A DNA stretch of 64,000 nt from Candidatus Staskawiczbacteria bacterium (lineage in GTDB: Bacteria; Patescibacteriota; Minisyncoccia; Minisyncoccales; Staskawiczbacteraceae): positions 139,034-203,033 of the forward strand of contig JAHFKV010000001.1 in NCBI GenBank assembly GCA_023245155.1, given 5' to 3'. Made by a program: the position numbers and the translations under genes. How positions within the stretch are numbered: position 1 is the first letter of the stretch; each line of letters starts with the position of its first letter. Below, one piece after another: positions 1 to 64,000 of this stretch. The notes under the pieces are model-generated. The model was given only the letters and a program-made list of their open reading frames with translations. It ran no database searches and was not told where the DNA came from.

Positions 1-103
1 TTAACTCACGCCTATTTACCCCTTTTTTCATTTATAATTGGACTAATTATGTGGAGTATCACATTATTGCAATATTTTTTTTACAATAAAAAACATACAT
101 AAA

Positions 104-802
104 ATGACAAGGGAACCCACCGGCCCAGCACAAGAGGAAAAATTATCACCGGAAATGGCTATGGAAAAACCAGAATTGTACGTGGAAAAACTTTTAAGTA
201 CACTGGAATCAAAAAGCCAACTAATTCACTCGCTTTGGCAATATTTGGTTGAAAACGACTTAGTAGACAAGGAGATACAATTAGATGGAACCACCGACGT
301 AAGTAGATCCACTGATCATGGTATCGTTATGGGCACTGCACCTTTATCTGCAGAAAGAAAAAAACTAATGTTTGAAGAGGAAAATTTCGCTGACTATTTA
401 ACAGAAAAAGCATACATATTAAGCCATGAAATATCTCACAAGATAGCTGCTTTGATTGGGAGTAGCGAAACAATAGAAAAATTTAATAACTTGTATACAA
501 GTGCGATATATTTCAGAAAGCGTGGCAGAGGTCTATCGCTTCACGCGAATCAGGCATCCTATCTTGAAAAAGGACCGGAGGAACAGGCTAAAGAAGATAT
601 TGTTGAGCTGGTAAATATGTATTTATGGGATAAAGAATATCTGCAAAGATTCCTTGCGTTTTTATCCAATCCGGCACTAAAAGAAGCAAGAAAAAAGTTT
701 AAATTATGCAATCTATCTGAAGGATCAGCTTCAAATTTATTTACAGTGATTTCTGAATCTATTGAAGAATTTCTGAAAGAAAAAAAGATTTATGGAGATT
801 AA
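104..802 (+). CDS. hypothetical protein with a single HExxH-type motif (SHEISHK)
   Basis: 232-aa ORF. No family recognised; the HEISH motif is the only clue. Confidence 0.45.
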   Translation: MTREPTGPAQEEKLSPEMAMEKPELYVEKLLSTLESKSQLIHSLWQYLVENDLVDKEIQLDGTTDVSRSTDHGIVMGTAPLSAERKKLMFEEENFADYLTEKAYILSHEISHKIAALIGSSETIEKFNNLYTSAIYFRKRGRGLSLHANQASYLEKGPEEQAKEDIVELVNMYLWDKEYLQRFLAFLSNPALKEARKKFKLCNLSEGSASNLFTVISESIEEFLKEKKIYGD

Positions 803-1490
803 TATCATTTACGAAGACAAAGATATTCTGGCCGTGGATAAGCCTGCGGGAATGGTCGTTTTTCCTGAAGGACAAACGACAGAGAATACTGTTATTGACC
901 GATTAATTACAGAAAAGCCTGAATTAAAGAACGTTGGCGAAACGCCGCGGTACGGCATAGTGCATCGGCTTGATAAAGACACTTCTGGCATACTTTTGGT
1001 GGCCAAGACGCCGGAGGCCTTGATTTTTTTGCAAAAACAGTTTAAAAATAGAGAGGTAAGCAAGAAGTATACGGCATTAGCTACCGGGGTGATAAAAGAT
1101 GATTTTGGCACAATTCACACCCTGATCGGCAGATCTAAAAGCGATCCCCGAAAACAAAAGGCGTATTCTCTAAAAGAAACAAGGGTGGGTTTACGCCAAG
1201 CTATTACTGAATACAAGATTTTACAACGATTTGCCGAATATACCCTGCTGGAAGTCCAAATAAAAACCGGCAGAAAGCATCAAATTCGTTGCCACTTGGC
1301 CTCCATTCGCCATCCGGTAGCAGGAGACAAACTATATGGCTTTAAAGATTCGCCCCGCCCAGAAGGATTAACTAGGCAATTCTTGCACGCGTCCTACCTA
1401 AAAATCCAATTGTTAAACGGTAGTATTCAGGAATTACAATCTGAATTACCGCAAGATTTACAACATATATTAGATAATTTAAAACCATGA
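792..1490 (+). CDS. RluA-family pseudouridine synthase
   Basis: Catalytic motif [18 protein letters not shown] and C-terminal [10 protein letters not shown] are typical of the RluA/RluD family. No N-terminal S4 domain. Confidence 0.85.
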
Positions 1491-1915
1491 ACAAACAAAC
1501 TGAAACATTTCAAAAGTCACAACTAAAAGCCATGCCCGATATCCGGCCTGGAGATACGGTTAAAGTACACCAAAAAATCAAGGAGGGAGACAAAGAACGT
1601 ATCCAGATTTTTGAAGGCATTGTGATTGCTCGCAAACATGGCAAGGGCATTTCCAGTACGATTACCGTGCGTAAAGTGGTAGAGGGCGTAGGCGTAGAGC
1701 GAATTTTGCCGGTGCATTCTCCTTCAATTGCAAAAATAGAAGTGGTAAAATCAGGGAAAGTACGCAGGGCAAAGTTGTATTACTTGAGGACCGCCAAAGG
1801 CAAAAAAGCTAGACTGAAGAAGAGGGGATTTGCCGCTGCCATCGCACCAGAAGAACTTAAAGCAGTTCAAGAAGAAACAAGCGCGGGTGGCGAAACGGCA
1901 GACGCACTACCTTGA
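1487..1915 (+). CDS. rplS: 50S ribosomal protein L19 with C-terminal extension
   Basis: [34 protein letters not shown]...RRAKLYYLR is the L19 signature. The last ~35 nt overlap tRNA-Leu. Confidence 0.9.
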
Positions 1916-1966
1916 GGTGGTAGCGGGCGCAAGCTCATGCAGGTTCGACTCCTGTCCCGCGCACCA
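1881..1966 (+). tRNA. tRNA-Leu(GAG), long variable arm, encoded CCA
   Basis: Acceptor gcgcggg/cccgcgc. Anticodon stem ctacc/ggtag with loop ttGAGgt. T-arm caggttcgactcctg. 86 nt. Confidence 0.85.
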
Positions 1967-1976
1967 GCAAAATAAT

Positions 1977-2080
1977 GTGTCGCAAGGTATCCAGCGGAAA
2001 TCAGGTCACAAGGAATGCTGTATACTAAAATTTTAACCTGATTTCCGAGGTGAATTTTCTCACTTCGTTCCGAAAATTCA
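1977..2080 (+). promoter_or_regulatory. conserved leader motif, copy E1 (with 11-bp-stem hairpin insert), ending at tRNA-Val 5' end
   Basis: GTGTCGCAA ... ggaaatcaggt/acctgatttcc hairpin (1996-2006/2036-2046) ... GTGAATTTTCTCACTTCGTTCCGAAAATTCA. Homologous to copies at 18319, 20863 and 52689. Confidence 0.6.
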
Positions 2081-2152
2081 GGACGCTTAGCTCAATGGCA
2101 GAGCACCTCGTTTACACCGAGGGGGTTAGGGGTTCGAGTCCCTTAGCGTCCA
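2081..2152 (+). tRNA. tRNA-Val(TAC)
   Basis: Acceptor ggacgct/agcgtcc. Anticodon stem cctcg/cgagg with loop ttTACac. T-loop ggttcgagtcc. Confidence 0.9.
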
Positions 2153-2167
2153 CCGTATTAATTATAT

Positions 2168-2242
2168 GCCGTGGTAGCTCATTGGTAGAGCAGACGCCTG
2201 AAGAGCGCCTGGTAGGGTGTTCGATTCACCCCCGCGGCACCA
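2168..2242 (+). tRNA. tRNA-Phe(GAA), encoded CCA
   Basis: Acceptor gccgtgg/ccgcggc. Anticodon loop ctGAAga. T-arm gggtgttcgattcaccc. Confidence 0.9.
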
Positions 2243-2263
2243 CTATTGAAAATTTATTACGTT

Positions 2264-2335
2264 GCGGGCGTGGTATAGTGGCTATTATACGTCCTTGCCA
2301 AGGACGAGATGGCGGTTCGATTCCGCTCGCCCGCT
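2264..2335 (+). tRNA. tRNA-Gly(GCC)
   Basis: Acceptor gcgggcg/cgcccgc. Anticodon stem cgtcc/ggacg with loop ttGCCaa. T-loop ggttcgattcc. Confidence 0.9.
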
Positions 2336-2344
2336 CATAAAAAA

Positions 2345-2365
2345 GGCCCCTAGTCGGGTCTTTTT
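2345..2365 (+). terminator. putative terminator after the tRNA cluster
   Basis: ggccc..gggtc short hairpin followed by ttttt. Confidence 0.4.
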
Positions 2366-2471
2366 AGTTAATACAAATTACGAAACTTTAATTGAACCAT
2401 GTGCATAATTATTACTATTCACATAGTTACTATTTTATTATAATGAATGAATAAAATTAAATAGTGACCTG

Positions 2472-3851
2472 ATGAAAAATAATAAAATATATTTTGCCGT
2501 AATAATAGTTGCTGTGGTGGTTGTTGGTGCAGTCTTGTTCCAAAGTGTCCTCATTCAGGATGCAGGTGGACCAAAGATTGATTATGTTTCTTTCACCAAA
2601 AGTTTGCTGGGAACAAAAATTACCATTAACGGATCTGGCTTTACAGCCTCATTGACGGGGATTAACAATACAAAAGTTAATGAAAAAATACTGCCACCAG
2701 GAAATTATATTATCATCAAAGACAAACTAATAGACAAACCTATCATCTCTCCTGATGGCAAAACACTCACCGCAGAAATCAATCTTGATGACAAGGACAA
2801 GGATTGCAAAGAAAAAGCCAAATCATGCAAAGTCAAAGTAGTTGATGCACACGGAAAATCCAGCAACGAGGCCGAGGTAGGTTCTTCCGATGAAAAGAAT
2901 GATGATGGCAAGGGTGAGCACGGCACATCCAAAAAAGGACCAACCATAACCACCTCCGTTCTGCCCGACGCTAACATATCCATGCCGTATGCATTTACCC
3001 TCTTAGCAACAGGAGGAACGCCCCCTTATACTTGGAGTGCGACACCAGTATCTAACACCTTCACTCAAACTGTACCTTATTATACCAGTGCCCTTCCCAC
3101 TGAATTCCCGCATGCTTACACGGGCCCCGCGGCTGCATTGGATTTTAATGCTACAACCGGCACTTTATCCGGAACACCACGTATTCTTAACGATCGATCA
3201 GCAAGCACCGTGTTTACTTTTAACGCCGTAGTCACCGATGCCAATGGAAACAGTTCATCCAAGCAACTCACTCTTACTACCAAAGCATTGGCAAGCGCAG
3301 TCTTTTGGGTGGAAAAGGGAAAAGATAGAGTCAACCTTGATACTTGCTATGGAACCAGGCTATCTGAAATTAATTTACTTGATGGGTATTTCTCTCCCCC
3401 TGCCCAAGACCCTCCTTGCATTAATGGTTCCACCTCATATGATGCAAAATATAGTACTGGTGCCCTTTCCAACCAATTAAGCGCCACGATTCAAATCACT
3501 GGCGGAACTTCTCCGTCAATGGATGTTGAGCTTGCAACCGATCTTGGTTCAAAAATGATATATTTGCCAAGTGTAAGCACCATTTGTAGCGGTATATATG
3601 GCATTAATCTTAATAATTCCTCTTGGGAATTTTATATTGCCAAAGATGGGTCAACGTACTTTGGCCGGCAAGATCACCAGTGCGGATATTCTGATATGTC
3701 TCCAGAACAAGCGCTTGCTCCACAAAACCTTGCCAGAGGAGCGAGCGCGGCGCCTAATTTATCATTAACTGCAACCACCACTGATTTATCTCCCAATTCC
3801 ATGAGGGCCAACTCACTATCTAATGTAATCATTAAAAAAGTGGGGCAGTAA
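2472..3851 (+). CDS. membrane-anchored secreted protein with Ig-like repeat region
   Basis: N-terminal TM helix (IYFAVIIVAVVVVGAVLF). The segment LPDANISMPYAFTLLATGGTPPYTWSA resembles putative-Ig/cadherin-like domains. Function unknown. Confidence 0.5.
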   Translation: MKNNKIYFAVIIVAVVVVGAVLFQSVLIQDAGGPKIDYVSFTKSLLGTKITINGSGFTASLTGINNTKVNEKILPPGNYIIIKDKLIDKPIISPDGKTLTAEINLDDKDKDCKEKAKSCKVKVVDAHGKSSNEAEVGSSDEKNDDGKGEHGTSKKGPTITTSVLPDANISMPYAFTLLATGGTPPYTWSATPVSNTFTQTVPYYTSALPTEFPHAYTGPAAALDFNATTGTLSGTPRILNDRSASTVFTFNAVVTDANGNSSSKQLTLTTKALASAVFWVEKGKDRVNLDTCYGTRLSEINLLDGYFSPPAQDPPCINGSTSYDAKYSTGALSNQLSATIQITGGTSPSMDVELATDLGSKMIYLPSVSTICSGIYGINLNNSSWEFYIAKDGSTYFGRQDHQCGYSDMSPEQALAPQNLARGASAAPNLSLTATTTDLSPNSMRANSLSNVIIKKVGQ

Positions 3852-3950
3852 TAAATTACGACGCCATTATAAACCCCACTCAGCTAAAAAATCGTCTGGA
3901 AAAGGCGGTTTTTTAGTACATTTTCACCTTAAAACATCAACCTTGACGCC

Positions 3951-3959
3951 TGTGGATAA
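3951..3959 (-). promoter_or_regulatory. isolated perfect DnaA-box (tgtggataa = TTATCCACA reverse complement)
   Basis: Exact 9-mer match to the consensus DnaA box, 15 nt upstream of a consensus-like promoter. Confidence 0.4.
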
Positions 3960-3973
3960 GTGGTGTATAGCTA

Positions 3974-4002
3974 TTGACAAGGTTAATTGATTATGCTAAT
4001 AT
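3974..4002 (+). promoter_or_regulatory. sigma70-like promoter (TTGACA-17 nt-TAATAT)
   Basis: ttgaca at 3974-3979, a 17-nt spacer, and taatat at 3997-4002. It lies 60 nt upstream of the 4063 start. Confidence 0.55.
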
Positions 4003-4062
4003 ATACATATGCTCGAAAAAGGGCATTTTTTAGTAGGGTAGCCTTATTATTAAGACTATTTT

Positions 4063-4551
4063 ATGAACAAATCTCTAGTAATTAAATCTATTGTTATCGG
4101 CTTTATCACAGGGATAGCTCTATATGCCATAGCAGCCCCGAACACCATCCACGCTGACTTAAAAAACACCTCAAATGATATCACTTCAGCCACGCTGGTG
4201 AAAGATGGGCATCTTACTGTTTGCATGTTAAATGAGTCTTCCCTGATAGTGGTAAGCGAGAAAAGAGTAACGGCTACCGGTTATTCAAGCCGGGTTCAGG
4301 AAACCGATGATACTCCTTTTATTACTGCTTCAGGAAAACATGTACAGTGGGGTATTGTTGCGATTAATGGGTTAAAATTTGGTACTAAAGTAAGATTCCC
4401 GGAATTGTTTGGCGACGAATTGTTCGTCGTTCAAGACAGAATGAATGAAAGCAAAGGAACCGAACATGCCGATTTCTGGTTTGCTAAAACATCGGATGCT
4501 CTCAAGTTTGGAGCTAAATTCAGAGTAAAAATGCAAATCGTGCAAAGCTAA
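4063..4551 (+). CDS. 3D-domain (MltA/RlpA-like double-psi barrel) protein, membrane anchored
   Basis: N-terminal TM helix. VTATGYSSRVQETDDTPFITASGKHVQWGIVAING...VVQDRMNESKGTEHADFWF matches the 3D-domain pattern. Confidence 0.6.
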   Translation: MNKSLVIKSIVIGFITGIALYAIAAPNTIHADLKNTSNDITSATLVKDGHLTVCMLNESSLIVVSEKRVTATGYSSRVQETDDTPFITASGKHVQWGIVAINGLKFGTKVRFPELFGDELFVVQDRMNESKGTEHADFWFAKTSDALKFGAKFRVKMQIVQS

Positions 4552-4560
4552 AAATGCAAA

Positions 4561-4592
4561 AGCGCCCCGATGTACATCGGGGCGCTTTTTGT
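4561..4592. terminator. bidirectional rho-independent terminator
   Basis: agcgccccgatg/catcggggcgct perfect stem flanked by A-run and T-run, between convergent genes. Confidence 0.85.
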
Positions 4593-4602
4593 TTCTAAAA
4601 AC

Positions 4603-5073
4603 TTATCCTTCCATTTCACTCTTTTTAATTGCCATCCAAGCCACTACTGCCGCTATCACTCCTAACAATAACAGCACTGAATAGCCAGCAATATCGGTAA
4701 CGGAAGAGCTTTTCTGCATTCCCTGGCTACGCATAACATCTTGTTCGCAGGCCTTTTGGTAAGCCTTCGAATAATCCTGGAAATCCTGGCTATACTTGTT
4801 GATGGCACCTTGATCTGGAGCCGCCAATCCTTCTCCTGGGCCTATTCCCATAGGGGGCACCGATGGATATTGCGGAGCCATCAAACAAGAAGTGAATGTC
4901 ATAGCTGGTGGGCAATACTGCCCTGAACAGCCGCTTTCCCCATAACTGCCACTGGCAATTTTAACTAATGAAATGGCGAATTGCTGGCCAGACCAGCCCA
5001 TCAATCCAACTGCTACCATAAAAATAATCCAAAGGGCAATTAATCGCACTACTACACGAGGTTCTTTTGTCAT
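4603..5073 (-). CDS. hypothetical membrane protein
   Basis: 156-aa ORF with N- and C-terminal hydrophobic helices. No family recognised. Confidence 0.45.
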   Translation of the reverse strand: MTKEPRVVVRLIALWIIFMVAVGLMGWSGQQFAISLVKIASGSYGESGCSGQYCPPAMTFTSCLMAPQYPSVPPMGIGPGEGLAAPDQGAINKYSQDFQDYSKAYQKACEQDVMRSQGMQKSSSVTDIAGYSVLLLLGVIAAVVAWMAIKKSEMEG

Positions 5074-5116
5074 AGGTTTTTTATTATTTATAGATTCCGA
5101 CCTTTAATAAAAGCAG

Positions 5117-5199
5117 TGCCCGGGGTGGGACTCGAACCCACAAGACGTTACCGTCACAGGATTTTAAGTCCTGCGTGTATACCATTCCACCACCCGGGC
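5117..5199 (-). tRNA. tRNA-Leu(TAA), long variable arm
   Basis: Reverse complement gives acceptor gcccggg/cccgggc, anticodon stem cagga/tcctg with loop ctTAAaa, and T-loop ggttcgagtcc. Confidence 0.85.
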
Positions 5200-5208
5200 A
5201 TGATTTTT

Positions 5209-5280
5209 AAGCTACTTGAGGCCTGGGCGGGAATCGCACCCGCGTATAAGGGTTTTGCAGACCCTTGCATTACTACTTTG
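5209..5280 (-). tRNA. tRNA-Cys(GCA)
   Basis: Reverse complement gives acceptor ggcctgg/ccaggcc, anticodon stem agggt/accct with loop ctGCAaa, and T-arm gcgggtgcgattcccgc. Confidence 0.8.
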
Positions 5281-5295
5281 CTACCAGGCCACATC

Positions 5296-5643
5296 TTAAT
5301 CTGTTATATCAGGCTTTTTAATTTTTTCCAATAATTCCTCCACGCGCGAGGCTTCTGCGGTTTCCTTGTCTGCTACAAATATGATTTTTGGCACCGGGCG
5401 CATGTTCAGCATTTTATTGAGTTTTTTTTGCACGTCATACACCCCTTTATTCAAAACACCAATAACGTGTTCGGTTTTTTCTCCGGGCATAACCGAAATA
5501 TACGCTTTGGTTTGAATTAAATTAGGCGAAGTTTCCACATGGGTTAGCGTCACCAAACTGCCCGCAAACCCAAAATCGGCCGCTAAAATCTTGCTGATTT
5601 CGTGTTCTAACAACGAATTCACTTTTTCAATACGGGTACTCAT
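5296..5643 (-). CDS. rbfA: ribosome-binding factor A
   Basis: 115 aa with RIEKVNSLLEHEISKIL...VTLTHVETSPNL...AKAYISV. Sits immediately downstream of infB, as is typical. Confidence 0.85.
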   Translation of the reverse strand: MSTRIEKVNSLLEHEISKILAADFGFAGSLVTLTHVETSPNLIQTKAYISVMPGEKTEHVIGVLNKGVYDVQKKLNKMLNMRPVPKIIFVADKETAEASRVEELLEKIKKPDITD

Positions 5644-7158
5644 TTAAAGGGTGCCTTTCTGCCGCTCTTCCACGTATGCGACCAATATGTCTGCTGGTTC
5701 AATTTTAACGTTTCCCTCAAACAAAATGCCGGCTTCATCGCCCTTTTTTAACAAATCAACATCTTTTTTATCGCGCTGTAAATTCACAATTCTACCCGCG
5801 CCAATTTTTTCAGGACCGCGGAATACTTCTAATTTCAATCCTTTCTTCAATTCTCCTTCACTGATTTTACCGCCCACAATCTGACGATTTTTTTCAGCCC
5901 AAAACACCAAAATAGTTTTCAACTTTCCCACATCTTTGCGCACGCTTTCAACATCTAACGACTTTTCCATGCCTTGGCGCACCTCTTGGATTAACTCATA
6001 AATAATATCAAAGGTTTTTATCCTAACTTTCTTTTGCGTATCATTTTTCATCAAGGCCAATACCCCTGGATTTATTTTCACCCGAAACCCGATAATCTGC
6101 GCCCTGGTGGTTTCAGCTAACTTGGCATCAGATTCATTAATATCGCCCACTTCAGCTTTTAATACTTTCAGTACAACCTGGTCGCCGGGCAAAGCTTTTA
6201 CCATGGCATCAATAGCTTCCAGCGAACCTTGCGTATCACCCTTTAAAATAATATGAGAGATCTTTTTATCACTAGTAGCTTGTACATCATTCTGCGGGAC
6301 ACTCCGCACCGTTGTGCGAATTTGCAGGTTTTTTGAAGCCTCCTCAATCCCAGCATAACTTTTGAACACTTCTCCAACACCCGGAACCATTTCAAATCCC
6401 AAAATAATGGCGGGCTCTCCGGGCATAGCTTTTTCCAGGGCTTTTCCTTGGAAATCTTGCAGGAGTTTTACCTTGGCTATAGCGGTATCGGTGGCAATAA
6501 TCTGCTTAAGAACCAATATACCTTTTTGCACAATCACCGTTGCCACCGGCCCTTTCAGGCTATCCATGCGCGACTCTATTACCAAACCTTCAGCCGGGCT
6601 TTTTACGTCAGCAGCCAAATCCTGTAAATCAGAAACTAGCAAAATAATTTCCAGTAATTCATCAATACCAGTTTTTTCTTTAGCAGAAACTTCCACGCTG
6701 GGCACCTGGCCGCCCATGTCTTCCACGTACACCTCAACTTTTGCTAATTCGTTTTTAATTTTTTGCGGGTCAGCAGTTGGCAAGTCAATTTTATTTAATA
6801 CCACAATCATGGGAATGCCCGCGGTTTTTATGGCGCCAATAGCTTCTTTAGTTTGAGGTTGCACGCTTTGGGCAGCATCCACCACCAATAAGGCAACATC
6901 GGCCACGCTCGCTCCGCGGGTACGCATGGCTGAAAAGGCTTCGTGGCCTGGCGTATCAATAAAGGTAATTTTATGGCCATTATGTTCAACTTCATAGGCT
7001 CCAATATGCTGGGTGATACCGCCTGATTCTTTAGCAGTAATTTTAAAATCCTTAACAGCTTCCAGCAATGAAGATTTGCCATGGTCCACGTGCCCCAAAA
7101 CCACCACTACGGGAGGGCGCTTGAAAGTAACTTCGGTTGTTTTCTTGCTTTTAACCAT
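5644..7158 (-). CDS. infB: translation initiation factor IF-2 (short form)
   Basis: GTPase motifs GHVDHGKSSLL, DTPGHEAF and NKID, plus the IF-2 C-terminal domains. It lacks the long N-terminal region. Confidence 0.95.
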   Translation of the reverse strand: MVKSKKTTEVTFKRPPVVVVLGHVDHGKSSLLEAVKDFKITAKESGGITQHIGAYEVEHNGHKITFIDTPGHEAFSAMRTRGASVADVALLVVDAAQSVQPQTKEAIGAIKTAGIPMIVVLNKIDLPTADPQKIKNELAKVEVYVEDMGGQVPSVEVSAKEKTGIDELLEIILLVSDLQDLAADVKSPAEGLVIESRMDSLKGPVATVIVQKGILVLKQIIATDTAIAKVKLLQDFQGKALEKAMPGEPAIILGFEMVPGVGEVFKSYAGIEEASKNLQIRTTVRSVPQNDVQATSDKKISHIILKGDTQGSLEAIDAMVKALPGDQVVLKVLKAEVGDINESDAKLAETTRAQIIGFRVKINPGVLALMKNDTQKKVRIKTFDIIYELIQEVRQGMEKSLDVESVRKDVGKLKTILVFWAEKNRQIVGGKISEGELKKGLKLEVFRGPEKIGAGRIVNLQRDKKDVDLLKKGDEAGILFEGNVKIEPADILVAYVEERQKGTL

Positions 7159-7194
7159 AAGGGCATCATACTCTAATTTTACCTAAAATTCAAT

Positions 7195-7230
7195 GAAAAA
7201 AGGGGCCAGATGTCACACGCATCTAGCCCC
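7195..7230 (-). terminator. terminator of GC-rich island A gene
   Basis: ggggccagatg/catctagcccc 11-bp stem with one mismatch, followed on the minus strand by TTTTTT. Confidence 0.7.
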
Positions 7231-7242
7231 TCGGGATAAGCT

Positions 7243-7899
7243 CTAGGCCCGGCACCTTCGCAGCTCGCCGTACGTTTGCACTTGCTTGGGGAAACGTACG
7301 AATTGTTTGCAAACCCTGCAGATAATCTGATCTTCGGCGCTCGTAAGCGTTTTTCGGTCCATCCACCCCCTGCAGCCCGCATGCACACCCACGCAGCCAG
7401 ACAGCTCGCTTTCATTTCTGGTGTGATTGACGAAGTACTTCGGATCTATCAAAAGTGGCAGGGGTGGGTACTCGAGCAAAACGATTCTTTGCCCAAGCTG
7501 GACTGGTTCAAGCGGAACGCTCCGCTCAACTTCCGCGCACACCGCGTCGTAAAGCTCGTTTTCGTCTTCATCCCGGTTGATCCGTCCGAAATGGACGCGC
7601 TTGACCGCGCAGTCTAGCCAGCCCGTGGCAAAGTGGTCCGGTTCGCCCCGGCCATCAATCACCCTGTACGAACACAGGGAATTGACGGCGAAGGTGTCAC
7701 CAGTCGGACGACTATCCTGGTCCAGATAGTTGCCCCGGAGCTTACCGGGCAAAACATCGACTGGTTCAAAACCAGCGGCCTTGACGAGCTCAAGAAGAAC
7801 CTTTTCTCCTGGGCGATCAACTTTTTCGATTCGCGGCCAGTCGTGTCCCAACACCAGTTGAACGAATGGCATTATGACAGCATGGGGTTGCAGAGACAT
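7243..7899 (-). CDS. hypothetical protein encoded on GC-rich island A
   Basis: Start moved to M38 (MSLQPH...), preceded by AAAGGA. The longer ORF would overlap tRNA-Ser. 35/60 GC in lines 7321 and 7561. No family recognised. C-terminal Cys/His cluster (CVGVHAGC...CRVC). Confidence 0.5.
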   Translation of the reverse strand: MSLQPHAVIMPFVQLVLGHDWPRIEKVDRPGEKVLLELVKAAGFEPVDVLPGKLRGNYLDQDSRPTGDTFAVNSLCSYRVIDGRGEPDHFATGWLDCAVKRVHFGRINRDEDENELYDAVCAEVERSVPLEPVQLGQRIVLLEYPPLPLLIDPKYFVNHTRNESELSGCVGVHAGCRGWMDRKTLTSAEDQIICRVCKQFVRFPKQVQTYGELRRCRA

Positions 7900-8000
7900 T
7901 GCGGCGTCCTTTCTTGTTTTGGGTTCGGAAATGGGTTTGGAAAAATGTACTGATTGCTTAACATGGTATACCCTATAACCAGACAAGTCAACAAAAATTG

Positions 8001-8083
8001 CGGAGGGCACAGGATTCGAACCTGCACGGGATTTCTCCCACTGGTTTTCGAAACCAGCGCATTAGCCGTTCTGCCAACCCTCC
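8001..8083 (-). tRNA. tRNA-Ser(CGA), long variable arm
   Basis: Reverse complement gives acceptor ggagggt/gccctcc, anticodon stem ctggt/accag with loop ttCGAaa, and T-loop ggttcgaatcc. Confidence 0.85.
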
Positions 8084-8098
8084 AAAATGTTAATAATG

Positions 8099-8170
8099 TG
8101 CCCCCATCAGGAATTGAACCCAAATTTTTCCCTTAGGACGGGAACGTTCTATCCGTTGAACTATGGAGGC
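8099..8170 (-). tRNA. tRNA-Arg(CCT)
   Basis: Reverse complement gives acceptor gcctcca/tgggggc, anticodon stem ttccc/gggaa with loop gtCCTaa, and T-loop ggttcaattcc. Confidence 0.8.
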
Positions 8171-8217
8171 ATATTCACAAGTTACCAAAAATTTAGTATA
8201 ATTTCAATAATACAACT

Positions 8218-9258
8218 ATGTTCAAAAACGTTTCCCCGATTACAAAAATTGCAAAAAAAGCTTGCCCCGCAGTCATTACCGTGATTGTTTCCAAAGACTT
8301 GCCTAAAGTGGAAGATTTTTACAGCTTCCCCTACGGCGGTAAAGAATACATGATGCCCATGATGGATAAAGATGGTAAAGGCATTTTGGAAAAGACCCAG
8401 ATTGGCGGAGGATCTGGCTTTATCATTTCTAAAGATGGTTATGTGATGACCTCAAATCACGTGGTGGCGGATGTAAATGCCGAATACACGGTTATTTTAG
8501 ACCCTGAACACAAATATCCGGCCAAAGTATTGAGCCGGAACCAAATTAATGACACTGCCATTTTGAAAATTGAAGGCAAAAACTTTCTCTATATTGAATT
8601 GGCGGATTCAGATAATATTGAACTGGGAGAAAGCGTGGTAGCCATTGGAAATCCCTTGGGAGAATTTAATGACACCTTAAGCGCGGGCATTGTTTCAGGC
8701 CTTTCCCGCTACATTTCAGCTTACGGGGGTATTGACCACCAAATGCAGAATTTACGCGGGCTGATTCAAACGGATGCCGCTATTAATCCGGGAAATTCCG
8801 GCGGACCACTAGTAAACATGCAAGGCAAAGTCATTGGCATTAACACCGCCACCATTATGGGAGCCCAAAATATTGGCTTTGCGATTCCCATTAATTATGC
8901 CAAAAAAGATTTAGCTGAAGTGAAAAAATACGGCAAATTAGTGGTACCATTTTTGGGAATTAAATATGTATTACTGAACAAAGAAATGGCCAAAACCAAT
9001 AAACTGCCGGTGGAAGATGGAGCTTTGGTAGTAAGGGAAGCTTTGGGCGAACCACCGGTTATTAAGGGGTCAGCTGCCGACAAAGCCGGTATGAAAGAGT
9101 TTGACATCATTTTAGAGTGCGATGGCCAAAAGATTACTGTAGAAAATTCCTTGGGTAGTGTTTTACAAAAGTGTAAGATTGGAGCAGAAACGGTTTTTAA
9201 GGTATTGCGCGATGGGCAGGAAATAATGCTAAGAGCTACGCTAAGAGAAAAAGAATAA
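8218..9258 (+). CDS. HtrA/DegP-family serine protease with PDZ domain
   Basis: Trypsin-fold motifs TSNHVV, DTAILKI and GNSGGPLVN, followed by a PDZ-like C-terminus (VIKGSAADKAGMKEFDIIL). Confidence 0.85.
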   Translation: MFKNVSPITKIAKKACPAVITVIVSKDLPKVEDFYSFPYGGKEYMMPMMDKDGKGILEKTQIGGGSGFIISKDGYVMTSNHVVADVNAEYTVILDPEHKYPAKVLSRNQINDTAILKIEGKNFLYIELADSDNIELGESVVAIGNPLGEFNDTLSAGIVSGLSRYISAYGGIDHQMQNLRGLIQTDAAINPGNSGGPLVNMQGKVIGINTATIMGAQNIGFAIPINYAKKDLAEVKKYGKLVVPFLGIKYVLLNKEMAKTNKLPVEDGALVVREALGEPPVIKGSAADKAGMKEFDIILECDGQKITVENSLGSVLQKCKIGAETVFKVLRDGQEIMLRATLREKE

Positions 9259-9260
9259 AA

Positions 9261-9288
9261 AAGCCCCCGCTTAGGCGGGGGCTTTTTT
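9261..9288. terminator. bidirectional rho-independent terminator
   Basis: aagcccccgc/gcgggggctt stem with ttag loop, flanked by an A-run and a T-run, between convergent genes. Confidence 0.85.
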
Positions 9289-9289
9289 A

Positions 9290-10036
9290 TTAAACTTGAA
9301 TTTTTGAAAACAAGTAACTACCAACACCAATCAGGGCGGCTGCGATAACAACCATGACTACAAAGTCTGCAGGCAGGCCGAAGTGAGCCATTTGGCCAAG
9401 GGTGCCCCGCAGGCCATCAATACCATAACTCAATGGGTTGATTTTAACTACAACATTTAAAACACTGGGCAGATTGCCTGGCGGGAACAATGAACCGGAA
9501 AGGAAAAACAAGGGCATAACAATAAAGTTCATAATCAGGGGGAAGCCAGTCATATCTTGCACCACTGAAGCAATGGCAGTACCCAAGGCCGTGAACATTA
9601 AGGCAATTAAAAACATAAAGACGAGGGCTAGGGGCAGCAAGGCGAAATTGGTAACACGGAATCCAATCAGCATAGAAATGAACAGAACAATAATGCCCTG
9701 GAAGATGGCAACAGTGGCTCCGCCCAGGGTTCTGCCCAACATAATTTCAAAACGGCTCACTGGGGCCACCAAAGTTTCTTTCAAAAAGCCGAATTGCCGA
9801 TCCCAAATAATTTCAATGCCGCCAAAAATAGCGGTAAATAAAATGCTCATGGCAATCACGCCCGGCGCTAAAAACTGGATGTAATTTCCCTGCCCGGCCT
9901 GCTCAAAGATGTGGCCGAAGCCAAAACCCAGCGCCACCAAAAACAAAATGGGCTGGCCTAAAGATCCGATAATCCTGGATTTTGAACGCAGGTATTTTTT
10001 AATTTGTCTTAACCAAAGAGTGTAAATTGCAGTCAT
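9290..10036 (-). CDS. ABC-2 type transporter permease
   Basis: 248 aa with six hydrophobic segments. Directly downstream of the ABC ATPase. Confidence 0.8.
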   Translation of the reverse strand: MTAIYTLWLRQIKKYLRSKSRIIGSLGQPILFLVALGFGFGHIFEQAGQGNYIQFLAPGVIAMSILFTAIFGGIEIIWDRQFGFLKETLVAPVSRFEIMLGRTLGGATVAIFQGIIVLFISMLIGFRVTNFALLPLALVFMFLIALMFTALGTAIASVVQDMTGFPLIMNFIVMPLFFLSGSLFPPGNLPSVLNVVVKINPLSYGIDGLRGTLGQMAHFGLPADFVVMVVIAAALIGVGSYLFSKIQV

Positions 10037-10048
10037 ACGTTTTAAAAG

Positions 10049-10849
10049 TTAGCGTCTCCTTCCCCACATTTTAGCCTGGCCGCGCAGAGTATCTACGCTG
10101 CTGGCTTCTTCAGGGCGAACCTGGTGGCCCGTCAATTCCAAAAAGGCTTCTTCCAAGGTTTGCTTGCCAGTGCGCTGTTTTAATTCCTCCGGGCTGCCCT
10201 GAGCAATGATTTTTCCATGGTCAATAATGGCGATGCGATTAGAAACGCGGTCAGCTTCCTCCATATGGTGAGTAGTCAAAAATACCGTCAAACCTTCTTC
10301 TTGATTTAACTTTTTCAGATAGGCCCAAATGTGATTACGGGTCTGGGGATCAAGACCAATGGTAGGTTCATCCAAAAACAAAATCTTGGGTTTATGCATA
10401 AAGCCGCGGGCTATTTCCAGACGCCGTTTCATGCCGCCTGAAAATTCTCGTACCATACTATCTTTCCGATCCCACAGCTCCACAAAATCTAGTAAAGTTT
10501 TAATGCGTTCCTTACGCTGGGCAGCTGGAATGCCATAGAGCATGCCATGCATGTCCATATTTTCATAAGCGGTTAATTCATCATCCAAACTGGGGTCCTG
10601 GAACACAATACCAAAAGTTTGCCGGGCTTTATTTTGCTGGTGGAAAACGTCATGGCCATCCATGGTGATATTGCCCTCCGTGGGTGCCAACAATGTGGTA
10701 AGCATTTTAATGGTAGTCGTCTTTCCCGCCCCATTCGGTCCCAAAAAAGCAAACATTTCCCCTTTTTTAACGCTAAAGGAAATGTTGTTAACGGCCGTGA
10801 AGTCCCCAAATTTTTTAGTAAGATTTTTAGTTTCAATAATGTTTTCCAT
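10049..10849 (-). CDS. ABC transporter ATP-binding protein (DrrA/NatA-like)
   Basis: Walker A GPNGAGKTT, signature FSGGMKRRLEIA, Walker B ILFLDEPT. Start moved to MENIIETKNL. Confidence 0.9.
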   Translation of the reverse strand: MENIIETKNLTKKFGDFTAVNNISFSVKKGEMFAFLGPNGAGKTTTIKMLTTLLAPTEGNITMDGHDVFHQQNKARQTFGIVFQDPSLDDELTAYENMDMHGMLYGIPAAQRKERIKTLLDFVELWDRKDSMVREFSGGMKRRLEIARGFMHKPKILFLDEPTIGLDPQTRNHIWAYLKKLNQEEGLTVFLTTHHMEEADRVSNRIAIIDHGKIIAQGSPEELKQRTGKQTLEEAFLELTGHQVRPEEASSVDTLRGQAKMWGRRR

Positions 10850-10883
10850 ATGTGTAATACTACCAGAAAATCTATTTTGGCGC

Positions 10884-10916
10884 AAAGAAATGGCGCGCGT
10901 CTTCCGACCGCGCGCC
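10884..10916 (-). terminator. GC hairpin terminator closing island B
   Basis: ggcgcgcg/cgcgcgcc 8-bp stem, followed on the minus strand by ATTTCTTT. Confidence 0.5.
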
Positions 10917-11244
10917 TAACAACTTTACCAACATGGCCAAGGCCTTCCTCTGGGGCGTTGGTGCTCCCGCGGCACGATTGCCGCCCGTTGTTTTCCCGCG
11001 TAGCGGGATGATAATCCTGTTTCTTTTGGGGGAACAACAGCAATTCCCAAAAAAGACAGTGTGTCTGCCATGCGCATCTATACCCGCCGCTTACTGGGTC
11101 TCAACGCAAAACACTGCTTTTCAAAAGAACAGCACCCACGGGCACACGAGTTTTTGCTGGCCTGTACAGCCTCGTCGTGGGATTGCGCCAAACGGAATTT
11201 TCAGGCAACCGCCAAGAGTTTTTTCATGGACACCACCTCCTTTC
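10917..11244 (-). other. GC-rich island B: non-coding or decayed gene (SD+ATG followed by only 8 codons; fragmentary ORFs)
   Basis: 36/60 GC in line 10921. On the minus strand, GAAAGGAGGTGGTGTCC-ATG opens MKKLLAVA-stop. Other frames give only 50-66 aa pieces. Many short GC hairpins (cccgc/gcggg, gcggca/tgccgc, ggcc/ggcc). Confidence 0.3.
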
Positions 11245-11257
11245 TTGATTTTATTAT

Positions 11258-11284
11258 ACCAAAAAATCGCCCAAAGGGCGATTT
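11258..11284 (-). terminator. terminator after minus-strand tRNA-Pro/tRNA-Gly pair
   Basis: aaatcgccc/gggcgattt stem, with a T-run on the minus strand. Confidence 0.6.
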
Positions 11285-11288
11285 TAGA

Positions 11289-11362
11289 TGGAGCGGGTAT
11301 GGGGAGTCGAACCCCACTCATTAGCTTGGAAAGCTAAGGTAATACCGATATACGATACCCGC
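11289..11362 (-). tRNA. tRNA-Gly(TCC), encoded CCA
   Basis: Reverse complement gives acceptor gcgggta/tacccgc, anticodon stem ttagc/gctaa with loop ttTCCaa, and T-loop ggttcgactcc. Confidence 0.85.
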
Positions 11363-11379
11363 TTGCAATATTCTTCTTG

Positions 11380-11450
11380 TCGGGGTACTCGGATTCGAAC
11401 CGAGATCAAACGGTCCCAAACCGTTCGTGCTACCGTTGCACCATACCCCG
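11380..11450 (-). tRNA. tRNA-Pro(TGG)
   Basis: Reverse complement gives acceptor cggggta/taccccg, anticodon stem aacgg/ccgtt with loop ttTGGga, and T-loop ggttcgaatcc. Confidence 0.85.
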
Positions 11451-11524
11451 ATATAAACATATACTATAAGAAAATCCCCGTCTTGTCAAAGGAAAAAATT
11501 TGTGATAATATTGAACTGAAATTC

Positions 11525-11596
11525 GCCCTCGTAGCTCAATGGATAGAGCTTCGCTCTTCTAAGGCGCAGATGTGGGTTCGATTCCTACCGAGGGCA
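11525..11596 (+). tRNA. tRNA-Arg(TCT)
   Basis: Acceptor gccctcg/cgagggc. Anticodon loop ctTCTaa. T-loop ggttcgattcc. Confidence 0.85.
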
Positions 11597-11616
11597 CAGG
11601 GAAGAATTTAAATTAT

Positions 11617-11692
11617 GGAGGCCGTAGTGTAGTGGCCAGCACAACGCTCTGTGGCAGCGTTAGCGGGAGTTCGAATCTCCTCGGTCTCCCCA
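11617..11692 (+). tRNA. tRNA-His(GTG) with encoded G-1 and CCA
   Basis: Extra 5' G opposite C73. Acceptor gaggccg/cggtctc. Anticodon stem acgct/agcgt with loop ctGTGgc. T-loop agttcgaatct. Confidence 0.85.
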
Positions 11693-11697
11693 CACAT

Positions 11698-11735
11698 CAA
11701 AAGCTGCCCCGATATGCATCGGGGCAGCTTTTGTG
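11698..11735. terminator. bidirectional rho-independent terminator
   Basis: aagctgccccgat/atcggggcagctt stem between tRNA-His (+) and rny (-). Confidence 0.85.
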
Positions 11736-13265
11736 TTATCTAGCGTACTCAATTACCCTGTTTTCCCGAATTACCGTCACTTTAATTTCCCCGGGATACT
11801 TTAACTCTTCTTCAATATTAGCGGCAATCTGGCGGGCCATTTTTGCCACGCCCAAATCATCCACCTTATCGGCCCTCACAAACACCCGGATTTCCCGGCC
11901 CGCTTGAATAGCGTAGGTTTTTTCCACGCCTTCAAACTTGTTGGCAATATCTTCCAAAGCTTTCAACCGTTGCAAATAATTTTCGATACTATCTTTCCGA
12001 GCCCCCGGACGGGAAGCGGAAATGCTATCTGCTACAATCACAATGGTACCTTCAATAGAATCAATCGGATAGTCGCCGTGATGCGAACGCATGGCATGGA
12101 TAATTTCTTCTTTTTCCCCGAATTTTTCTAAAATTTTAATCCCAATTTCAATGTGACTGCCTTCCATTTGCTGGTCCAAGGCTTTACCAATGTCATGGAA
12201 CAAACCGGCACGTTTTGCCACTTGGGCATTTGCCCCTAATTCTTCAGCAATGGTTTGAGCAATCAAAGCCACTTCCATGGAATGTTGTAACACATTTTGA
12301 CCATAGCTGGTGCGGTAATGCAGCCGGCCTAAAATTTGCACCAGTTTTTCATGAGCGGCCAGCTGGTTCATATCATACATGGCTTTTTCTCCGGCCTTTT
12401 TAATGACATCGGAAATTTCAGCAGTAGCCTCGGCCACCTTTTCCTCAATTTTAGCCGGCTGAATGCGGCCATCGGCAATCAGCTTATTCAAAGCCATAGC
12501 GGCAATCTGGCGACGGATAGGGTTGAAGCAAGAAATGACCACTGAATCGGGAGTTTCGTCTAAAATCAATTCTACGCCGGTCAATTTTTCAAAGGTTTTA
12601 ATGTTGCGACCCTCTTTTCCAATAATTCTGCCCTTCAAATCTTCGCTGGCCAGAGTAATGGTGGTGGTGCTCAGCTCTAACGTGTGGGCCACAGCACATT
12701 TTTGGATTGCCAAGGTTATAATTTCCCGGGCTTTGGTGGCTAAGGCATCTTGGCCAGATTCTTCCATTTTATGCATTCTGGCTAATAAATCTTTTTCTGA
12801 ATCTTTTTCCACGAGCGATAACAGTTCCTTCTTGGCATCTTCCCGGGTTAAGCTGGCCACTTTTTCCAATTTACCCTCAGCTTCAAGGCGTAACTTGTCC
12901 ACGCTTTCCTTAACTTCTTTCAACTTTTCCACTTTCTGGCCTAGCTCAACTTCTTTTTTATCAAAAGCACTGATTTTTTCTTCCAACAATTTTTCCCGAT
13001 CTAAAATCAGTTGCTGGGCTTTTAAGAATTCGCGCCGGCGCTCATCCACCTCTTTTTGCGAATCTTCAAGGATTTTTGAAGACTTAACTTCAGCTTCTTT
13101 TACCAGCCTGGCGGTTTCTTCTTTGGTATCTTGCACTCTTTTTACTAATTTTGCTTCCAAAGAACCTGCTCGCTGCTTGGCAATCGATTGGCGGATGTAA
13201 TACCCTAAACCCAAGCCCGCGCACAATCCCAGCACAACCAGGAGTAACGATATAATAGTGTCCAT
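11736..13265 (-). CDS. rny: ribonuclease Y
   Basis: N-terminal TM helix, coiled coil, KH domain (GRIIGKEGRNIK) and HD domain (LHDIGKA). Start moved to MDTIISLL. Confidence 0.9.
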   Translation of the reverse strand: MDTIISLLLVVLGLCAGLGLGYYIRQSIAKQRAGSLEAKLVKRVQDTKEETARLVKEAEVKSSKILEDSQKEVDERRREFLKAQQLILDREKLLEEKISAFDKKEVELGQKVEKLKEVKESVDKLRLEAEGKLEKVASLTREDAKKELLSLVEKDSEKDLLARMHKMEESGQDALATKAREIITLAIQKCAVAHTLELSTTTITLASEDLKGRIIGKEGRNIKTFEKLTGVELILDETPDSVVISCFNPIRRQIAAMALNKLIADGRIQPAKIEEKVAEATAEISDVIKKAGEKAMYDMNQLAAHEKLVQILGRLHYRTSYGQNVLQHSMEVALIAQTIAEELGANAQVAKRAGLFHDIGKALDQQMEGSHIEIGIKILEKFGEKEEIIHAMRSHHGDYPIDSIEGTIVIVADSISASRPGARKDSIENYLQRLKALEDIANKFEGVEKTYAIQAGREIRVFVRADKVDDLGVAKMARQIAANIEEELKYPGEIKVTVIRENRVIEYAR

Positions 13266-13351
13266 GGTTTTAATATTAATAATTTTACAAACAAATAAAC
13301 CCACCAACGGAGTGGGCCCGTACACAACACATTGCAGGCCAAAGACCTGTT

Positions 13352-13936
13352 TTATTTAGCTCCTTTTATGACTTCATCAATCAGGCCGTACTTTTGGGCC
13401 TCCTCAGCAGTCATATAAAAATCACGGTCGGTATCTTTTTCAATCATGGCCAAGGGCTGACCGGTTTTGGCGGCCAAAATCTCGTTGATTTTACCCTTGA
13501 TTTTTATAATCTGCTTGGCTGCAATTTCAATTTCCGTTGCCTGTCCCTGGACGCCGCTAGCCACCTGGTGCAGCATGATTTCAGCATTGGGCAAAGCAAA
13601 CCGTTTGCCTTTGGTTCCCGCTGCTAATAGTACTGCTCCCATGGAAGCCGCGAGTCCCACACAAATCGTGGAAACCGGGCACTGGATGAACTGCATCGTG
13701 TCATAAATCGCTAAACCAGCGGTTACTGAACCGCCAGGGCTGTTAATGTAAAGCTTAATATCTTTCTTGGGATCCTTGGAAACCAGATACAGCATTTGTG
13801 CAATTACCACATTTGCGTTCATATCGGTTACCGCGCCAGCCAAAAAAATAATACGCTCTTCTAAAAGCCTAGAAAATATGTCGTATACGCGCTCACCGCG
13901 TTGTGTTTTTTCTACAATAGTTGGTACTATTGGCAT
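13352..13936 (-). CDS. clpP: ATP-dependent Clp protease proteolytic subunit
   Basis: [24 protein letters not shown]...[11 protein letters not shown]...MLHQ. Full-length ClpP signature. Confidence 0.95.
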
Positions 13937-13972
13937 TTTCTATTATTGTTAACACTACTCTTACTACGATAC

Positions 13973-15238
13973 TTATTTTGAAAAAGTTTCCAACAAATTG
14001 AAGACTTTTTCATTAAATACCGCGCTTTTACTATACTCTTTTAGGCGACCAATGTCAACTTTGTCCGCCTGCTCGGGAGGATACTTTTTCAACTCGCGAT
14101 TCACCTCTTCTTCCAACTCTTCCTTGGTAACTTCAATACGCTCCGCTTTACCGATTTGGCGCAGCACCAAAAAATCTTTAATCCGTTTTTCTGCTTCCAA
14201 TTGGTAACTGGCCTTCACTTCTGCTTCCGTTTTTTTCACGTTCTGTAAATATTGTTCCAGGGTCATATTAAATTGGCGGCTCACATGATGTTTCATATCT
14301 TCGAACAATCGCTCTTGCTCGTGCTGCACCATTTTTTCAGGCAACTCAAAGGTGATTTTCTCGGCAATCTTGGTTAGCAACTCACCGCGCTTGCGTTGTT
14401 TTTCTGTTTCCCGTTTCTCTGACGTAATGCCTTCTTTCAGATTGTTTTTCAAGGCCACTAAGCTGTCAAACATCCCCAGCCCCTTAGCAAATTCGTCGTT
14501 AATTTCGGGTAATTCCATGGTTTGCACGGCCAGCATTTTTACTTTAAAATTGCCAGATTTCCCTGCCATACTATTAGGAGTATTTTCCGGGAATTTAGCA
14601 GTAAATTCCTTTTCTTCGCCCATTTTCATGCCCAGTAAATTTTTTTCAAAGTCTGACAAAAACGCGCCCTCGCCTAAAATAAACATGTCTTTAACCGGCT
14701 TACCGCCATTGATACTTTCACTCTGGTATTCAATTTTCACATAATTTTTGTTCTCAGCTCCCGTGGTTTCATCGGTAAATTTAGCCCGGCTTTTTTGCAG
14801 ATATTCCAGGGTTTCCTGGATTTCTTTTTCATCAACGGAAACTTCGTTGCCCTTAATCTTGCTGGAAATTTCTTTGTAATCTGGCAGTGGCAGCTCTGGC
14901 AACACAGCTACCGTTACTACAAACTCAAATGGACTGCCTTTAGCAATTTTCTTGATCTCCACATTCGGCTCGCTCACTGGCTCTAAATTATTTTCTTTAA
15001 CATAGTTAGTGTACGCAGCTTTCACGGCCAAGTCTCCCGCTTCCATGAGTAGATTTTCTACGCCCATTTTCTTTTCCACCATTTCTTTTGGTACCTGGCC
15101 CTTTCTAAAGCCATCCATTTTCATATGGCTTTTTAAATGCTCAAGGGCTTTATCAATATACTTAGCAAAATCTTCAGCGGGCATTTCAAATAAAAGCTCT
15201 ATCTCTGATTTCCCCAATTTTTTAATTTCTGTTTTCAT
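13973..15238 (-). CDS. tig: trigger factor
   Basis: 421 aa. N-terminal ribosome-binding motif GFRKGQVP and tig-clpP synteny. Confidence 0.9.
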   Translation of the reverse strand: MKTEIKKLGKSEIELLFEMPAEDFAKYIDKALEHLKSHMKMDGFRKGQVPKEMVEKKMGVENLLMEAGDLAVKAAYTNYVKENNLEPVSEPNVEIKKIAKGSPFEFVVTVAVLPELPLPDYKEISSKIKGNEVSVDEKEIQETLEYLQKSRAKFTDETTGAENKNYVKIEYQSESINGGKPVKDMFILGEGAFLSDFEKNLLGMKMGEEKEFTAKFPENTPNSMAGKSGNFKVKMLAVQTMELPEINDEFAKGLGMFDSLVALKNNLKEGITSEKRETEKQRKRGELLTKIAEKITFELPEKMVQHEQERLFEDMKHHVSRQFNMTLEQYLQNVKKTEAEVKASYQLEAEKRIKDFLVLRQIGKAERIEVTKEELEEEVNRELKKYPPEQADKVDIGRLKEYSKSAVFNEKVFNLLETFSK

Positions 15239-15824
15239 GTGTCCTGATGCTAATAATTTCTTTTAATATTTCTTGGAGTTTTGGATCAATAATCCGATTA
15301 TTATAATACGTAAAAAATTCTTGTAAATTATTGTAACCAATCCTCTCATACACACTTGCTTGCAAGGCCAATTCCAACTTATCAACCTGCTCTACAAACT
15401 TTGCTTCGGGCAACTCTCTATCTTCATAGTCTAGCCACGCACGGATATACTTTTGGCCATTGGGTAATTTTGAAAATACCTTTTGCACTGCTTCTGTTTC
15501 CCGCTTCCTTTTTTCTTCCCGACTTACGTTATCTCGTGGCGTAAGATCTCCCACAAATATTTCTCCCAAATCGTGGAAGACGGCCAGCTGTAATACTTTT
15601 AATGGGTCTAAATCCGGCCGGTATTCTATGGCAATAGTGTAAGCAATCATGGCCAAGCCAAAAGAGTGATCGGCAACGGTTTCTGCGTGCTCTTTTGAAA
15701 CTCCAAAATCCAGCCAACCCTGATGGTATAAATTTTTCAACTGGGCAAAATCAAAAAAGATTTCAATAATGGGATTCGTTTTCTCCTTCAGTAATTCGCT
15801 GGTATGTTTATACTTGGTTTCCAT
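15222..15824 (-). CDS. HD-domain phosphohydrolase (YfbR-like 5'-nucleotidase family)
   Basis: ETVADHSFGLAMIA...VFHDLGEIFVGDLTP gives the H..HD..D metal-binding pattern. Confidence 0.75.
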   Translation of the reverse strand: METKYKHTSELLKEKTNPIIEIFFDFAQLKNLYHQGWLDFGVSKEHAETVADHSFGLAMIAYTIAIEYRPDLDPLKVLQLAVFHDLGEIFVGDLTPRDNVSREEKRKRETEAVQKVFSKLPNGQKYIRAWLDYEDRELPEAKFVEQVDKLELALQASVYERIGYNNLQEFFTYYNNRIIDPKLQEILKEIISIRTHENRN

Positions 15825-15825
15825 G

Positions 15826-16176
15826 TTACAATTTGTCTATTTTAGCCGCCACAATAAAATCATTTTCTGACAATCCACCAACGGCGTGCGTCCAAAGCGT
15901 AATCGTAACTTTATTGTAATTAATGGCAATGTCGGGATGATGGTCATCGTGATTAGCAATACCCGCCACCTTGTTAATAAACACCACCGCTTCCTTAAAA
16001 TCTGCAAACTTAAACTCTTTGATAATTTTTTTGTCTTCAAACACCTCCCACCCTTCTTTGAGTTCAGATAAATAGCTTTTAATTTCTTCTGCCCCCAGCG
16101 CCGGCATCCCACCCTCGCACGGCACACACTTTCTTGCCCTGAGCGGAGCCGAAGGGTTCTGAGCCAAGTCAGACAT
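15826..16176 (-). CDS. 4a-hydroxytetrahydrobiopterin dehydratase (PCD/DCoH family)
   Basis: 116 aa with NKVAGIANHDDHHPDIAINYNKVTITLWTHAVGGLSENDF. Confidence 0.85.
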   Translation of the reverse strand: MSDLAQNPSAPLRARKCVPCEGGMPALGAEEIKSYLSELKEGWEVFEDKKIIKEFKFADFKEAVVFINKVAGIANHDDHHPDIAINYNKVTITLWTHAVGGLSENDFIVAAKIDKL

Positions 16177-16219
16177 AGTTAATTTCTGGTTTCATGAATT
16201 TTCGGTTAACAAAATAAAA

Positions 16220-16303
16220 CTGTATCCTGGAAGGGATTATATTTAGGCACAGAGCCAAGGTGGACCAACCCTACCACCAAAGGTTTATTTATCCAGGATA
16301 CAG
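16220..16303 (-). terminator. long-loop palindrome/terminator downstream of hppA
   Basis: Perfect 12-bp arms ctgtatcctgga/tccaggatacag enclose 60 nt. Followed on the minus strand by TTTTATTTT. Confidence 0.5.
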
Positions 16304-16320
16304 ATAACAAGGGGCTCGCT

Positions 16321-18318
16321 CTACACCAAGAACGCCACAATCAACAATGCCACAATGTTCAAAACCTTAATCATTGGGTTAATCGCTGGACCAGCGGTGT
16401 CTTTATAAGGGTCGCCGACGGTGTCGCCGGTAACTGCTGCTTGGTGAGCAAAAGAACCTTTACCGCCATGGTTACCCTCTTCAATGTATTTCTTGGCATT
16501 GTCCCATGCAGCTCCGCCCGTAGTCATAGAAATTCCCACAAACAAACCAGTTACAATTGAGCCAATCAGCAATCCTCCCAAAGCCTGGACGCCCAAGAAG
16601 AATCCCACGAGCACCGGGGCTACCACGGTAATAATTACCGGCAACATCATTTCTTTCAAAGCAGCTTTGGTTACAATGTCCACACACTTGCCATATTCCG
16701 GTTTAGCCGTGCCTTCCATTAAACCTTTAATTTCTCTAAATTGTCTGCGCACTTCTTCCACTACCTTGCCGGCCGTTTTTCCAACCGCTCCCATCAAGAA
16801 GCTGGCAAACAAATATGGCAGCAATCCTCCAATCAACAAACCGGCAATGACCCTTGGATTGTCCAAAGCAAAATTGGCAGCGCTTGCCGATCCCGTCAGA
16901 TCAATGACTCTCTGGCTGTAAGCAGCAAACAGTACCAGGGCAGCTAATCCGGCTGAAGCAATGGCATAACCTTTGGTCACCGCTTTCGTGGTATTTCCCA
17001 CAGCATCCAAGGCGTCAGTAATTTTCCTGATGTCTTCGGGCATGCCAGACATTTCTGCAATTCCTCCGGCGTTGTCGGTGATGGGACCGAAAGCATCAAT
17101 ACCCACCACAATTCCTGAAAGCGAGAGCATCGCGGTAACCGCCAATGCCACACCGTAAATGCCAGCTAACCAGAAGGTGGTAATGGTTGCCGCTGCAATA
17201 AGTAAAACAGGTAAAGCAGTTGACTGCATACCCAAGCCAATGCCACGGATAATGTTGGTACCATGGCCAGTTTCTGAAGCTTGGGCAATTGAACGCACCG
17301 GGTTAAACTTTTTTGATGTGTAATATTCGGTAATGACGAACATGCCAACGGCAACCACTAAACCAACAATGGTTGAAAGATACAAATTCATTACAGAAAT
17401 GTCTTGCCCAGCCATCATATTGCTAATTAATGGATAAAATCCAATAGCTGACAAAACGACTGCCACTGCCAAACCCTTGTACATCGCCCCCATAATAGAC
17501 TTGTCTTTGCCAAGCCGTACAAAGAAACTGCCGATAATGGAAGTTAAAATAGAAACGCTGCCCAGCATCAATGGCAACAAGACAAACTGAATGGCGCGAG
17601 GGAAAAGCAGAGCTCCTAAAATCATGGTGGCTACCATGGTGACTGAGTAAGTTTCAAAAATATCAGCAGCCATGCCGGCATTGTCTCCCACCTCGTCTCC
17701 AATTAAGTCTGCAATCACAGCTGGATTTCTGGGATCATCTTCTGGAATAGACTTTTCTACTTTTCCAACCAAGTCAGCTCCCACATCAGCGGCTTTGGTG
17801 TAAATACCTCCGCCAACCCGGGCAAACATGGAAATCAAGCTGGCTCCAAATCCCAAACCAATTAGACCGCTCAAACCAGTCAAAAAGTAATATCCTGCAA
17901 CTGACAAAAGGCCCAAGCTCACTACCATCAAGCCGGTGATTAAACCGCCCTTAAATGACAAATCCAAGGCAAATGCCAAGCCCCTCTTGGCGCCTTCAGC
18001 CACGCGAGTGTTGGCCCGGGTTGAAACCCACATGCCAATAAATCCTGAAAGTCCGCTTAGCACCGCGCCGATTAAAAATCCAATGGCAATCTTCCAGCCC
18101 AAGACAATCCAGAGCAGCACCAACAACACGGCCGCAACAATTGCAACCGTTTTTGACTGGCGACTAAGGTAAGAAGCCGCTCCTTCTTGAATAGCGGCGG
18201 TAATAGCAACAGCCTTATCTTTAGCGGCAGGAGCTTTGCTGACCTGCATGACTAAAAAGATGACGAACGCAATTGCGAATAACGAAACGATGATGGGGAA
18301 ATAGGTGATGAGCATCAT
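16321..18318 (-). CDS. hppA: membrane-bound ion-translocating pyrophosphatase
   Basis: About 16 TM segments, with [28 protein letters not shown] and [11 protein letters not shown] motifs. Start moved to ATGATG at 18318, because the upstream GTG lies inside the repeated leader motif. Confidence 0.95.
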
Positions 18319-18421
18319 GAATTTTGAGCGAAGCGAGAAATTCACTTTGAAAATCAGGTTGAAATTTTAATAGAACGTATCTACTAGACCTGATTTTCAT
18401 TGCGACACATTACTTCGTTCG
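18319..18421 (-). promoter_or_regulatory. conserved leader motif, copy E2 (with hairpin insert)
   Basis: Gene orientation: CGAAGTAATGTGTCGCAATG-[gaaaatcaggt/acctgattttc hairpin]-AAAGTGAATTTCTCGCTTCGCTCAAAATTC-ATG. Confidence 0.6.
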
Positions 18422-18467
18422 TTAATTATTAATTATTTTAATTTTATTTTTTCCATTTAAAGGTGGA

Positions 18468-19574
18468 TTAGAAGCCATCATAATTCCGCATACTGATATT
18501 GGTAATTTCAACCTGAGCGCCATCTGGACCGTAAAGATTAAATCCTAAAACTGTGTCTTTTTTACCAAGCCAAGAAGGATCACTCATTATAACGCTAAAT
18601 GTATCAGGTGTATCTCCCCAAATATAATCCTTACTTTTAATGGTAGCCACAGGAACCGAGTCTAATGTTACCGTTAATGTCGCATCGCTGGATGTCGGGA
18701 AATCGTAATCAAATTCAGTTACAAAGGCTTTATTAGGAGTATACACTGCTTGAGATAGTGTCACTGGCACATTGTCATTTCCCTGCTTTGTTAGCTGAGC
18801 CCAATGGACGTTAGCTCCATATTTTTCATTATACTTTTTCTCTACCACATCTTTGCTTGATGGCTTTTCTGCCGAAAAAGATATATTAGAAAATACTTCG
18901 TTCAATTTGTGGTTAGAGAGTGTAAAGATTACTAATTTACCGCTTAAACTCTTGAAAAAATAGCAACTCATTGAAATGCCATTCTTACTCCCACTTACCC
19001 TAAGCATCTTAATTCCATCAATGTATTCCATTCCAGCACTCTCTTTTCTAAACGATGTTTCAAGCGGATCGCAGAAAGTTTTTTCATACAGAGCTATATT
19101 ATCATTGTAATTCTCTACAGAGAGTTCCTCATTGAATGCCGGCATAATATCAACTCGCCCTGCATTAAAATAAGAAGGGCCCGAGTAATAAATGATTGCT
19201 GATTCATAAGACCCTTTAATGCTATTGATTTTTTGCTCTTGATTAGGCCCCAACAGCTTTACGTTATAGCTAGCCAGATAGTCAAATGAAACGCCATACT
19301 CACTAATAGAATAAGGCAACATGTTAAAAACAGGCTGCTGAATCTGCACTTGTTCTTGAGATTGCTTCTGATTGCTCCCCGAGAGTTGTGGCTGGTTAAC
19401 AGTTTGAATAGCTTCTTGCTGCTGATTTTGAGCTGATTCTGTTCCCGGCCCTGGCAATGAAGCTGGGATAGAATAATTTTTGTATACAAAATATCCACCA
19501 ACCGCCAGCATTACCAGCACTGCCACCATTAAGATTATCGTAATAATTCCGACGATTCCTTTTTGGTTTTGCAT
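18468..19574 (-). CDS. hypothetical membrane-anchored secreted protein
   Basis: 368 aa with an N-terminal TM helix and a Q-rich linker. No family recognised. Confidence 0.5.
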   Translation of the reverse strand: MQNQKGIVGIITIILMVAVLVMLAVGGYFVYKNYSIPASLPGPGTESAQNQQQEAIQTVNQPQLSGSNQKQSQEQVQIQQPVFNMLPYSISEYGVSFDYLASYNVKLLGPNQEQKINSIKGSYESAIIYYSGPSYFNAGRVDIMPAFNEELSVENYNDNIALYEKTFCDPLETSFRKESAGMEYIDGIKMLRVSGSKNGISMSCYFFKSLSGKLVIFTLSNHKLNEVFSNISFSAEKPSSKDVVEKKYNEKYGANVHWAQLTKQGNDNVPVTLSQAVYTPNKAFVTEFDYDFPTSSDATLTVTLDSVPVATIKSKDYIWGDTPDTFSVIMSDPSWLGKKDTVLGFNLYGPDGAQVEITNISMRNYDGF

Positions 19575-19596
19575 AGTTTTACCTTTTCCTTGAAGA

Positions 19597-20862
19597 TTAA
19601 TCAGTTTTTTCTTCGTTTTCTTCTTTCACTTTCTTCGTTTTCTTTTTTGGTTTTTCCTCACCAGCATCAGCCGTCTTTACCCCGTCAAATTGTTCCGCAT
19701 CTTGCGGAACACCGCTTTCGGCGGATTTGACTGGGTGAATATCAATCTTCCAGCCCGTTAATTGAGCAGCTAAGCGCACATTTCTGCCTTCTTTTCCGAT
19801 GGCCAGACTTAACTGGTCTTCAACCACAAATACTTCCGCAGAATTGTTATCAGCAATTTCAACTTTGGTAGCTTTGGCCGGGCTCAAAGCATTAGCAATA
19901 TATTTTTGCGCATCTTCTTGCCACAAAATCACATCAATTTTTTCTCCGCCCAATTCATTAATAACTGCCATGATTCTGGTTCCGCGCTGGCCCACACAGC
20001 TGCCGATGGGGTCAATCCTGTCTTCAGTGCTGGCCACGGCCATTTTTGTCCGGTAACCTGGTTCGCGGGCAATTGATTTTATCACCACAACACCGCCGGC
20101 AATTTCTGGTACCTCTAATTCAAACAAGCGCGAAACTAATTTGGGGTAAGCGCGGCTCAACAAGACAGCCGAGCCCTTGGGGGTATCTTCCACCTTTAAA
20201 ATGTAAAACTTCAAGCGAGCGCCCTGCTTGTAAAATTCGCCGGGAATTTGCTCTTCCCGATTTAAAATGCCCAAGGTTTTGCCAATATCTACCAGCACGG
20301 TATTTCCCTCAACTCGTTGCACAATTCCGGAAATAATTTCCCCTTCTTTGCTTTTGTATTCAGAGGCAATCACACCTTTTTCCGCCTCCCGTATTTTTTG
20401 CAAAATCACCTGCTTGGCAGTTTGGGCGGCAATACGGCCGTAATCCTGCTTTGAAACCAAGGGAATTTCCAATTCTTCACCTAGTTTTATTTTTGGCGCG
20501 GCTTTTTTGGCCTCGTCAATCATGATGTGCTTTTCAGGATTGAAAACCACTTTTTTAGGTGCTTCTTCCCCTTCAATATGCCGGTCAAAATCTTCAGCCG
20601 GTACCAATTTCTGGGCTTTTAATTCTTCAATTTCTTCTTCGGTATACAGCATGCTTTCATCTACTACCAATTTTACCTGCCAAAACTGGGCGTCTCCTGA
20701 AACCTGATTAAACTTGGCTTTGATTTTTTGCCCTTTTTGGCCGTAGTCTTTTTTGTACGCGGTAGCCAAAGCGGCCTCAATGGTTTCTATAATTGATTCG
20801 GTTGAAATACCGCGGGTTTCTGCAATTTGCGCTAAGGCGCGTTGAAATGATTTAATGTCCAT
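19597..20862 (-). CDS. nusA: transcription termination/antitermination factor NusA
   Basis: N-terminal domain, S1-like domain and two KH domains (GSCVGQRGTRI, AIGKEGRNVRLA), plus a K/E-rich tail. Confidence 0.95.
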   Translation of the reverse strand: MDIKSFQRALAQIAETRGISTESIIETIEAALATAYKKDYGQKGQKIKAKFNQVSGDAQFWQVKLVVDESMLYTEEEIEELKAQKLVPAEDFDRHIEGEEAPKKVVFNPEKHIMIDEAKKAAPKIKLGEELEIPLVSKQDYGRIAAQTAKQVILQKIREAEKGVIASEYKSKEGEIISGIVQRVEGNTVLVDIGKTLGILNREEQIPGEFYKQGARLKFYILKVEDTPKGSAVLLSRAYPKLVSRLFELEVPEIAGGVVVIKSIAREPGYRTKMAVASTEDRIDPIGSCVGQRGTRIMAVINELGGEKIDVILWQEDAQKYIANALSPAKATKVEIADNNSAEVFVVEDQLSLAIGKEGRNVRLAAQLTGWKIDIHPVKSAESGVPQDAEQFDGVKTADAGEEKPKKKTKKVKEENEEKTD

Positions 20863-20914
20863 GAATTTGGAACGAAGTGAGAAGGTCGCGAGTTTGCGAC
20901 ACCTTATTCGTTAT
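20863..20914 (-). promoter_or_regulatory. conserved leader motif, copy E3
   Basis: Gene orientation: CGAATAAGGTGTCGCAAACTCGCGACCTTCTCACTTCGTTCCAAATTC-ATG(nusA). Confidence 0.6.
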
Positions 20915-20933
20915 TTAATTTTTTAAATAAAAA

Positions 20934-20951
20934 GTCCGTTTTCAGACGGAC
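20934..20951 (-). terminator. terminator after yraN operon
   Basis: gtccgt/acggac stem, followed on the minus strand by TTTTTATTT. Confidence 0.6.
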
Positions 20952-21005
20952 AAAAAAGTTAATCAGTATTAATTGCAATAAGTGTAGCAAAAACCAACAG
21001 CCATG

Positions 21006-21377
21006 TCAACCTTCCACCGCATTGGGGAAATAGTGAAGTTTAGCTACGCGAGTATTTTGATTGGCCAGAATACCAATGATGTCAATTTGGTAGGCCGCAT
21101 CCTGCCTGTACTTATTTTTTTCAAGCCAGATTTGAGCCATTTGGCGGAGCTTTCTTTGTTTTCGATAATCTACGTGTTCCTCGGGCGCAAAATTATAGCC
21201 ATTATCAGCCATAGCTTTCACTTCCACAAAATGAATCGTTTTGTCTCTTTTAGCAATAATGTCAATTTCTCCAAACGTTATCCTATAGTTTTTCCCTAGA
21301 ATTTTAAACCCCTTTTCCACCAGATATTCACAGGCCATTTTTTCACCCAAATCGCCCAACTCCTTGGTGGTCATCAC
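21006..21377 (-). CDS. yraN: YraN-family (UPF0102) endonuclease
   Basis: LGDLGEKMACEYLVEKGFKILGKNYRITFGEIDIIAKRDKTIHFVEVK is the family signature. Confidence 0.8.
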   Translation of the reverse strand: MMTTKELGDLGEKMACEYLVEKGFKILGKNYRITFGEIDIIAKRDKTIHFVEVKAMADNGYNFAPEEHVDYRKQRKLRQMAQIWLEKNKYRQDAAYQIDIIGILANQNTRVAKLHYFPNAVEG

Positions 21378-22318
21378 TTTTTAATGGGAGGATATAATTG
21401 TTGGTCTATGCTTCTTGAGAAACAGGTCCTGCCTTTGCCATGGCTCCACAATCTGTCATTAAACTGACTAGGCAAAGTATAAGATGATGTTGGCTTAAAA
21501 TCATTCGGCAAATTGAAATCCGCACAAAGCTCAAAAACTAATTCTGTGGGGGCTGTGATTTTATATTCGTAAGGAGTATTAGTTTGGGAATCAAACGGAG
21601 TAATATAACCTGAAAAAGCATCATTTAAACTAGAAAGAGACTCTGGCAATTGTCCTTTTCTTTGCCAGTAGTATGCGACTTGTGATTGGATATTTTGCAA
21701 ATCGCTGATTTTTTGCTGATCAAATTGCTGCTGGCGGGCGGTGAAGGGCGAACCAACAATGAAGAAAGCGCCAACAATGCCAATCAAGACAACTGCACCG
21801 CAAACCCAAGCCACATATTTTGCCAATTTGGCGGGCACGCTCCTTCTGACATCATCCAAATAATATCCAAAAACAACTCCGGCAACGATAATAATGGAAA
21901 GCGCTTTTAACAAAAATCTTGGGGTGGTTTCGCCGCCAAGCAGATTATTGATGACAAAAATTAAGTCTCCAATAATAACCAAAGCCGCGATAAAAAGCGT
22001 AAGATAGATGAGCCACTTTCTAATTTTTGATTCGCGCACCGCCGATTCTTTAGCATAAATCTTGTTTAAAAACCATGACGTGGCAATAAAAACCGGAAAA
22101 ACAATAATCAGCGAGCTTACGGCAAAACGAACGTTGCCGGCAAAGCCATAATTGTAATTTAACACATCCGGAAAAAAGTAATTGACATACTGCCAGCAGA
22201 GCGTGATAACACTGATGGCCGACCAGTATAAGGTGACGATAGCCAAGAGATGCAAAAATACATCACGGGGAAGATTTCTTGCTTGCCCCGAGCCAGGTCT
22301 AAGGGTTGTTTCACTCAT
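21374..22318 (-). CDS. multi-pass membrane protein (possibly DUF5671-like N-terminus)
   Basis: 314 aa with about six TM helices, then a soluble C-terminal domain. Family call is from memory only. Confidence 0.45.
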   Translation of the reverse strand: MSETTLRPGSGQARNLPRDVFLHLLAIVTLYWSAISVITLCWQYVNYFFPDVLNYNYGFAGNVRFAVSSLIIVFPVFIATSWFLNKIYAKESAVRESKIRKWLIYLTLFIAALVIIGDLIFVINNLLGGETTPRFLLKALSIIIVAGVVFGYYLDDVRRSVPAKLAKYVAWVCGAVVLIGIVGAFFIVGSPFTARQQQFDQQKISDLQNIQSQVAYYWQRKGQLPESLSSLNDAFSGYITPFDSQTNTPYEYKITAPTELVFELCADFNLPNDFKPTSSYTLPSQFNDRLWSHGKGRTCFSRSIDQQLYPPIKK

Positions 22319-22413
22319 ATTTTTTGTTTAGTTAATTGCTTTATACTCATAATAGGTGGTATAGTGAAAAAGGTAAAGGTCTTAATAATAAATTTTAAAT
22401 TTATATTACAAAC

Positions 22414-22572
22414 ATGGAAGACGATAAAAAACAAGCTATGATGGGCATGACCTGCAAATGCGGTTCAGGCAAAACCTACGCTGAATGCTGTGGCAACCAG
22501 CCCTGCGCATGCGGATCTGGTAAAATGGACAAAGACTGCTGCATGAAAAATGCACCAGAAGCAACTGCGTAA
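22414..22572 (+). CDS. 52-aa Cys-rich protein with two SEC-C-type metal-binding motifs (not in ORF track)
   Basis: MEDDKKQAMMGMTCKCGSGKTYAECCGNQPCACGSGKMDKDCCMKNAPEATA. CxCGSGKxxxxCC occurs twice. Followed by a hairpin terminator. Confidence 0.55.
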   Translation: MEDDKKQAMMGMTCKCGSGKTYAECCGNQPCACGSGKMDKDCCMKNAPEATA

Positions 22573-22585
22573 TTTTAGTTCAACA

Positions 22586-22619
22586 AAAAAACTGCTAGCT
22601 TAATTGTCGGCAGTTTTTT
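22586..22619 (+). terminator. putative terminator
   Basis: aaaaactgc/gcagttttt stem with a 14-nt loop and a T-run. Confidence 0.5.
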
Positions 22620-22636
22620 GTTGATACACATTTTTG

Positions 22637-22707
22637 TCGGGACAGGGCGAATTGAACACCCGCTACACGACCCCCAGCCGTGCGTACTACCTCTATACGA
22701 CAGCCCG
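22637..22707 (-). tRNA. tRNA-Pro(GGG) with imperfect acceptor stem
   Basis: Reverse complement gives anticodon stem cacgg/tcgtg with loop ctGGGgg and T-arm gggtgttcaattcgccc. The acceptor cgggctg/tgtcccg has one C:U mismatch and two G:U pairs. Confidence 0.6.
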
Positions 22708-22717
22708 TAATAATATA

Positions 22718-23959
22718 TTATTTATAAACGTAATACAGATTCCCGCCAAAGTCATCTGTAAAAAAGAAACTAGAATCAGAGTCGGGTAAAATATCTACTG
22801 GGCGGGCGTAGCACGTACCATTGTGTAAAAATCCAGTGACAAAATCTGTTACTGTTCCTTGCTGGTCAATGTGTACTATTTTATATCCATGCGCCAGTGA
22901 AACCGTACTTGAACCGTGCAGTGAAAGTAAAAAACTATTAGCCAATTCCAATGCCGCACTAGCTCCGAAAAATGCCAACCCAAGCGGAGCTGCGTGGGCG
23001 GGGAAGGCGGCGGCGGCCGAAGGGACTGCTGAGCAATCAATAGGGTGATCCCACGCTTGAGTATTGTTTGTATAGATCTTTGATTGGTATTGATAGCAAT
23101 ATGGCCAGCCATAATTAGTGCCAGGTTTGATTAGATACAAAGCCTCTTCGGGTTTATCGTCACCCAGTTTATCAGCGCCCATAGCAGAGACATATAGTTG
23201 ATCACCTTTAAAATAAAGGCCGACGGCGTTGCGAAGTCCACTAGCAATGATTTGCTGGTTTGAACCATTTGCATCCATTTGTATAATAGAAGCCCGCATT
23301 GGCTCTTCGGTTTTTTCTTCGCACGAATCACAACTTGAACCAACCGAAACATACACCTTATCATTGTGTACTTTGACGGTACGAGTCAAATGCCAACCGC
23401 CATATTTGTAACTTAGCCCGTAGGCAGGAAATGTTGCCAGCACTTCTGGTGCTGACGTGGGGACAATTTCACCAAGCGTAAAGCGGTAGCGAACCAGCTG
23501 GTCAGTAAGCGCAACGTAGAGCCAGTTGACTCCAATCGGATCTGTGTAAAATGCAACACTGTTGGGATTTCGTAAACCAGAAAGATAGGTGGTGCGGCTT
23601 TCAAATTTTTTGGTGGCAGTATTAAAGTGATCCAAAATATATATTTTGCCCTCTGAATTATCGGATAAATCTTTCATATCAGTTACAAAAAGCCGCCCAT
23701 CGGGACTTTTGGCCATAAAACGTACTCTGTTTAAGCCGGTTGCGGCAGTTGCAATATTAAATCCTTTGGGAATTGAAAGCGAGAATGCAGTTCCGGCGGC
23801 GGTTAGCACATGTGGTTCAAGTGTAAAAGGAACCGATGAGCTAGAATTATTTTGGACTGGCTGGGGCACTTTTGAAGGTTTCAAATAAAAAACAATGCCA
23901 ACTATGGCTATCGCAACAACTGCTAAAAAAATTATGGTCTTTTTTTGAAAGGAATTCAT
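22718..23959 (-). CDS. PQQ-dependent sugar (glucose/sorbosone) dehydrogenase-like beta-propeller protein, membrane anchored
   Basis: GLRNPNSVAF, GGWHLTRTV, SGLRNAVGL and GTNYGWPYCY motifs, plus an N-terminal TM helix. Confidence 0.65.
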   Translation of the reverse strand: MNSFQKKTIIFLAVVAIAIVGIVFYLKPSKVPQPVQNNSSSSVPFTLEPHVLTAAGTAFSLSIPKGFNIATAATGLNRVRFMAKSPDGRLFVTDMKDLSDNSEGKIYILDHFNTATKKFESRTTYLSGLRNPNSVAFYTDPIGVNWLYVALTDQLVRYRFTLGEIVPTSAPEVLATFPAYGLSYKYGGWHLTRTVKVHNDKVYVSVGSSCDSCEEKTEEPMRASIIQMDANGSNQQIIASGLRNAVGLYFKGDQLYVSAMGADKLGDDKPEEALYLIKPGTNYGWPYCYQYQSKIYTNNTQAWDHPIDCSAVPSAAAAFPAHAAPLGLAFFGASAALELANSFLLSLHGSSTVSLAHGYKIVHIDQQGTVTDFVTGFLHNGTCYARPVDILPDSDSSFFFTDDFGGNLYYVYK

Positions 23960-23960
23960 T

Positions 23961-25430
23961 TTACTTCACCCAATATTTGCTTTTTACGACAGAATCTTCT
24001 TTGCTTTGGACTTCCTCTTTTTCCCCCTTCGACTTTTCGGCCAATTCTTTTAATTCTTTGTCGGGCAAACCAGCCAACATTATAGCCTCTTTTTCCAAAA
24101 AAGCTTTAGTATTTTTTTTAGAGTCGTCCAAAACATGTCCTAACAGAATGTCTAGGATTTGTCCTATCTTCGGTCCCGGCGTAATTTTTAATAATTCCAT
24201 CAAATCATTTCCATTAACCTTAAGCATTTTTACAGAAATGGGATCCTTGGACACTTTCTCAATGATGTATTTTAAGTGGCGCAGTTTGTATGGCTCAGCC
24301 TTGGGCACACCACTGCCAATTCTATCTGCTTCCCGCACCTGCATTAATTCTTCCATGTTTTCTGGCCCTACATTTTTTATTAATCGGCGCACGGAAGATT
24401 CTGTTACCTCGTCCACATTGTAATAAAACATATGGTAACGGATGAGGGTAACTATTTTTTCAATATCCTTATTGGGAAACTTCAGGCGGTTTAAAATCTG
24501 AAACGCCATTTTAGCACCCACCATTTCGTGGTTGTAAAACGTGGCTTCTTTGCCTTCGCCGGTTTTTGAACGGGGTTTACCTACGTCATGCAGGAGCGCA
24601 GCAATCCGCACGTGCAAGTTGTACTTTTTTTTAGCGGTGTATTCTAAGGCTTTAAGGGCATGCCAATAGCAATCGTATACATGGTGCTTGTTCTGGCTAA
24701 CGCCATAATTTTCCTGCAATTCAGGGAGAATAAACTTCAATAAATTCAGACTGCGCAACAGTTCAATACCATCGGCCGCTTTTGGCGCCATAATCATTTT
24801 GACAAATTCATCGCGGATGCGTTCTTTTGAAACGGCCTCAATCCAAACATTATTTTTCTTAACTGCCTCAGCAGTTTTTGGTTCAATCTCAAAACTCAAC
24901 GTTGTGGCAAACCGCACCGCCCGCAGCATTCGCAAGGCATCTTCAGAAAAACGTTCGTTAGCGTCGCCCACCGTCCTGATGATTTTTTTCTTTAAATTGG
25001 CTTGACCATCAAATGGGTCGATTACTTTCTTATCCAAGCCCATCGCCATCGCATTAATCGTAAAATCGCGCCGACTCAAATCTTCTTCAAGTGTCTTGGC
25101 ATATTTGACCGCATCCGGATGCCGCTTGTCAGAATACTTAGCTTCTAAACGATATGTCGTAACTTCCACGATGCCGTCGGCAGTTTTTACCCCTACGGTC
25201 AAAAAATTATTTTCATAAAAACTATCAGGAAAGACTTTTTGAACGTCTTCTGGCTTAGCGTTAGTGGTCACATCCCAATCTTTTGGCTCAATACCCAATA
25301 AAAAATCACGCACGCATCCGCCCACGATGTAAGCTTCAAACCCGGCTTTTTGCAAAACCGATAAAATATTTTTTACTTCTCTGGGAATGACCATTACGCT
25401 TATGCTATCTGAAAAATTGATTAATTTCAA
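23961..25430 (-). CDS. cca: CCA-adding enzyme / poly(A) polymerase-family nucleotidyltransferase with HD domain
   Basis: GGCVRDFLLG...DWDV head domain, RDFTINAMA, and HD domain LLHDVGKP. Confidence 0.85.
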   Translation of the reverse strand: MKLINFSDSISVMVIPREVKNILSVLQKAGFEAYIVGGCVRDFLLGIEPKDWDVTTNAKPEDVQKVFPDSFYENNFLTVGVKTADGIVEVTTYRLEAKYSDKRHPDAVKYAKTLEEDLSRRDFTINAMAMGLDKKVIDPFDGQANLKKKIIRTVGDANERFSEDALRMLRAVRFATTLSFEIEPKTAEAVKKNNVWIEAVSKERIRDEFVKMIMAPKAADGIELLRSLNLLKFILPELQENYGVSQNKHHVYDCYWHALKALEYTAKKKYNLHVRIAALLHDVGKPRSKTGEGKEATFYNHEMVGAKMAFQILNRLKFPNKDIEKIVTLIRYHMFYYNVDEVTESSVRRLIKNVGPENMEELMQVREADRIGSGVPKAEPYKLRHLKYIIEKVSKDPISVKMLKVNGNDLMELLKITPGPKIGQILDILLGHVLDDSKKNTKAFLEKEAIMLAGLPDKELKELAEKSKGEKEEVQSKEDSVVKSKYWVK

Positions 25431-25466
25431 TTATTCTGGTAAAGTAATGCAACGGTTTGATTTACC

Positions 25467-25541
25467 GCTCCCGTAGTGAAATGGATATCACGACAGGCTT
25501 CGAACCTGTTATTGGGAGTTCGAATCTCTCCGGGAGCACCA
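25467..25541 (+). tRNA. tRNA-Arg(TCG), encoded CCA
   Basis: Acceptor gctcccg/cgggagc. Anticodon stem acagg/cctgt with loop ctTCGaa. T-loop agttcgaatct. Confidence 0.85.
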
Positions 25542-25551
25542 AGCAACATTT

Positions 25552-25998
25552 ATGAAAAAGTTTCTTAAAGTATTTTTTGCATCATCTGCGCTAATGTTAA
25601 TGCTCTCAGGAGTAGCCTTTGCCTATGGGCCGGGTTGTGACGCTGTTACCCATAAAGACCCTGCTGCCACTGGAATCGTGCCCTGCGGAGTCAGCAAAGA
25701 CGCCACCGGAGTATTAACCTGCCCCTGCGAAATACCCCATTTTTTCATCATGATACGAAATGTTTATATTTTCGTTACCTGGACCATTGCCTTACCGCTA
25801 GCCGGGCTACTCATTGTGATTGGGGGAGTGTTGCTGATTATTTCAGGTGCCAACCAGAACATGTTTGATTTAGGAAAAAGGCTGTTGTGGGGCGCATTCT
25901 GGGGAGTGGTGCTGGTCTTTTGCGCCTGGATTATTATTAATATTATTTTCATGACATTGGGAATTAATATGAACCCTGGGGCAATATTTTTCACGTAA
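25552..25998 (+). CDS. T4SS pilin-like (TrbC/VirB2-like) small membrane protein
   Basis: Signal peptide and Cys-rich stretch, then two TM helices joined by ISGANQNMFDLGKRL. Same architecture as the N-terminus of 42806..44446. Confidence 0.55.
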   Translation: MKKFLKVFFASSALMLMLSGVAFAYGPGCDAVTHKDPAATGIVPCGVSKDATGVLTCPCEIPHFFIMIRNVYIFVTWTIALPLAGLLIVIGGVLLIISGANQNMFDLGKRLLWGAFWGVVLVFCAWIIINIIFMTLGINMNPGAIFFT

Positions 25999-26022
25999 CA
26001 ACTATTGTAGTCCAGTATCCCT

Positions 26023-26775
26023 ATGTGCTATAATAGGGGTATGAATAACTATGCACCACGCAGGAAAAAAGCTATAAAATTAAGAAAAGATGGCTTAAGT
26101 TATGGAGAAATAAAAAAGAAGCTAAACGTTTCAAAAAGTACTTTAAGTTATTGGCTAAAAAATATACCACTCACCGAAGAACAGAAAAAAAGGCTTTACA
26201 TAAAAAATACCTTAGCATTAAACACTGGATATTATAGTCAAAAAGAAAGAAGGGCGCGCGAAGTCGCTGAAATTATAAAAAACGCAGGAAAAGAAATAAG
26301 TGACTTCATATCGCTAGAAAGCTATCGCTTATTTGGGGCAGCGCTCTATTGGGCAGAGGGCAATAAGAAAAATAGCCTAGGAATTACTAACTCCGACCCC
26401 TATCTTATTTTATTTATGGTAAAGTGGTTTGAAAGAGTATTAGGAGCTTCGCCCAAAAAAGATTTAAAAGCCCATCTCAATATTTATCCTCAACAAAACG
26501 AGCAAGATATTAAACAATTTTGGTCGCAATTAACAGGTATCCCCTTAAAAAACTTTGGAAAAAGTTTCGTAAAGCCATTAAGCAAGAATTATAAAAAAAA
26601 TAATTTATATTACGGAACAATAAAAGTTAAGGTGCACAAAGGCACCGACCGAAGACATAGAATTTTTGGATGGATTAAAAAAGTATTAAAAGATATCACA
26701 CCAAGAACAGAACTAATTCAGCAGGAATGGAGAAAACTCACCGAGGTTTCGCGAGCAATTAATTTACCAAAATAA
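26023..26775 (+). CDS. HTH-domain protein with possible LAGLIDADG-like endonuclease core
   Basis: N-terminal LRKDGLSYGEIKKKLNVSKSTLSYWLK (HTH). ALYWAEGNKKNSLGITNSDPYLILFMVKWF resembles a degenerate LAGLIDADG block. Ends 5 nt before tRNA-Lys. Confidence 0.4.
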   Translation: MCYNRGMNNYAPRRKKAIKLRKDGLSYGEIKKKLNVSKSTLSYWLKNIPLTEEQKKRLYIKNTLALNTGYYSQKERRAREVAEIIKNAGKEISDFISLESYRLFGAALYWAEGNKKNSLGITNSDPYLILFMVKWFERVLGASPKKDLKAHLNIYPQQNEQDIKQFWSQLTGIPLKNFGKSFVKPLSKNYKKNNLYYGTIKVKVHKGTDRRHRIFGWIKKVLKDITPRTELIQQEWRKLTEVSRAINLPK

Positions 26776-26780
26776 TACTT

Positions 26781-26853
26781 GCGCCTGTAGCTCAGTTGGT
26801 AGAGCTCCCGACTCTTAATCGGATGGTCCTGGGTTCGAGCCCCAGCGGGCGCA
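26781..26853 (+). tRNA. tRNA-Lys(CTT)
   Basis: Acceptor gcgcctg/cgggcgc. Anticodon loop ctCTTaa. T-loop ggttcgagccc. Confidence 0.85.
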
Positions 26854-26856
26854 CTC

Positions 26857-26885
26857 TTTACAAATCCGCGTAAATATACTATAAG
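26857..26885 (+). promoter_or_regulatory. putative promoter of rpsO (TTTACA-17 nt-TATAAG)
   Basis: Hexamers at 26857-26862 and 26880-26885 with a 17-nt spacer. Confidence 0.4.
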
Positions 26886-26932
26886 TAACATATTAAATAA
26901 ACAGGCTAGCCGGAAGCTGGTCGTAACAAACA

Positions 26933-27199
26933 ATGCTCAAGAAAGAAGCAAAATCAAAAATAGTGAAAGACTTGGGGATTAACGCCAAAGACACCGGTTC
27001 AGCTGACGTGCAAATCGGACTGCTTTCAGAAGAAATGGATAAATTAGTAGGACACCTCAAAGAACATCCCAAAGATTTGCATTCAAAACGGGGGTTGATT
27101 GGCATGGTGGTAAAACGCAAGAAATTGCTGGCCTATTTAAAAAAAGATAACGAAAAAAGGTATAACGAAGTGATTAAAAAAATCGGGCTCAAAAAATAG
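26933..27199 (+). CDS. rpsO: 30S ribosomal protein S15
   Basis: 88 aa with DTGSADVQIGLLSEEMDKLVGHLKEHPKDLHSKRGL. Confidence 0.95.
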   Translation: MLKKEAKSKIVKDLGINAKDTGSADVQIGLLSEEMDKLVGHLKEHPKDLHSKRGLIGMVVKRKKLLAYLKKDNEKRYNEVIKKIGLKK

Positions 27200-27702
27200 T
27201 GATGCTTACCAAGTCCAAAGAACAACGAGTGGAAGTATTGATCGATGTCCAGAATTTATACTATTCTGCCAGAAACCTTTACCAATCCAAAGTTAATTTC
27301 GCCAAAGTGTTAGAAACTGCCATCTCCGGCAGAAAGTTTATCCGCGCATTCGGATATGTAGTCCGAACAAAAACCGGCGAAGAAAAGCCGTTTTTTGATG
27401 CGTTAAGCAAATTGGGCATTGAAACCCGCGTGCGAGATTTGCAAGAATTTTACGGCGGAGCCAAAAAAGCCGACTGGGACGTGGGAATTGTGATTGACGC
27501 CATTCGGACTTCGCCGGGATTGGACGTTATTGTCCTAGCCTCGGGTGATGGTGATTTTATTCCCCTGGTGGAATATTTAAAAAACCAAGGCAAGCGCGTG
27601 GAAATTCTAGCCTTTGGAAAAACCACGTCAGGGAAGCTCATTGAAACTGCAGATGAATTTATTGATTTGGATGAGGCAGAAAAGTATTTGTTGAGGAAGT
27701 GA
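27199..27702 (+). CDS. NYN-domain (LabA/DUF88-like) protein
   Basis: VLIDVQNLYYSA...DWDVGIVIDA...VLASGDGDFIPLVEYLKNQGKRVEILAF. Confidence 0.8.
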   Translation: MMLTKSKEQRVEVLIDVQNLYYSARNLYQSKVNFAKVLETAISGRKFIRAFGYVVRTKTGEEKPFFDALSKLGIETRVRDLQEFYGGAKKADWDVGIVIDAIRTSPGLDVIVLASGDGDFIPLVEYLKNQGKRVEILAFGKTTSGKLIETADEFIDLDEAEKYLLRK

Positions 27703-28292
27703 TGAAACAGATTTCTACACTAACTGGAATTTTAATTATTGTGGCCGCCGCGGCGGTGCTTTTTGGCGGAGTGTTTGGGTGGGAATACTATGTAAATCCA
27801 AATTTTACAAATATAAACCTTAATCAAGTTCAGAGTAAAAAATTAAAAAATGTCACAGTATCTCTATCCGAAGAAAGTATTCTAAGCGCAATCGAAAAAC
27901 TTGAGTCGGTAAAGTTGCAAAAGTATAATAATCTCTATAGAAGTGCTCCCGAGGGTGGGCAGGGAATTAGCTGGTACAGCCTCGATTCCATAACTAAAGG
28001 TGATATTAATGGCGACGGATTAGAAGATGCTTTCACTTCGAGTACCGGATGCGGTGCATCTTGTGGCAGTGCTTTCGCGGTAATACTTAATCAAAAAGAC
28101 ACGCCGCCGAAAGCATTCAGAGTTTTTCCGCCATACCTTGTAGCATCGGGCGCGGCGCAATACAGCGTGAATAATATAACCATACACAATGACACAATAT
28201 CTATTGAAGTAAATATTCCCCAATTTGACGGCCAGATAACAAAATCTACGTTAAATTATAAACTTACTAATGAAAATTTAGAAAAAATATAA
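27699..28292 (+). CDS. hypothetical membrane-anchored protein
   Basis: N-terminal TM helix and a GDINGDGLEDAF (FG-GAP-like) stretch. Otherwise unknown. Confidence 0.45.
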   Translation: MMKQISTLTGILIIVAAAAVLFGGVFGWEYYVNPNFTNINLNQVQSKKLKNVTVSLSEESILSAIEKLESVKLQKYNNLYRSAPEGGQGISWYSLDSITKGDINGDGLEDAFTSSTGCGASCGSAFAVILNQKDTPPKAFRVFPPYLVASGAAQYSVNNITIHNDTISIEVNIPQFDGQITKSTLNYKLTNENLEKI

Positions 28293-28396
28293 AAATAAAT
28301 AACCTGTGGCCTCAATAAAGAGAATATCAGCCGAATGTTCCGAAAAAATCTTCGGAGTATGCGAATGAAATTCTCTCTTGAGCCGCAAAAAACAAT

Positions 28397-30514
28397 ATGG
28401 AAATAGAAAAATTTGAGTTAGAAGTGGGGGGCAAAACATTAAAAATCACTATCAACGACTGGGCGGTGCAAGCCGGCGGTTCTTGCTTGGTGCAATATGG
28501 CGAAACCGTGGTAATTGCCAACGCCACCATGAGCCAACAAACCAAAGAAGGCATTGATTTTTTCCCCTTAACAACCGAGTACGAAGAAAAGTTTTACGCC
28601 GCTGGGAAAATTTATGGCAGCCGATTTTTAAAGAGAGAATCAAGGCCAACTGACGAAGCCATTTTAACTTCCAGAATGATTGACCGTGCGATAAGACCTT
28701 TATTCCCCAAAGACTTTAAAAAAGAAGTACAGGTAATTGCCACGGTGCTTAGTTGGGACGGAGAAAACGACCCCGATGTGCCGGCCTTTATTGCCGCCTC
28801 TTTTGCTTTAGCCATTTCACCGATTCCCTGGAACGGACCATTAGGGGGCATTCGTGTTGGCCGCGTGGGTGAAAAACTTATCTTAAACCCGACATACAAA
28901 GAAAGAGCCGAGGGTGATATGGATTTAACCATTACCGCACTGACAAAAAATGGTGAGCTTTTGGTAAACATGATTGAAATGGGAGCCAAAGAGGTTAGTG
29001 AAGATGATGTCATGGCCGCCACTAAATTTGCTGAAGAGTCCCTAAAAAGTCTAATTGATTTTCAGGTAAAAAATGCTAAAAAAATTGGTAAAGCTAAAGC
29101 CGAGTTTGTGCCAGCTGTGGAAAGTGGCATTAGCGCTGACATTAAAGAATTTTTGGGCAGCAAATTGGATGACGCCATTACTAACGCCAAAGCAGGAGAA
29201 AAAAATATGGATGTAGTGGACACGCTTAAGGCCGAATTAGTAAAACATATTGATGCTAAATATCCTGACGAGGGCAAGGGTAAACAAGTGCTGCCATACT
29301 TTGAGAAAGAAACCGAAAGAATTATTATCAGAAATATTCTGGAGAAAAACCAGCGGCCCGATGGCAGAAAACCGGAAGAAATTAGAAACTTAGTGGCAGA
29401 AGTTGGTGTTTTGCCGCGTACTCACGGCAGCGGCGTGTTTCACCGCGGATTAACTAAAGTGCTTTCCATTTTAACTCTTGGCGGCCCGGGCGATGCGCAA
29501 ATTTTAGAAGGCATGGAAATTGTGGGCAAACGCAGATTTATGCACCACTATAATTTTCCTCCATTTTCCACCGGCGAAACTGGGTTTATGCGCGGCCCAA
29601 AGCGCCGCGAAATCGGCCACGGACACTTGGCAGAAAAAGCTTTACTGCCACTTATTCCAGAGCCTTTGAACTTCCCCTACACTATCCGAATTGTATCTGA
29701 AGCCTTGTCTTCAAATGGCTCAACTTCCATGGCTTCGGTATGCGCGGCAACCATAGCGCTTATGGACGCCGGAGTGCCAATTAAAGAACCGGCCGCAGGT
29801 ATTTCTATTGGACTGGCTAAAGATGAGGAGTCAGGAAAATACAAGGTCTTAACCGATATCCAGGGCCCGGAGGACCACTTTGGCGATATGGACTTTAAAG
29901 TAGCTGGAACCAAAAACGGTATCACTGCCATTCAGCTGGATGTAAAGATTGACGGCATCTCAAACGCCATTATGGTGGAAGCATTAACCAAAGCAAAAGA
30001 TGCAAGATTAAAAATTCTTGATATAATAAAAGCACAGATTGCCGCACCAAGGCCGCAGCTTTCTCCCCATGCTCCCAAGATTGCTTCCTTTATGATTAAT
30101 CCGGCTAAAATTGGCGAGGTGGTGGGACCAAAAGGCAGTGTTATCAACAAACTGATTGAAGAATTTGGTGTTACCATTGATATTGAAGACTCGGGCTTAG
30201 TGGCTATTACCGGCCAAGACCAAGCGAAGGTTGATTCATGTGCGGCCAAAATAAAAAGCATTGTACGGGAAGTGGTAATTGGAGAAACCTTTCAAGGAAC
30301 GGTGCGCAAAATTATGGACTTTGGCGCTTTTGTGGACATTTTACCGGGCCAATCGGGCTTGGTGCACATTTCCCAGTTCGTGCCCAATAAAATCGCCAGC
30401 GTTAAAGATGTGGTAAAAGAAGGTGATGTGATTCCGGTAAAAGTGGTAGAAATTGACGCTATGGGCAGAATCAATTTATCAGCCAAAGACGCGGGGTTCA
30501 AACCAAAAAAATAA
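28397..30514 (+). CDS. pnp: polyribonucleotide nucleotidyltransferase (PNPase)
   Basis: Two RNase PH domains, a KH domain (GPKGSVINKLIEEFG) and an S1 domain (GTVRKIMDFGAFVDILPGQSGLVHISQ). rpsO-pnp neighbourhood. Confidence 0.95.
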   Translation: MEIEKFELEVGGKTLKITINDWAVQAGGSCLVQYGETVVIANATMSQQTKEGIDFFPLTTEYEEKFYAAGKIYGSRFLKRESRPTDEAILTSRMIDRAIRPLFPKDFKKEVQVIATVLSWDGENDPDVPAFIAASFALAISPIPWNGPLGGIRVGRVGEKLILNPTYKERAEGDMDLTITALTKNGELLVNMIEMGAKEVSEDDVMAATKFAEESLKSLIDFQVKNAKKIGKAKAEFVPAVESGISADIKEFLGSKLDDAITNAKAGEKNMDVVDTLKAELVKHIDAKYPDEGKGKQVLPYFEKETERIIIRNILEKNQRPDGRKPEEIRNLVAEVGVLPRTHGSGVFHRGLTKVLSILTLGGPGDAQILEGMEIVGKRRFMHHYNFPPFSTGETGFMRGPKRREIGHGHLAEKALLPLIPEPLNFPYTIRIVSEALSSNGSTSMASVCAATIALMDAGVPIKEPAAGISIGLAKDEESGKYKVLTDIQGPEDHFGDMDFKVAGTKNGITAIQLDVKIDGISNAIMVEALTKAKDARLKILDIIKAQIAAPRPQLSPHAPKIASFMINPAKIGEVVGPKGSVINKLIEEFGVTIDIEDSGLVAITGQDQAKVDSCAAKIKSIVREVVIGETFQGTVRKIMDFGAFVDILPGQSGLVHISQFVPNKIASVKDVVKEGDVIPVKVVEIDAMGRINLSAKDAGFKPKK

Positions 30515-31422
30515 TGGCAATAGAAACACAACAGCCTCAGGGGAAAATTTTGTTCAAGCGAACCGATATTGTCACCATGAAAAAAGACATTAAGATGTTG
30601 CGCGAGCTTGATGCCCGCAAAGAAGGTGAAAAAATATTGGCTCCAAAAACAACGGTAGCCCCAGCCCAGCCCGTGCTCCAACCTAAAAGCACCAACATTC
30701 CTATCGAAGAAAAAGTTGTTGAACAGATTCATCAACAAGATCAGGAAAAGATGGCCAAGGCACGCCCCTACGCCTCAGAGGCCGAAAAGCAACAAATTTT
30801 TACTTTAGAAACGCAAATCGCCGATATCAAAAAGCAACTACAATCACTGGGGACGCAGGAACAGCCTTCTCTGAATTTGAAAAAAAATCAAGTTTTATTA
30901 CAACAAGAACAGCAAAAAAAACAGTTAGATGAACTTATTAAAGAAGAGGAAAAAATTGGCAAAGAAATCGCCGTGGTGGAAAAAGCAGAAAGCACCATTA
31001 CGGTGCCCACTGAACGATCCCACTTAGAACGCGAACGGGCAGCTATGGAAAATAAACGCCAGGAAACAGAAAAAAAGCGCTGGGCAGCCGAACAAGACCT
31101 GTCAAAGCTTAATGACCAGATGAAAGGATTAGAGGCAAATTATCAAGGATTTGGGGATCAAGAAACAGCCTTGAAGGAAAAAATAGCAAAGATTAATGAT
31201 TCATTGCGGGCCATTTACGCGGAAATTATCCAGCGCGAAAACAGCAAGCCGAAAGCCGTGCCAACCCTCACCCCAGAGCCAAAATCAACTCCCGCCAAGA
31301 TTGTCTCATCTGCCTTTGTCCCGCCAAAGCGAGACGATGGCGCAGCAAAGGAAAATGAACAGCGGAAAAAGTTCATGGAAGATATTGAGGCGTGGGCTAA
31401 TTCTTCAGATAAAAAATCTTAA
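30514..31422 (+). CDS. hypothetical coiled-coil protein
   Basis: 302 aa, Q/E/K-rich with heptad-like composition. No family recognised. Confidence 0.45.
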   Translation: MAIETQQPQGKILFKRTDIVTMKKDIKMLRELDARKEGEKILAPKTTVAPAQPVLQPKSTNIPIEEKVVEQIHQQDQEKMAKARPYASEAEKQQIFTLETQIADIKKQLQSLGTQEQPSLNLKKNQVLLQQEQQKKQLDELIKEEEKIGKEIAVVEKAESTITVPTERSHLERERAAMENKRQETEKKRWAAEQDLSKLNDQMKGLEANYQGFGDQETALKEKIAKINDSLRAIYAEIIQRENSKPKAVPTLTPEPKSTPAKIVSSAFVPPKRDDGAAKENEQRKKFMEDIEAWANSSDKKS

Positions 31423-31427
31423 AAATC

Positions 31428-31784
31428 ATGCAAAAAAATTTGATTGACGGGCTAAAAGTAAAATTAGAACAAGAAAAAGCCACGCTAGAAAAAGAGCTGG
31501 CTAGCTTTGCCGTTGAAGACAAACACATGAAAGGCAATTGGGACGCCAAACGCCAAAACAACGAAGATTCCGACATGGAAGAGAAAGCTGATGAAGTGGA
31601 AGAATATGATAATCTCTTAAGCCTGGAACACAGCCTGGAATTGAAATTAAAAAATGTGAACATGGCACTGGAAAAAATAACGGCGGGCACCTATGGCACA
31701 TGCGGAAAGTGCGCCAAGGAGATTGAAACGGATCGACTCCAAGTAGCTCCAGAGGCTCGGCTTTGCATGAACTGCAATAGCTAA
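31428..31784 (+). CDS. DksA/TraR-family C4 zinc-finger protein
   Basis: C-terminal GTYGTCGKCAKEIETDRLQVAPEARLCMNC four-Cys finger after a coiled-coil region. Confidence 0.75.
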   Translation: MQKNLIDGLKVKLEQEKATLEKELASFAVEDKHMKGNWDAKRQNNEDSDMEEKADEVEEYDNLLSLEHSLELKLKNVNMALEKITAGTYGTCGKCAKEIETDRLQVAPEARLCMNCNS

Positions 31785-31796
31785 TTTAACGTATTC

Positions 31797-33314
31797 ATGC
31801 CAAGCAAAGTTTTTTCAGCCGCTATCGTCGGATTGGACGCCAAACTAGTGGAAGTGGAAGTAGATGTGGCGCAAGGCCTACGGTCTTTTACCATTGTCGG
31901 CTTGCCCGACAAAGCCATTAACGAATCCGAGGAGCGCGTGGATTCGGCCATCAAAAGTTCCAAATTACTGTCGCCTCATTCGCGCACGTTTAAAGTGCTC
32001 GTCAATCTGGCGCCGGCGGATGTAAAAAAAGAGGGGTCGTTGTATGATTTGCCAATTTCGTTGGCTTTTTTAATTGCTTCAAAACAAACCAACTTTAATC
32101 CGGCCGGTAAAATATTTTTGGGCGAATTGTCGCTGGATGGGAGGCTGCGGCCAATCAAAGGCGCGCTGTCGTTTGCCATTATGGCGCAAAAGCAGGGGAT
32201 TAAAGAAATTATTTTGCCTTTGCAAAATGCCGGCGAAGCTTCGCTGATAAAAAGTGTAAAGATTATCGGCGTAGAATCATTGGCCGAAACACTGGCTTAT
32301 TTAGAAAACAGAAAACAAATTGTGCCGACGCCCGCGCCCGCAGGCGCGGGCCAAACCCAAGAAACCGGCTTGGATATCAGTTGGATTCAAGGCCAAGAAT
32401 ATGCCAAGCGAGCGCTGGAAATTACCGCCGCTGGCGCCCATAACTTATTTTTCTTCGGACCGCCTGGAGGTGGAAAAAGTTTGCTGGCCAAAGCCCTGCC
32501 CTCTATTTTACCCTCACTCAACTTTGAAGAAGCTTTGGAGGTGACCAAAATTTACAGCGTGGCCGGTTTACTGCCTGAAGGCCAGACCCTCATGAATTAT
32601 CGGCCATTCCGCCAACCTCACCACGTTTCTTCTGATGTGGCTTTAGTGGGCGGGGGAAATCCGCCGCGGCCCGGTGAAATTACCCTGGCGCACCGGGGCG
32701 TACTTTTTTTGGACGAATTCCCCGAATTCCACCGGGATGTTTTGGAATCCTTACGCCAGCCGATTGAAGACGGGTTCATCAGCATTTCCCGAGCCAAACA
32801 TTCCTTCACCTTTCCCAGCCGTTTTATGTTGGTGGCCGCCAGCAATCCCTGCCCCTGCGGTTATTTAAACAGCCCAGACCATCCCTGTACCTGCGGGCCG
32901 GGAGCCATTGCCATGTATAAACGCAAACTTTCCGGACCTTTAATGGACCGGATGGATTTGTTCTTAGAGGTACCCGCGGTTAAATACGATAAATTAGCCA
33001 CCACAACCACCAGCAATCAAAGCGGAGTGGTCAAACAGAGAATAGAACAGGCACGGGAAATCCAAGCCAAACGTTTTACCGGTGAAAAAATTTTGGTAAA
33101 TGCGGAAATGCAGATCCCCCACATAAAAAAATACTGCCAATATGATGCAGCATCAGAAAACTTGCTCAAAAAATATGTGGATTCGGGCAAACTTTCAGCC
33201 CGCGGTTACCATCGGGTTTTGAAAGTGGCCCGTACCATTGCCGACTTAGCCGGCTCTGCCAACCTTCAACAAAACCACATTAGTGAAGCCTTAATGTACC
33301 GGACTACCGTTTAA
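31797..33314 (+). CDS. YifB/ComM-family Mg-chelatase-like AAA+ ATPase
   Basis: N-terminal Lon-protease-like domain, Walker A GPPGGGKS, Walker B GVLFLDEFPEF, and a C-terminal ChlI-like region. Confidence 0.9.
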   Translation: MPSKVFSAAIVGLDAKLVEVEVDVAQGLRSFTIVGLPDKAINESEERVDSAIKSSKLLSPHSRTFKVLVNLAPADVKKEGSLYDLPISLAFLIASKQTNFNPAGKIFLGELSLDGRLRPIKGALSFAIMAQKQGIKEIILPLQNAGEASLIKSVKIIGVESLAETLAYLENRKQIVPTPAPAGAGQTQETGLDISWIQGQEYAKRALEITAAGAHNLFFFGPPGGGKSLLAKALPSILPSLNFEEALEVTKIYSVAGLLPEGQTLMNYRPFRQPHHVSSDVALVGGGNPPRPGEITLAHRGVLFLDEFPEFHRDVLESLRQPIEDGFISISRAKHSFTFPSRFMLVAASNPCPCGYLNSPDHPCTCGPGAIAMYKRKLSGPLMDRMDLFLEVPAVKYDKLATTTTSNQSGVVKQRIEQAREIQAKRFTGEKILVNAEMQIPHIKKYCQYDAASENLLKKYVDSGKLSARGYHRVLKVARTIADLAGSANLQQNHISEALMYRTTV

Positions 33315-34379
33315 GAATTGGGTGTGAACAGGGTACCCCGCCAAAGGATTGGCATATCCGCCCATTACTTGGAAGTGCACATGACAGCCAGTAGCCTCGA
33401 TGCCTGTTCGGCCCACCAAGCCAATTTGGTCTCCAACGGTGACGTGGCTTCCAACTGAAACCAAGATAGCAGATTCGTGGCCGTAATAGGTTAAAGCACC
33501 ATTTTCGTGGGCAATAACAATGTAGTAACCGTAGCGGCGGTCAAACGCCGCTTTTTCAACCACACCGGAAGCAGCTGCGTATATGGGATCACCACAACTG
33601 GTAGCCATATCTACGGCGTTAAAGTAATGCAAACCCTGGGTGATAACGAATTTTAACAGCGGCAAGATAAAGAAGCTGTTGGGCAAAGGGGCATAATTTG
33701 CAGCAGGGCGGGCAGGAGCCTGTTGGGTGATAACGCCTCCCAATACAAATACAGGCTGACCCACGTAAACGGTTGAGTCGCCGTTGTTATAGTCTAGAAT
33801 ATCTTGTGTTTTTGCCTTGAATCTGGCTGCAATACTTTCAATCGTATCACCCGATTTTACAATATATAAAATTCCGTCAGCGGGCAAAATCACCAATGAA
33901 TCACCGGTTTTAAGGATTGAATTTTTAGAAAGGTCATTGGGCTGGGCTACGCTTTGCCAGCGTTCAAACCCAAACTGCTGGGCAATAGAAGTAACTGTGT
34001 CTCCCGGCTGAACGGTGTAGTCAGTCACGTCGCTGCGGTTCTGAGTTGTATTTTGGCCACCCATAATGTCTCCCAAGGTTTGGGCGCTAATCACATGGGG
34101 AGTGGCCACGCCATACAAAAAAGCCTCTTGCGAGGTTTTTAAATCTGGGGTTTCTAACGCATGGGCGCTGTTTTGATTAAGATAAGCATCATTGGCATCT
34201 TGGCTCACTCCATTTGAAACTTGGTCAAAAGCCATCAAACCACCGGTGTTGAGCTGGGCTAAGCTGCTGGAACTAAAAAACAGCATACCAAGCAAAATGA
34301 ACGAAAGGAAGCCAAAATAGAGATTGGTTTTCTTCACTAGCATCTGGTTCATTCTACCCTTTCCAAGCACACAGGTCAA
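33291..34379 (-). CDS. LysM-domain M23 peptidoglycan endopeptidase
   Basis: Two LysM repeats (YTVQPGDTVTSIAQQFG, YIVKSGDTIESIAARF) and M23 motifs (HENGALTYYGH, GCHVHFQV). Confidence 0.8.
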   Translation of the reverse strand: MTCVLGKGRMNQMLVKKTNLYFGFLSFILLGMLFFSSSSLAQLNTGGLMAFDQVSNGVSQDANDAYLNQNSAHALETPDLKTSQEAFLYGVATPHVISAQTLGDIMGGQNTTQNRSDVTDYTVQPGDTVTSIAQQFGFERWQSVAQPNDLSKNSILKTGDSLVILPADGILYIVKSGDTIESIAARFKAKTQDILDYNNGDSTVYVGQPVFVLGGVITQQAPARPAANYAPLPNSFFILPLLKFVITQGLHYFNAVDMATSCGDPIYAAASGVVEKAAFDRRYGYYIVIAHENGALTYYGHESAILVSVGSHVTVGDQIGLVGRTGIEATGCHVHFQVMGGYANPLAGYPVHTQFLNGSPVH

Positions 34380-34429
34380 GGTACTGTATAATCCTTTTTA
34401 TTTTTGTCAAATCTGCTATACTAAGCCCC

Positions 34430-35209
34430 ATGAAACCCAATAAACTCTTAGGCCAACATTTTTTAGTGGACAAGAAGGCACTAGCTAAGATTGTAGCCGC
34501 TGCTAACATCCAAAAGGACGAAACGGTTTTAGAAATTGGACCAGGCACGGGACTTCTCACCAAAGAATTGGCCGCCAGAGCCCAAAAAGTGATTACGATT
34601 GAAAAAGACCCATCCATGGTACATATTCTCAAAGAGACCTTAGGCAATTTTGAAAATGTAGAGATTATTCAGGGCGATGCGTTAAGTTATCAAGTTATAA
34701 AGTTATCAAGTTATAAAGTTGTTGCAAATATTCCCTACTATATTACCGCACCCATTATTAGGAAGTTTTTGGAAGAAAAAGATAAGCCTGCTGAAATGGT
34801 GCTCATGGTGCAAAAAGAGGTGGCCCAGCGCATTTGTGCCAAGCCTCCCGATATGAGCATCTTGGCCGTTTCGGTACAATTTTACGCAACTTGCAAAATT
34901 ATTTCGCGCGTATCAAAAGGATGTTTTTGGCCGGTTCCCAAGGTTGATTCTGCTATTATAAAAATTGTGCCGCAGATAACTGTGGATAACCAGGGGATTA
35001 ACCGGGACGCATTTTTCAGGGTGGTAAAGGCTGGTTTTCTACACCCCCGCAAAAAAATAATCGGCAATTTGCGCGAGGGGCTTAAAATACATAAAGAACA
35101 AATCACGTCCTGGCTTATTGATAACAAAATTGATCCGGGCAGGCGGGCAGAGACATTAACTCTTCAAGAATGGGCCTCCTTGACAAGAGGACTTGATATG
35201 ATAACATAG
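34430..35209 (+). CDS. rsmA: 16S rRNA (adenine1518/1519-N6)-dimethyltransferase
   Basis: LGQHFLVD, VLEIGPGTGLLT and NIPYYITAP motifs. Confidence 0.9.
   Translation: MKPNKLLGQHFLVDKKALAKIVAAANIQKDETVLEIGPGTGLLTKELAARAQKVITIEKDPSMVHILKETLGNFENVEIIQGDALSYQVIKLSSYKVVANIPYYITAPIIRKFLEEKDKPAEMVLMVQKEVAQRICAKPPDMSILAVSVQFYATCKIISRVSKGCFWPVPKVDSAIIKIVPQITVDNQGINRDAFFRVVKAGFLHPRKKIIGNLREGLKIHKEQITSWLIDNKIDPGRRAETLTLQEWASLTRGLDMIT
34684..34720 (+). repeat. in-frame tandem repeat (2.3 x 16 nt aagttatcaagttata) inside rsmA, related to the 59961/60357 inverted repeats
   Basis: aagttatcaagttata|aagttatcaagttata|aagtt encodes LSYQVIKLSSYKVV. It shares perfect 15- and 17-nt blocks with the left repeat at 59961-59995. 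Confidence 0.8.
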
Positions 35210-35307
35210 AGTTAGTATGTTATGAGTGCTATTTTTGCATTCTTAACTCCAAGGGTGTGTCCTTGGATTTGTCATAACCAAACATCTGCACCCAACCAGA
35301 GGTACCC

Positions 35308-35613
35308 ATGAAGACCGAAGCTCCGAAAACTGAAGACCGACGACGGCCACAGCGAAGTCGTCGGGAAAAGGCGAGCACCGCCGAACCGAAAAAACGGAAT
35401 TTGTTGCCCGTCGCGATTATGGCGGGCCTTAGTGGACTGGCGGCCACCGTCCTCGTGGTCACCATCGTCGCCATCGGAGGACTTCTCTTCCTCCGGGCTA
35501 GCGCTAACGCGGACGCCCGGGCGATTGAAACCCGAGAAACCCAGAAGACCAAGGAGGCCCACGACAACTACGACGCTCTCATGAAGGGGGCAAAAATGAA
35601 GGGGAGTAATTAA
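35308..35613 (+). CDS. small single-TM protein encoded on GC-rich island C
   Basis: 101 aa with an Arg-rich N-terminus (DRRRPQRSRRE) and one TM helix (LLPVAIMAGLSGLAATVLVVTIVAIGGLLFL). 36/60 GC in line 35341. Confidence 0.5.
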   Translation: MKTEAPKTEDRRRPQRSRREKASTAEPKKRNLLPVAIMAGLSGLAATVLVVTIVAIGGLLFLRASANADARAIETRETQKTKEAHDNYDALMKGAKMKGSN

Positions 35614-35634
35614 TTTTACTCGACCAATCAACAA

Positions 35635-35665
35635 AGCTCACGAGACACGCCCCGTGAGCTTTTTC
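35635..35665 (+). terminator. terminator of island C gene
   Basis: agctcacg/cgtgagct stem followed by TTTTT. Confidence 0.75.
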
Positions 35666-35757
35666 CATGTTCAAAAAAGAGGCTTTCAGGCTGTGGATTA
35701 TTTGTTGATTATTGATTTTTGAATTTATGATATGATAAAGGAATTTATCTGAAAAGA

Positions 35758-38721
35758 ATGCACAACTTTTTAAGGAATATGCCAAAGAAAAAGATATTGC
35801 TCGCTACACTTTTACTGTTAAGCATGGTTGGTGTTTTTTTACCGAGCCCCAAGCCAGCTTCCGCAGAATTTTGTGGTGGTTTAGTGGGAGCAGCTCTTGG
35901 CAACCCCTGCTCGGAGGGTTATTTTTGTTCCGGACCGGTGGCGGGGGTTTGCCTGCCTAACCCATTGAGTTCTGCTACCTCTGCCATTAGCGAAGCAGCC
36001 ATTGATGCCGCGCTTGCCATATTAAAATACTTGGCGTTCATACCGCTTTTTATCACGGGGATCTTAGATTTTATAGCAGGAACTGCATTATTGTGGGTTA
36101 TCAGGATATCTGACGTAGTATCGTTTACCCACAACTCGGCTGTGAATATAGGTTGGCCCATTGCAAGGGATTTTGCCAACATCCTTATTGTCCTGGGATT
36201 CATCGCCATAGCCGTAGCCACTATTTTGCGTTTTAAAGAATATGAAGCCAAAAGCCTTCTGGTTAAATTAATCGTCGCCGCGCTTTTGGTTAACTTCTCC
36301 CTCTTAATATGCGGCGTTATTATTGATGGGTCAAATATTATCATTAGAAACTTTTTGAGCATAGGAAGTGATAGCAGTATTGGCGGGCTTTTTGATTTTA
36401 GATTTTTTAATGCCGCAGTTGCATTGGTGAACAGTCCTGTAGACGCGGCACACGCCGTAGAATTTATGGCGAAGGTGATGGGTAACGTGTTTTACAATAT
36501 CATGTCTGCCATTGTGCTGGCCCTCTTTGCTTTCTTGTTTTTATTCAGGATTGTTGCGCTTTGGATGCTCGTTATTATGTCGCCGATTGCATTTATCTGT
36601 TACGTTTTTCCGGCCACCAAAGGGGTTTGGAATATGTGGTGGAGCAATTTCGTCCAGTGGTGCATCATAGGCATCCCCGGAGCTTTCTTCCTGTATATCG
36701 GAAGAGCGCTCATGGCAAGCATGAGCACAAACCCGCCAGTAACGCCGGTGCTTAATGAAATTTCCGCCGGGGCGGGGGTAAACCAAATTTTCAACGCCTT
36801 GAGCCCCTTTTTCACCATGCTCATCCCCGGACTATTTCTCATTATGGGCTTCCTATTTTCCCTGCAGGTTTCTGCCATGGGATCGGCGGTGGCAATCGGA
36901 TGGGCAAGAAAAGCTGGTGGCTACGCGAAGGCCGGGGCGGGGCGAACCGCAAAGTGGGCTGGCAACCGATCTGGCATAACCCAAGCGTGGGAACGAGCTA
37001 AAGTTTCAGGCGTGGGAGCATTAGAAGGCGCGGGAATCCTAACGGCTGGCAGTAAGGCAACCGCCGATAAAAAGAGGAAAGAAGAAGCTATTAAGCCGCA
37101 TGAAGACAGAATTGATAACATAAAAGACAATGCGGAAGTTGCAAGAATTGCAACCAGCGGCGCCACACCAGAAGAAAGGGCGGCGGCAGTAAAAGTATTG
37201 AATAAAAGAGGAGCGATAGATGCCATTGAAGATAAAAAACAGCGCGAAACAGCAGTGCAGGCCGCAACGGCGTATGTTTCCGCCGGCGAGCTTGCTAAAA
37301 CAGATCCCGAACAGGCTAGAAAAGATGAGAATAAGGTTGCCGATATTAAAAGGAGGCTTAAATTGGCCCACCCTGATTGGAACGAAGCAAAGCTCCAAAC
37401 AAAAGCTGAAGACCAGGCAGTTAGAGAGGCGTACGCAAGAATGGATACCAGCGACCTTGATAAGTTGCAAGAAGTTGACGCAATTGCAAAGTTTGGCAAC
37501 AAGTCTACCAGCGAAGCCGAGAGGTCTAAGATATTAGAAAGAGCCGTTAAAGAAGGCTGGGCTCATAGGCTTGAACAAGAGTACTCTAAGGAAGAAATTG
37601 TTGAGGCAGTTAATACTGCAGAAACCGATTATGGCTCCAATGTAAGGAAGGGTTATGAAAATTCAAATCCAGCAGCAGCCGCGGATAATAAGAAAACCGT
37701 GGCAGACATCCAAAAAGAGGGTGGTAAATTTGCCGACGAAAAAGAGGCTAAGAAAGAAGCGGTGAGAAGAAAAGTGAAGGGACTAACTCCGAGCAAGGCC
37801 GCCGATTTGTCTGAAAAAGTATTTGATGACGAGGAGTATGGACAAGTTATTTTTGATTCGCTTTCCAAAGGCCAAAAAGACAAAATAGAAAAAGACGGCA
37901 GCGCTCAACTGCAACAAAAAATTGATGAAATGAAAGAGCGGACGGGAAACGTTTTGGTTAAGAATGTCATGGCCGATGTTGATGCCATACCAGAAAATCT
38001 GACAAAAGCAGCCAACTCAGAAGAAATTAGTGATGCGGTTAAAAACGCGTCTCCGGAAATCCAAGAAAAACTTAAAGAAAAATTTATTCCAACGGCGGTT
38101 GACCCAGAAACCATCAAAGAAACAACCGTTACCAAAGAAGAAGCAGGAGCGCAAAAGGCAAAAAATATCAGCGTTCTGATACAAGAGAAATTCATGAGAA
38201 GCCAATATGATGATTATGATGCCGCGCTAGAAGCAAAGAACAAAAAAGACGAAGAAGATGGCTATCAGAAGTTGCCAAATCCTTCTGAGGGAGAAACGAG
38301 GCCAACCACGCCACAAGAGCAGGAAAAATTAAGGATTGAGAAACAAGACCCGAAGCTGCGCGATATGTTAAAAAAGTTGGCCGACCCAAAAACAGACGAA
38401 CAAGACAAGGAAAAAATACAGACTTTCCTAAACGAAGTTAACAACCTGCCTCACGCAAGCACGGAAAAAGAATTAGCAGCTAAAAAACAAGTTTTGACGG
38501 CCGCATCTTCGCGCCACGAACAGTTAGTGAAAGAAACAGAGAGGCTTCAGAAAAAAACATCCAAACCGCCAAAACCGGGTGAACCTGGAGCAGTCCGCGA
38601 AAAAGAATTGGCCGATTTGGAAGCCCGGGAAAAAGAAGTTTCAGAAAAACGCGAGCAGATGGTGAAATTAGAAAATGAAATAAAAGCGCTACAAGAAAAG
38701 TTACCAAAGCCCGAAAAGTAA
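35758..38721 (+). CDS. TrbL/VirB6-like polytopic membrane protein with ~590-aa charged C-terminal tail
   Basis: Signal/TM segment plus at least six hydrophobic helices in residues ~60-390. The remainder is a K/E/A-rich low-complexity or coiled-coil region. Located at the head of a VirB4-containing cluster. Confidence 0.55.
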   Translation: MHNFLRNMPKKKILLATLLLLSMVGVFLPSPKPASAEFCGGLVGAALGNPCSEGYFCSGPVAGVCLPNPLSSATSAISEAAIDAALAILKYLAFIPLFITGILDFIAGTALLWVIRISDVVSFTHNSAVNIGWPIARDFANILIVLGFIAIAVATILRFKEYEAKSLLVKLIVAALLVNFSLLICGVIIDGSNIIIRNFLSIGSDSSIGGLFDFRFFNAAVALVNSPVDAAHAVEFMAKVMGNVFYNIMSAIVLALFAFLFLFRIVALWMLVIMSPIAFICYVFPATKGVWNMWWSNFVQWCIIGIPGAFFLYIGRALMASMSTNPPVTPVLNEISAGAGVNQIFNALSPFFTMLIPGLFLIMGFLFSLQVSAMGSAVAIGWARKAGGYAKAGAGRTAKWAGNRSGITQAWERAKVSGVGALEGAGILTAGSKATADKKRKEEAIKPHEDRIDNIKDNAEVARIATSGATPEERAAAVKVLNKRGAIDAIEDKKQRETAVQAATAYVSAGELAKTDPEQARKDENKVADIKRRLKLAHPDWNEAKLQTKAEDQAVREAYARMDTSDLDKLQEVDAIAKFGNKSTSEAERSKILERAVKEGWAHRLEQEYSKEEIVEAVNTAETDYGSNVRKGYENSNPAAAADNKKTVADIQKEGGKFADEKEAKKEAVRRKVKGLTPSKAADLSEKVFDDEEYGQVIFDSLSKGQKDKIEKDGSAQLQQKIDEMKERTGNVLVKNVMADVDAIPENLTKAANSEEISDAVKNASPEIQEKLKEKFIPTAVDPETIKETTVTKEEAGAQKAKNISVLIQEKFMRSQYDDYDAALEAKNKKDEEDGYQKLPNPSEGETRPTTPQEQEKLRIEKQDPKLRDMLKKLADPKTDEQDKEKIQTFLNEVNNLPHASTEKELAAKKQVLTAASSRHEQLVKETERLQKKTSKPPKPGEPGAVREKELADLEAREKEVSEKREQMVKLENEIKALQEKLPKPEK

Positions 38722-39296
38722 TGCCTAAAAGCCATACCCTACATTTTACTGCAGATGTTCAAGAGGCTATTGCAAGCTTAATTTTGCAGTATCATGTGCA
38801 GGTTAATTGGGATGAAAGTGTCTTTGAACTTATCAAAAAACGCAACCCCAAGATTGTAATCTTTGAATTGGCTAAAAAGATTGTAAATAAAGAGGGTAAT
38901 TTCAAAGATATTCCCCATGCATTAAAAAAGGAACTGGGAATGAACCAAAAAGACGCAGAAAGCTTAGCCGACGATATAAAAAATAAGATTGCCGTTTTAG
39001 CTGAAATGGAAGAACTCCAAGAGCAGGTTGCAACAGAAAAAACAGATGCGGAGCAAGAAAAGAAAGAAGCTTTTGCTAAAGCGAAAGAGGAGCTGATGAA
39101 AAAAATTATGGTAAAGAGCGCCCCCGAACCCATCCCTGCTCCAAAACCCCAAAATATTGGTGTGGTAAAGCCCACCATCACTAATGTTGAAGAAAATGCC
39201 AAATCCGTTCAACACACCCAGGAAAGAGAGGTGCAAACTCCCGCGCCAGAGCCAAAACCAAAACAATCTGACACATACCGAGAATCCATAGAATAA
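38721..39296 (+). CDS. hypothetical protein (T4SS-like cluster)
   Basis: 191 aa. Start overlaps the upstream stop (ATGA-type coupling). No family recognised. Confidence 0.45.
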   Translation: MPKSHTLHFTADVQEAIASLILQYHVQVNWDESVFELIKKRNPKIVIFELAKKIVNKEGNFKDIPHALKKELGMNQKDAESLADDIKNKIAVLAEMEELQEQVATEKTDAEQEKKEAFAKAKEELMKKIMVKSAPEPIPAPKPQNIGVVKPTITNVEENAKSVQHTQEREVQTPAPEPKPKQSDTYRESIE

Positions 39297-39297
39297 C

Positions 39298-39711
39298 ATG
39301 GCCCAGTATCCCATTCCACAATTTATTGAACAAGAGGGGAAAATCATTTTCTTCCTCACCTTTAGACAGTTTTTTATGCTCGTGGGCGGAGGAGCTTTGT
39401 GTGCGCTGTATTTTGTTCTATTGCCGTTTTATTTCTTTGTCATGGGATCAATGATAACCCTGGCAATAACCGCTATCATTGCCTTTATTAAGATTGACGG
39501 CTTCCCCGTAATTACCACGATATTAAATTTTGCAGGCTTCAGCGTTGCTTCAAAAAGCTACATGTGGCAAAAAAAAGAGGCGAGTTATCCTTTTAAAATA
39601 CAAAAAAAACCGGAGTTGGGCGAACTGCAGAACACGCCAACAACCGCCCCCGTTAAAATGCAAACCAGCAAACTAAACGACATTAAAAAGCTAATAGAAA
39701 CCAAAAAATAA
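39298..39711 (+). CDS. PrgI-family / VirB3-like small membrane protein
   Basis: YPIPQFIEQEGKIIFFLTFRQFFMLVGG followed by two TM helices. Positioned directly upstream of the VirB4-like ATPase. Confidence 0.55.
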   Translation: MAQYPIPQFIEQEGKIIFFLTFRQFFMLVGGGALCALYFVLLPFYFFVMGSMITLAITAIIAFIKIDGFPVITTILNFAGFSVASKSYMWQKKEASYPFKIQKKPELGELQNTPTTAPVKMQTSKLNDIKKLIETKK

Positions 39712-40376
39712 TGGCTAATCCCGCAACCCAAGAATTTTTAGAAATAAAGGATATCCGCGAGGGGGTTTTAGTTTTGAAAAATCAGGGATTGCGCGGGGTT
39801 TTAATGGTTTCTTCGCTGAATTTCGCCTTAAAATCTTCCGATGAGCAGTCTTCGATTATTTATGCGTACCAAAGTTTTTTAAACTCACTGGATTTTTCCT
39901 GCCAGATTATCATCCAGTCCCGGAACATCAACATCACCCCATATTTAGACTCCATTAAAAGCTTGGAAGAGCATCAAGCAAACGAATTACTAAAAACCCA
40001 AACTGCTTCATATCGGGACTTTATTAAGGAACTAGTTCAAGGAGACAATATTATGACCAAGAACTTTTACGTAGTGGTGCCTTATACCGTCATGGAAGCC
40101 TTGGGAACGGGCAGCGCGCTAAAACAGTCGGGGTTATTTGATTTTTTTAAAAAAGATAAAAGCGCAACGCAGCAGTTAAACGATGAAGATTTTGAAAAAT
40201 GCAAAAACCAGCTTTGGCAACGCATGGAATTTTTAGCCATGGGGCTCAAGCGCTGCGGCTTGGACGTAATGCCCTTAACCACTCCAGAATTAATTGAATT
40301 ATTTTGGGCCATCCACCACCCCGACCAGGCAGAGATAGGATACTACCCGGAAATATTACCGGAATTATTAAAATAA
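39711..40376 (+). CDS. hypothetical T4SS-associated protein
   Basis: 221 aa. FLEIKDIREGVLVLKNQGLRGVLMVSSLNFALKSSDEQ resembles the N-terminal logic of VirB4/TraC-type proteins. Separate reading frame from the ATPase. Confidence 0.4.
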   Translation: MANPATQEFLEIKDIREGVLVLKNQGLRGVLMVSSLNFALKSSDEQSSIIYAYQSFLNSLDFSCQIIIQSRNINITPYLDSIKSLEEHQANELLKTQTASYRDFIKELVQGDNIMTKNFYVVVPYTVMEALGTGSALKQSGLFDFFKKDKSATQQLNDEDFEKCKNQLWQRMEFLAMGLKRCGLDVMPLTTPELIELFWAIHHPDQAEIGYYPEILPELLK

Positions 40377-40381
40377 TATAC

Positions 40382-42187
40382 ATGCCACTTTTTGGAAAGA
40401 AAAAAGACAAAGAACTAGACGATAAACTGTTCCAGGAAGAGACAATTAATATCAAGGATATTATTGCTCCTCCCTACATTGGCGTTTCCCAAGACCATAT
40501 AAAACTGGGTGAAAAAATCGCCAAATCGTTTTTCATCTTTTCTTATCCTCGGTATTTAAACACTGGCTGGCTTTCCCCGGTTATTAACCTGAACGTCCCC
40601 ATGGATATTTCTTTTTTCATCCACCCCATTAACAGCAACCTGATTTTGAAAAAATTGCGCAATAAAATAACCCAAGTTTCTTCAGAATTAATGGAGCGGC
40701 AGGAAAAAGGCCTAATCCGCGACCCCGCTCTTGAAACGGGCTACCAAGACATTGAAAACTTGCGCGATAAAATCATTACCGCTCAGGAAAAAATGTTCCG
40801 GTTCGGGCTCTATATTACTGTGTACGAAAATGATGCCCAAAAAATGAAAGAAACCGAAAGCACTTTCCGGTCTATTTTTGAGTCACGTTTGATTTACATT
40901 AAGCCGGCCACCTTTAAACAAAAAGAGGGTTTTATTTCTTCTATTCCTTATGGCCTAGACCTGATTAATGTGAACGTGCCCATGGACACTGAACCTCTTT
41001 CTACCGCCTTTCCGTTTGTTTCGTTTGACCTCAGCAGCAACGAAGGTATTTTATATGGCATCAACCGTCATAATAATTCTTTAGTGCTTTTCGACCGGTT
41101 CACCTTAGAAAATGCCAATATGGTGGTATTCGCCAAGTCTGGCTCAGGAAAGTCTTATGCTATTAAGCTGGAAATCCTGCGGTATCTTATGTGGGGAGTG
41201 GATGTAATTGTGATTGACCCGGAAAATGAGTATGAATTTTTGGCCGATGGTGTTGGAGGAAGCTTCTTTAATATATCATTGGCATCTGACAGCCATGTAA
41301 ATCCCTTTGACCTGCCCATGCCCGGTCCCGACGACAATCCGGAAGATATTTTACGTTCAAACATCATTAACTTGGTAGGTTTGATGCGAATTATGCTGGG
41401 GGGATTAACTGCCGAAGAAGACAGTATTTTAGACCAAGCCATTACCGAAACCTATGCTGTGCGCGATATCACCCCCCAATCAGATCCAGCTAAATGGCAA
41501 GAAAATATTCCTTTAATGTCTGATTTCGCTGAAATTTTAGAAAATATGACCGGAGCCGAATCCTTGGCCCGGCGCTTGAAAAAATTCACCGAGGGAACTT
41601 TTGCTGGGTTTTTCAACCGAAAGTCAAATATCACCGTTGATAAAAACTTCATTGTTTTTGGCATCCGCGATATGGAAGAATCCCTTAAAACTATTGCCCT
41701 GTATATTATCATGCGCTATGTTTGGAATATTGTGCGCACCCATATTAAAAAACGGATTTTAGTGGTGGACGAAGCCTGGTGGCTAGTGCAATCAGAAGAC
41801 GGCGCCTCTTTCTTGTTCGGCCTGGTAAAACGCGGCCGCAAATATTGGCTGGGAACCACCACCATCACCCAAGACGTGGAAGATTTTATGAAATCCCCCT
41901 ATGGCAAGGCTATCATTACTAACTCGTCGCTCCAAATGTTAATGAAGCAATCTCCTGCTGCCATTGAAATGCTGCAAAAAACCTTTGACCTGACCGAACA
42001 AGAGAAGACGCTGTTATTAGAGTCATCGGTGGGAGAGGGATTGTTTTTTGCCGGTAAAAAACATGTCTTTATGTCGGTTAAAGCCAGTTATACTGAAGAC
42101 CAGATTATCACCACCAACCCAGGAGAGGTGGAAAAGATAAAAGAAGCGCGGAGAAAATTACGTGCAAACCCGAATGAGCAATTATGA
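40382..42187 (+). CDS. VirB4/TraC(PrgJ)-like T4SS ATPase
   Basis: Walker A FAKSGSGKSYAIK, Walker B ILVVDEAWW, and downstream TTTITQDVEDF. Start moved to MPLFGKKK at 40382. Confidence 0.8.
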   Translation: MPLFGKKKDKELDDKLFQEETINIKDIIAPPYIGVSQDHIKLGEKIAKSFFIFSYPRYLNTGWLSPVINLNVPMDISFFIHPINSNLILKKLRNKITQVSSELMERQEKGLIRDPALETGYQDIENLRDKIITAQEKMFRFGLYITVYENDAQKMKETESTFRSIFESRLIYIKPATFKQKEGFISSIPYGLDLINVNVPMDTEPLSTAFPFVSFDLSSNEGILYGINRHNNSLVLFDRFTLENANMVVFAKSGSGKSYAIKLEILRYLMWGVDVIVIDPENEYEFLADGVGGSFFNISLASDSHVNPFDLPMPGPDDNPEDILRSNIINLVGLMRIMLGGLTAEEDSILDQAITETYAVRDITPQSDPAKWQENIPLMSDFAEILENMTGAESLARRLKKFTEGTFAGFFNRKSNITVDKNFIVFGIRDMEESLKTIALYIIMRYVWNIVRTHIKKRILVVDEAWWLVQSEDGASFLFGLVKRGRKYWLGTTTITQDVEDFMKSPYGKAIITNSSLQMLMKQSPAAIEMLQKTFDLTEQEKTLLLESSVGEGLFFAGKKHVFMSVKASYTEDQIITTNPGEVEKIKEARRKLRANPNEQL

Positions 42188-42771
42188 AAAACATCAACTT
42201 CGCATCGCCTGAAACCATTTTGATACTACCCATTGCTATAGTCTTGGATGGGTGCATGTTGCTGATTGGTATTGTGGGAGATTGGTGGGGGTTTAGCGAT
42301 TATGGAACCATTGGATTTTTGGGCTGGATTATTATTGGGATTTGGGCATATTTCAGAAGAGGAGGTATTAGAGAAAAACTAAAACAGGAAGAGAGAAAAG
42401 AGGGGGAGTTGCAAGAAGCCGCGGCAGCACAAGAATTCGCCGGTTCAGGAAATATGGAAGACTGGAAAGAAAACGAGGAAGGCGTTTATCAGTTAAATAA
42501 AAAAGGAAGTGGACAGGTGGAGTCAAGGGGTCCTAAAGAACCAGGCGAAATTACAAAATTTGCTCAAAGAAAAAACCGCCAGAATAAAGCTATGACGGAT
42601 AATCCAAAAAATAAACAGAGTATTACTAATGTAAAAACTAAGGCTAAACAAAAACTTTTAAAAGTTGCTGAAAAATATGGTTTCGGATTTATAGTAAAAG
42701 GAGTGCCAATCGTTGGGGACTTTTGGCCGGGGTTCACGATTTTTGTTTGGAGGGAGCTTGGGGGAGCTTAA
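42184..42771 (+). CDS. hypothetical membrane protein (T4SS-like cluster)
   Basis: Two N-terminal TM helices, a charged middle region and a C-terminal hydrophobic segment. Start overlaps the upstream stop. Confidence 0.45.
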   Translation: MKNINFASPETILILPIAIVLDGCMLLIGIVGDWWGFSDYGTIGFLGWIIIGIWAYFRRGGIREKLKQEERKEGELQEAAAAQEFAGSGNMEDWKENEEGVYQLNKKGSGQVESRGPKEPGEITKFAQRKNRQNKAMTDNPKNKQSITNVKTKAKQKLLKVAEKYGFGFIVKGVPIVGDFWPGFTIFVWRELGGA

Positions 42772-42805
42772 AAAATAATATTGAAAATGCTAGAATAAAC
42801 ATAAG

Positions 42806-44446
42806 ATGCCTAAAAAGTATTTAAAGTTATTATTCCTTTTTGCTGTAATTGTTTTTTTGCTGTCAGCATTTCATCCCGCCTCGGCGCTTGAGGTAACTTA
42901 TCCAAACTTCAGCCAAAACGGTGGTGGGAGCCCTGTTAATAGCAACTCTCTGGTTGATTTTATAAAATATTTCTTTACGTTTTCCATAGCTGCTGCCGGG
43001 GTATTGGGAATATTAACCATTATCATTTCTGGCTTTCAGATATTAATATCGGGGGGCAGCCCCACCGCCATTGGCGATGCCAAAGAACGTATTGTAGGCG
43101 CCGCGCTGGGAATTGTTCTTTTATTTGCTTCGGTTATTATTATTAACACCATTAATCCAACTCTCGCAAGCCCCAGTCTTAGCGGGTTGCCACAGCAACC
43201 GCAACAGGGTGTTCTCTTAAATACTATTTATAATACAACCGTAACAGGGTTTCCCTATCCTCCAGTAGGCGATGCTATTACCACCATCAGCGCGCCTCAA
43301 AGCAGATCATGTATTATATCTAATGCGCCCGCCGGAACTCCGGCATCATGTGTGGTAGCTCAAGACAAGATAATCCCCAACCCTCTTAATAATCCAATTT
43401 TCCCCCAGGGCGACATAACGCTTGATGGCAAAAAAGCCTCGCTCTCCATTACCTATGTCTGCCCCGCCTGGCCAGGCCCAAACGTCCTTTTGTGGGTATA
43501 CAACAAAATAGACTTTCAATTAGACCGCTTGGCGAACGGTAATGATGATGTAAAAACGTATTCTTTGCCATGCAAAAAAATGGGCGAAGTTCCAGCAACG
43601 GTTACCTTGCCCGCAACGGTAAAGTCGTATAAGTGGGCGTATGAACAACCTGGCGTTTACTTTTATAAAACTAATAATTGCAGTGGGATTAGCTTGAATG
43701 TTCAAACTGAAAACGGAAGGGTGGCGCAATTTGACAACGAACCACGAGCCGATAGTCTTGGGGGCAACTTAAACCAGACGCCCCAATCAATGAGGATTGT
43801 AAATGGCCAAACCCAGCAATATGGAGTAATTTTGAATGAATTAGAGGGAGCGACAGGGGAATGCAGTTATCCTATTTTAAATACCCAAGTGCCCACTGGC
43901 AATGACTTTACCAAAGATGTTTGCGAACCAATACCAAATGTCGCTAATGGAAACCAAGGAGACCCTCGCTTTGCTTATGTCTTCCGAACCGCCGAACCAC
44001 GCAATAACTGGAGTTTCCGGTTTGAAAGCAACAGTATGTTTGTAAATGCAAATGAGGATGGTGGTTTTGTTGACAGGATTTGGAGTCTCCCGGGCGCATA
44101 TGGCGGAGATCTTAATAAGTGGTTTGATAATGTTAGAGGAGACGTAACTGACCAGAGTCATTGGCTTACTCGCGATGTTGAACCAATTGCAAATGAATGC
44201 GCTGATCCATGGCCGCCCTGCTTGTCCTTTACAAGATCTAATGGAAACTTCCGGCTGATTTTGTACACCTGGGATCAGTTTAATGAAGCTGACCACATAT
44301 GCCAAGTTTACACTGATCAAGAAAATAATTTCAGTGATGCAACCCCAAACCGCAAGCGCTGGGTTTTCAACGGCGGACGAACTTTTTATGATGTGATGAT
44401 TATTCCCATGCCCAACGCTGCAGCGGCCTCAGGCAGTGGCCCCTAA
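42806..44446 (+). CDS. pilin-like N-terminal domain fused to large secreted Cys-containing domain
   Basis: Signal peptide, then two TM helices joined by ISGGSPTAIGDAKERI (paralogous to 25552..25998), then about 420 aa of soluble domain. Confidence 0.5.
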   Translation: MPKKYLKLLFLFAVIVFLLSAFHPASALEVTYPNFSQNGGGSPVNSNSLVDFIKYFFTFSIAAAGVLGILTIIISGFQILISGGSPTAIGDAKERIVGAALGIVLLFASVIIINTINPTLASPSLSGLPQQPQQGVLLNTIYNTTVTGFPYPPVGDAITTISAPQSRSCIISNAPAGTPASCVVAQDKIIPNPLNNPIFPQGDITLDGKKASLSITYVCPAWPGPNVLLWVYNKIDFQLDRLANGNDDVKTYSLPCKKMGEVPATVTLPATVKSYKWAYEQPGVYFYKTNNCSGISLNVQTENGRVAQFDNEPRADSLGGNLNQTPQSMRIVNGQTQQYGVILNELEGATGECSYPILNTQVPTGNDFTKDVCEPIPNVANGNQGDPRFAYVFRTAEPRNNWSFRFESNSMFVNANEDGGFVDRIWSLPGAYGGDLNKWFDNVRGDVTDQSHWLTRDVEPIANECADPWPPCLSFTRSNGNFRLILYTWDQFNEADHICQVYTDQENNFSDATPNRKRWVFNGGRTFYDVMIIPMPNAAAASGSGP

Positions 44447-44904
44447 CGCGGCATAATAACCACCGACCGGCTTTCTCCCTCACCCTGGCTTTCGGTTGTC
44501 ACATCACTCCTGCCCGCCAATTCGGCGTGGACAATCCTGCGCTCATAAGAACTCATAGGGGGTAATGTTTTACTAATACCCGTTAAAGAAACCTGGTCAG
44601 CCGCCTGGCTGGCCATTTTTTTTACGTGTTCAGTTTTTTTAGTGTTATATTCATTAATATCCAGCTTTACGTAAAAAACTTTTCCCAACTTTTTGTGTAA
44701 CACTATTTTTAATAAACGCTGGAGGTCTAATAGGGTTTTGCCATCTTGCCCAATCAAAAATTGGGGCTCAGCAAGATCAATGCGCAAATCAACCGCGTCG
44801 GAAGCGGGCGAGGTTGCTTGCAGAGTAAAACCAATAACAGTCATCTTCGCCAAAAATTCTTCTACGGTTGCTTTAATCACCCCCAATTCTTCTTGGGTTA
44901 TCAT
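44443..44904 (-). CDS. Jag/KhpB-like RNA-binding protein (KH + R3H)
   Basis: C-terminal R3H motif SYERRIVHAELAG. yidC-jag synteny. Confidence 0.8.
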   Translation of the reverse strand: MITQEELGVIKATVEEFLAKMTVIGFTLQATSPASDAVDLRIDLAEPQFLIGQDGKTLLDLQRLLKIVLHKKLGKVFYVKLDINEYNTKKTEHVKKMASQAADQVSLTGISKTLPPMSSYERRIVHAELAGRSDVTTESQGEGESRSVVIMPR

Positions 44905-45623
44905 GGTTTTTTCATTTTTTTAAAGATAAAGTATTGTTGGAGAATAGAGAAAGCCCCGCTTACAATCCAATACAAACCCAGGGCCGAGGGTAAACGCCAT
45001 AAAATCACCACCGTAATAAATGGGAGAAAATACACCATTTGTTTTTGCATCATCGAGGTTATATCAGCTTCTTTGTTGCCTCCGGCAGTCTTGGCGGGCA
45101 TTAACATTTTTGTTTGGAAAAACTGCAACACTCCCGCCGCCAAGGCAAACCATAGGCTTGGTTTGGATAAATCTATCAACCCCATAAATACTGCGTTAAT
45201 GTGGAGCGGATTAGCCACAAAACCGTATAAATTAGCCAATTCAGAGGGTTTTAACCCTTGCCAGAATACCCGGTACAAGGCGATTAGTATGGGAATTTGG
45301 ACAATAGCTAAAAACAAACCGCTAAAAGGGTTAATTTTTTCTTTCCGATATATTTCAAGGGTTTCTTTGGCTTGTTTTTCTTTGTCGTCTTTATACTTTT
45401 TTTGGATTTCCTGGAGTTGGGGCTGCAAATTTTGCAAGGCTTTTTGCGAGCGCAAAGCCTTAACTGCAATAGGGTAAAGTATCAGCCGAATAAGAATGGT
45501 TAAAAAAATAATAGCTAAACCAAAATCATGTCCGGGTAAATAGTTGTATGCCAAAATAAGGGCATTAAAAAGCGGGCGATACAACAATACGGTATAAGGG
45601 ATGACGATAAAATCAAATATCAT
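44901..45623 (-). CDS. yidC: membrane protein insertase YidC (short form)
   Basis: 240 aa with five TM helices, GLAIIFLTILIRLILYP and the KSQKALQNLQPQLQEIQKKYK loop. rnpA-yidC synteny. Confidence 0.9.
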   Translation of the reverse strand: MIFDFIVIPYTVLLYRPLFNALILAYNYLPGHDFGLAIIFLTILIRLILYPIAVKALRSQKALQNLQPQLQEIQKKYKDDKEKQAKETLEIYRKEKINPFSGLFLAIVQIPILIALYRVFWQGLKPSELANLYGFVANPLHINAVFMGLIDLSKPSLWFALAAGVLQFFQTKMLMPAKTAGGNKEADITSMMQKQMVYFLPFITVVILWRLPSALGLYWIVSGAFSILQQYFIFKKMKKP

Positions 45624-45949
45624 AATGCATTGATTACCTTAGCCACAGTTTCTTTTATTTCGCTGAATTCTTTTTTTGTTGCGTTAGGCAAGGCAACAAA
45701 CACTACATCGGCGGTGGTTGACATCTTTTCTGTGGCCAAAAATGCGGCTTGTTGCAGCCGCCGCCTCACCTTGTTGCGCACCACCGCTTTTGCGGAAACT
45801 TTCTTGCTGACCACAAATCCAAACCGGCTATTTTTCGCTTGACCCTTCAATACTTTTACGATTAAAAAGTCTCTTTTAAAACCCTTACCGGCTTTAAACA
45901 CTGTTTCAAAATCTCTTTTTTTTGTGAGCCTATGGCTTTTAGGAAGCAT
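45620..45949 (-). CDS. rnpA: ribonuclease P protein component
   Basis: 109 aa, basic, with the VSKKVSAKAVVRNKVRRRL (RNR motif) region. rpmH-rnpA synteny. Confidence 0.85.
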   Translation of the reverse strand: MLPKSHRLTKKRDFETVFKAGKGFKRDFLIVKVLKGQAKNSRFGFVVSKKVSAKAVVRNKVRRRLQQAAFLATEKMSTTADVVFVALPNATKKEFSEIKETVAKVINAL

Positions 45950-45950
45950 A

Positions 45951-46085
45951 CTAGACGGTCAATCTCGTCCGCCCTTTTGCGCGCCTCCGGCTCACCACCT
46001 GTTTGCCATTTTTAGTTTTTTTGCGCTTTAAAAAACCGTGGGTACGCGCCCGTTTCTTCTTTTTTGGTTTATAGGTGAAGCTCAT
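45951..46085 (-). CDS. rpmH: 50S ribosomal protein L34
   Basis: [44 protein letters not shown], 44 aa. The 100-aa ORF in the track is an upstream extension. Confidence 0.9.
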
Positions 46086-46204
46086 GGTTGTTTTTTTTAT
46101 TAATAGTATTGTATAATACCGTATTGTCAGCATAGCAAAAAAAATAACCTTGGTCAAACTCCGTTTTTTGTATTGTGCGTCTGACTGCAATTGACTAACA
46201 CACG

Positions 46205-46213
46205 TTATCCACA
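46205..46213 (+). promoter_or_regulatory. perfect DnaA box TTATCCACA (a second near-box TTAACCACA at 46216-46224)
   Basis: Exact consensus 9-mer in the rpmH-dnaA intergenic region. Confidence 0.7.
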
Positions 46214-46312
46214 GGTTAACCACAGCTGTGAGTATCTTCTTCTTATTTGACAAGCGACCGGTAAATAAGGAAAAATGATTTATTGTAATAATTTAAGGTA
46301 ATTTCTTTATCC

Positions 46313-47671
46313 ATGAACAATAGCGACCTTTGGCAATCAGTCTTAGCTCAAATGCAATTGCATATATCTAAAGCTAATTTTGCCACCTGGTTTCAAAACA
46401 CTGAAATTTCTGAAAAAGACAATGAAAAAATTGTCATTTCGGTTCCTAATGCCTTTTCTAAAGAATGGTTGAGCAATAAATACTATAAAATCATGCTCAA
46501 AACCATGCGGGATATAGATAACAGCATTAAAGAATTGGCCTTTGTCATAAACCCTCAAACCCTGAAGACCAGCTTACCCCAGTCCGTTAAAGAAAATGAA
46601 AAAATAGAAACAGAACAGTTAAAGTTTGATGAGTTTAAGATAAATAAAGAAACTAATCTTAACCCTCGTTATACTTTTGAAAATTTTGTAGTGGGTTCAT
46701 TTAATGATTTAGCCTATGCGGCGGGCTTGGCGGTTTCTGAAAACCCAGGATATGCCTACAATCCATTATTTATTTATGGAGGGGTTGGGTTGGGAAAAAC
46801 CCATTTAATCCAGGCTATTGGCAATAAAATCGCCAGCGACCCTAAAAAGAAGAAGGTGAAATATATCCCCTCCGAAAAACTGATATCTAATATCGTTGCG
46901 GCTATCAGGAGCAACACCATGGAGGCCTTTAAGGCCAGCCTTGCCCCAATTGATGTGCTGATTATTGATGATGTCCAATTTATTGCCGGAAAGATAAAAA
47001 CCCAGCAGGAATTTTTTCACGCCTTTAATTCTTTGTACGAAAAAAATAAACAAATCATCCTCTCGAGCGATCGCCAACCCAACGCCATCCCCGAACTTGA
47101 AGAGCGGCTAAGGTCCCGTTTTGAAGGCGGCATGATTATCGACGTCAGCTTACCCGACTACGAAACCAGATTGGTGATTTTAAAACAAAAACTTCAGGAA
47201 AAAAACGTTAAACTCCCCGAAGACATCTTAGAATATATTGCCTCAAACGTAAAAAAGAATGTGCGCGAATTAGAGGGGGCTCTCAACAGCCTTTTAATTT
47301 ACTATAAAATCAACAACTCTATTCCCACCCTAGAGGTGGCAAAAAAACTCCTTAAAAGCTTTATTTTCTCACCGTTCGACGTAACTAATTATAAAAAAAT
47401 CATTGAGACGGTCTCTAGGTTTTATAATCTTGAAGAAAAACACCTGTTTGACGTTACCCGCCGCAAAGAAATCGTAAAGCCGCGGCAAATTGCCATGTTT
47501 TTACTGCGCAAGGAATTAAAATATTCATTCCCTGCCATTGCCCGCAAGTTTGGCGGCAAAGACCACACTACCGTCATTTATGCATACAAAAAAATCCTTC
47601 GCGAGGTAGAAGAAAATAGCAAACTAACCGAAGAATTAAACTTAATTAAACAGCGGGTATATAGTGGATAA
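46313..47671 (+). CDS. dnaA: chromosomal replication initiator protein DnaA
   Basis: Walker A GGVGLGKTHL, Walker B LIIDDVQF, and C-terminal DNA-binding helix GGKDHTTVIYAYKKI. Confidence 0.97.
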   Translation: MNNSDLWQSVLAQMQLHISKANFATWFQNTEISEKDNEKIVISVPNAFSKEWLSNKYYKIMLKTMRDIDNSIKELAFVINPQTLKTSLPQSVKENEKIETEQLKFDEFKINKETNLNPRYTFENFVVGSFNDLAYAAGLAVSENPGYAYNPLFIYGGVGLGKTHLIQAIGNKIASDPKKKKVKYIPSEKLISNIVAAIRSNTMEAFKASLAPIDVLIIDDVQFIAGKIKTQQEFFHAFNSLYEKNKQIILSSDRQPNAIPELEERLRSRFEGGMIIDVSLPDYETRLVILKQKLQEKNVKLPEDILEYIASNVKKNVRELEGALNSLLIYYKINNSIPTLEVAKKLLKSFIFSPFDVTNYKKIIETVSRFYNLEEKHLFDVTRRKEIVKPRQIAMFLLRKELKYSFPAIARKFGGKDHTTVIYAYKKILREVEENSKLTEELNLIKQRVYSG

Positions 47672-47754
47672 CCTGTAGAATAAATCATAGAAAGCTGCAC
47701 AGTAAAAACTATACCAAAAGAACCCCAGCCCCAACCACTAGGCAAAAACACATA

Positions 47755-47763
47755 TTATCCACA
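47755..47763 (+). promoter_or_regulatory. perfect DnaA box TTATCCACA
   Basis: Exact consensus 9-mer. Confidence 0.7.
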
Positions 47764-47884
47764 ACTTATTATTAAAATAATTTACCTTAAAATAGCTAAG
47801 AGAAAAGCTAATAATATATTAAAAAAGCCACTACTAATAACAATAATAAGTTATTTAATATATTAATTACTATTATTATATAAT

Positions 47885-47893
47885 TGTGGAAAA
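47885..47893 (-). promoter_or_regulatory. DnaA-box variant (TTTTCCACA on minus strand)
   Basis: One mismatch to the consensus, 10 nt upstream of the dnaN start. Confidence 0.5.
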
Positions 47894-47902
47894 CCACATT
47901 AC

Positions 47903-49030
47903 ATGAAAATCGAAATATTAAAAGAAAATTTAAAAACAGCATTACTGGTGTGTGAAAAAGTGATTGGTAAGAACTTGTCGCTACCCATTTTAAATAATGT
48001 GCTTATTGATGCCCAGGACACTTTTTTGGGTTTAGTTTCAACCGACTTAGAGTCTGTTATTAAGTTTTGGGTGTTAACTAAAATTATTAAAAAGGGGAAG
48101 GTGGTGGTGCCGGCTAAATTCCTCTCTGGTTTTGTTTCTTCGTTGCCAAACCAAAAAATTACCCTGGAAACGATGGGCGAAGATTTAAAACTCGAGTGCG
48201 GGGCCATAAAAACTCAGGTGCGGGGCTTTAATTTAGAAGACTTCCCTATTATCCCCGAATTCAATAACGGTGATTTTTTAGAGGTAGACAATCAACTCTT
48301 TCTTGACGGCCTTGGCCAGATTATTGATGTGGCCTCACCATCTTCAACCCGGCCGGAAATTTCGGGAATTTATTTACATTTTTCTAAGAACACCATTACT
48401 ATTGCGGCCACTGACAGCTTCCGCTTGGCGGAAAAACACATTACCCTTGCCGGCCCCGTTAAAAAAGAGTTCTCATTTATCTTGCCCCAGAAACCAGCCC
48501 GGGACATCATTAGTATTTTAGGGGGCAAAGAGGGGTTATTAAAAATATTTTTTTCTGACAACCAAGTGTTGTTTGAGTTTCCCATGAAAGAGACCGCACA
48601 CCCTCAAGCTCAAATTACCTCCCGCTTGATTGAAGGCCAATACCCCAACTACCAAGATATTATTCCCGCCAAATTTAAAACCAGGATTGTAGTTGCTAAA
48701 GATGACTTTTTAAGCCAGATAAAAACCGCCTCGCTGTTTTCTGGGAAGGTTAACGAAGTGAAAATTTCTCTTAATGCGGAAAAACATCAAATGGAAATCT
48801 TTTCTAAAAGTCCCGATCTTGGCGAAAACATATCCACTATGCCTATAAAAATAGAAGGCGAGTCCATGGATGTTTCCTTTAACTATAAATACTTAATTGA
48901 CGGCCTCATGCAAATTAAGGGTTCTGAGGTGGCTTTTGATTTAAGCAAGGAGGAGGGGCCGTGCATTTTACGCCCCGTGGGTGATGCCAGTTATATATAT
49001 ATGGCTATGCCCATTAAATCAATGCAGTAG
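47903..49030 (+). CDS. dnaN: DNA polymerase III beta sliding clamp
   Basis: 375 aa with a three-domain clamp pattern (ATDSFRLAE, LIEGQYPNYQDIIP). dnaA-dnaN synteny. Confidence 0.95.
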   Translation: MKIEILKENLKTALLVCEKVIGKNLSLPILNNVLIDAQDTFLGLVSTDLESVIKFWVLTKIIKKGKVVVPAKFLSGFVSSLPNQKITLETMGEDLKLECGAIKTQVRGFNLEDFPIIPEFNNGDFLEVDNQLFLDGLGQIIDVASPSSTRPEISGIYLHFSKNTITIAATDSFRLAEKHITLAGPVKKEFSFILPQKPARDIISILGGKEGLLKIFFSDNQVLFEFPMKETAHPQAQITSRLIEGQYPNYQDIIPAKFKTRIVVAKDDFLSQIKTASLFSGKVNEVKISLNAEKHQMEIFSKSPDLGENISTMPIKIEGESMDVSFNYKYLIDGLMQIKGSEVAFDLSKEEGPCILRPVGDASYIYMAMPIKSMQ

Positions 49031-49052
49031 TGGAGCCGCCAGAGACGCTCCT

Positions 49053-51239
49053 TTAGGGTTGTGGTGGCTGAGGGGTTGGGTTGGTATAGCTTTGCACCGC
49101 TGCCTCCCAAAGCGGGTACATTGGGTCGCTGGCTGGGTTGTTAGGCGCAGACCCGGTTGGATTATTCCTATCAATATACTGTAAAATACTGTGGGGTGGG
49201 TCTTGGGTTGGATATTGGCCGAGTAAAATAGGATTGGTGGTTGAGGGCGCGGGATCGGGTTTAGTGAAGTTTTCTATGGGATGGGAGGTTAATAATTTTT
49301 CCATAACCTTCCTCCAAATAGGTGCGGCCAACCCAATGCCCGTTTTTTTATTCGTCGAAGCGTTGTTATTATTTCCCACCCACACGCCCACTGCTGCAAA
49401 TGGGCTGTAGCCCATAGTCCAGGCGTCGTTAAAATACTGGGTGGTTCCTGTTTTAGCCGCCACTTGATAGTCGTTGAAGTGTAAGGCATTGTTGACCCCA
49501 AAAATCGGAGCCCGGGCGTTATTATCTGAAAGCACGTCGTTGATTTGGCGCGCCACTTGGGTGCTCAGCACCTTGGTGGGTTCGCCTTGGTTCTGTTCAA
49601 TAATGTTGCCATTACTGTCTTCTATTTTTAAAATACTGACCGGATCAAATTTTTCACCTTCGGCTGCAAAAACCCCATAAGCTGAAGTCATCTCCAGCAG
49701 GGTTACTTCGCCCCCTCCCAATACCAGGGATAAACCATAGCGGTTGGGGTCATTTAAGGTGGTGATCCCTAAATCTTGGGCAGTTTTTAAGCTGTCTTTG
49801 AGCCCGGCCAAATACAATAATTCCACCGAAGGGATGTTAAGCGATTCATCAAGGGCGGATCGTAAAGATACTTTTCCCCGATATAGCCCATCGTAATCTT
49901 GGGGATTATAGCAGCGCGAACCATCGCTACCCACAACGCCGTTGCCATCGGGGTTGCAGTTGGAGTTAAATTCCGTTTTCACATCCCAAAGGACCGTATC
50001 GGGGGTGTAGCCCTTTTTAAATGCGGTTGCATACACAAAGGGTTTAAACGAAGAGCCCGGTTGGCGCTGGCCAAGAATAGCCACGTCGTAGTTTGGATCA
50101 AACAAACAACTACCATTAGTTTTCTTGTCGCATCCGGCCGGGTATGATTTTCCAAAATAATCTTTTGATCCTATCAGCGCCAATATTTCTCCGGTTTTAG
50201 GGTCAATCACTACCATGGCGGTGTTGTTGGCGTTAAACGAAGCGTTGGTTGCATCGGTATCCCGGACCACTTGTTCAGCATAGTCCTGTAAGTCCCAGTC
50301 CAGGGTGGTGTATACTTTCAGGCCTTTTTGCTGTAAAAAATCTGTTCCATATTTGTCTTCTAAATATTGCTTCACATACATGACAAAATGGGGAGCCTTA
50401 ATAGGCGCGGTTGATTCAGTAAAATTTAACACTTCCTTTTTGGCAACATCCTCTTGGGCCGTATTAATATACCCAAGCTCTTTCATTCTGCCTAAAATGT
50501 AGTCTTTCCGTTGCAGGAGCAGGTCTTTATGGGAGCCATATGGAGAATAATAGCTGGGGGCGGGGATGAGGGCGGTAAGGGCCGCAGCCTGGGCGAGAGA
50601 CAAATCAGAAGCGGGTTTGTTGAAATAGGTCTGGGCAGCTGCCTCGGCCCCATAAGCATTTTCCCCGAATGGGATTTTATTCAAATACCAGTCAAAGATT
50701 TGGTCTTTAGAGTACCGGCGCTCCAGCTCAATACTTAATACAATCTCTCGGATTTTACGGGCAATGGTCTTGTCTCGGCTAAGGTAGACCGACCTGATCA
50801 ATTGCTGAGTGATGGTGGAGGCCCCCTGGCTAGCCGATTGGAGCTTTAAATCAACCAAGAGAGACCTGATAATTGATGCTAGGTCAATGCCGCCGTGCTG
50901 ATAAAACCTGGCGTCTTCAGAGGCTAAGACTGAATGCTTTAAGTTGTCTGATATTTTATCAAAGGGAACAATAGATCGCTTTTCTTCGCCGTAAATATCA
51001 TACAGGAGCACCTTGCCCGTTCGGTCATAGATTTTTGTGGATTCAATAAAAGGGTTTTCGGTAAACTTTTCGGGCCGAGGCAGGTCATAGGTATAATAAA
51101 AAAATAAAAACAACAGCGCCGCGCATCCAAAGAGCAACAAAAAAAGCAGGTACTTACCAATGCGCAGAGCAATTTTCAGTTTAGGGGAATAAGAAGACAT
51201 GGTTGTATCGTCCCACAGTTTTTTAAGAAAATCAATCAA
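49053..51239 (-). CDS. class A penicillin-binding protein (PBP1A-type transglycosylase/transpeptidase)
   Basis: GT51 motifs EDARFYQHGGID and GASTITQQL. Transpeptidase motifs SSFKP and KTGTT. Pro-rich C-terminus. Confidence 0.9.
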   Translation of the reverse strand: MIDFLKKLWDDTTMSSYSPKLKIALRIGKYLLFLLLFGCAALLFLFFYYTYDLPRPEKFTENPFIESTKIYDRTGKVLLYDIYGEEKRSIVPFDKISDNLKHSVLASEDARFYQHGGIDLASIIRSLLVDLKLQSASQGASTITQQLIRSVYLSRDKTIARKIREIVLSIELERRYSKDQIFDWYLNKIPFGENAYGAEAAAQTYFNKPASDLSLAQAAALTALIPAPSYYSPYGSHKDLLLQRKDYILGRMKELGYINTAQEDVAKKEVLNFTESTAPIKAPHFVMYVKQYLEDKYGTDFLQQKGLKVYTTLDWDLQDYAEQVVRDTDATNASFNANNTAMVVIDPKTGEILALIGSKDYFGKSYPAGCDKKTNGSCLFDPNYDVAILGQRQPGSSFKPFVYATAFKKGYTPDTVLWDVKTEFNSNCNPDGNGVVGSDGSRCYNPQDYDGLYRGKVSLRSALDESLNIPSVELLYLAGLKDSLKTAQDLGITTLNDPNRYGLSLVLGGGEVTLLEMTSAYGVFAAEGEKFDPVSILKIEDSNGNIIEQNQGEPTKVLSTQVARQINDVLSDNNARAPIFGVNNALHFNDYQVAAKTGTTQYFNDAWTMGYSPFAAVGVWVGNNNNASTNKKTGIGLAAPIWRKVMEKLLTSHPIENFTKPDPAPSTTNPILLGQYPTQDPPHSILQYIDRNNPTGSAPNNPASDPMYPLWEAAVQSYTNPTPQPPQP

Positions 51240-51261
51240 AAACCCCGCGAACGGGGTTTTT
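51234..51261 (-). terminator. terminator after the yebC-ruvC-small ORF operon
   Basis: aaaaccccg/cggggtttt stem with a cgaa loop. Confidence 0.6.
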
Positions 51262-51263
51262 GA

Positions 51264-51425
51264 TTATTCTTCTTCTATGGGTTCTTCGGTATCATCGTCT
51301 TCAACGTCATCTTCTTCTTTTGATTCATCATCTTCCATTTTTTCTTCTTCGTCATCATCATGACTCTCATCAAGATCGTCGTCATCGGATAGGTTCATAG
51401 CGTTTTTTAAAAGATCCTCTTCCAT
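51264..51425 (-). CDS. 53-aa extremely acidic protein (not in ORF track)
   Basis: MEEDLLKNAMNLSDDDDLDESHDDDEEEKMEDDESKEEDDVEDDDTEEPIEEE. About two thirds of residues are D or E. Lies between ruvC and a hairpin terminator. Confidence 0.4.
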   Translation of the reverse strand: MEEDLLKNAMNLSDDDDLDESHDDDEEEKMEDDESKEEDDVEDDDTEEPIEEE

Positions 51426-51489
51426 TTGTTTTATGTGTGGTTAATTATATTTACTCACTTTTCCTATTATATTTTTTCACGAAGAGTTG

Positions 51490-51999
51490 TCAAGCCTTGA
51501 GCTTATCCACAACCAGGGCTGCGCACAAAGCTACTCCTAGCGCGTCAGCTGCATCATCTTTTTTTCGGTGTTTGCTTTTTCTATCCAGGTTGCCAAAGTC
51601 TAAAAGCTGCTTAGTCATTTCCTGTACCTGTTTCTTCTCGGCTCGGCCATAGCCCACCACCGTCATTTTCACCTGCAGGGGAGTAAACTCTACTATTGGC
51701 ACTCGCTCTTTGGCTGCAGCTAATAACACCACTCCGCGGGCCTGGCTCACCTGCATCACCGTTTTGGCGTTTTTAAAGAAGAACAAGCTTTCCACTGAAA
51801 CTTTGCCGGGTTTGTGCTCTTTAATTAACTTCTGAATTTCTGTATAAATATCAACCAGGCGTTGTCCCATGGTGTCACCCGGGTGGGTGGTAATGCACCC
51901 AAAATCAATCACTTTAGGCTTTTCATCCCGGTCTTTAGATTTTTCCAACACTGCAAACCCGGTTAGAGCCGTTCCAGGATCAATCCCTAAAATAATCAT
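51490..51999 (-). CDS. ruvC: crossover junction endodeoxyribonuclease RuvC
   Basis: MIILGIDPGTALTGFAVLE start and the DDAADALGVALCA C-terminal catalytic motif. Confidence 0.9.
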   Translation of the reverse strand: MIILGIDPGTALTGFAVLEKSKDRDEKPKVIDFGCITTHPGDTMGQRLVDIYTEIQKLIKEHKPGKVSVESLFFFKNAKTVMQVSQARGVVLLAAAKERVPIVEFTPLQVKMTVVGYGRAEKKQVQEMTKQLLDFGNLDRKSKHRKKDDAADALGVALCAALVVDKLKA

Positions 52000-52688
52000 G
52001 CTAAATTTGAATAAATATTTTGAATGGCGTCGTTTTCGTCGAGCGCCTCAAATAATTTCTGGGCTTTCTCGCGGGCCTTTTCGTCCACCGCAATTTCTTC
52101 TTTCGCAAACCAGCCGAGCGACGAGCCGACTATTCTCACCCCTTTTTCTTCCAGGGATTTTTTAACCGTTTCCAAGTCTTCAGGTTTAGTGTAAACAAAT
52201 TCGCCACGGATATCATCTGCCCCGGCTTCAATGGCAGCCTCTTCAATGGTCTGGCCTTTTTCTGTTTCAATGCAACCCTTGCGTTCAAACATCCAGCGAA
52301 TAGCTCCTTCGCCGGCCATTTTGCCTTCATATTGGCCCAAAATTCCTTTTATTTCCCCCAGGGTCCGGTTCTTGTTGTCGGTAATGCCATCCATAATAAT
52401 AGCAATGCCTCCAGGGCCGAAACCCTCAAAAGAAACTTCTTCCAAATTTTCACCCACCAATTCACCGGTGCCCTTTTTAATAGCCCGTTCAATGTTTTCC
52501 TTGGGCATGTTAAACTCTTTGGCTTTTTCTATCAAACCCTTCAAGGTGGCGTTCACAGAAATATCTGCTCCCTTTTCTTTTACGGCAATCGTAATCACTC
52601 TTCCCATTTTGGAAAAGATTTTACCCTTTTTGGCATCGTTGGCATTTTTAGTGGCGGCAACTGTTTTGGCGTGACTATGACCTGACAT
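51996..52688 (-). CDS. yebC: YebC/PmpR-family transcriptional regulator
   Basis: MSGHSHAKTVAATKNANDAKKGKIFSK N-terminus is the family hallmark. Confidence 0.9.
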   Translation of the reverse strand: MSGHSHAKTVAATKNANDAKKGKIFSKMGRVITIAVKEKGADISVNATLKGLIEKAKEFNMPKENIERAIKKGTGELVGENLEEVSFEGFGPGGIAIIMDGITDNKNRTLGEIKGILGQYEGKMAGEGAIRWMFERKGCIETEKGQTIEEAAIEAGADDIRGEFVYTKPEDLETVKKSLEEKGVRIVGSSLGWFAKEEIAVDEKAREKAQKLFEALDENDAIQNIYSNLA

Positions 52689-52740
52689 GAATTTGGAACG
52701 AAGTGAGAAATTCGCAGCTATTGCGACACCTTACTTCGCT
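52689..52740 (-). promoter_or_regulatory. conserved leader motif, copy E4 (5' half overlaps the comEA stop region)
   Basis: Gene orientation: CGAAGTAAGGTGTCGCAATAGCTGCGAATTTCTCACTTCGTTCCAAATTC-ATG(yebC). Confidence 0.6.
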
Positions 52741-53212
52741 TTAGTTTAATAAATAGTAATACGAGTAATCCTAAAATAACAATTACTGCTCCTGTACTGG
52801 TAAAAAGGGGCCGTGGATCGGGCATGGTGCTTACATCTATAGCCGTACTCAACGCGGCCGGAGCTACACTAACATTATTATCAATTTTTTTGGTTTTTGG
52901 CAAGCTGGATGCTTTGGCAGACCTTGGTTTTGCTGCCGGCGGCGCGAGCGCGACCATTTCAGGAGCCACATAGGCCAACCCTTGATCCTTTATTTTCTTC
53001 AAAGTGGCCTGGCCAATACCCTTAACATGTAATAAATCATCAACGTAATAGTAGGGGTGTCCGTCAACAATCCGCTGTGCCAGTGCCGGTCCAATTCCGG
53101 CTAGCCCGTCAAGCTGTTTTATGCTGGCCGTATTGATATCAACGCGATCGGCTGCTAATAGGAAAGCTGGCCACACAAATAATAGTAAAAAAGCCAGCCA
53201 AAGCTTTTTCAT
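52718..53212 (-). CDS. comEA: ComEA-like helix-hairpin-helix DNA-binding protein
   Basis: Signal/TM segment, then [26 protein letters not shown]...[12 protein letters not shown] (HhH motifs), then a C-terminal TM helix. Confidence 0.75.
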
Positions 53213-54219
53213 AGTAAATTGTTTTGCCGATTGTATTTTATTCCCAAATGGTCATAGGCTAATTTTGAGGCTACTCTTCCCTTTGGTGTACGTTCTAAAA
53301 ATCCCAGTTGCATTAAATAAGGTTCATACATGTCTAAAATCGTATCTTCTTCTTCAAGGGCGGCTGCTGCCAATGATTGCAGTCCCACCGGCCCGCCATC
53401 AAACTTTTCAATCAAAGCCAGTAAGATTTTAATGTCGCCTGGCTCTAGCCCCATTTCATCAACTTCCAAGGAGGCTAGTGCATGTTCGGTAATTTCCCGG
53501 GTTGCGATGCCCGTGCTTTTAACTTCTGCAAAATCCCGCACTCGTTTTAGCAGCCGGTTGGCCACCCGTGGGGTAAAGCGACTACGCGTGGCAATTACTT
53601 TAATGGCATCGGGCTCAATGCTTACTCCCAACAACTTGGCGCTCCGCTCAATAATTTTTTCAATATCTTTAGGTTTATAAAAATTTAATTGAAATGTTGC
53701 CCCAAAGCGATTCCTTAGCGGGGAAGAAAGCATGCCCGGCCGGGTGGTGGCGCCCACTAGGGTGAACCGCGGCAATTTTAATTCCATGGTTCGGGCCATG
53801 GGGCCTTTTCCTAAAATCAAATTCAATTTATATTCTTCCATAGCCGGATATAGGTATTCTTCAATGGATTTATGCATCCGATGTATTTCGTCTAAAAACA
53901 GCACATCACCTTCTTGTAAATTGGTTAAGATAGCCGCCAAATCTCCCGCTCGCTCAATGGCTGGGCCTGAAGTCGCGCGGATTTTCTTGCCCATTTCCAA
54001 TGCTATCAGTTGGGCTAAGGTGGTTTTACCCAAACCCGAATTTCCATAGAGCAATACATGGTCGGGCGAGCCTCCCCGCTGCTTGGCGGCGGCCAAAATC
54101 ACCTTAATATTTTCTTTAATATTCTCTTGGCCGACATAATCAGCCCAGGTTTTAGGGCGAAGGGCAGAATCGATGACCTGGTCATTAAGACTAGGTTTTT
54201 CGGGTGGGGGGCTTGACAT
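53209..54219 (-). CDS. ruvB: Holliday junction branch migration ATPase RuvB
   Basis: [12 protein letters not shown], Walker [12 protein letters not shown], Walker [10 protein letters not shown], and the C-terminal winged-helix region. Confidence 0.95.
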
Positions 54220-54280
54220 GGTTCACTTATTATGCTATGCTTAAGATATTGAGTTTATTGCCCTTATAGTACCATAAAAA

Positions 54281-54407
54281 CAGCTGTGGAGTTGGAGGCC
54301 TTATATGGGCTTTCCTTAGTAATGGATAATCTTGCTCCGGCTCGATTATTCCTCAGGAAAACCTTTACTTGTATCCCAGATACAACGCGCCTCCAACTCC
54401 ACAGCTG
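54281..54407. repeat. 127-bp element with perfect 18-bp terminal inverted repeats (long-loop palindrome / MITE-like or terminator)
   Basis: cagctgtggagttggagg (54281-54298) and its exact reverse complement (54390-54407) enclose 91 nt. T-runs follow on both strands. Confidence 0.7.
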
Positions 54408-54425
54408 TTTTTTCGTATTTGAAAA

Positions 54426-55739
54426 TTAATCCGCTTCCACTACTTTTTTAACTTCTTCTAAGGTAGTATTTCCCAGCACCACTTCAATTAAACCTGCTTG
54501 CCACATGGTCACCATGCCATTTTTTACTGCTAACTCCTTGATGGTTGATTCAGCCGGGTTGGTGAGAATAAACTTTTCCATGTGGGCGTCCACCAAGAAT
54601 ACTTCATATAATCCTTTCCTGCCTTTATATCCGGTAAGGTTGCATGCTGGGCAACCCTTTTCTTTAGCCTTGGCAATTTTTAAGCCAATTAAATCTGGCG
54701 TTTCTGCTGTTTCGGGCAAATTTTTTAAGCCCTTTTTTATTTCTGCCAATTCTTCAGCGGATGGTTTTTGCATTACCGCGCACTCTTTGCAAACCTTGCG
54801 GACCAAGCGCTGGCCAACGGACATTTTCAAGGCCGAGGCAATGGAAGCACCATCGGTTCCCAAGTCAATGAGGCGGGGAATGGCGCCAATCGCGCTGTTA
54901 GTGTGTAAGGTGGTGAGCACTAGGTGCCCGGTTAACGAGGCCTGCAGGGCGATTTTGGCGGTTTCAAGGTCTCTGATTTCTCCCACTAAAATCACGTCCG
55001 GGTCTTGGCGGACAATGCTGCGCAGACCTTCGGCAAAACCATATCCTTTTTCGGGGTCGGCCTGGGTTTGGGAAATGCCCTGGATGTGATATTCAATGGG
55101 ATCTTCAATAGTGATAATTTTAATTTCCGGATTCTGGATTTTTAATAGAAAAGCGTACAGGGTGGTGGTTTTTCCCGCGCCCGTGGGGCCGGTAACCACA
55201 ATCATGCCGTTAGGTTTTTTAATTTCTTGGGTAAAAATATCATACAAGTCTTTGCGCAGGCCCAGGGTGTCCAATTCCTTCAAGTTTTTCGGGTTTAAAA
55301 TTCTCATCACAATTGATTCTCCGTATTCAGCGGGCAGGCTAGAAGTTCTTATTTCAATGACATCTTCGGCCATAGCAATGGTAAAGCGGCCGTCTTGGGC
55401 TTTGTCGGTGATATTTAGTTTTATTTTACTTAACAACTTCAGGCGGGAAAGAATGTGGTGGTATATTTCTTTTTCAAAAATGTGGGCGTCTTGCAGTAGG
55501 CCGTCAACCCTTATCCGGAGGCGTACTTGTTCTTCTTGTGGTTCAAGGTGGATGTCGGAAGCCTGCAGTACGATGGCGCCGAACAAAACCACATCTAAGA
55601 TGTTGGTAGTGCTTTCTGCTGTGTAAGCATCAATTTTTTTGCCAAAATCAGCGATATTTTTTAAGCTGCTCTGTAAGTCTTGGGCTATTTCTTGCGGAAT
55701 GGTAACCGCGCCTAACATTTTTTTGTTTTCTTCCATCAC
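54426..55739 (-). CDS. GspE/PilB-family type II/IV secretion ATPase
   Basis: Walker A GPTGAGKTTT, Asp box, Walker B VILVGEIRD, His box LVLTTLHTN, and a CxxC...CPAC tetracysteine motif. Confidence 0.9.
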   Translation of the reverse strand: MMEENKKMLGAVTIPQEIAQDLQSSLKNIADFGKKIDAYTAESTTNILDVVLFGAIVLQASDIHLEPQEEQVRLRIRVDGLLQDAHIFEKEIYHHILSRLKLLSKIKLNITDKAQDGRFTIAMAEDVIEIRTSSLPAEYGESIVMRILNPKNLKELDTLGLRKDLYDIFTQEIKKPNGMIVVTGPTGAGKTTTLYAFLLKIQNPEIKIITIEDPIEYHIQGISQTQADPEKGYGFAEGLRSIVRQDPDVILVGEIRDLETAKIALQASLTGHLVLTTLHTNSAIGAIPRLIDLGTDGASIASALKMSVGQRLVRKVCKECAVMQKPSAEELAEIKKGLKNLPETAETPDLIGLKIAKAKEKGCPACNLTGYKGRKGLYEVFLVDAHMEKFILTNPAESTIKELAVKNGMVTMWQAGLIEVVLGNTTLEEVKKVVEAD

Positions 55740-56788
55740 ATCAGTTTTAATAATTTTTCTTTTATGAGTCCAGTGTCTGATCCGCCAAATTCTAGAAATA
55801 CCCAGCCATTTTTTGTTTTACCCTGAACGGCGTTGAGCAGTTCCACGTTTTTTGAATAGAAAAAGCCTTTAATCATGGGATCTGAAGCGTGGCTTTTCCA
55901 AAGTACCAGCAAGTTGTTTTGCAAGCCAAGGGTGCTGATTTTTTCCATGGCCGAGGTGGCTTCTGGTTCGCCAAAATTCCAAAATTGTTCTGAAGAGAGT
56001 TCGGCTACATAGCTGCTATTTTCATGGCGCATCTGTTTAAATATTTCAGTTAAAAATTCCATTTGCTGGGGTGTGGTGGTGTATAAGTTTTCCGTAATCT
56101 GTTGGTAGTTGGCGCCTCTTTCCATCAAATCGGCGGCAATTTTTAGCGTTTCTGGTTTTGTTTTAGGGTTTTTGAAGTTTTCGTAATGTGCCACCATGCC
56201 AACTAGCAGGCAATTGGCAACTTCTTTGCTGTTGGTGCCCCGGCCGGTAATATCCATGACAATTTCGGCAATGGAAGATTCCCGTACCATGTTGATGTTT
56301 CCAAAGGCGGTGTTCGCAAGGCCGTTATCAATATTAATAATGGGAGCGCCCAGCAAAAAACCGAACGAATCTAGGTTTTGCGCTAATTCTTTTTGAAAAT
56401 CGGTAACTGACAGGGTAATTACCAGGTCTGGTTTTGGCTGTTCAAAGTAAAAGGCAATATGTTCTTTTTTTAAGTTGCTGTTTTCTACGGTCAGGTGGAT
56501 TTTTAGGTTTTCATCATTTTTTTCATAGTAAATTTGAGATACATTGGCAGTGTTGCGCGGGATAGAAATGACAAAATTCTTGGGTTGGGATAAAAAATCC
56601 AGCGAAGGAATTAAAAATTGCAATTTTTCAGGAAATACTTCGTTGAGCAGATTTACATTTTTACCCAAATCACGTAAAGTATAAAAAAGAGCCAGGGCCG
56701 AGGGCAAACTTTCCGCCTCATTGGTTTTTGAGGGGATAATGCAGATATTTTTTGCATTAAGGATAAGTTTTTTTGCTTCTTCATTCAT
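55736..56788 (-). CDS. hypothetical protein (possibly degenerate DHH/NrnA-like fold)
   Basis: Start moved to MNEEAKK (M39) to avoid overlap with divergent tsaE. No catalytic DHH motif seen, so the family call is weak. Confidence 0.35.
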   Translation of the reverse strand: MNEEAKKLILNAKNICIIPSKTNEAESLPSALALFYTLRDLGKNVNLLNEVFPEKLQFLIPSLDFLSQPKNFVISIPRNTANVSQIYYEKNDENLKIHLTVENSNLKKEHIAFYFEQPKPDLVITLSVTDFQKELAQNLDSFGFLLGAPIINIDNGLANTAFGNINMVRESSIAEIVMDITGRGTNSKEVANCLLVGMVAHYENFKNPKTKPETLKIAADLMERGANYQQITENLYTTTPQQMEFLTEIFKQMRHENSSYVAELSSEQFWNFGEPEATSAMEKISTLGLQNNLLVLWKSHASDPMIKGFFYSKNVELLNAVQGKTKNGWVFLEFGGSDTGLIKEKLLKLM

Positions 56789-56824
56789 TGGCTTTAAGCT
56801 ATAGTATTTAGTTTTAAAAATCAA

Positions 56825-57250
56825 GTGGAGAAAATTATCACGAACAGTTTCAAGGAAACGCAACAAGCGGGCGCAGCATTTGCCGCGCAAATGCTGCGCC
56901 AAAAACCCTCAAAAAGTGCGATGATTTTGGCATTAAGCGGAGATTTGGGGGCCGGGAAAACCACGTTTTTACAGGGTTTTGCTAAAGGTTTAGGGGTTGA
57001 AGAGGTAATAAATAGTCCCACGTTTGTGGTAATGAAAAGATTTGGCAATTTTTACCACATCGATTGTTATCGCTTGGAAAATCCCGAAGAAGTGTTGCAA
57101 TTGGGATTTAGTGAAATTATTTCCAACCCTAAAAATATTGTGGCCATTGAATGGCCAGAGAAAATAAAAAAGCTTATGCCTAAAAATTTCATATCTATTC
57201 ATTTTAAACATTTTAAAGAAAACGAGAGGCAATTGACAATAGATAGATAA
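56825..57250 (+). CDS. tsaE: tRNA t6A37 biosynthesis ATPase TsaE
   Basis: LSGDLGAGKTTFLQGF Walker A and SPTFVVMKRF...HIDCYRL motif. GTG start. Confidence 0.85.
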   Translation: MEKIITNSFKETQQAGAAFAAQMLRQKPSKSAMILALSGDLGAGKTTFLQGFAKGLGVEEVINSPTFVVMKRFGNFYHIDCYRLENPEEVLQLGFSEIISNPKNIVAIEWPEKIKKLMPKNFISIHFKHFKENERQLTIDR

Positions 57251-57301
57251 TTTCATAGCCTGTAGATAGTCCTTTCGTCCAGTTCACTTACGGAGTAATC
57301 C

Positions 57302-57577
57302 ATGAAAACGCGCAGCAAGTCAGGCGAACACTTGTGGGAAACGAGGCGTGCGAAAAAATTGCCTCAACGAATCGTCGCCCCGCGTCTCTGGGGTCACCTG
57401 TCTCTTAAAAAAGCCATTTTGCGTCTTCGTGGGATTGAAACGCATGGCCTCCACGTGAGTTTCTTTCGGCGGGTTGCTGGAGCTTATGGAATGACTCCAA
57501 AAGAGACAAGCAAACTTAAGAAGCTTGCCGAAGAAGACACCATGATGTTCGCGAGAGAATTCGTGGCAGCCGGCTAA
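57302..57577 (+). CDS. small basic protein encoded on GC-rich island D
   Basis: 91 aa, K/R-rich. 32/60 GC in line 57361. Preceded by ACGGAG and followed by a strong hairpin terminator. Confidence 0.45.
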   Translation: MKTRSKSGEHLWETRRAKKLPQRIVAPRLWGHLSLKKAILRLRGIETHGLHVSFFRRVAGAYGMTPKETSKLKKLAEEDTMMFAREFVAAG

Positions 57578-57602
57578 TCTCAAATGCACAGATGTACGGT
57601 TT

Positions 57603-57633
57603 CCGCACGACCTCAGTCGTGCGGCTTTTTTTT
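57603..57633 (+). terminator. terminator of island D gene
   Basis: ccgcacgac/gtcgtgcgg 9-bp stem with a ctca loop, followed by TTTTTTTT. Confidence 0.85.
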
Positions 57634-57659
57634 GTTTCCAAAAATGATATAATCTACCA

Positions 57660-58544
57660 ATGGAAAAAGAAAAACGGTTAATTATTATTGACGGCCTCTC
57701 TCTTTTATACAGGGCATTCCATGCCTTGCCGCCTTTAAATAATAGCAATGGCCAGTTAACCAACGCGGTGTATGGATTTTTACTGATACTATTTAAGGCG
57801 ATTAAAGACGTGGAGGCTAATTATGTGGTGGCCTGTTTTGATACTAAAAAACCAACTTTCCGGCACGAGCAATTTGAAGAATACAAGGCTCACCGCGCCC
57901 CTATGCCCGATGGCATTGCTTCGCAAATCCCCATGGTCAAAGAGGTATTAAGGGTTCTGAGTATACCCATGTTTGAAAAAGAAGGTTTTGAAGCAGATGA
58001 CTTGGTGGCTACTATTGCCGTTAAAAATCAAGACAAAGTTAAGGTATTTATTTTGAGTGGAGATTTAGATAATTTGCAATTGGTGAATGATAATATAAAA
58101 TTGTACACCATGGGTAAGGGAATTAAAGAAAGTATGGTGTATGATAGTGCCCGCGTGGTTGAGCGGTTTGGTGTGCGGCCAGACCAAATGAACGAATTTA
58201 AGGCGTTAACTGGCGATACCTCCGATAATATTCCGGGCGTTCCGGGAATCGGCAAGACCACAGCGGCAGATTTAATCGGGCGCTTTAAGAGCATTAAGAA
58301 CTTGTATGATGAATTGGCTACCGACACTGCGGTTTTGAAACCGAAGATAAAAGAAGCTCTGAAGGCAAACAAAGAAAAGGCATTGTTATCGTTAAAGCTC
58401 GTGAATACCGATAAAAATGTGGAACTGGATTTTAATTTAGATGATTGCGCCTTTGGCCGTTTTGACCAGGCCAAGGTGCAGCAGGTTTTTACCGCCCTGA
58501 ATTTTACCACTTTAATGGACCGGTTGAACGCACTTATTTTTTAG
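57660..58544 (+). CDS. 5'-3' exonuclease (Pol I N-terminal / FEN-like domain, stand-alone)
   Basis: LIIIDGLSLLYRAFHA, FEADDLVAT and LTGDTSDNIPGVPGIGKTTA (H3TH) motifs. Confidence 0.9.
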   Translation: MEKEKRLIIIDGLSLLYRAFHALPPLNNSNGQLTNAVYGFLLILFKAIKDVEANYVVACFDTKKPTFRHEQFEEYKAHRAPMPDGIASQIPMVKEVLRVLSIPMFEKEGFEADDLVATIAVKNQDKVKVFILSGDLDNLQLVNDNIKLYTMGKGIKESMVYDSARVVERFGVRPDQMNEFKALTGDTSDNIPGVPGIGKTTAADLIGRFKSIKNLYDELATDTAVLKPKIKEALKANKEKALLSLKLVNTDKNVELDFNLDDCAFGRFDQAKVQQVFTALNFTTLMDRLNALIF

Positions 58545-58560
58545 GTTACAATAAGGTAAC

Positions 58561-59130
58561 ATGTTAAGTTTTTCTTCGAAAATAACCTATTTTATTTTCA
58601 TCGCGGGGGCATTTGTGGTGGTGAGTTTTGCAGCCTTGAATTACCAGGCGTTGAATGCGGATATGTATTTTGTGCTCTATTTGTTGCTGGTGTTTTTATT
58701 GCTGTTTGGCATATTTGTGGCTAGTCACACCTCCAAGCCTTTGAAAAAAATTGTGAAAACCGCTCATGAATTAGCCGAGGGGAATATACATAGCCGGGCG
58801 TATGTAAGAAATAATGATGAAGTTGGCCAGCTGGCAGGGTTATTAAATAAGATTGGGGAGAAATTGGAAAAAGCCAATTACGAAAAAGCGACTATTCACC
58901 AAGCGGTGTCCGCTAAAGTCAATGCCATTGTCGGCCCACTCCACGAAACGATAGAAGCCTTAGAAGAAAAGGCCAAAAACCGGACCATTGAATTTCATAA
59001 AGCCAATGAAGTTGCCCAAAAAATGCAGATTGATTTATTACTCAAAGAGGCCGAGCTAGTTGACTTGAAGGGCGAGTTGGCAAAGTTAATGAAGCGCAAG
59101 AATAAAAAAGTAACCAGAGAACAGGCATAG
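58561..59130 (+). CDS. membrane protein with HAMP domain and coiled coil
   Basis: Two TM helices followed by PLKKIVKTAHELAEGNIHSRAYVRNNDEVGQLAGLLNKI. Confidence 0.6.
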   Translation: MLSFSSKITYFIFIAGAFVVVSFAALNYQALNADMYFVLYLLLVFLLLFGIFVASHTSKPLKKIVKTAHELAEGNIHSRAYVRNNDEVGQLAGLLNKIGEKLEKANYEKATIHQAVSAKVNAIVGPLHETIEALEEKAKNRTIEFHKANEVAQKMQIDLLLKEAELVDLKGELAKLMKRKNKKVTREQA

Positions 59131-59131
59131 C

Positions 59132-59962
59132 ATGCCAGAATTACCCGAGGTTCAGACTACGGTAAACGGTTTGCAAAAAAGGGTCCTTGGCAGGACCTTT
59201 GTTCGTGTGTGGTCAGATTGGCAGAAGACAGTTACATTCCCCAGAAAATTTGCTGCATTTAAAAAACAGCTCAAAGGTAAGAAAATTCTACGGGTTTGGC
59301 GACGGGGTAAAAATGTGATTTTTGAATTGTCGGATGGATATTCTTTGTTAATTCATATGAAAATGACTGGGCATTTGCTGGTTGAGCCCTGGAATACACA
59401 AGATCCCATGAATGGCTATTTGCATATAATGTTCTTCCTGGATGATGGTCGTAAAATTGCCCTGTCTGATTTGCGCAAGTTCGCCAAAGTTGAATTACGG
59501 CCAACGAAAGAGCTGCTGCAAATCTTTGAGGGACTGGGGCCAGAGCCCTTAGAAAAAATTTTTACGTTTGAAAAATTTGAAAAATTATTTGTAAGAAAAA
59601 AGGGGAAGGTAAAAGAAATTATTATGCGGCCAAGTTTTATTGCGGGTATCGGCAACATTTATGCTTCCGAAGCTTTGTGGTGGGCAAAGATTCATCCAGC
59701 TAAAGATGTTTCGCGTTTGAATGCTCGGGAATTAAAACTATTATACGGCGCGATAAAAAAAGTATTACAACTGGGCATTAACTTTGGCGGTGACAGTTTT
59801 TCGGATTACCGGGACGTGGATGGCAATAAGGGAGAGTTTGAGGGTTCTAAAAAAGTCTATCAACGCGAAGGTGAAAAGTGTTTTCGGTGCAAGTCAGTCA
59901 TTAAAAGATTGGTTATTGCGCAGCGCAGTTCGTTTTATTGCCCGCGGTGTCAGAGGCTATAG
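59132..59962 (+). CDS. mutM: formamidopyrimidine-DNA glycosylase
   Basis: MPELPEVQT N-terminus, H2TH region, and C-terminal zinc finger CFRC...CPRCQ. Confidence 0.9.
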   Translation: MPELPEVQTTVNGLQKRVLGRTFVRVWSDWQKTVTFPRKFAAFKKQLKGKKILRVWRRGKNVIFELSDGYSLLIHMKMTGHLLVEPWNTQDPMNGYLHIMFFLDDGRKIALSDLRKFAKVELRPTKELLQIFEGLGPEPLEKIFTFEKFEKLFVRKKGKVKEIIMRPSFIAGIGNIYASEALWWAKIHPAKDVSRLNARELKLLYGAIKKVLQLGINFGGDSFSDYRDVDGNKGEFEGSKKVYQREGEKCFRCKSVIKRLVIAQRSSFYCPRCQRL

Positions 59963-59995
59963 TTATCAAGTTATAATGTTATAAAGTTATCAAGT
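59961..59995 (+). repeat. left arm of 35-bp imperfect inverted repeat flanking the four-helix-bundle gene
   Basis: agttatcaagttataatgttataaagttatcaagt matches the reverse complement of 60357-60391 at 30 of 35 positions. Confidence 0.85.
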
Positions 59996-59997
59996 CG

Positions 59998-60342
59998 GTG
60001 AAAATTGAAAAATTTGAAGAATTAATATGTTGGCAGAAAAGCAAAGAACTGTCCTTGCTGATGTATGGGTTATTTAAGAATAACAGAGATTTTAGTTTCT
60101 GTGATCAGATTAAGCGCGCAGTTGTGAGCGTTATGAATAATATAGCTGAAGGATTTGAGCGCCAAACCAACAAGGAGTTTACTCAATTTTTATATATTGC
60201 AAAAGGATCTTGTGGTGAGGCGAGATCGATGTGCTACATAGCACTGGAATTGGGATACATTTCGAAAGAGGATTTTGAAAAAGTAAATAGATTATCCCTC
60301 GATACAGCTAGATTAATTTCAGGCCTAATTAAGGTTTTATAG
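59998..60342 (+). CDS. four-helix-bundle protein (23S rRNA intervening-sequence protein family)
   Basis: FEELICWQKSKELSLLMY...IKRAVVSVMNNIAEGFERQTNKEFTQFLYIAKGSCGEARSMCYIALELGYI is the family signature. GTG start. Confidence 0.85.
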   Translation: MKIEKFEELICWQKSKELSLLMYGLFKNNRDFSFCDQIKRAVVSVMNNIAEGFERQTNKEFTQFLYIAKGSCGEARSMCYIALELGYISKEDFEKVNRLSLDTARLISGLIKVL

Positions 60343-60356
60343 AGCTTTCTTTTAGA

Positions 60357-60391
60357 ACTTGATAACATTAGAACTTGATAACTTTATAACT
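60357..60391 (-). repeat. right arm of the inverted repeat
   Basis: acttgataacattagaacttgataactttataact. Ends 5 nt before the holA start. Confidence 0.85.
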
Positions 60392-60396
60392 TCGTT

Positions 60397-61332
60397 ATGA
60401 TTATATTTCTATACGGGCCGGATTCCTATCGGTCCAAACAAAAATTAGATGAAATAATCAGTCACTATAAAGAGTCCGGGAAAAGCGGCTTGAATTTAAT
60501 TTCTGTTGATGCCAAGGAAAACGCTTTCCCTGATTTTTACGATACCCTTAGGGTTTCCTCCATGTTTGCTGAAAAAAAATTGGTTATTATAAAAAATGTG
60601 TTTGCCGGTAAGGGTTTTCAGGAGGAATTATTGGAAGAGATTAAAAACATAGAAAATTTAAAGGATGTGGTGGTTGTTTATGAAACCGAAGCGCCCGATC
60701 AGCGCTTAAAAATTTTTAAAACTCTCGTAAAAACCTGCAAATGCCAGGAATTTGCCCTATTAGAGGGGTCGGCTTTAAAGCAATGGGCTCAAAAAGAATT
60801 TGAACGTCTTGGGCAAAAATCCAATCTTGATGCCGCAGATCTTTTAGTGCAGTATGTGGGCAATGATTTGTGGCGTCTTGCGGCTGAAATAAAAAAATTG
60901 GGAAATTTTAAAAATGGAGCAACAATCAAAAAAGAAGATGTGTTGCTCATGGTAAAACCGCGCCTTGAAGTGGATATTTTTAAAACTATTGACGCTATGG
61001 CGGCAAAAAACAGACCACAAGCCCTTTCGTTGGTAAAAAAACATTTAGACAATGGCGAAGCGCCCCTGTATATTTTGAGTATGATTGCTTACCAGTATAA
61101 AAATTTACTGGTGGTAAAAGAATTGGCTCAAAAAGGATTTATGTATGCTTCTATTGTGAAAAAAAGCGGCCTGCACCCTTTTGTGGTTAAAAAAACGTAC
61201 TTTGCCTCAAGCCAGTTTTCACTTGAAGAGCTCAAAATTGCTTATCATAATATTTTCCAAATGGATTTAGATATCAAAACAGGCAAGATTGATCAGGAGG
61301 CAGCCTTGGAATTATTGGTCTCAAGCATCTAA
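60397..61332 (+). CDS. holA: DNA polymerase III delta subunit
   Basis: 311 aa with the MIIFLYGPDSYRSKQKLDEI start and a delta-like C-terminal helical domain. Confidence 0.8.
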   Translation: MIIFLYGPDSYRSKQKLDEIISHYKESGKSGLNLISVDAKENAFPDFYDTLRVSSMFAEKKLVIIKNVFAGKGFQEELLEEIKNIENLKDVVVVYETEAPDQRLKIFKTLVKTCKCQEFALLEGSALKQWAQKEFERLGQKSNLDAADLLVQYVGNDLWRLAAEIKKLGNFKNGATIKKEDVLLMVKPRLEVDIFKTIDAMAAKNRPQALSLVKKHLDNGEAPLYILSMIAYQYKNLLVVKELAQKGFMYASIVKKSGLHPFVVKKTYFASSQFSLEELKIAYHNIFQMDLDIKTGKIDQEAALELLVSSI

Positions 61333-61333
61333 A

Positions 61334-61357
61334 AACCGCGGTTTCTGCCGCGGTTTT
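61334..61357. terminator. bidirectional terminator between holA and rpsT
   Basis: aaccgcgg/ccgcggtt stem flanked by an A-run and a T-run. Confidence 0.8.
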
Positions 61358-61370
61358 TAGATGAGTAAAT

Positions 61371-61637
61371 TTATTTTGAATTTTTGCCTATAAGTTTTGC
61401 AATCCTGGATTTTTTTCTGGAGGCATTATTTTTTTTAATAATACCAACTTTGGCGGTTTTATCTAAAATTTCATATACTTTTGGCAATAAAGCTTGTGCC
61501 TCTTTTATTTTTTTCTCCGCAACAAAAGCCTTCACTTCTTTTACAAGTGCCTTCATTTTATTAATATAGATAAGGTTTCTTGCCCTTCGGGTTTTGTTTT
61601 GCCTTATCGCTTTTTTCGCTGATTTGATTATGGCCAC
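61371..61637 (-). CDS. rpsT: 30S ribosomal protein S20
   Basis: MAIIKSAKKAIRQNKTRRARN start. 88 aa, basic and helical. Confidence 0.9.
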   Translation of the reverse strand: MAIIKSAKKAIRQNKTRRARNLIYINKMKALVKEVKAFVAEKKIKEAQALLPKVYEILDKTAKVGIIKKNNASRKKSRIAKLIGKNSK

Positions 61638-61692
61638 GTTGGAAACATCATAACAGAAAATATATTATTTTGCAATGCCTCTGTGATTTTTT

Positions 61693-61740
61693 AGAAAAAA
61701 ACAAGCGCGACAAGTGGGACTAGATTCCACTTGTCGCGCT
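61693..61740 (-). terminator. terminator of island E gene
   Basis: agcgcgacaagtgg/ccacttgtcgcgct 14-bp perfect stem, followed on the minus strand by TGTTTTTTTCT. Confidence 0.85.
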
Positions 61741-61769
61741 TCCGTTAGTTTATCGCCTGGGTAGGCGGT

Positions 61770-62489
61770 TTACTTTTTCGCCGGTTGATCCGGCGGCTTC
61801 GGTGCCGGCGGAACGTCGGCTGGCAATGCTCTGCCGTCCGGTGGCGGAGGCGTTTCAGCCTTGGCGTCAGGCGCCGTCGGCTTGCCCATCATTTTGTCTC
61901 GGGCCGCTTTGGCTTCCGCAACTTTCCGCTGCATCTCTGCGAGCTTGCCGGCCGATTCTTCTTTCCCGGCTGCCCTCTTTTGCTCATCCTCTGCGACCTG
62001 GCGTTCTCGCTCCGCGCGCCCAGCTTCCCAATCCGCCTGGCGCTTTTGTTCTGCGGCCGCTTCTGCCTCCGCGGCCTCGGTGCGCTCGTCGTGAGCCTTC
62101 TTGAGCTCATCAACGACGCTCTTGAGTTCGGCGTGACCCTGGCCTCTGGCTTCTATCTCCGCGACCTTGAGGCAGAGATCCCGTAGGACACCTGCCAAAT
62201 CGCCGTCAGCCTCAGCGAGGATGGTGATTTCATCCTCTTGCCTCCTGTCAACTGGGTCCATTTGCAGTGCCTGGTCGGCCATGATCTTTTTCCCTTTCCC
62301 TGTGTAGTGGTGGTGGATGACCTGAATCGTAATTGAGCGACCCGCCGATGATCGCTTTCGCGCCGTCGGCTCTGACTTGGTTTCTGGTTTGGCGTTTTTA
62401 GGACGCCGAGCTTTGCCCTGCCCCTGGTTTTTGGGCGGACTCCGCGGCTTTTTAGAAGCTGCGGACGGCTTCTTTTTTCTGGCGGACAT
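61770..62489 (-). CDS. hypothetical basic / coiled-coil / Pro-rich protein encoded on GC-rich island E
   Basis: 239 aa with a K/R/P-rich N-terminus, an A/E/R coiled-coil centre and a PPAPKPP tail. 43/60 GC in line 61801. Strong SD GAAAGGAGGG 3 nt before the ATG. Confidence 0.5.
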   Translation of the reverse strand: MSARKKKPSAASKKPRSPPKNQGQGKARRPKNAKPETKSEPTARKRSSAGRSITIQVIHHHYTGKGKKIMADQALQMDPVDRRQEDEITILAEADGDLAGVLRDLCLKVAEIEARGQGHAELKSVVDELKKAHDERTEAAEAEAAAEQKRQADWEAGRAERERQVAEDEQKRAAGKEESAGKLAEMQRKVAEAKAARDKMMGKPTAPDAKAETPPPPDGRALPADVPPAPKPPDQPAKK

Positions 62490-62525
62490 AAGCCCTCCTT
62501 TCTTTGTGTAGGTTCTGGATATGAC

Positions 62526-62554
62526 ACCCTATCACGCCTAAACATATTTGTCAA
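62526..62554 (-). promoter_or_regulatory. putative promoter of island E gene (TTGACA-17 nt-TGaTAGGGT)
   Basis: Minus strand: TTGACA (62554-62549), 17-nt spacer, TAGGGT (62531-62526) with an extended-10 TG. Confidence 0.45.
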
Positions 62555-62611
62555 TAGTGACTCTATTCCTGGGGGATGGTAAAGTAATATAATAATGAGG
62601 ACTATAAATGT

Positions 62612-64000
62612 ATGATTCAAGAAACAAAGGTTACTACAAGGGAATCCGGAGATGATAAAAAACCGCTTGATGAAGTAATTGATGCAACTACCAGTCTTGC
62701 CGATACGCAACTGGAAACAATAAAACGACTGACTGCCTTAGAAAAAAAGGCTAAGGAGGGAGCACTATCTAATCAAGGTCAGCTAAAAGAAAGCCGGGGT
62801 TATGATATGACTCCTGAAGACGAGGAGCGGGAAAGACTAGCTGCCGCAGAATACAAAAGACTAAGAGGCGGTAAAGAAGAAGAACCGGTTATGCTTGAGG
62901 TGGCAACCCCAGCTCAGATTTTAAATAAAAAAAGTGAGGATTTGCAAAAGATACAAGAGCAATTAAAAACAGCCAGGCTTCTTGGTGATGTTGAAAGAGA
63001 AGAAGCTTTATTAGAAGAGCGTGATGCAAAGCTTGCTGAGGTAAAAGAGCTTATTGGCGAGGATTTTCAGGAAAAGATCACGGCAAAAACCAAAGAGAGG
63101 TTGGGAGAAAAAGGAATGACTGAGCGGGAGTTTAAAAAGAAAAAAATGCCGGGGATAAAGCGGGAACTGCTAGCGGAAAATAAAATGAATGCGGAAATAA
63201 TTTGTTGCAATTCCGGTCATGGCAAGAAGTTATTTGATTTAGACCAGAAGGATGGCGGAACCAGATTTGAATTTTATATGCAAGAAAAACTCGAAGCTTC
63301 AGGGCTTGATTCAGAAGAGTTTTATGGCATGATTTGCCGGGGCGTGCGGGTTGATCTTTTCCGTGAAAAGGTGGCTTTTTGGCGCAGCGTGGGTAATTTT
63401 GTGACCGGCAACGAAAGCGTGGCCCATAAATATGAAATACCAACGGGGCCTGAGGGACCCGACGAGGTTATTAAACTTTCGGAAAGCGAATTAAAAGCGT
63501 TTTTATTTGATCAGGCAAAAAAACAGGAAGCAGAAATCAAGAAAGAATCTGAAAAAAGATTTTCCCGAAAATTAAGGGAAGGCAAAGCCAGGTTACAGGA
63601 AACAAAGGTTGGGGTTGCCCAAGAAATTATTGATGAAGCGCTGGAAACGGGCCAGGTGGCCAAGGTGGGCAAGGCTGCTGAAAACGTGCCCAAAGAGAGT
63701 GAATATGATGCATTTAAGAAAGATACTCCACCCATTCCTGCTGGGTTTTTTGCCAGTTATGGAGAAAAACTGAAAAAGACGAAAAAAAATGAAAAAGAAA
63801 CAAGGGAGGGTGCCCGGGCAGGACTCAGGGAAAACCTTGGCCTTGATGAAAAAATCAGGATGCAGGAAAGAGCACTGGCAGAGTGCGAAATATTTATCGA
63901 TCAGGAAATTGAAAATAATCCTGATGTAGAAAAAGGAACGTTAACAGCATGGGTGGAAAAATTTGCCACAGATTATGATTTTAGGAAAGAGCAAAAAGAA
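62612..64000 (+). CDS. large hypothetical protein, 3'-truncated by window end (not in ORF track)
   Basis: Open frame from ATG 62612 (GAGGA 12 nt upstream) to the window edge, at least 463 codons. MIQETKVTTRESGDDKK...; K/E-rich; no family recognised. Confidence 0.55.
   Translation, partial: MIQETKVTTRESGDDKKPLDEVIDATTSLADTQLETIKRLTALEKKAKEGALSNQGQLKESRGYDMTPEDEERERLAAAEYKRLRGGKEEEPVMLEVATPAQILNKKSEDLQKIQEQLKTARLLGDVEREEALLEERDAKLAEVKELIGEDFQEKITAKTKERLGEKGMTEREFKKKKMPGIKRELLAENKMNAEIICCNSGHGKKLFDLDQKDGGTRFEFYMQEKLEASGLDSEEFYGMICRGVRVDLFREKVAFWRSVGNFVTGNESVAHKYEIPTGPEGPDEVIKLSESELKAFLFDQAKKQEAEIKKESEKRFSRKLREGKARLQETKVGVAQEIIDEALETGQVAKVGKAAENVPKESEYDAFKKDTPPIPAGFFASYGEKLKKTKKNEKETREGARAGLRENLGLDEKIRMQERALAECEIFIDQEIENNPDVEKGTLTAWVEKFATDYDFRKEQKE

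Follow-up and report, generated by a model that had tools for sequence, protein, structure and literature searches.

The four-helix-bundle (4HB) gene that lies between mutM and holA is probably the cargo of an old insertion, a palindromic element of the type of the rRNA intervening sequences (IVSs), whose arms would loop the gene out of the operon transcript. This reading comes from the analysis of a 64-kb window (the whole stretch of DNA under study), together with related loci in other genomes. The arms of the element are tandem arrays of one octamer, and through such common octamer arms the rRNA IVSs are, judged from sequence, connected with a palindromic-element family of wide distribution. 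The features of the region are collected in Table 1.

Table 1. Positions of the cassette, its flanking genes and the further array in the window
Feature	Coordinates	Strand	Description
mutM (fpg)	59132..59962	+	Upstream flank; TIGR00577, 266 bits
5′ arm	59961..59995	+	About 4.4 tandem units of AGTTATNA; extendable to 59958–59997
Cargo gene	59998..60342	+	114 aa; GTG start right behind the 5′ arm; PF05635/TIGR02436 four-helix bundle
3′ arm	60351..60392	+	About 5.2 units of NNNAACTT (5′-arm unit in reverse complement)
holA (DNA polymerase III delta)	60397..61332	+	Downstream flank; TIGR01128, 240 bits
G+C-rich hairpin	61331..61359	.	A run and T run on its sides; between convergent holA and rpsT; read from sequence
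Solo octamer array in rsmA/ksgA	34684..34720	+	In frame; perfect 16-nt unit × 2.3

The cassette measures 431 nt (59961–60391) and takes up the whole of the gap between the two genes. Our search for ORFs and repeats bore out the description, in an earlier note on this DNA, of a 114-aa gene enclosed by 35-nt arms. The paired segments (59961–59995 and 60357–60391) are complementary at 30 of 35 positions (86%) and contain a perfect 18-nt core, GTTATAAAGTTATCAAGT, at 59978–59995 and 60373–60390. The coordinates agree also with the statement that the cassette fills the gap, with the mutM stop overlapping one arm and holA beginning 5 nt after the other: the TAG codon (59960–59962) shares 2 nt with the start of the 5′ arm, and the ATG of holA is located 4–5 nt past the 3′ arm. 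In the entire window, this is the sole inverted repeat that reaches 26 nt and 80% complementarity with its arms within 1.5 kb. The alignment score of the two arms was 26, compared to 7.7 ± 1.5 in 2000 shuffles (maximum of 13.5). Folding of the arm pair as RNA, proposed in the same note as a check, showed pairing beyond that of shuffled sequences. When joined by a GAAA loop, the arms reached −27.7 kcal/mol, compared to −11.8 ± 2.9 kcal/mol for the shuffles. They are paired in both the MFE structure and the centroid, and within a 471-nt RNA the bases of the 5′ arm pair with the 3′ arm at a mean probability of 0.68. We found no convincing promoter or terminator within the cassette. The arms are A+T-rich and without a U tract, unlike an intrinsic terminator with its G+C-rich stem and U tract, and they received no terminator call. 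Rfam gave no match to the cassette, even at E ≤ 10. The holA gene is on the same strand as mutM and probably belongs to the same transcript, and the G+C-rich hairpin at the end of holA is likely a bidirectional terminator that closes the operon.

Both arms are built of 8-nt units in tandem (TRF period of 8), a point that the earlier note had missed, as it had the third array, in rsmA. The 5′ arm is resolved by TRF as 4.4 copies of (A)AGTTATNA and the 3′ arm as 5.2 copies of its complement, and each arm accommodates approximately five AAGTTNNN octamers. The 5′ arm matches (AAGTTATA)4 at 28 of 32 positions, where the best of the shuffles reached 22. A scan of the 64 kb with this tetramer of units returned exactly three arrays, the two arms and the solo array within rsmA, and single octamer units outside of the arrays are not enriched in the window. 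The rsmA array encodes LSYQVIKLSSYKVV, a variable loop between the GDAL and VVANIPYY segments of the protein. In distant genomes, solo in-frame arrays recur in corresponding loops of RsmA and PrmC; the array DNA is nearly identical although the proteins themselves are only about 60% identical. The arrays follow one consensus across many phyla of the Patescibacteria (CPR), and its AAGTT core is 98% conserved. The length of the arrays can increase considerably, as those at locus L139 have expanded to 113, 330 and 233 nt.

The homologs place the source of the window in the Patescibacteria. The mutM–holA junction was compared in relatives, a check that the earlier note had called for with the question of an empty site, and such sites were found. 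The three closest 4HB homologs that we traced (89, 76 and 69% identity) all sit between mutM and holA. In L003, L004 and L008 the cassette is in the same place, with inverted AAGTT-type arrays around the gene. In L114, L115, L117 and L120, mutM and holA are separated by a mere 0–6 nt, with neither the gene nor the arrays. The cassette-free relatives are the more distant ones (HolA 44–56% identical), and the state of their junction indicates that the cassette is an old insertion into a tight junction, one that was probably translationally coupled in the ancestor. The cassette has been inherited vertically here since that old insertion and is not recently mobile at this site. Comparison of the junctions of the four occupied sites with the empty sites revealed no target-site duplication, and no transposase was seen in the flanks of the cassette. 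Since neither is seen, mobility is deduced only from presence or absence at this junction and from the multiplicity of sites described below. The suggestion of a "mobile or RNA-processed module" is upheld to the extent that the cassette is an inserted element with many copies, and it is not upheld with regard to recent mobility at the mutM–holA junction.

The same kind of arms surrounds 4HB genes elsewhere in the CPR. We inspected eight further independent 4HB insertion sites, and AAGTT-type flanking arrays were present at all eight, in the form of simple inverted arms at every site except L139. The 4HB homologs sampled at other sites were P0054, P0107, P0027, P0069, P0086 and P0072. The sampled sites are in unrelated operons (gap–rpiB, two hypothetical genes, two ABC ATPases, a TA-containing region, a polysaccharide locus and two GT4 genes), and at every site with both flanks on one strand the cargo is on that strand as well. 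Divergent PF05635 genes (L022, L070, L083 and L088) are also bracketed by inverted arms made of tandem units, with other unit sequences; in a matrix of duplex energies the arms of these divergent subfamilies pair best with their own partners, the AAGTT class being uninformative in this regard. A scan of GTDB for perfect matches to the 18-mer core, with one genome per species, yielded 104 loci, 71 of them labeled CPR and distributed over many phyla. Several genomes have 3–8 copies per MAG, eight being the maximum. By a rough estimate, the count in CPR, a small part of the database, exceeds chance by an order of magnitude or more, and the approximately 30 non-CPR hits are near the chance expectation. 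Most of the non-CPR hits have no PF05635 gene next to them and could be due to chance, and for this reason we do not generalize beyond the Patescibacteria. One locus in Flavobacteriaceae (L082) has a 4HB gene between two directly repeated hairpins.

Further copies of the arms, for which the earlier note had recommended a search, are therefore plentiful, with the 104 exact 18-mer loci and 51 hairpins in 880 kb of loci. The polarity of these array pairs is strict: AGTT...AACT pairs (n = 51) exceed those of the opposite polarity (n = 5) by about 10:1. The loops of the hairpins are bimodal in length, with 42 loops of 1–120 nt and seven of 342–381 nt that contain a 4HB gene. Elements of the family are either loaded, the gene occupying a loop of about 340–380 nt, or empty, in which case the loop measures 1–120 nt. 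Locus L029 has a non-gene array pair with a loop of 516 nt, and one loop of 905 nt holds a P-loop kinase-like gene in addition to the 4HB gene. For the 25 co-directional hairpins, the arm follows the stop codon at a median distance of 0 nt, and the next start codon comes a median of 6 nt behind the other arm. In L022 and L021, the loop of the empty hairpin still contains one end of a 4HB gene, 5′ or 3′ (E = 5e-5 and 0.002), which argues that at least some of the empty forms are deletion derivatives. The notion that five units per arm correspond to one pentamer was rejected, as the loaded arms are about 35–44 nt in length, the empty arms are shorter and those of L139 extend to hundreds of nt.

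The cargo ORF matches PF05635 with 110.3 bits (cut-off of 33.8) and TIGR02436 with 103.4 bits (cut-off of 24). Its AF2 model (pLDDT of 96.8) consists of four helices. Foldseek gave TM-scores of 0.90 to 2GSC, 0.84 to 2RLD (a structure of the "S23 ribosomal protein family") and 0.77 to Avd (4DWL), the last of these in line with the structural relation to Avd asserted in the earlier note. The similarity to 2GSC is also evident at the level of sequence (phmmer E = 7.7e-14). Each of the three structure entries comprises five chains. The protein is not notably basic, with a net charge of roughly +2 by residue count. There is no PADLOC model for the cargo, and we discarded a defense system as a candidate, as no PADLOC model matches the cassette. 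Among the orthologs of four genomes, pN is 0.06–0.19 compared to a pS of about 0.75, with the synonymous sites saturated, and the protein is 68–89% identical, compared to 68–75% for MutM and 65–70% for HolA. The 4HB gene is under strong purifying selection. The low pN and a conservation at least equal to those of MutM and HolA identify it as a functional, vertically inherited gene and not as a decaying passenger.

The proposal that the cassette has the architecture of an rRNA IVS was confirmed, and the IVS-like interpretation of the earlier note holds for the most part. In common with the ORF-bearing IVSs of 23S rRNA (Leptospira, and the S23p of Coxiella burnetii), it is about 430 nt long, has terminal inverted repeats that form a long stem, carries an S23p/PF05635 ORF in the loop and is embedded in a transcribed unit. 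The Coxiella IVS is 428 nt in length, with a 28-bp terminal stem that is cut by RNase III and the S23p ORF in its loop (PMC4990558). The IVSs of 23S rRNA occupy the tips of helices 9, 25 or 45, the last being a classical site, and RNase III is reported to cleave the IVSs at helix 45, which can include S23p (PMC4990558). ORFs annotated as 23S_rRNA_IVP have been reported in insertions of CPR 16S and 23S rRNA (PMC11270868), and an old proposal holds the IVS to be a mobile element whose ORF serves mobility (quoted in PMC4990558). The earlier note had pointed to the 23S rRNA of the genome as a place to look for further copies, and we found the arms in the 23S rRNA of a related bacterium. One of the 18-mer loci, L101 of a Campbellbacteria MAG, is part of a 23S rRNA gene (1210 bits to Rfam LSU). 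Its AAGTT-array hairpin, which includes the exact 18-mer, is located at E. coli 23S positions ~1164–1170, corresponding to helix 45, and the arm type of this insertion is identical to that of the cassette. A further insertion into this 23S rRNA, in the region of helix 25, has arms of tandem CTAATTT units. On account of the same architecture, the similar size, the protein family and the arm family, we liken the cassette to an ORF-bearing 23S IVS, but one that resides in an mRNA. The differences are of note. The cassette is placed between two protein genes, and since there is no rRNA in the 64-kb window, it does not share the feature of an IVS of being inside an rRNA gene. Unlike those of the ORF-bearing 23S IVSs, its arms are tandem octamer arrays. 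Furthermore, the S23p ORF of Coxiella was reported as probably not translated (PMC4990558), whereas the 4HB protein of the cassette is under strong purifying selection. Excision by RNase III without religation is a feature of the rRNA IVSs, and for the cassette it would apply by analogy.

Copies of the element are located where a transcript can tolerate an extra hairpin, namely at co-directional stop-to-start junctions and at the tip of 23S helix 45. In the mechanism that we envision for a read-through RNA of mutM, the 4HB gene and holA, the arms would form a duplex of about 35 bp with the cargo looped out. This would place the mutM stop beside the holA start, thus restoring the ancestral spacing of 0–6 nt. 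A duplex of this length (about 35 bp) suffices for RNase III, whose minimum is roughly two helical turns; by analogy to the rRNA IVSs and the Correia elements, the duplex may be a substrate of this enzyme, and its cleavage would release the 4HB mRNA. An RNase III signature is present in the array-bearing CPR loci L025 and L094. The strictness of the AAGTT core and of the arm polarity across phyla would imply a sequence-specific factor, or else a recent common origin of the copies. That the factor recognizing the arms is the 4HB protein itself is speculation.

The earlier note had stated that an absence of covariation in the stem would refute its reading, and formally this is what we observe. 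We found no hairpin-specific covariation: the complementarity of variable positions is 77.0% within hairpins compared to 79.6% between unrelated hairpins. The own 3′ arm is no better a partner than the others (median rank of 33 of 51), and there is no excess of G·U on the sense strand (13 wobble-type versus 22 A·C-type mismatches). The pairing is thus explained by the inverted consensus shared by the family and not by demonstrable selection on an RNA stem. A role at the level of RNA only would not predict the arm polarity of 10:1, nor the 98% conservation of the AAGTT core, and it would not explain the solo arrays that are conserved as DNA in coding loops, nor the arrays that have grown to hundreds of nt in L139. 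The polarity, the core, the lack of covariation, the solo arrays and the expansion suggest that the units are recognized by their sequence or are subject to ongoing homogenization, and on their strength substantial weight stays with a rival in which the arms act as DNA. Each terminal inverted repeat would then consist of tandem subterminal sites to which a protein binds (a 4HB oligomer, a protein of the host or a transposase-like factor), similar to elements that have several binding sites at their ends, and the RNA hairpin would be incidental. All of the following are in its favor: the 98% conserved core with one consensus over many CPR phyla, the 51 versus 5 array pairs, the lack of both a covariation and a G·U signature, the nucleotide conservation of solo arrays within proteins that are only about 60% identical, and arrays that grow and shrink. 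We consider this account possible, though doubtful. It has to contend with the lack of an associated transposase or recombinase and of a target-site duplication. The copy at 23S helix 45 must fold as RNA to be tolerated, and the exact stop-to-start placement and the co-oriented cargo point to constraints at the level of the transcript. The 4HB protein, with its charge of about +2 and with no PADLOC model, is also not what such an account would call for.

The remaining explanations fare less well. Four genomes share the 4HB gene in conserved form and gene order, the arrays are clearly prone to expansion, and the arms adjoin a stop and a start codon. These features would also befit an ordinary resident gene, in which case the arms would be a slippage-prone A+T-rich spacer or a regulatory hairpin formed in situ (for translational coupling, attenuation or termination). 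This is very unlikely, and the occurrence at many sites already refutes it in large part, in that the same arms enclose 4HB genes at eight unrelated sites and empty hairpins occur in many genomes and in rRNA. The existence of an empty mutM–holA site, the lack of a U tract or a terminator call in the arms, and a complementarity that the shuffles never reached are further points against it. Signals of the DNA-uptake type also occur as inverted intergenic pairs and as in-frame copies inside genes. The octamer arrays might accordingly be an uptake or other genome-wide recognition signal, with the 4HB association being secondary, and the intergenic inverted pairs, the sense-oriented solo copies that recur in the same coding loops of distant genomes and the conservation over the whole radiation would conform to this. 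We hold it to be highly improbable, since the density is low (three arrays in 64 kb, with single units not enriched outside of them) and since both the tight association with the 4HB cargo and the rRNA helix-45 copy would be left unexplained. The idea that the cassette is a remnant of a diversity-generating retroelement (DGR), with the 4HB protein as its Avd, draws on the Avd-like fold (TM-score of 0.77 to 4DWL) and on the relation between PF05635 and Avd described previously (PMC10053308). It is scarcely credible, as there is no reverse transcriptase or RVT family member within ±10 kb, no bAvd Pfam hit at E ≤ 0.01, and no long repeats were found other than the arms of the cassette. The earlier note had recorded no reverse transcriptase in the window, and our RVT and YxDD scans concur: no RT-like ORF was found, and YxDD occurs in only three ORFs of at least 150 aa. 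These are mutM, a DUF5671 protein (Pfam) and a 177-aa ORF (52721–53251) that is RuvC by contig annotation only.

The IVS-type insertion, which we favor, has partial counterparts among other known systems as well. The Correia repeat-enclosed elements of Neisseria resemble the cassette family in their many copies per genome, terminal inverted repeats, intergenic location, co-transcription, potential as RNase III substrates and polymorphism of presence and absence. Correia and other MITE-like palindromes are co-transcribed and are bound or cut by RNase III (PMC2649163). The cassette family differs from the Correia elements in the lack of a visible target-site duplication, in the repetitive make-up of its arms, in the gene that some copies contain and in its spread over a whole radiation of phyla. 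Short palindromes scattered in intergenic regions are also typical of REP/REPIN sequences with their RAYT transposase, where one gene is itself between inverted repeats. In contrast, the 4HB protein has neither a known nuclease or transposase chemistry nor an HUH motif, and many loaded copies are possible. The likeness to the Avd of DGRs is confined to the four-helix-bundle fold of the protomer; the cassette has no reverse transcriptase and no bAvd profile match, and the sequence identity is about 8%. We encountered no description of octamer arms, or of IVS-like cassettes borne on mRNA, in the searchable literature on PF05635, TIGR02436, the S23 protein and CPR palindromic repeats.

The rRNA IVSs and the S23p/PF05635 ORF within them have, to our knowledge, lacked an explanation ever since the early 1990s, and we know of no means by which the proposal of IVS mobility could have been tested until now. 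An IVS-type element outside of rRNA provides datable insertions together with empty sites, and the cassette family provides a selected ORF, a defined arm motif (arrays of AAGTTNNN) and many empty derivatives. A bolder interpretation, which we advance tentatively and regard as rather unlikely, is that PF05635 genes with octamer arms are the autonomous members, and the empty hairpins the non-autonomous ones, of a hitherto unrecognized class of mobile elements. The 4HB protein would recognize the AAGTT arrays as DNA or RNA and promote insertion at "safe" places within transcribed DNA: at the stop/start junctions of operons, at the tips of rRNA helices and even in the surface loops of proteins. 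If true, this would explain the origin of the bacterial rRNA IVSs, as well as the thousands of scattered genes annotated as "four helix bundle protein". The element family also suggests why PF05635 genes are so numerous in Patescibacteria, and the cassette shows how a streamlined genome fits an insertion of 430 nt into a tightly coupled operon junction. With these elements in hand, the origin of the IVSs and the role of the PF05635 protein become approachable by experiment.

Two hairpins from other genomes that consist of AAGTT-array arms without a complete four-helix-bundle (4HB) gene were found to retain pieces of that gene in their loops. In locus L022 the loop still has, on the opposite strand, the opening seven codons of the gene (MKIEKFE), and that in L021 keeps the last codons. 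Both "empty" hairpins are thus internal-deletion derivatives. An additional empty AAGTT hairpin adjoins rpsT in L004, a relative with the cassette at mutM-holA, approximately 1.3 kb downstream of that cassette; the window has no empty AAGTT hairpin at the matching place.

The arms and the cargo of the complete cassettes also vary. Locus L139 has a 4HB gene whose flanking arrays have undergone huge expansion, with 113 nt of AAGTT units upstream of the gene and, downstream of it, 330 nt of AAGTT units followed directly by 233 nt of AACTT units, the two downstream arrays together making a giant hairpin. The 5' arm of the mutM-holA cassette in the closest relative, L003, is split by an unrelated insert of ~85 nt, which leaves ~3 units at the outer end and one unit adjoining the start codon. 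The arms of a single cassette in locus L039 enclose two genes, the first for a P-loop protein of 168 aa (an AAA_33-like kinase) and the second the 4HB gene. In locus L141, a 4HB cassette is preceded, at a distance of 1.1 kb, by a fragment of a reverse transcriptase gene (RVT_1), which may belong to a DGR or to a group II intron; a glycosyltransferase gene separates the two.

In the 23S rRNA of the Campbellbacteria locus L101, helix 45, the classical IVS site, contains a hairpin of AAGTT arrays. Another insertion, with arms built of tandem CTAATTT units, occupies the helix-25 region. The Rfam alignment revealed several more insertions of 52-154 nt in the same rRNA.

A hairpin cassette of a second type, also with a small gene, occurs at the junction neighbouring mutM-holA. 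Two relatives have a PF13366 (PDDEXK_3) gene between holA and rpsT, a gene that the window lacks. An inverted repeat of ~40 nt (GCGATCCTAATTTACGAATTACATCCGAATGAYCCGAATA) brackets this gene in L008 and takes in its start codon; in L003 the downstream copy of the repeat is a partial match only.

Several other features of the window were recorded. Two ORFs have a G+C content far above that of their surroundings and a low-complexity composition rich in K/P/A/E. The 239-aa ORF had no Pfam match, and the length of its counterpart ranges from 117 to 239 aa across relatives; its terminator is apparently a 17-bp palindrome, perfect and accompanied by a T run. The 64-kb window also holds fifteen tRNA genes, several of them tightly clustered.

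Coordinates of features in the window and in loci of other genomes
Feature	Locus	Position	Strand
High-G+C ORF	window	61770-62489	-
High-G+C ORF	window	35308-35613	+
Palindrome	window	61703-61741	
tRNA genes	window	1881-2335, 5117-5290, 8001-8170, 11292-11689, 22637-26853	
Empty hairpin	L022	185-278	
Empty hairpin	L021	3039-3111	
Empty hairpin	L004	6654-6712	
Expanded arrays	L139	1371-2413	
Arm insert	L003	3846-3930	
Two-gene cassette	L039	6996-7972	
RVT_1 fragment	L141	6-395	
23S rRNA	L101	457-3056	-
23S insertion sites	L101	1245-1325 and 2030-2130	
PF13366 gene	L008	6330-6830	
PF13366 gene	L003	5270-5770	
Solo AAGTTATN array	window	34684-34720	
Solo AAGTTATN array	L019	~200-260	
Solo AAGTTATN array	L032	~960-1040	
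Solo AAGTTATN array	L110	~7635-7715	
Solo AAGTTATN array	L042	~7433	
Solo AAGTTATN array	L064	~4131	
Solo AAGTTATN array	L025	~3810	

Solo AAGTTATN arrays sit in frame and in sense orientation in the variable loops of housekeeping genes. The genes are those for RsmA, PrmC/HemK, aaRS-like ORFs and RNase HII, and the encoded peptides are of the SYKVIKL- or VIKLSSYKV-type. The RsmA proteins of the window and of L019 share 61% amino-acid identity, and the PrmC proteins of L032 and L110 share 60% identity; within each pair the array DNA is nearly identical and occupies the same loop. This near-identity points either to a constraint at the nucleotide level or to recurrent insertion. Native YKVV codons (TATAAAGTTGTT) may be the seed for the in-frame arrays.

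Follow-up and report, generated by a model that had tools for sequence, protein, structure and literature searches.

The window, which is the whole 64,000-nt stretch of DNA analysed here, contains an ORF of 239 amino acids (protein P0001) on the complementary strand, located between the ribosomal protein gene rpsT and a large ORF of opposite orientation (Table 1). The surrounding neighbourhood, fpg-holA-rpsT-uvrB-ruvA, is otherwise conserved in Candidatus Staskawiczbacteria (Parcubacteria/CPR), and type IV pilus / T2SS ATPase genes were located within approximately 6 kb of the 239-aa gene. The divergence from a large unknown ORF, reported in a preliminary description of the sequence, could be confirmed using the full contig. 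Homologues of this large ORF occurred patchily at the same position in relatives, and its sequence is fast-evolving.

Table 1. Features of the region between rpsT and the divergent ORF (positions refer to the 64,000-nt window).
Feature	Position	Strand	Basis and remarks
rpsT (ribosomal protein bS20)	61371-61637	-	Pfam PF01649; conserved in ~80 loci
rpsT promoter	61647-61675	-	TTGCAA-17-TATGAT, extended -10 TG; follows the terminator closely; conserved in every aligned relative
Intrinsic terminator	61695-61741	-	Perfect 15-bp stem (61741-61727 / 61717-61703), 9-nt loop, then G + U7 (61701-61695)
ORF of 239 aa	61770-62489	-	ATG start, TAA stop included; translation exactly as in the preliminary description
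Proline-rich disordered C-tail, residues 201-239	61773-61889	-	Predicted disorder and composition; 13 Pro / 39 residues
Long helix, residues 119-200 (82 residues, ~12 nm)	61890-62135	-	Predicted; AF2 pLDDT 84-93
Amphipathic helix, residues 79-115	62145-62255	-	Predicted; AF2 helix H79-115
Candidate internal RBS and in-frame start	62280-62307	-	CTACACAGGGAAAGG at 62307-62293; ATG of M70 at 62282-62280
Polybasic Pro/Gly/Ser-rich disordered N-tail, codons 1-69	62283-62489	-	AF2 pLDDT < 50; composition
5' UTR with Shine-Dalgarno (SD) GAAAGGAGGG	62493-62511	-	SD at 62502-62493, 3 nt before ATG
Promoter of the 239-aa gene	62526-62554	-	TTGACA 62554-62549, 17-nt spacer, TAGGGT 62531-62526; extended -10 TG 62534-62533; read from sequence
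Divergent large ORF	62612-64000	+	1275 aa in the full contig; no Pfam domain

The G+C content of the 239-aa ORF was 0.603 (0.590 over 61693-62505), compared with 0.431 for the window, 0.32 for rpsT and 0.42 for the divergent ORF. The ORF represented the maximum among all 720-bp segments of the 64,000-nt stretch, 4.6 SD above the mean, and the richest 60-mer (61781-61840) reached 0.72 (43/60), in agreement with its earlier description as the most GC-rich element. By codon position, the values were 0.69 (GC1), 0.48 (GC2) and 0.64 (GC3). The G+C content fell to 0.32-0.38 right outside the start and stop codons, and the flanks carrying the promoter, UTR and terminator were AT-rich and host-type, the GC step being limited to the CDS. 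With host codon usage, a G+C content of 0.54 was expected from the amino-acid composition, against 0.60 observed and 0.43 in the host; approximately 0.11 of the excess of 0.17 (about two-thirds) was due to amino-acid composition, namely Ala, Pro, Arg, Gly and Glu, and the rest (about one-third) to synonymous codons. The codon usage of the ORF was really alien: the GC3 of 0.64 stood against 0.43 +/- 0.06 in the host, the RSCU correlation with the host was r = -0.14, and CCG, CTC, GTC, ACG, AAG and GAG were strongly over-used. High expression was rejected as the cause of the elevated GC3, since the GC3 of rpsT was 0.29. Long antisense ORFs, typical of GC-rich DNA, were seen with the 239-aa ORF. 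A second GC-rich orphan of the window adjoins tRNA-Ser.

The ORF is preceded by a promoter whose -10 hexamer, TAGGGT, matched at only three of six positions and was missed by a generic promoter scan. The pattern TTGACA-N14-TGnTAnnnT occurred four times in the window, against 0.05 expected, and none of 100 shuffles reached four. The same promoter layout was also present before the genes occupying the corresponding position (the slot) in the related loci L002, L008, L019 and L213, while the slot genes of L212 and L024 had a perfect TTGACA -35, with a 16-nt spacer in L212 and without the extended -10 TG in L024. Judged from these motifs, the promoter of the 239-aa gene belongs to a strong host class. 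The SD GAAAGGAGGG was calculated to form a duplex of -12.4 kcal/mol with the anti-SD, and the segment 62511-62497, CTACACAAAGAAAGG, represents copy 1 of direct repeat family D5 (15 nt). The complete set of TTGACA-17-TGaTAGGGT, SD and ATG described earlier for the minus strand was borne out by the sequence together with the anti-SD duplex energy. The terminator described with it was also recovered, with a perfect stem of 15 bp rather than the reported 14 bp; its fold (-35.5 kcal/mol; z = -6.4 vs shuffles) was listed as inverted repeat I3. A Rfam search of the region found nothing. With a promoter, SD and terminator of its own, the 239-aa ORF reads as a genuine gene that is separately transcribed.

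Translation may plausibly also start in frame at M70. The sequence before it, CTACACAGGGAAAGG, is copy 2 of the direct repeat, 13/15 identical to copy 1 at a distance of 204 nt (68 codons), with a predicted SD duplex of -5.5 kcal/mol. SD-like sites of -5.2 to -8.4 kcal/mol were also found at in-frame Mets of the slot genes in L002, L008, L019 and L213, at the boundary between basic tail and helix as placed by us, and in the window gene and L002 the primary ribosome-binding site is closely repeated at the internal site. The internal SD-like sites of the window and relatives gave a combined, composition-aware p of ~0.02; the internal SD of the window gene on its own (p = 0.23) was unremarkable for its purine-rich context. 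In-frame dual-start genes include those of IF2 alpha/beta, ClpB, CheA L/S and lambda S107/S105. The 239-aa gene resembles them in having an internal in-frame ATG after an SD-like site, at a module boundary of our own placing; unlike them, it has no homology to any of the four, and its dual start is a putative one.

The basic, helical and proline-rich character of the 239-aa protein, earlier described as unlike any other protein of the window, was confirmed, and the composition of its gene is highly atypical for the window. The N-tail (codons 1-69) had a pI of 11.9, with 21 K+R vs 2 D+E and 7 Pro. A signal peptide or transmembrane anchor was rejected, as the N-terminus had no hydrophobic core (hydrophobic fraction 0-0.07 over residues 1-56). 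The centre AEAEAAAEQKRQ had been described as a coiled coil; it is predicted to be helical, with a profile that fits a coiled coil poorly: residues 127-190 were ~50% charged and <= 11% hydrophobic, with an a/d occupancy <= 0.38. The only heptad-like part was found at residues ~85-126, where hydrophobic occupancy of the a/d positions reached 0.88, and this is a probable oligomerisation segment. Opposite-charge i/i+4 pairs in the charged helix numbered 3-5 per 28 residues by crude counts rather than by a dedicated SAH predictor, and residues 127-190 look like an ER/K single alpha helix (SAH), not a canonical coiled coil. The product as a whole is predicted to be elongated and largely non-globular.

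The charged segment can be compared to ER/K SAH domains and TolA domain II-type helices, since the predicted helix of ~65 residues is ~50% charged with many i/i+4 pairs and almost no hydrophobic seam. It differs from both in having no sequence homology to them, and the protein has neither the membrane anchor nor the C-terminal domain of TolA. Unlike in SAH domains, a heptad helix flanks the charged helix, and part of the protein may still form a coiled coil; the likeness to SAH is a predicted one. Histone H1-like nucleoid proteins rich in Lys, Pro and Ala, such as chlamydial Hc1 and the C-tail of mycobacterial HupB, are known in bacteria. Like them, the 239-aa protein has a disordered, polybasic segment rich in K/R/P/S/G (pI 11.9), and its C-terminus is PAKK-like; the likeness is compositional only, and in contrast to these proteins the basic segment is N-terminal to the helices. 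Pfam and NCBIfam, including histone H1-like / Hc1 models, gave no match at E <= 1 apart from noise, and none to the TolA or TonB families. Membership of PspA/IM30/ESCRT-III was indicated neither by Pfam nor by Foldseek against PDB; no hit at E <= 0.001 was obtained by Foldseek in PDB or BFVD. Nothing above noise was obtained with PHROGs, PADLOC or PDB sequence profiles.

The sole detectable relative of the 239-aa protein among ~15 billion proteins was P0002 (250 aa, 27-31% identity). An exhaustive phmmer search of 1.84 billion representatives retrieved P0002 alone (E 9e-6), and a word-indexed search of 5.8 billion clusters retrieved the query itself only. The preliminary description had pointed to high-GC organisms and phages as the place to look for homology; no homologue was found in phages, plasmids or the ~15 billion proteins apart from P0002. 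Phage DNA and protein searches and a plasmid tblastn gave no match to the gene or its protein. In IMG/VR and JGI metagenomes, searched by alignment and with the back-translated WExGxAERER motif, chance motif matches only were found among the matches listed for the metagenome motif scan. A two-sequence profile of P0001 and P0002 recruited no further members, and an HMM of the pair against six-frame ORFs of 84 related loci recovered P0001 itself and P0002 only.

The two proteins are colinear (pairwise BLASTP E 7e-12), and against region-preserving shuffles their similarity gave z = 10.8 overall, 14.5 in the middle and 3.9 in the N-tail, where the residue-order similarity was reached by 2/1000 shuffles; similarity of the C-tails was compositional only (z = 0). 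The best conserved motifs, LKxAHD, WExGxAERER and K(V/I)AExxAAR, lie in the long helix, and the AF2 models of both proteins agree, with the helix of P0002 predicted at 90-208. The P0002 gene was found on a low-GC-flanked metagenome contig of 1 kb, which reads on into the start of rpsT (MAITKSAKKAI). It lies directly upstream of rpsT, with a promoter, SD and terminator layout like that of the 239-aa gene. At the level of sequence, the 239-aa gene can be regarded as the founder of a two-member orphan family. It resembles taxonomically restricted ORFans, which are disordered or of low complexity and fast-evolving, in having one homologue, high disorder, and a composition and architecture that are kept without residue order. 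Unlike de novo or decaying ORFans, it occupies a recurrent positional slot, with strong conserved expression signals and a non-host codon regime.

The slot between rpsT and the side of the large ORF and uvrB is hypervariable. In L213 it contained a 248-aa ORF that was unalignable to P0001 and had the same architecture, a homologous terminator and a homologous spacer. The 3' flank of the 239-aa gene (CDS end, terminator and spacer to the rpsT promoter) was homologous to that of L213 over 136 nt at 69% identity (E 2e-10), with rpsT itself at 78%. Because of this homology, the cassette may be regarded as old in this clade. L008 and L019 encoded a helical protein with a basic N-tail and a boundary Met, and L212, L011, L024 and L021 encoded short helical proteins. 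Unrelated GC-rich genes were present in L010 (378 aa) and in L023 (361 aa, + strand). No slot gene was found in L006 (the closest species representative), L003, L211 or L216, and in L006 rpsT and the homologue of the large ORF were only 118 bp apart. L024 carried a slot gene without the large ORF, and L006 the large ORF without a slot gene. The GC3 excess recurred in the slot genes of relatives, and their codon usages correlated with each other (r = 0.3-0.6), not with those of the hosts.

Pairwise BLASTP, phmmer and hhalign revealed no significant similarity of the slot proteins of L213, L008, L019, L021, L024, L011 and L017 to P0001 or P0002, and protein homology is therefore not claimed for them. 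The slot proteins of L011 and L024 showed a weak mutual match. For L213, L008 and L019, the residue similarity to P0001 was not beyond composition (z -0.4 to 2.7), and what relates them to P0001 is their position, their flanks and their architecture. No convincing direct or inverted repeats marking an insertion flank the site, and no integrase, transposase or tRNA target was found there; a DGR-type template repeat was not found elsewhere in the window.

In our reading, to which we assign a probability of roughly 0.6, the 239-aa gene is a genuine, autonomously transcribed and lineage-restricted orphan in the hypervariable rpsT slot. It is not a chimera, and its recent transfer from an organism of high G+C content is not demonstrable. 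The slot genes may be almost unconstrained in sequence, with composition and architecture conserved. This would explain both the single homologue at 27-31% identity and the positional orthologue in L213, whose likeness is limited to 3' flank and architecture. A GC3-rich codon regime is common to the slot genes of several related genomes. The preliminary description had proposed an insert with a protein typical of high-GC organisms. Such an island would be expected to show atypical composition and codon usage, and these were found; no donor-lineage homologue, mobility signature or foreign composition over the non-coding flanks was detected. The proposal is not supported, given that no donor homologue was found, that the GC step lies at the CDS borders between host-type flanks, that ~0.11 of the 0.17 GC excess comes from amino acids, and that the 3' flank is old. 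Conserved orthologues of similar G+C content in all relatives had been named as the observation that would speak against an insert; GC-rich slot genes were present in some relatives, with none in L006 and several others. A foreign origin at some point is conceivable.

Phage morons are autonomous promoter-gene-terminator units of deviant G+C content (PMC3594210). A similar horizontal acquisition is a less likely alternative, in which the cassette would have come, by import or by repeated replacement, from an unsampled donor of higher G+C content. Such a donor might be, for example, a different lineage of CPR bacteria, one of their phages or the host of the symbiont; the region upstream of rpsT would be a hot spot of recombination, and the protein an accessory or conflict factor. 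Like a moron, the 239-aa unit comprises one gene together with a sigma-70-type promoter and an intrinsic terminator of its own, and its G+C content is unlike that of its neighbours, which fits the moron definition (PMC3594210); it is additional DNA relative to L006, where the flanking genes adjoin each other. The foreign-looking GC3 and codon usage, the absence of the gene in L006, L003, L211 and L216, the unrelated GC-rich genes of L010 and L023, and the second GC-rich orphan of the window beside tRNA-Ser are in line with this alternative. Moreover, GC3 has not relaxed to host values in several lineages, contrary to the expectation under simple vertical descent, which favours repeated replacement or import, or else a selective or conversion bias. 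However, no donor homologue was detected among ~15 billion proteins, in the phage and plasmid collections, in IMG/VR or, among the matches listed, in JGI metagenomes. The GC shift ends exactly at the CDS borders, the promoter is of the host class, and no integrase, flanking repeat or tRNA marks the site. Divergence from L213 in the 3' flank (69% identity over 136 nt vs 78% for rpsT) is similar to that of host DNA, which argues for an old residence of the cassette. Unlike phage morons, the gene also lies outside any phage or prophage, next to fpg, holA, rpsT, uvrB and ruvA, with a host-class promoter, a 3' flank that co-diverged with the host and no phage or IMG/VR homologue found.

For the orphan gene read as a genuine resident of the slot, the composition and predicted architecture suggest, tentatively and with low confidence, that the protein forms oligomers which serve as a spacer or scaffold and are anchored to nucleic acid or another polyanion. 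The heptad helix would oligomerise, and the polybasic tail would tie the oligomer electrostatically to the polyanion, most likely DNA or rRNA. The rigid charged helix of ~65 aa and the Pro-rich tail would then project as the spacer or scaffold. Initiation at M70 would give an isoform without the tail, which could adjust how many tethers each oligomer has.

A role at the envelope or in host interaction is improbable, though several observations are compatible with it. The charged helix and Pro tail would in that case form an extracytoplasmic spacer comparable to those of TolA or TonB, or the protein would be an effector that is secreted by the episymbiont and evolves under diversifying selection. 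TolA domain II and TonB are characterised by long Ala/Glu/Lys-rich helices and Pro-rich spacers, which the long Ala/Glu/Lys-rich helix and Pro-rich spacer of the 239-aa protein recall. The extremely fast turnover of sequence with retained architecture is a pattern typical of conflict or surface proteins, the neighbouring ORF is huge, fast-evolving and devoid of known domains, and the type IV pilus / T2SS ATPase genes are within ~6 kb. Nevertheless, the polybasic N-terminus without a hydrophobic core provides neither a signal peptide nor a transmembrane segment, no match to the TolA or TonB families was obtained, and the slot gene and the large ORF occur without each other in L024 and L006, respectively.

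The integrity of the assembly had been raised as a concern in the preliminary description, and a chimera is excluded by independent assemblies and by syntenic relatives: the Logan contig L001 was 100% identical over 8819 bp across both borders, and the exact 239-aa protein was present on at least six contigs (NCBI, ENA, Logan), several of them up to 661 kb. An artefact, either a high-GC fragment wrongly joined to a genome of low G+C content or a spurious ORF within non-coding DNA of high G+C content, might have been suspected from the abrupt change of composition and the long antisense ORFs, but it is effectively refuted by these identical junctions and contigs, by homologous or analogous cassettes at the same position in other genomes, by the colinear protein-level conservation with P0002, N-tail included, and by host-type expression signals placed exactly at the ORF borders.

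Beyond the single gene, the site upstream of rpsT might be a dedicated cassette slot, occupied by helical proteins with dual starts, high expression and polycationic tails, which are kept for their composition, architecture and GC3-rich codons while their sequences turn over or are swapped beyond alignment. We consider this rather unlikely. If true, it would indicate a new class of nucleoid- or ribosome-associated disordered proteins of CPR bacteria, or a locus at which cassettes are exchanged again and again or conversion is GC-biased. The 239-aa gene itself is an interesting orphan and not a breakthrough. CPR/Patescibacteria have small genomes in which roughly half of the genes have no assigned function. 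Because of the strong promoter, the ribosomal-gene neighbour and the architecture recurring at the site across species, the 239-aa product is a plausible abundant structural component, which may be associated with the nucleoid, ribosome or envelope, of organisms without many canonical factors. The locus is also a clear-cut case in which to ask how disordered proteins evolve under compositional constraint, and why a GC3-rich regime persists in AT-biased genomes, be it through hidden gene flow, biased gene conversion or mRNA selection.

The GC-rich island of the window was found to hold a real gene whose expression signals are of host type, and the translation of its 239-codon ORF matched exactly the protein quoted in the preliminary description (P0001). 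The G+C content of the ORF was 0.603 compared to 0.431 for the window, the maximum among all 720-bp windows (4.6 SD above the mean), and its richest 60-mer held the 43 G+C previously counted; directly beyond the start and stop codons the value dropped to 0.32–0.38. The −10 hexamer of the promoter was weak, and for this reason a generic promoter scan missed it. Four matches to the pattern TTGACA-N14-TGnTAnnnT were present in the window (0.05 expected), a count reached by 0 of 100 shuffles; the pattern therefore represents a real host promoter class, apparently a distinct and strong extended-10 class of the organism. The Shine-Dalgarno sequence (SD), GAAAGGAGGG, could pair with the anti-SD at −12.4 kcal/mol. 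The terminator consisted of a perfect stem, a 9-nt loop and G-U7 (−35.5 kcal/mol, z = −6.4). Thus, every part of the claimed expression kit was present, with a stem of 15 bp instead of 14, and the large divergent ORF (big ORF) does begin at the position reported.

Coordinates of the 239-aa gene, its signals, its neighbours and the genes compared with it
Feature	Sequence	Position	Strand	Remark
239-aa ORF	window	61770-62489	-	ATG start; sequence reading
Promoter of the 239-aa gene	window	TTGACA 62554-62549; TAGGGT 62531-62526	-	17-nt spacer, extended-10 TG; sequence reading
M70 of P0001	window	ATG 62282-62280	-	in-frame Met at the tail/helix boundary as placed by the authors
Richest 60-mer	window	61781-61840		
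TTGACA-N14-TGnTAnnnT sites	window	3974-4002 (+), 20981-21009 (-), 54213-54241 (+), 62526-62554 (-)		window pattern scan
fpg	window	59132-59962		
23S-rRNA-IVP-family gene	window	59998-60342	+	PF05635; between fpg and holA
holA	window	60397-61332		
rpsT	window	61371-61637		convergent with holA
Big ORF	window, L001	62612-64000, continuing in L001 3-3221	+ (L001 -)	1275 aa, host-like GC
Second GC-rich orphan gene	window	7243-7899	-	directly after both tRNA genes
tRNA-Ser(cga)	window	8000-8083		
tRNA-Arg(cct)	window	8098-8170		
Short helical slot genes	L011	8424-8786, 8913-9269	-	two tandem copies
Short helical slot gene	L212	6753-7130	-	
Short helical slot gene	L024	3330-3758	-	
Slot ORF	L021	8790-9329	-	mechanical start M1 overlaps promoter, without SD
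Unrelated GC-rich slot ORF	L010	2217-3353	-	378 aa
Unrelated GC-rich slot ORF	L023	8990-10075	+	361 aa

Chimeric assembly had been feared at the island borders; the locus is not a chimera, as the independently assembled Logan contig L001 (SRR14366769) was 100% identical to the window over 8,819 bp that include both borders, and at least six contigs, up to 661,750 bp long, from NCBI, ENA and Logan assemblies encoded exact P0001. The coding status of the ORF was supported by a colinear homologue and by expression signals that coincide exactly with the two ends of the ORF.

A word-indexed search of 5.8 billion clusters returned P0001 itself and no other match. Exhaustive phmmer comparison against 1.84 billion representatives revealed one relative, the 250-aa protein P0002 (E 9e-6), which was colinear over the full length with 27–31% identity and an alignment score of z = 10.8 against shuffles keeping regional composition. 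Taken separately, the helical middle had z = 14.5, the basic N-tail z = 3.9 (reached by 2 of 1000 shuffles) and the C-tail z = 0. The P0002 gene, on Logan contig L002 (1,007 bp), carries the expression kit seen in the window: TTGACA-N14-TGTATAAT, then GAAAGGAGG-N4-ATG, and a terminator hairpin. Behind it rpsT begins (MAITKSAKKAI), so that the P0001 and P0002 genes occupy the same genomic position. The homologues sought in other bacteria and phages were thus reduced to this one protein: searches of phages, plasmids, IMG/VR and JGI metagenomes and a profile search gave no further relative, and the motif scan gave none among the matches listed. P0001 is a member of an orphan family in which a single homologue could be detected.

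Homologues of holA (identity up to 73%) came from Candidatus Staskawiczbacteria and other Parcubacteria MAGs, and the genome is therefore that of a CPR bacterium of approximately 43% GC. The fpg-holA-rpsT arrangement was kept in about 80 related loci, and past rpsT the gene order continued with the 239-aa gene, the big ORF, uvrB and ruvA. The 23S rRNA-intervening-sequence protein gene was at the same position only in some relatives (L012, L021, L215), another small presence/absence polymorphism of the neighbourhood. No Pfam domain was found in the big ORF, which looks like a large, fast-evolving multi-domain protein; its homologues at the same position in relatives were similar to it only in patches (L212, 50% over 281 aa; L006, 49% over 202 aa; L017, 27%).

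The site upstream of rpsT, towards the big ORF and uvrB (the slot), was filled differently across relatives. In L006, the closest GTDB species representative (holA 73%), rpsT and the big-ORF homologue lay side by side in divergent orientation, separated by 118 bp that hold no gene, while uvrB adjoined rpsT directly in L003 and L211, and L216 carried a DnaJ-domain ORF. The slot proteins of L008 (139 aa) and L019 (185 aa) begin with a K/R-rich N-tail and continue, from a Met where tail and helix join, as helical proteins. Short helical proteins of about 120–140 aa, some with an EH(I/L)RHD motif, were present in L212, L011, L024 and L021; those of L011, L212 and L024 make up a second small slot family with this type of motif, with weak homology support between L011 and L024 (phmmer ~1e-4), and the L024 gene has an additional Pro/Glu/Gly-rich tail (GC 0.66). 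The L021 ORF has a strong SD at M57 (−8.0 kcal/mol), which makes a true product of about 123 aa probable. These differences show that the rpsT–uvrB interval is a hypervariable slot, in which the 239-aa gene resides. The unrelated ORFs of L010 and L023 had patch GC of 0.52–0.58 against 0.39–0.40 for the locus, which suggests that the site repeatedly accumulates GC-rich genes.

In L213 (holA 70%), a 248-aa slot ORF on the rpsT strand showed the architecture of P0001: a K/R/P-rich N-tail (67 aa), Met, heptad helix, charged helix and Pro-rich tail. The likeness was purely compositional (z = −0.4 at residue level; BLASTP and hhalign not significant). The 3' flank, running from the last ~30 nt of the CDS through the terminator and the spacer that precedes the rpsT promoter, showed 69% identity to the window across 136 aligned nt (E 2e-10), with nearly identical terminator stems. 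As rpsT itself was 78% identical between the two genomes, the flank has diverged about as far as host DNA. The window gene is thus one resident type, of which at least one orthologue can be recognized by its sequence (P0002) and another by its location and flanking DNA (L213). Because of the co-diverged flank, we infer that the residence of the cassette in the clade is probably old; the sequence seems to evolve almost unconstrained, with architecture and composition maintained.

The atypical composition was partly amino-acid-driven (Ala 17%, Lys 13%, Glu 10%, Pro 9%, Arg 8%). Under host codon usage this composition predicts GC of 0.54, compared to 0.60 observed and an average of 0.43 in host genes; the excess is therefore about two-thirds compositional and one-third synonymous. 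Observed minus predicted GC was +0.07, against −0.004 ± 0.019 for the other 58 ORFs, and GC3 was 0.64 against 0.43 ± 0.057. Usage of CCG (62% vs 22% in the host), CTC (60% vs 7%), GTC (56% vs 11%), AAG (57% vs 26%) and GAG (50% vs 23%) was strongly raised. The GC3 excess was seen again in slot genes of five other loci (slot vs host: L213, 0.61 vs 0.37; L008, 0.74 vs 0.36; L024, 0.76 vs 0.48; L212, 0.60 vs 0.45; L019, 0.40 vs 0.27), and GC3 was host-like in the neighbouring rpsT (0.29) and big ORF (0.36). RSCU vectors of slot genes correlated with each other (r = 0.3–0.6) but not with their own hosts (r ~0), against 0.5–0.9 between hosts.

These features, among them a persistent GC3 regime limited to a single locus, bear on the main rival, a moron-like import, or replacement of the cassette, from a GC-richer pool not yet sampled. 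Phage morons are described as having their own promoter and terminator and deviant GC, and as being extra relative to related genomes (PMC3594210); the 239-aa gene works like one by this description but is not in a phage. Codon usage, the patchy distribution of the slot gene and the unrelated GC-rich genes in the same slot favor import, whereas donors were absent from the searches, the promoter is of the host class, the GC step is confined to the coding sequence and the flank co-diverged with the host. Recent import would predict donor homologues and non-host signals, neither of which was found for the slot gene; vertical descent would predict GC3 relaxing to host values, and no such relaxation was seen. 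We give this rival a probability of roughly one in four, and the earlier view of a foreign high-GC insert finds partial support only.

A second GC-rich orphan gene (GC 0.54, GC3 0.59) was observed in the window, with its own TTGACT-17-TATACC promoter, GAAAGGA SD and downstream hairpin. It lies beside two tRNA genes, a classical integration site. Its product (start MSLQPHAV...) looks globular and had no Pfam or PADLOC match.

AF2 modeling of P0001 predicted disorder at 1–66, helices at 79–115 and 119–200 (pLDDT 84–93) and disorder at 201–239; P0002 had the same plan (helix 90–208). Sequence-family models and Foldseek gave no match for P0001 in family and fold libraries. The N-tail had a pI of 11.9 (21 K+R vs 2 D+E), the middle segment one of 4.8 and the C-tail, with 13 Pro in 39 residues, one of 8.1. 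The coiled-coil center proposed earlier may hold for residues ~85–126, which are heptad-compatible (a/d occupancy up to 0.88), but probably not for 127–190, where about 50% of residues are charged, at most 11% are hydrophobic and i/i+4 opposite-charge pairs are abundant; this part appears ER/K single-alpha-helix-like instead of a canonical coiled coil. The motifs best kept with P0002 (LKxAHD, WExGxAERER, K(V/I)AExxAAR) lie in the long charged helix.

A possible second start was indicated at M70, which is preceded by CTACACAGGGAAAGG, a 13/15 copy, 204 nt (68 codons) downstream, of CTACACAAAGAAAGG, which contains the primary SD. In L002, the motif TTTGAAAGGAG is ahead of both M1 and M76. In-frame junction Mets, picked by eye in five slot genes, had SD duplexes of −5.2 to −8.4 kcal/mol, and 12.7% of internal in-frame ATGs of host genes reach −5 or lower. 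Measured against the local sequence, which is rich in purines, these Mets gave a combined p of only ~0.02, and the window gene alone was unremarkable (0.23). The AAAGG core occurred in different codon phases in different slot genes, which points to a nucleotide-level signal. We hypothesize that two isoforms of 239 and 170 aa may be produced. In a joint mechanism, to which we give a probability of roughly one in four, the heptad helix would oligomerize, the polybasic N-tail would bind DNA or rRNA as its polyanion, a spacer or scaffold would be provided by the charged helix together with the Pro-rich tail, and the tail-less isoform would modulate valency.

Among CPR orphan genes, the 239-aa gene is of interest without being exceptional; the features that deserve follow-up are the GC3-rich slot, which recurs among relatives, and the possible dual start.
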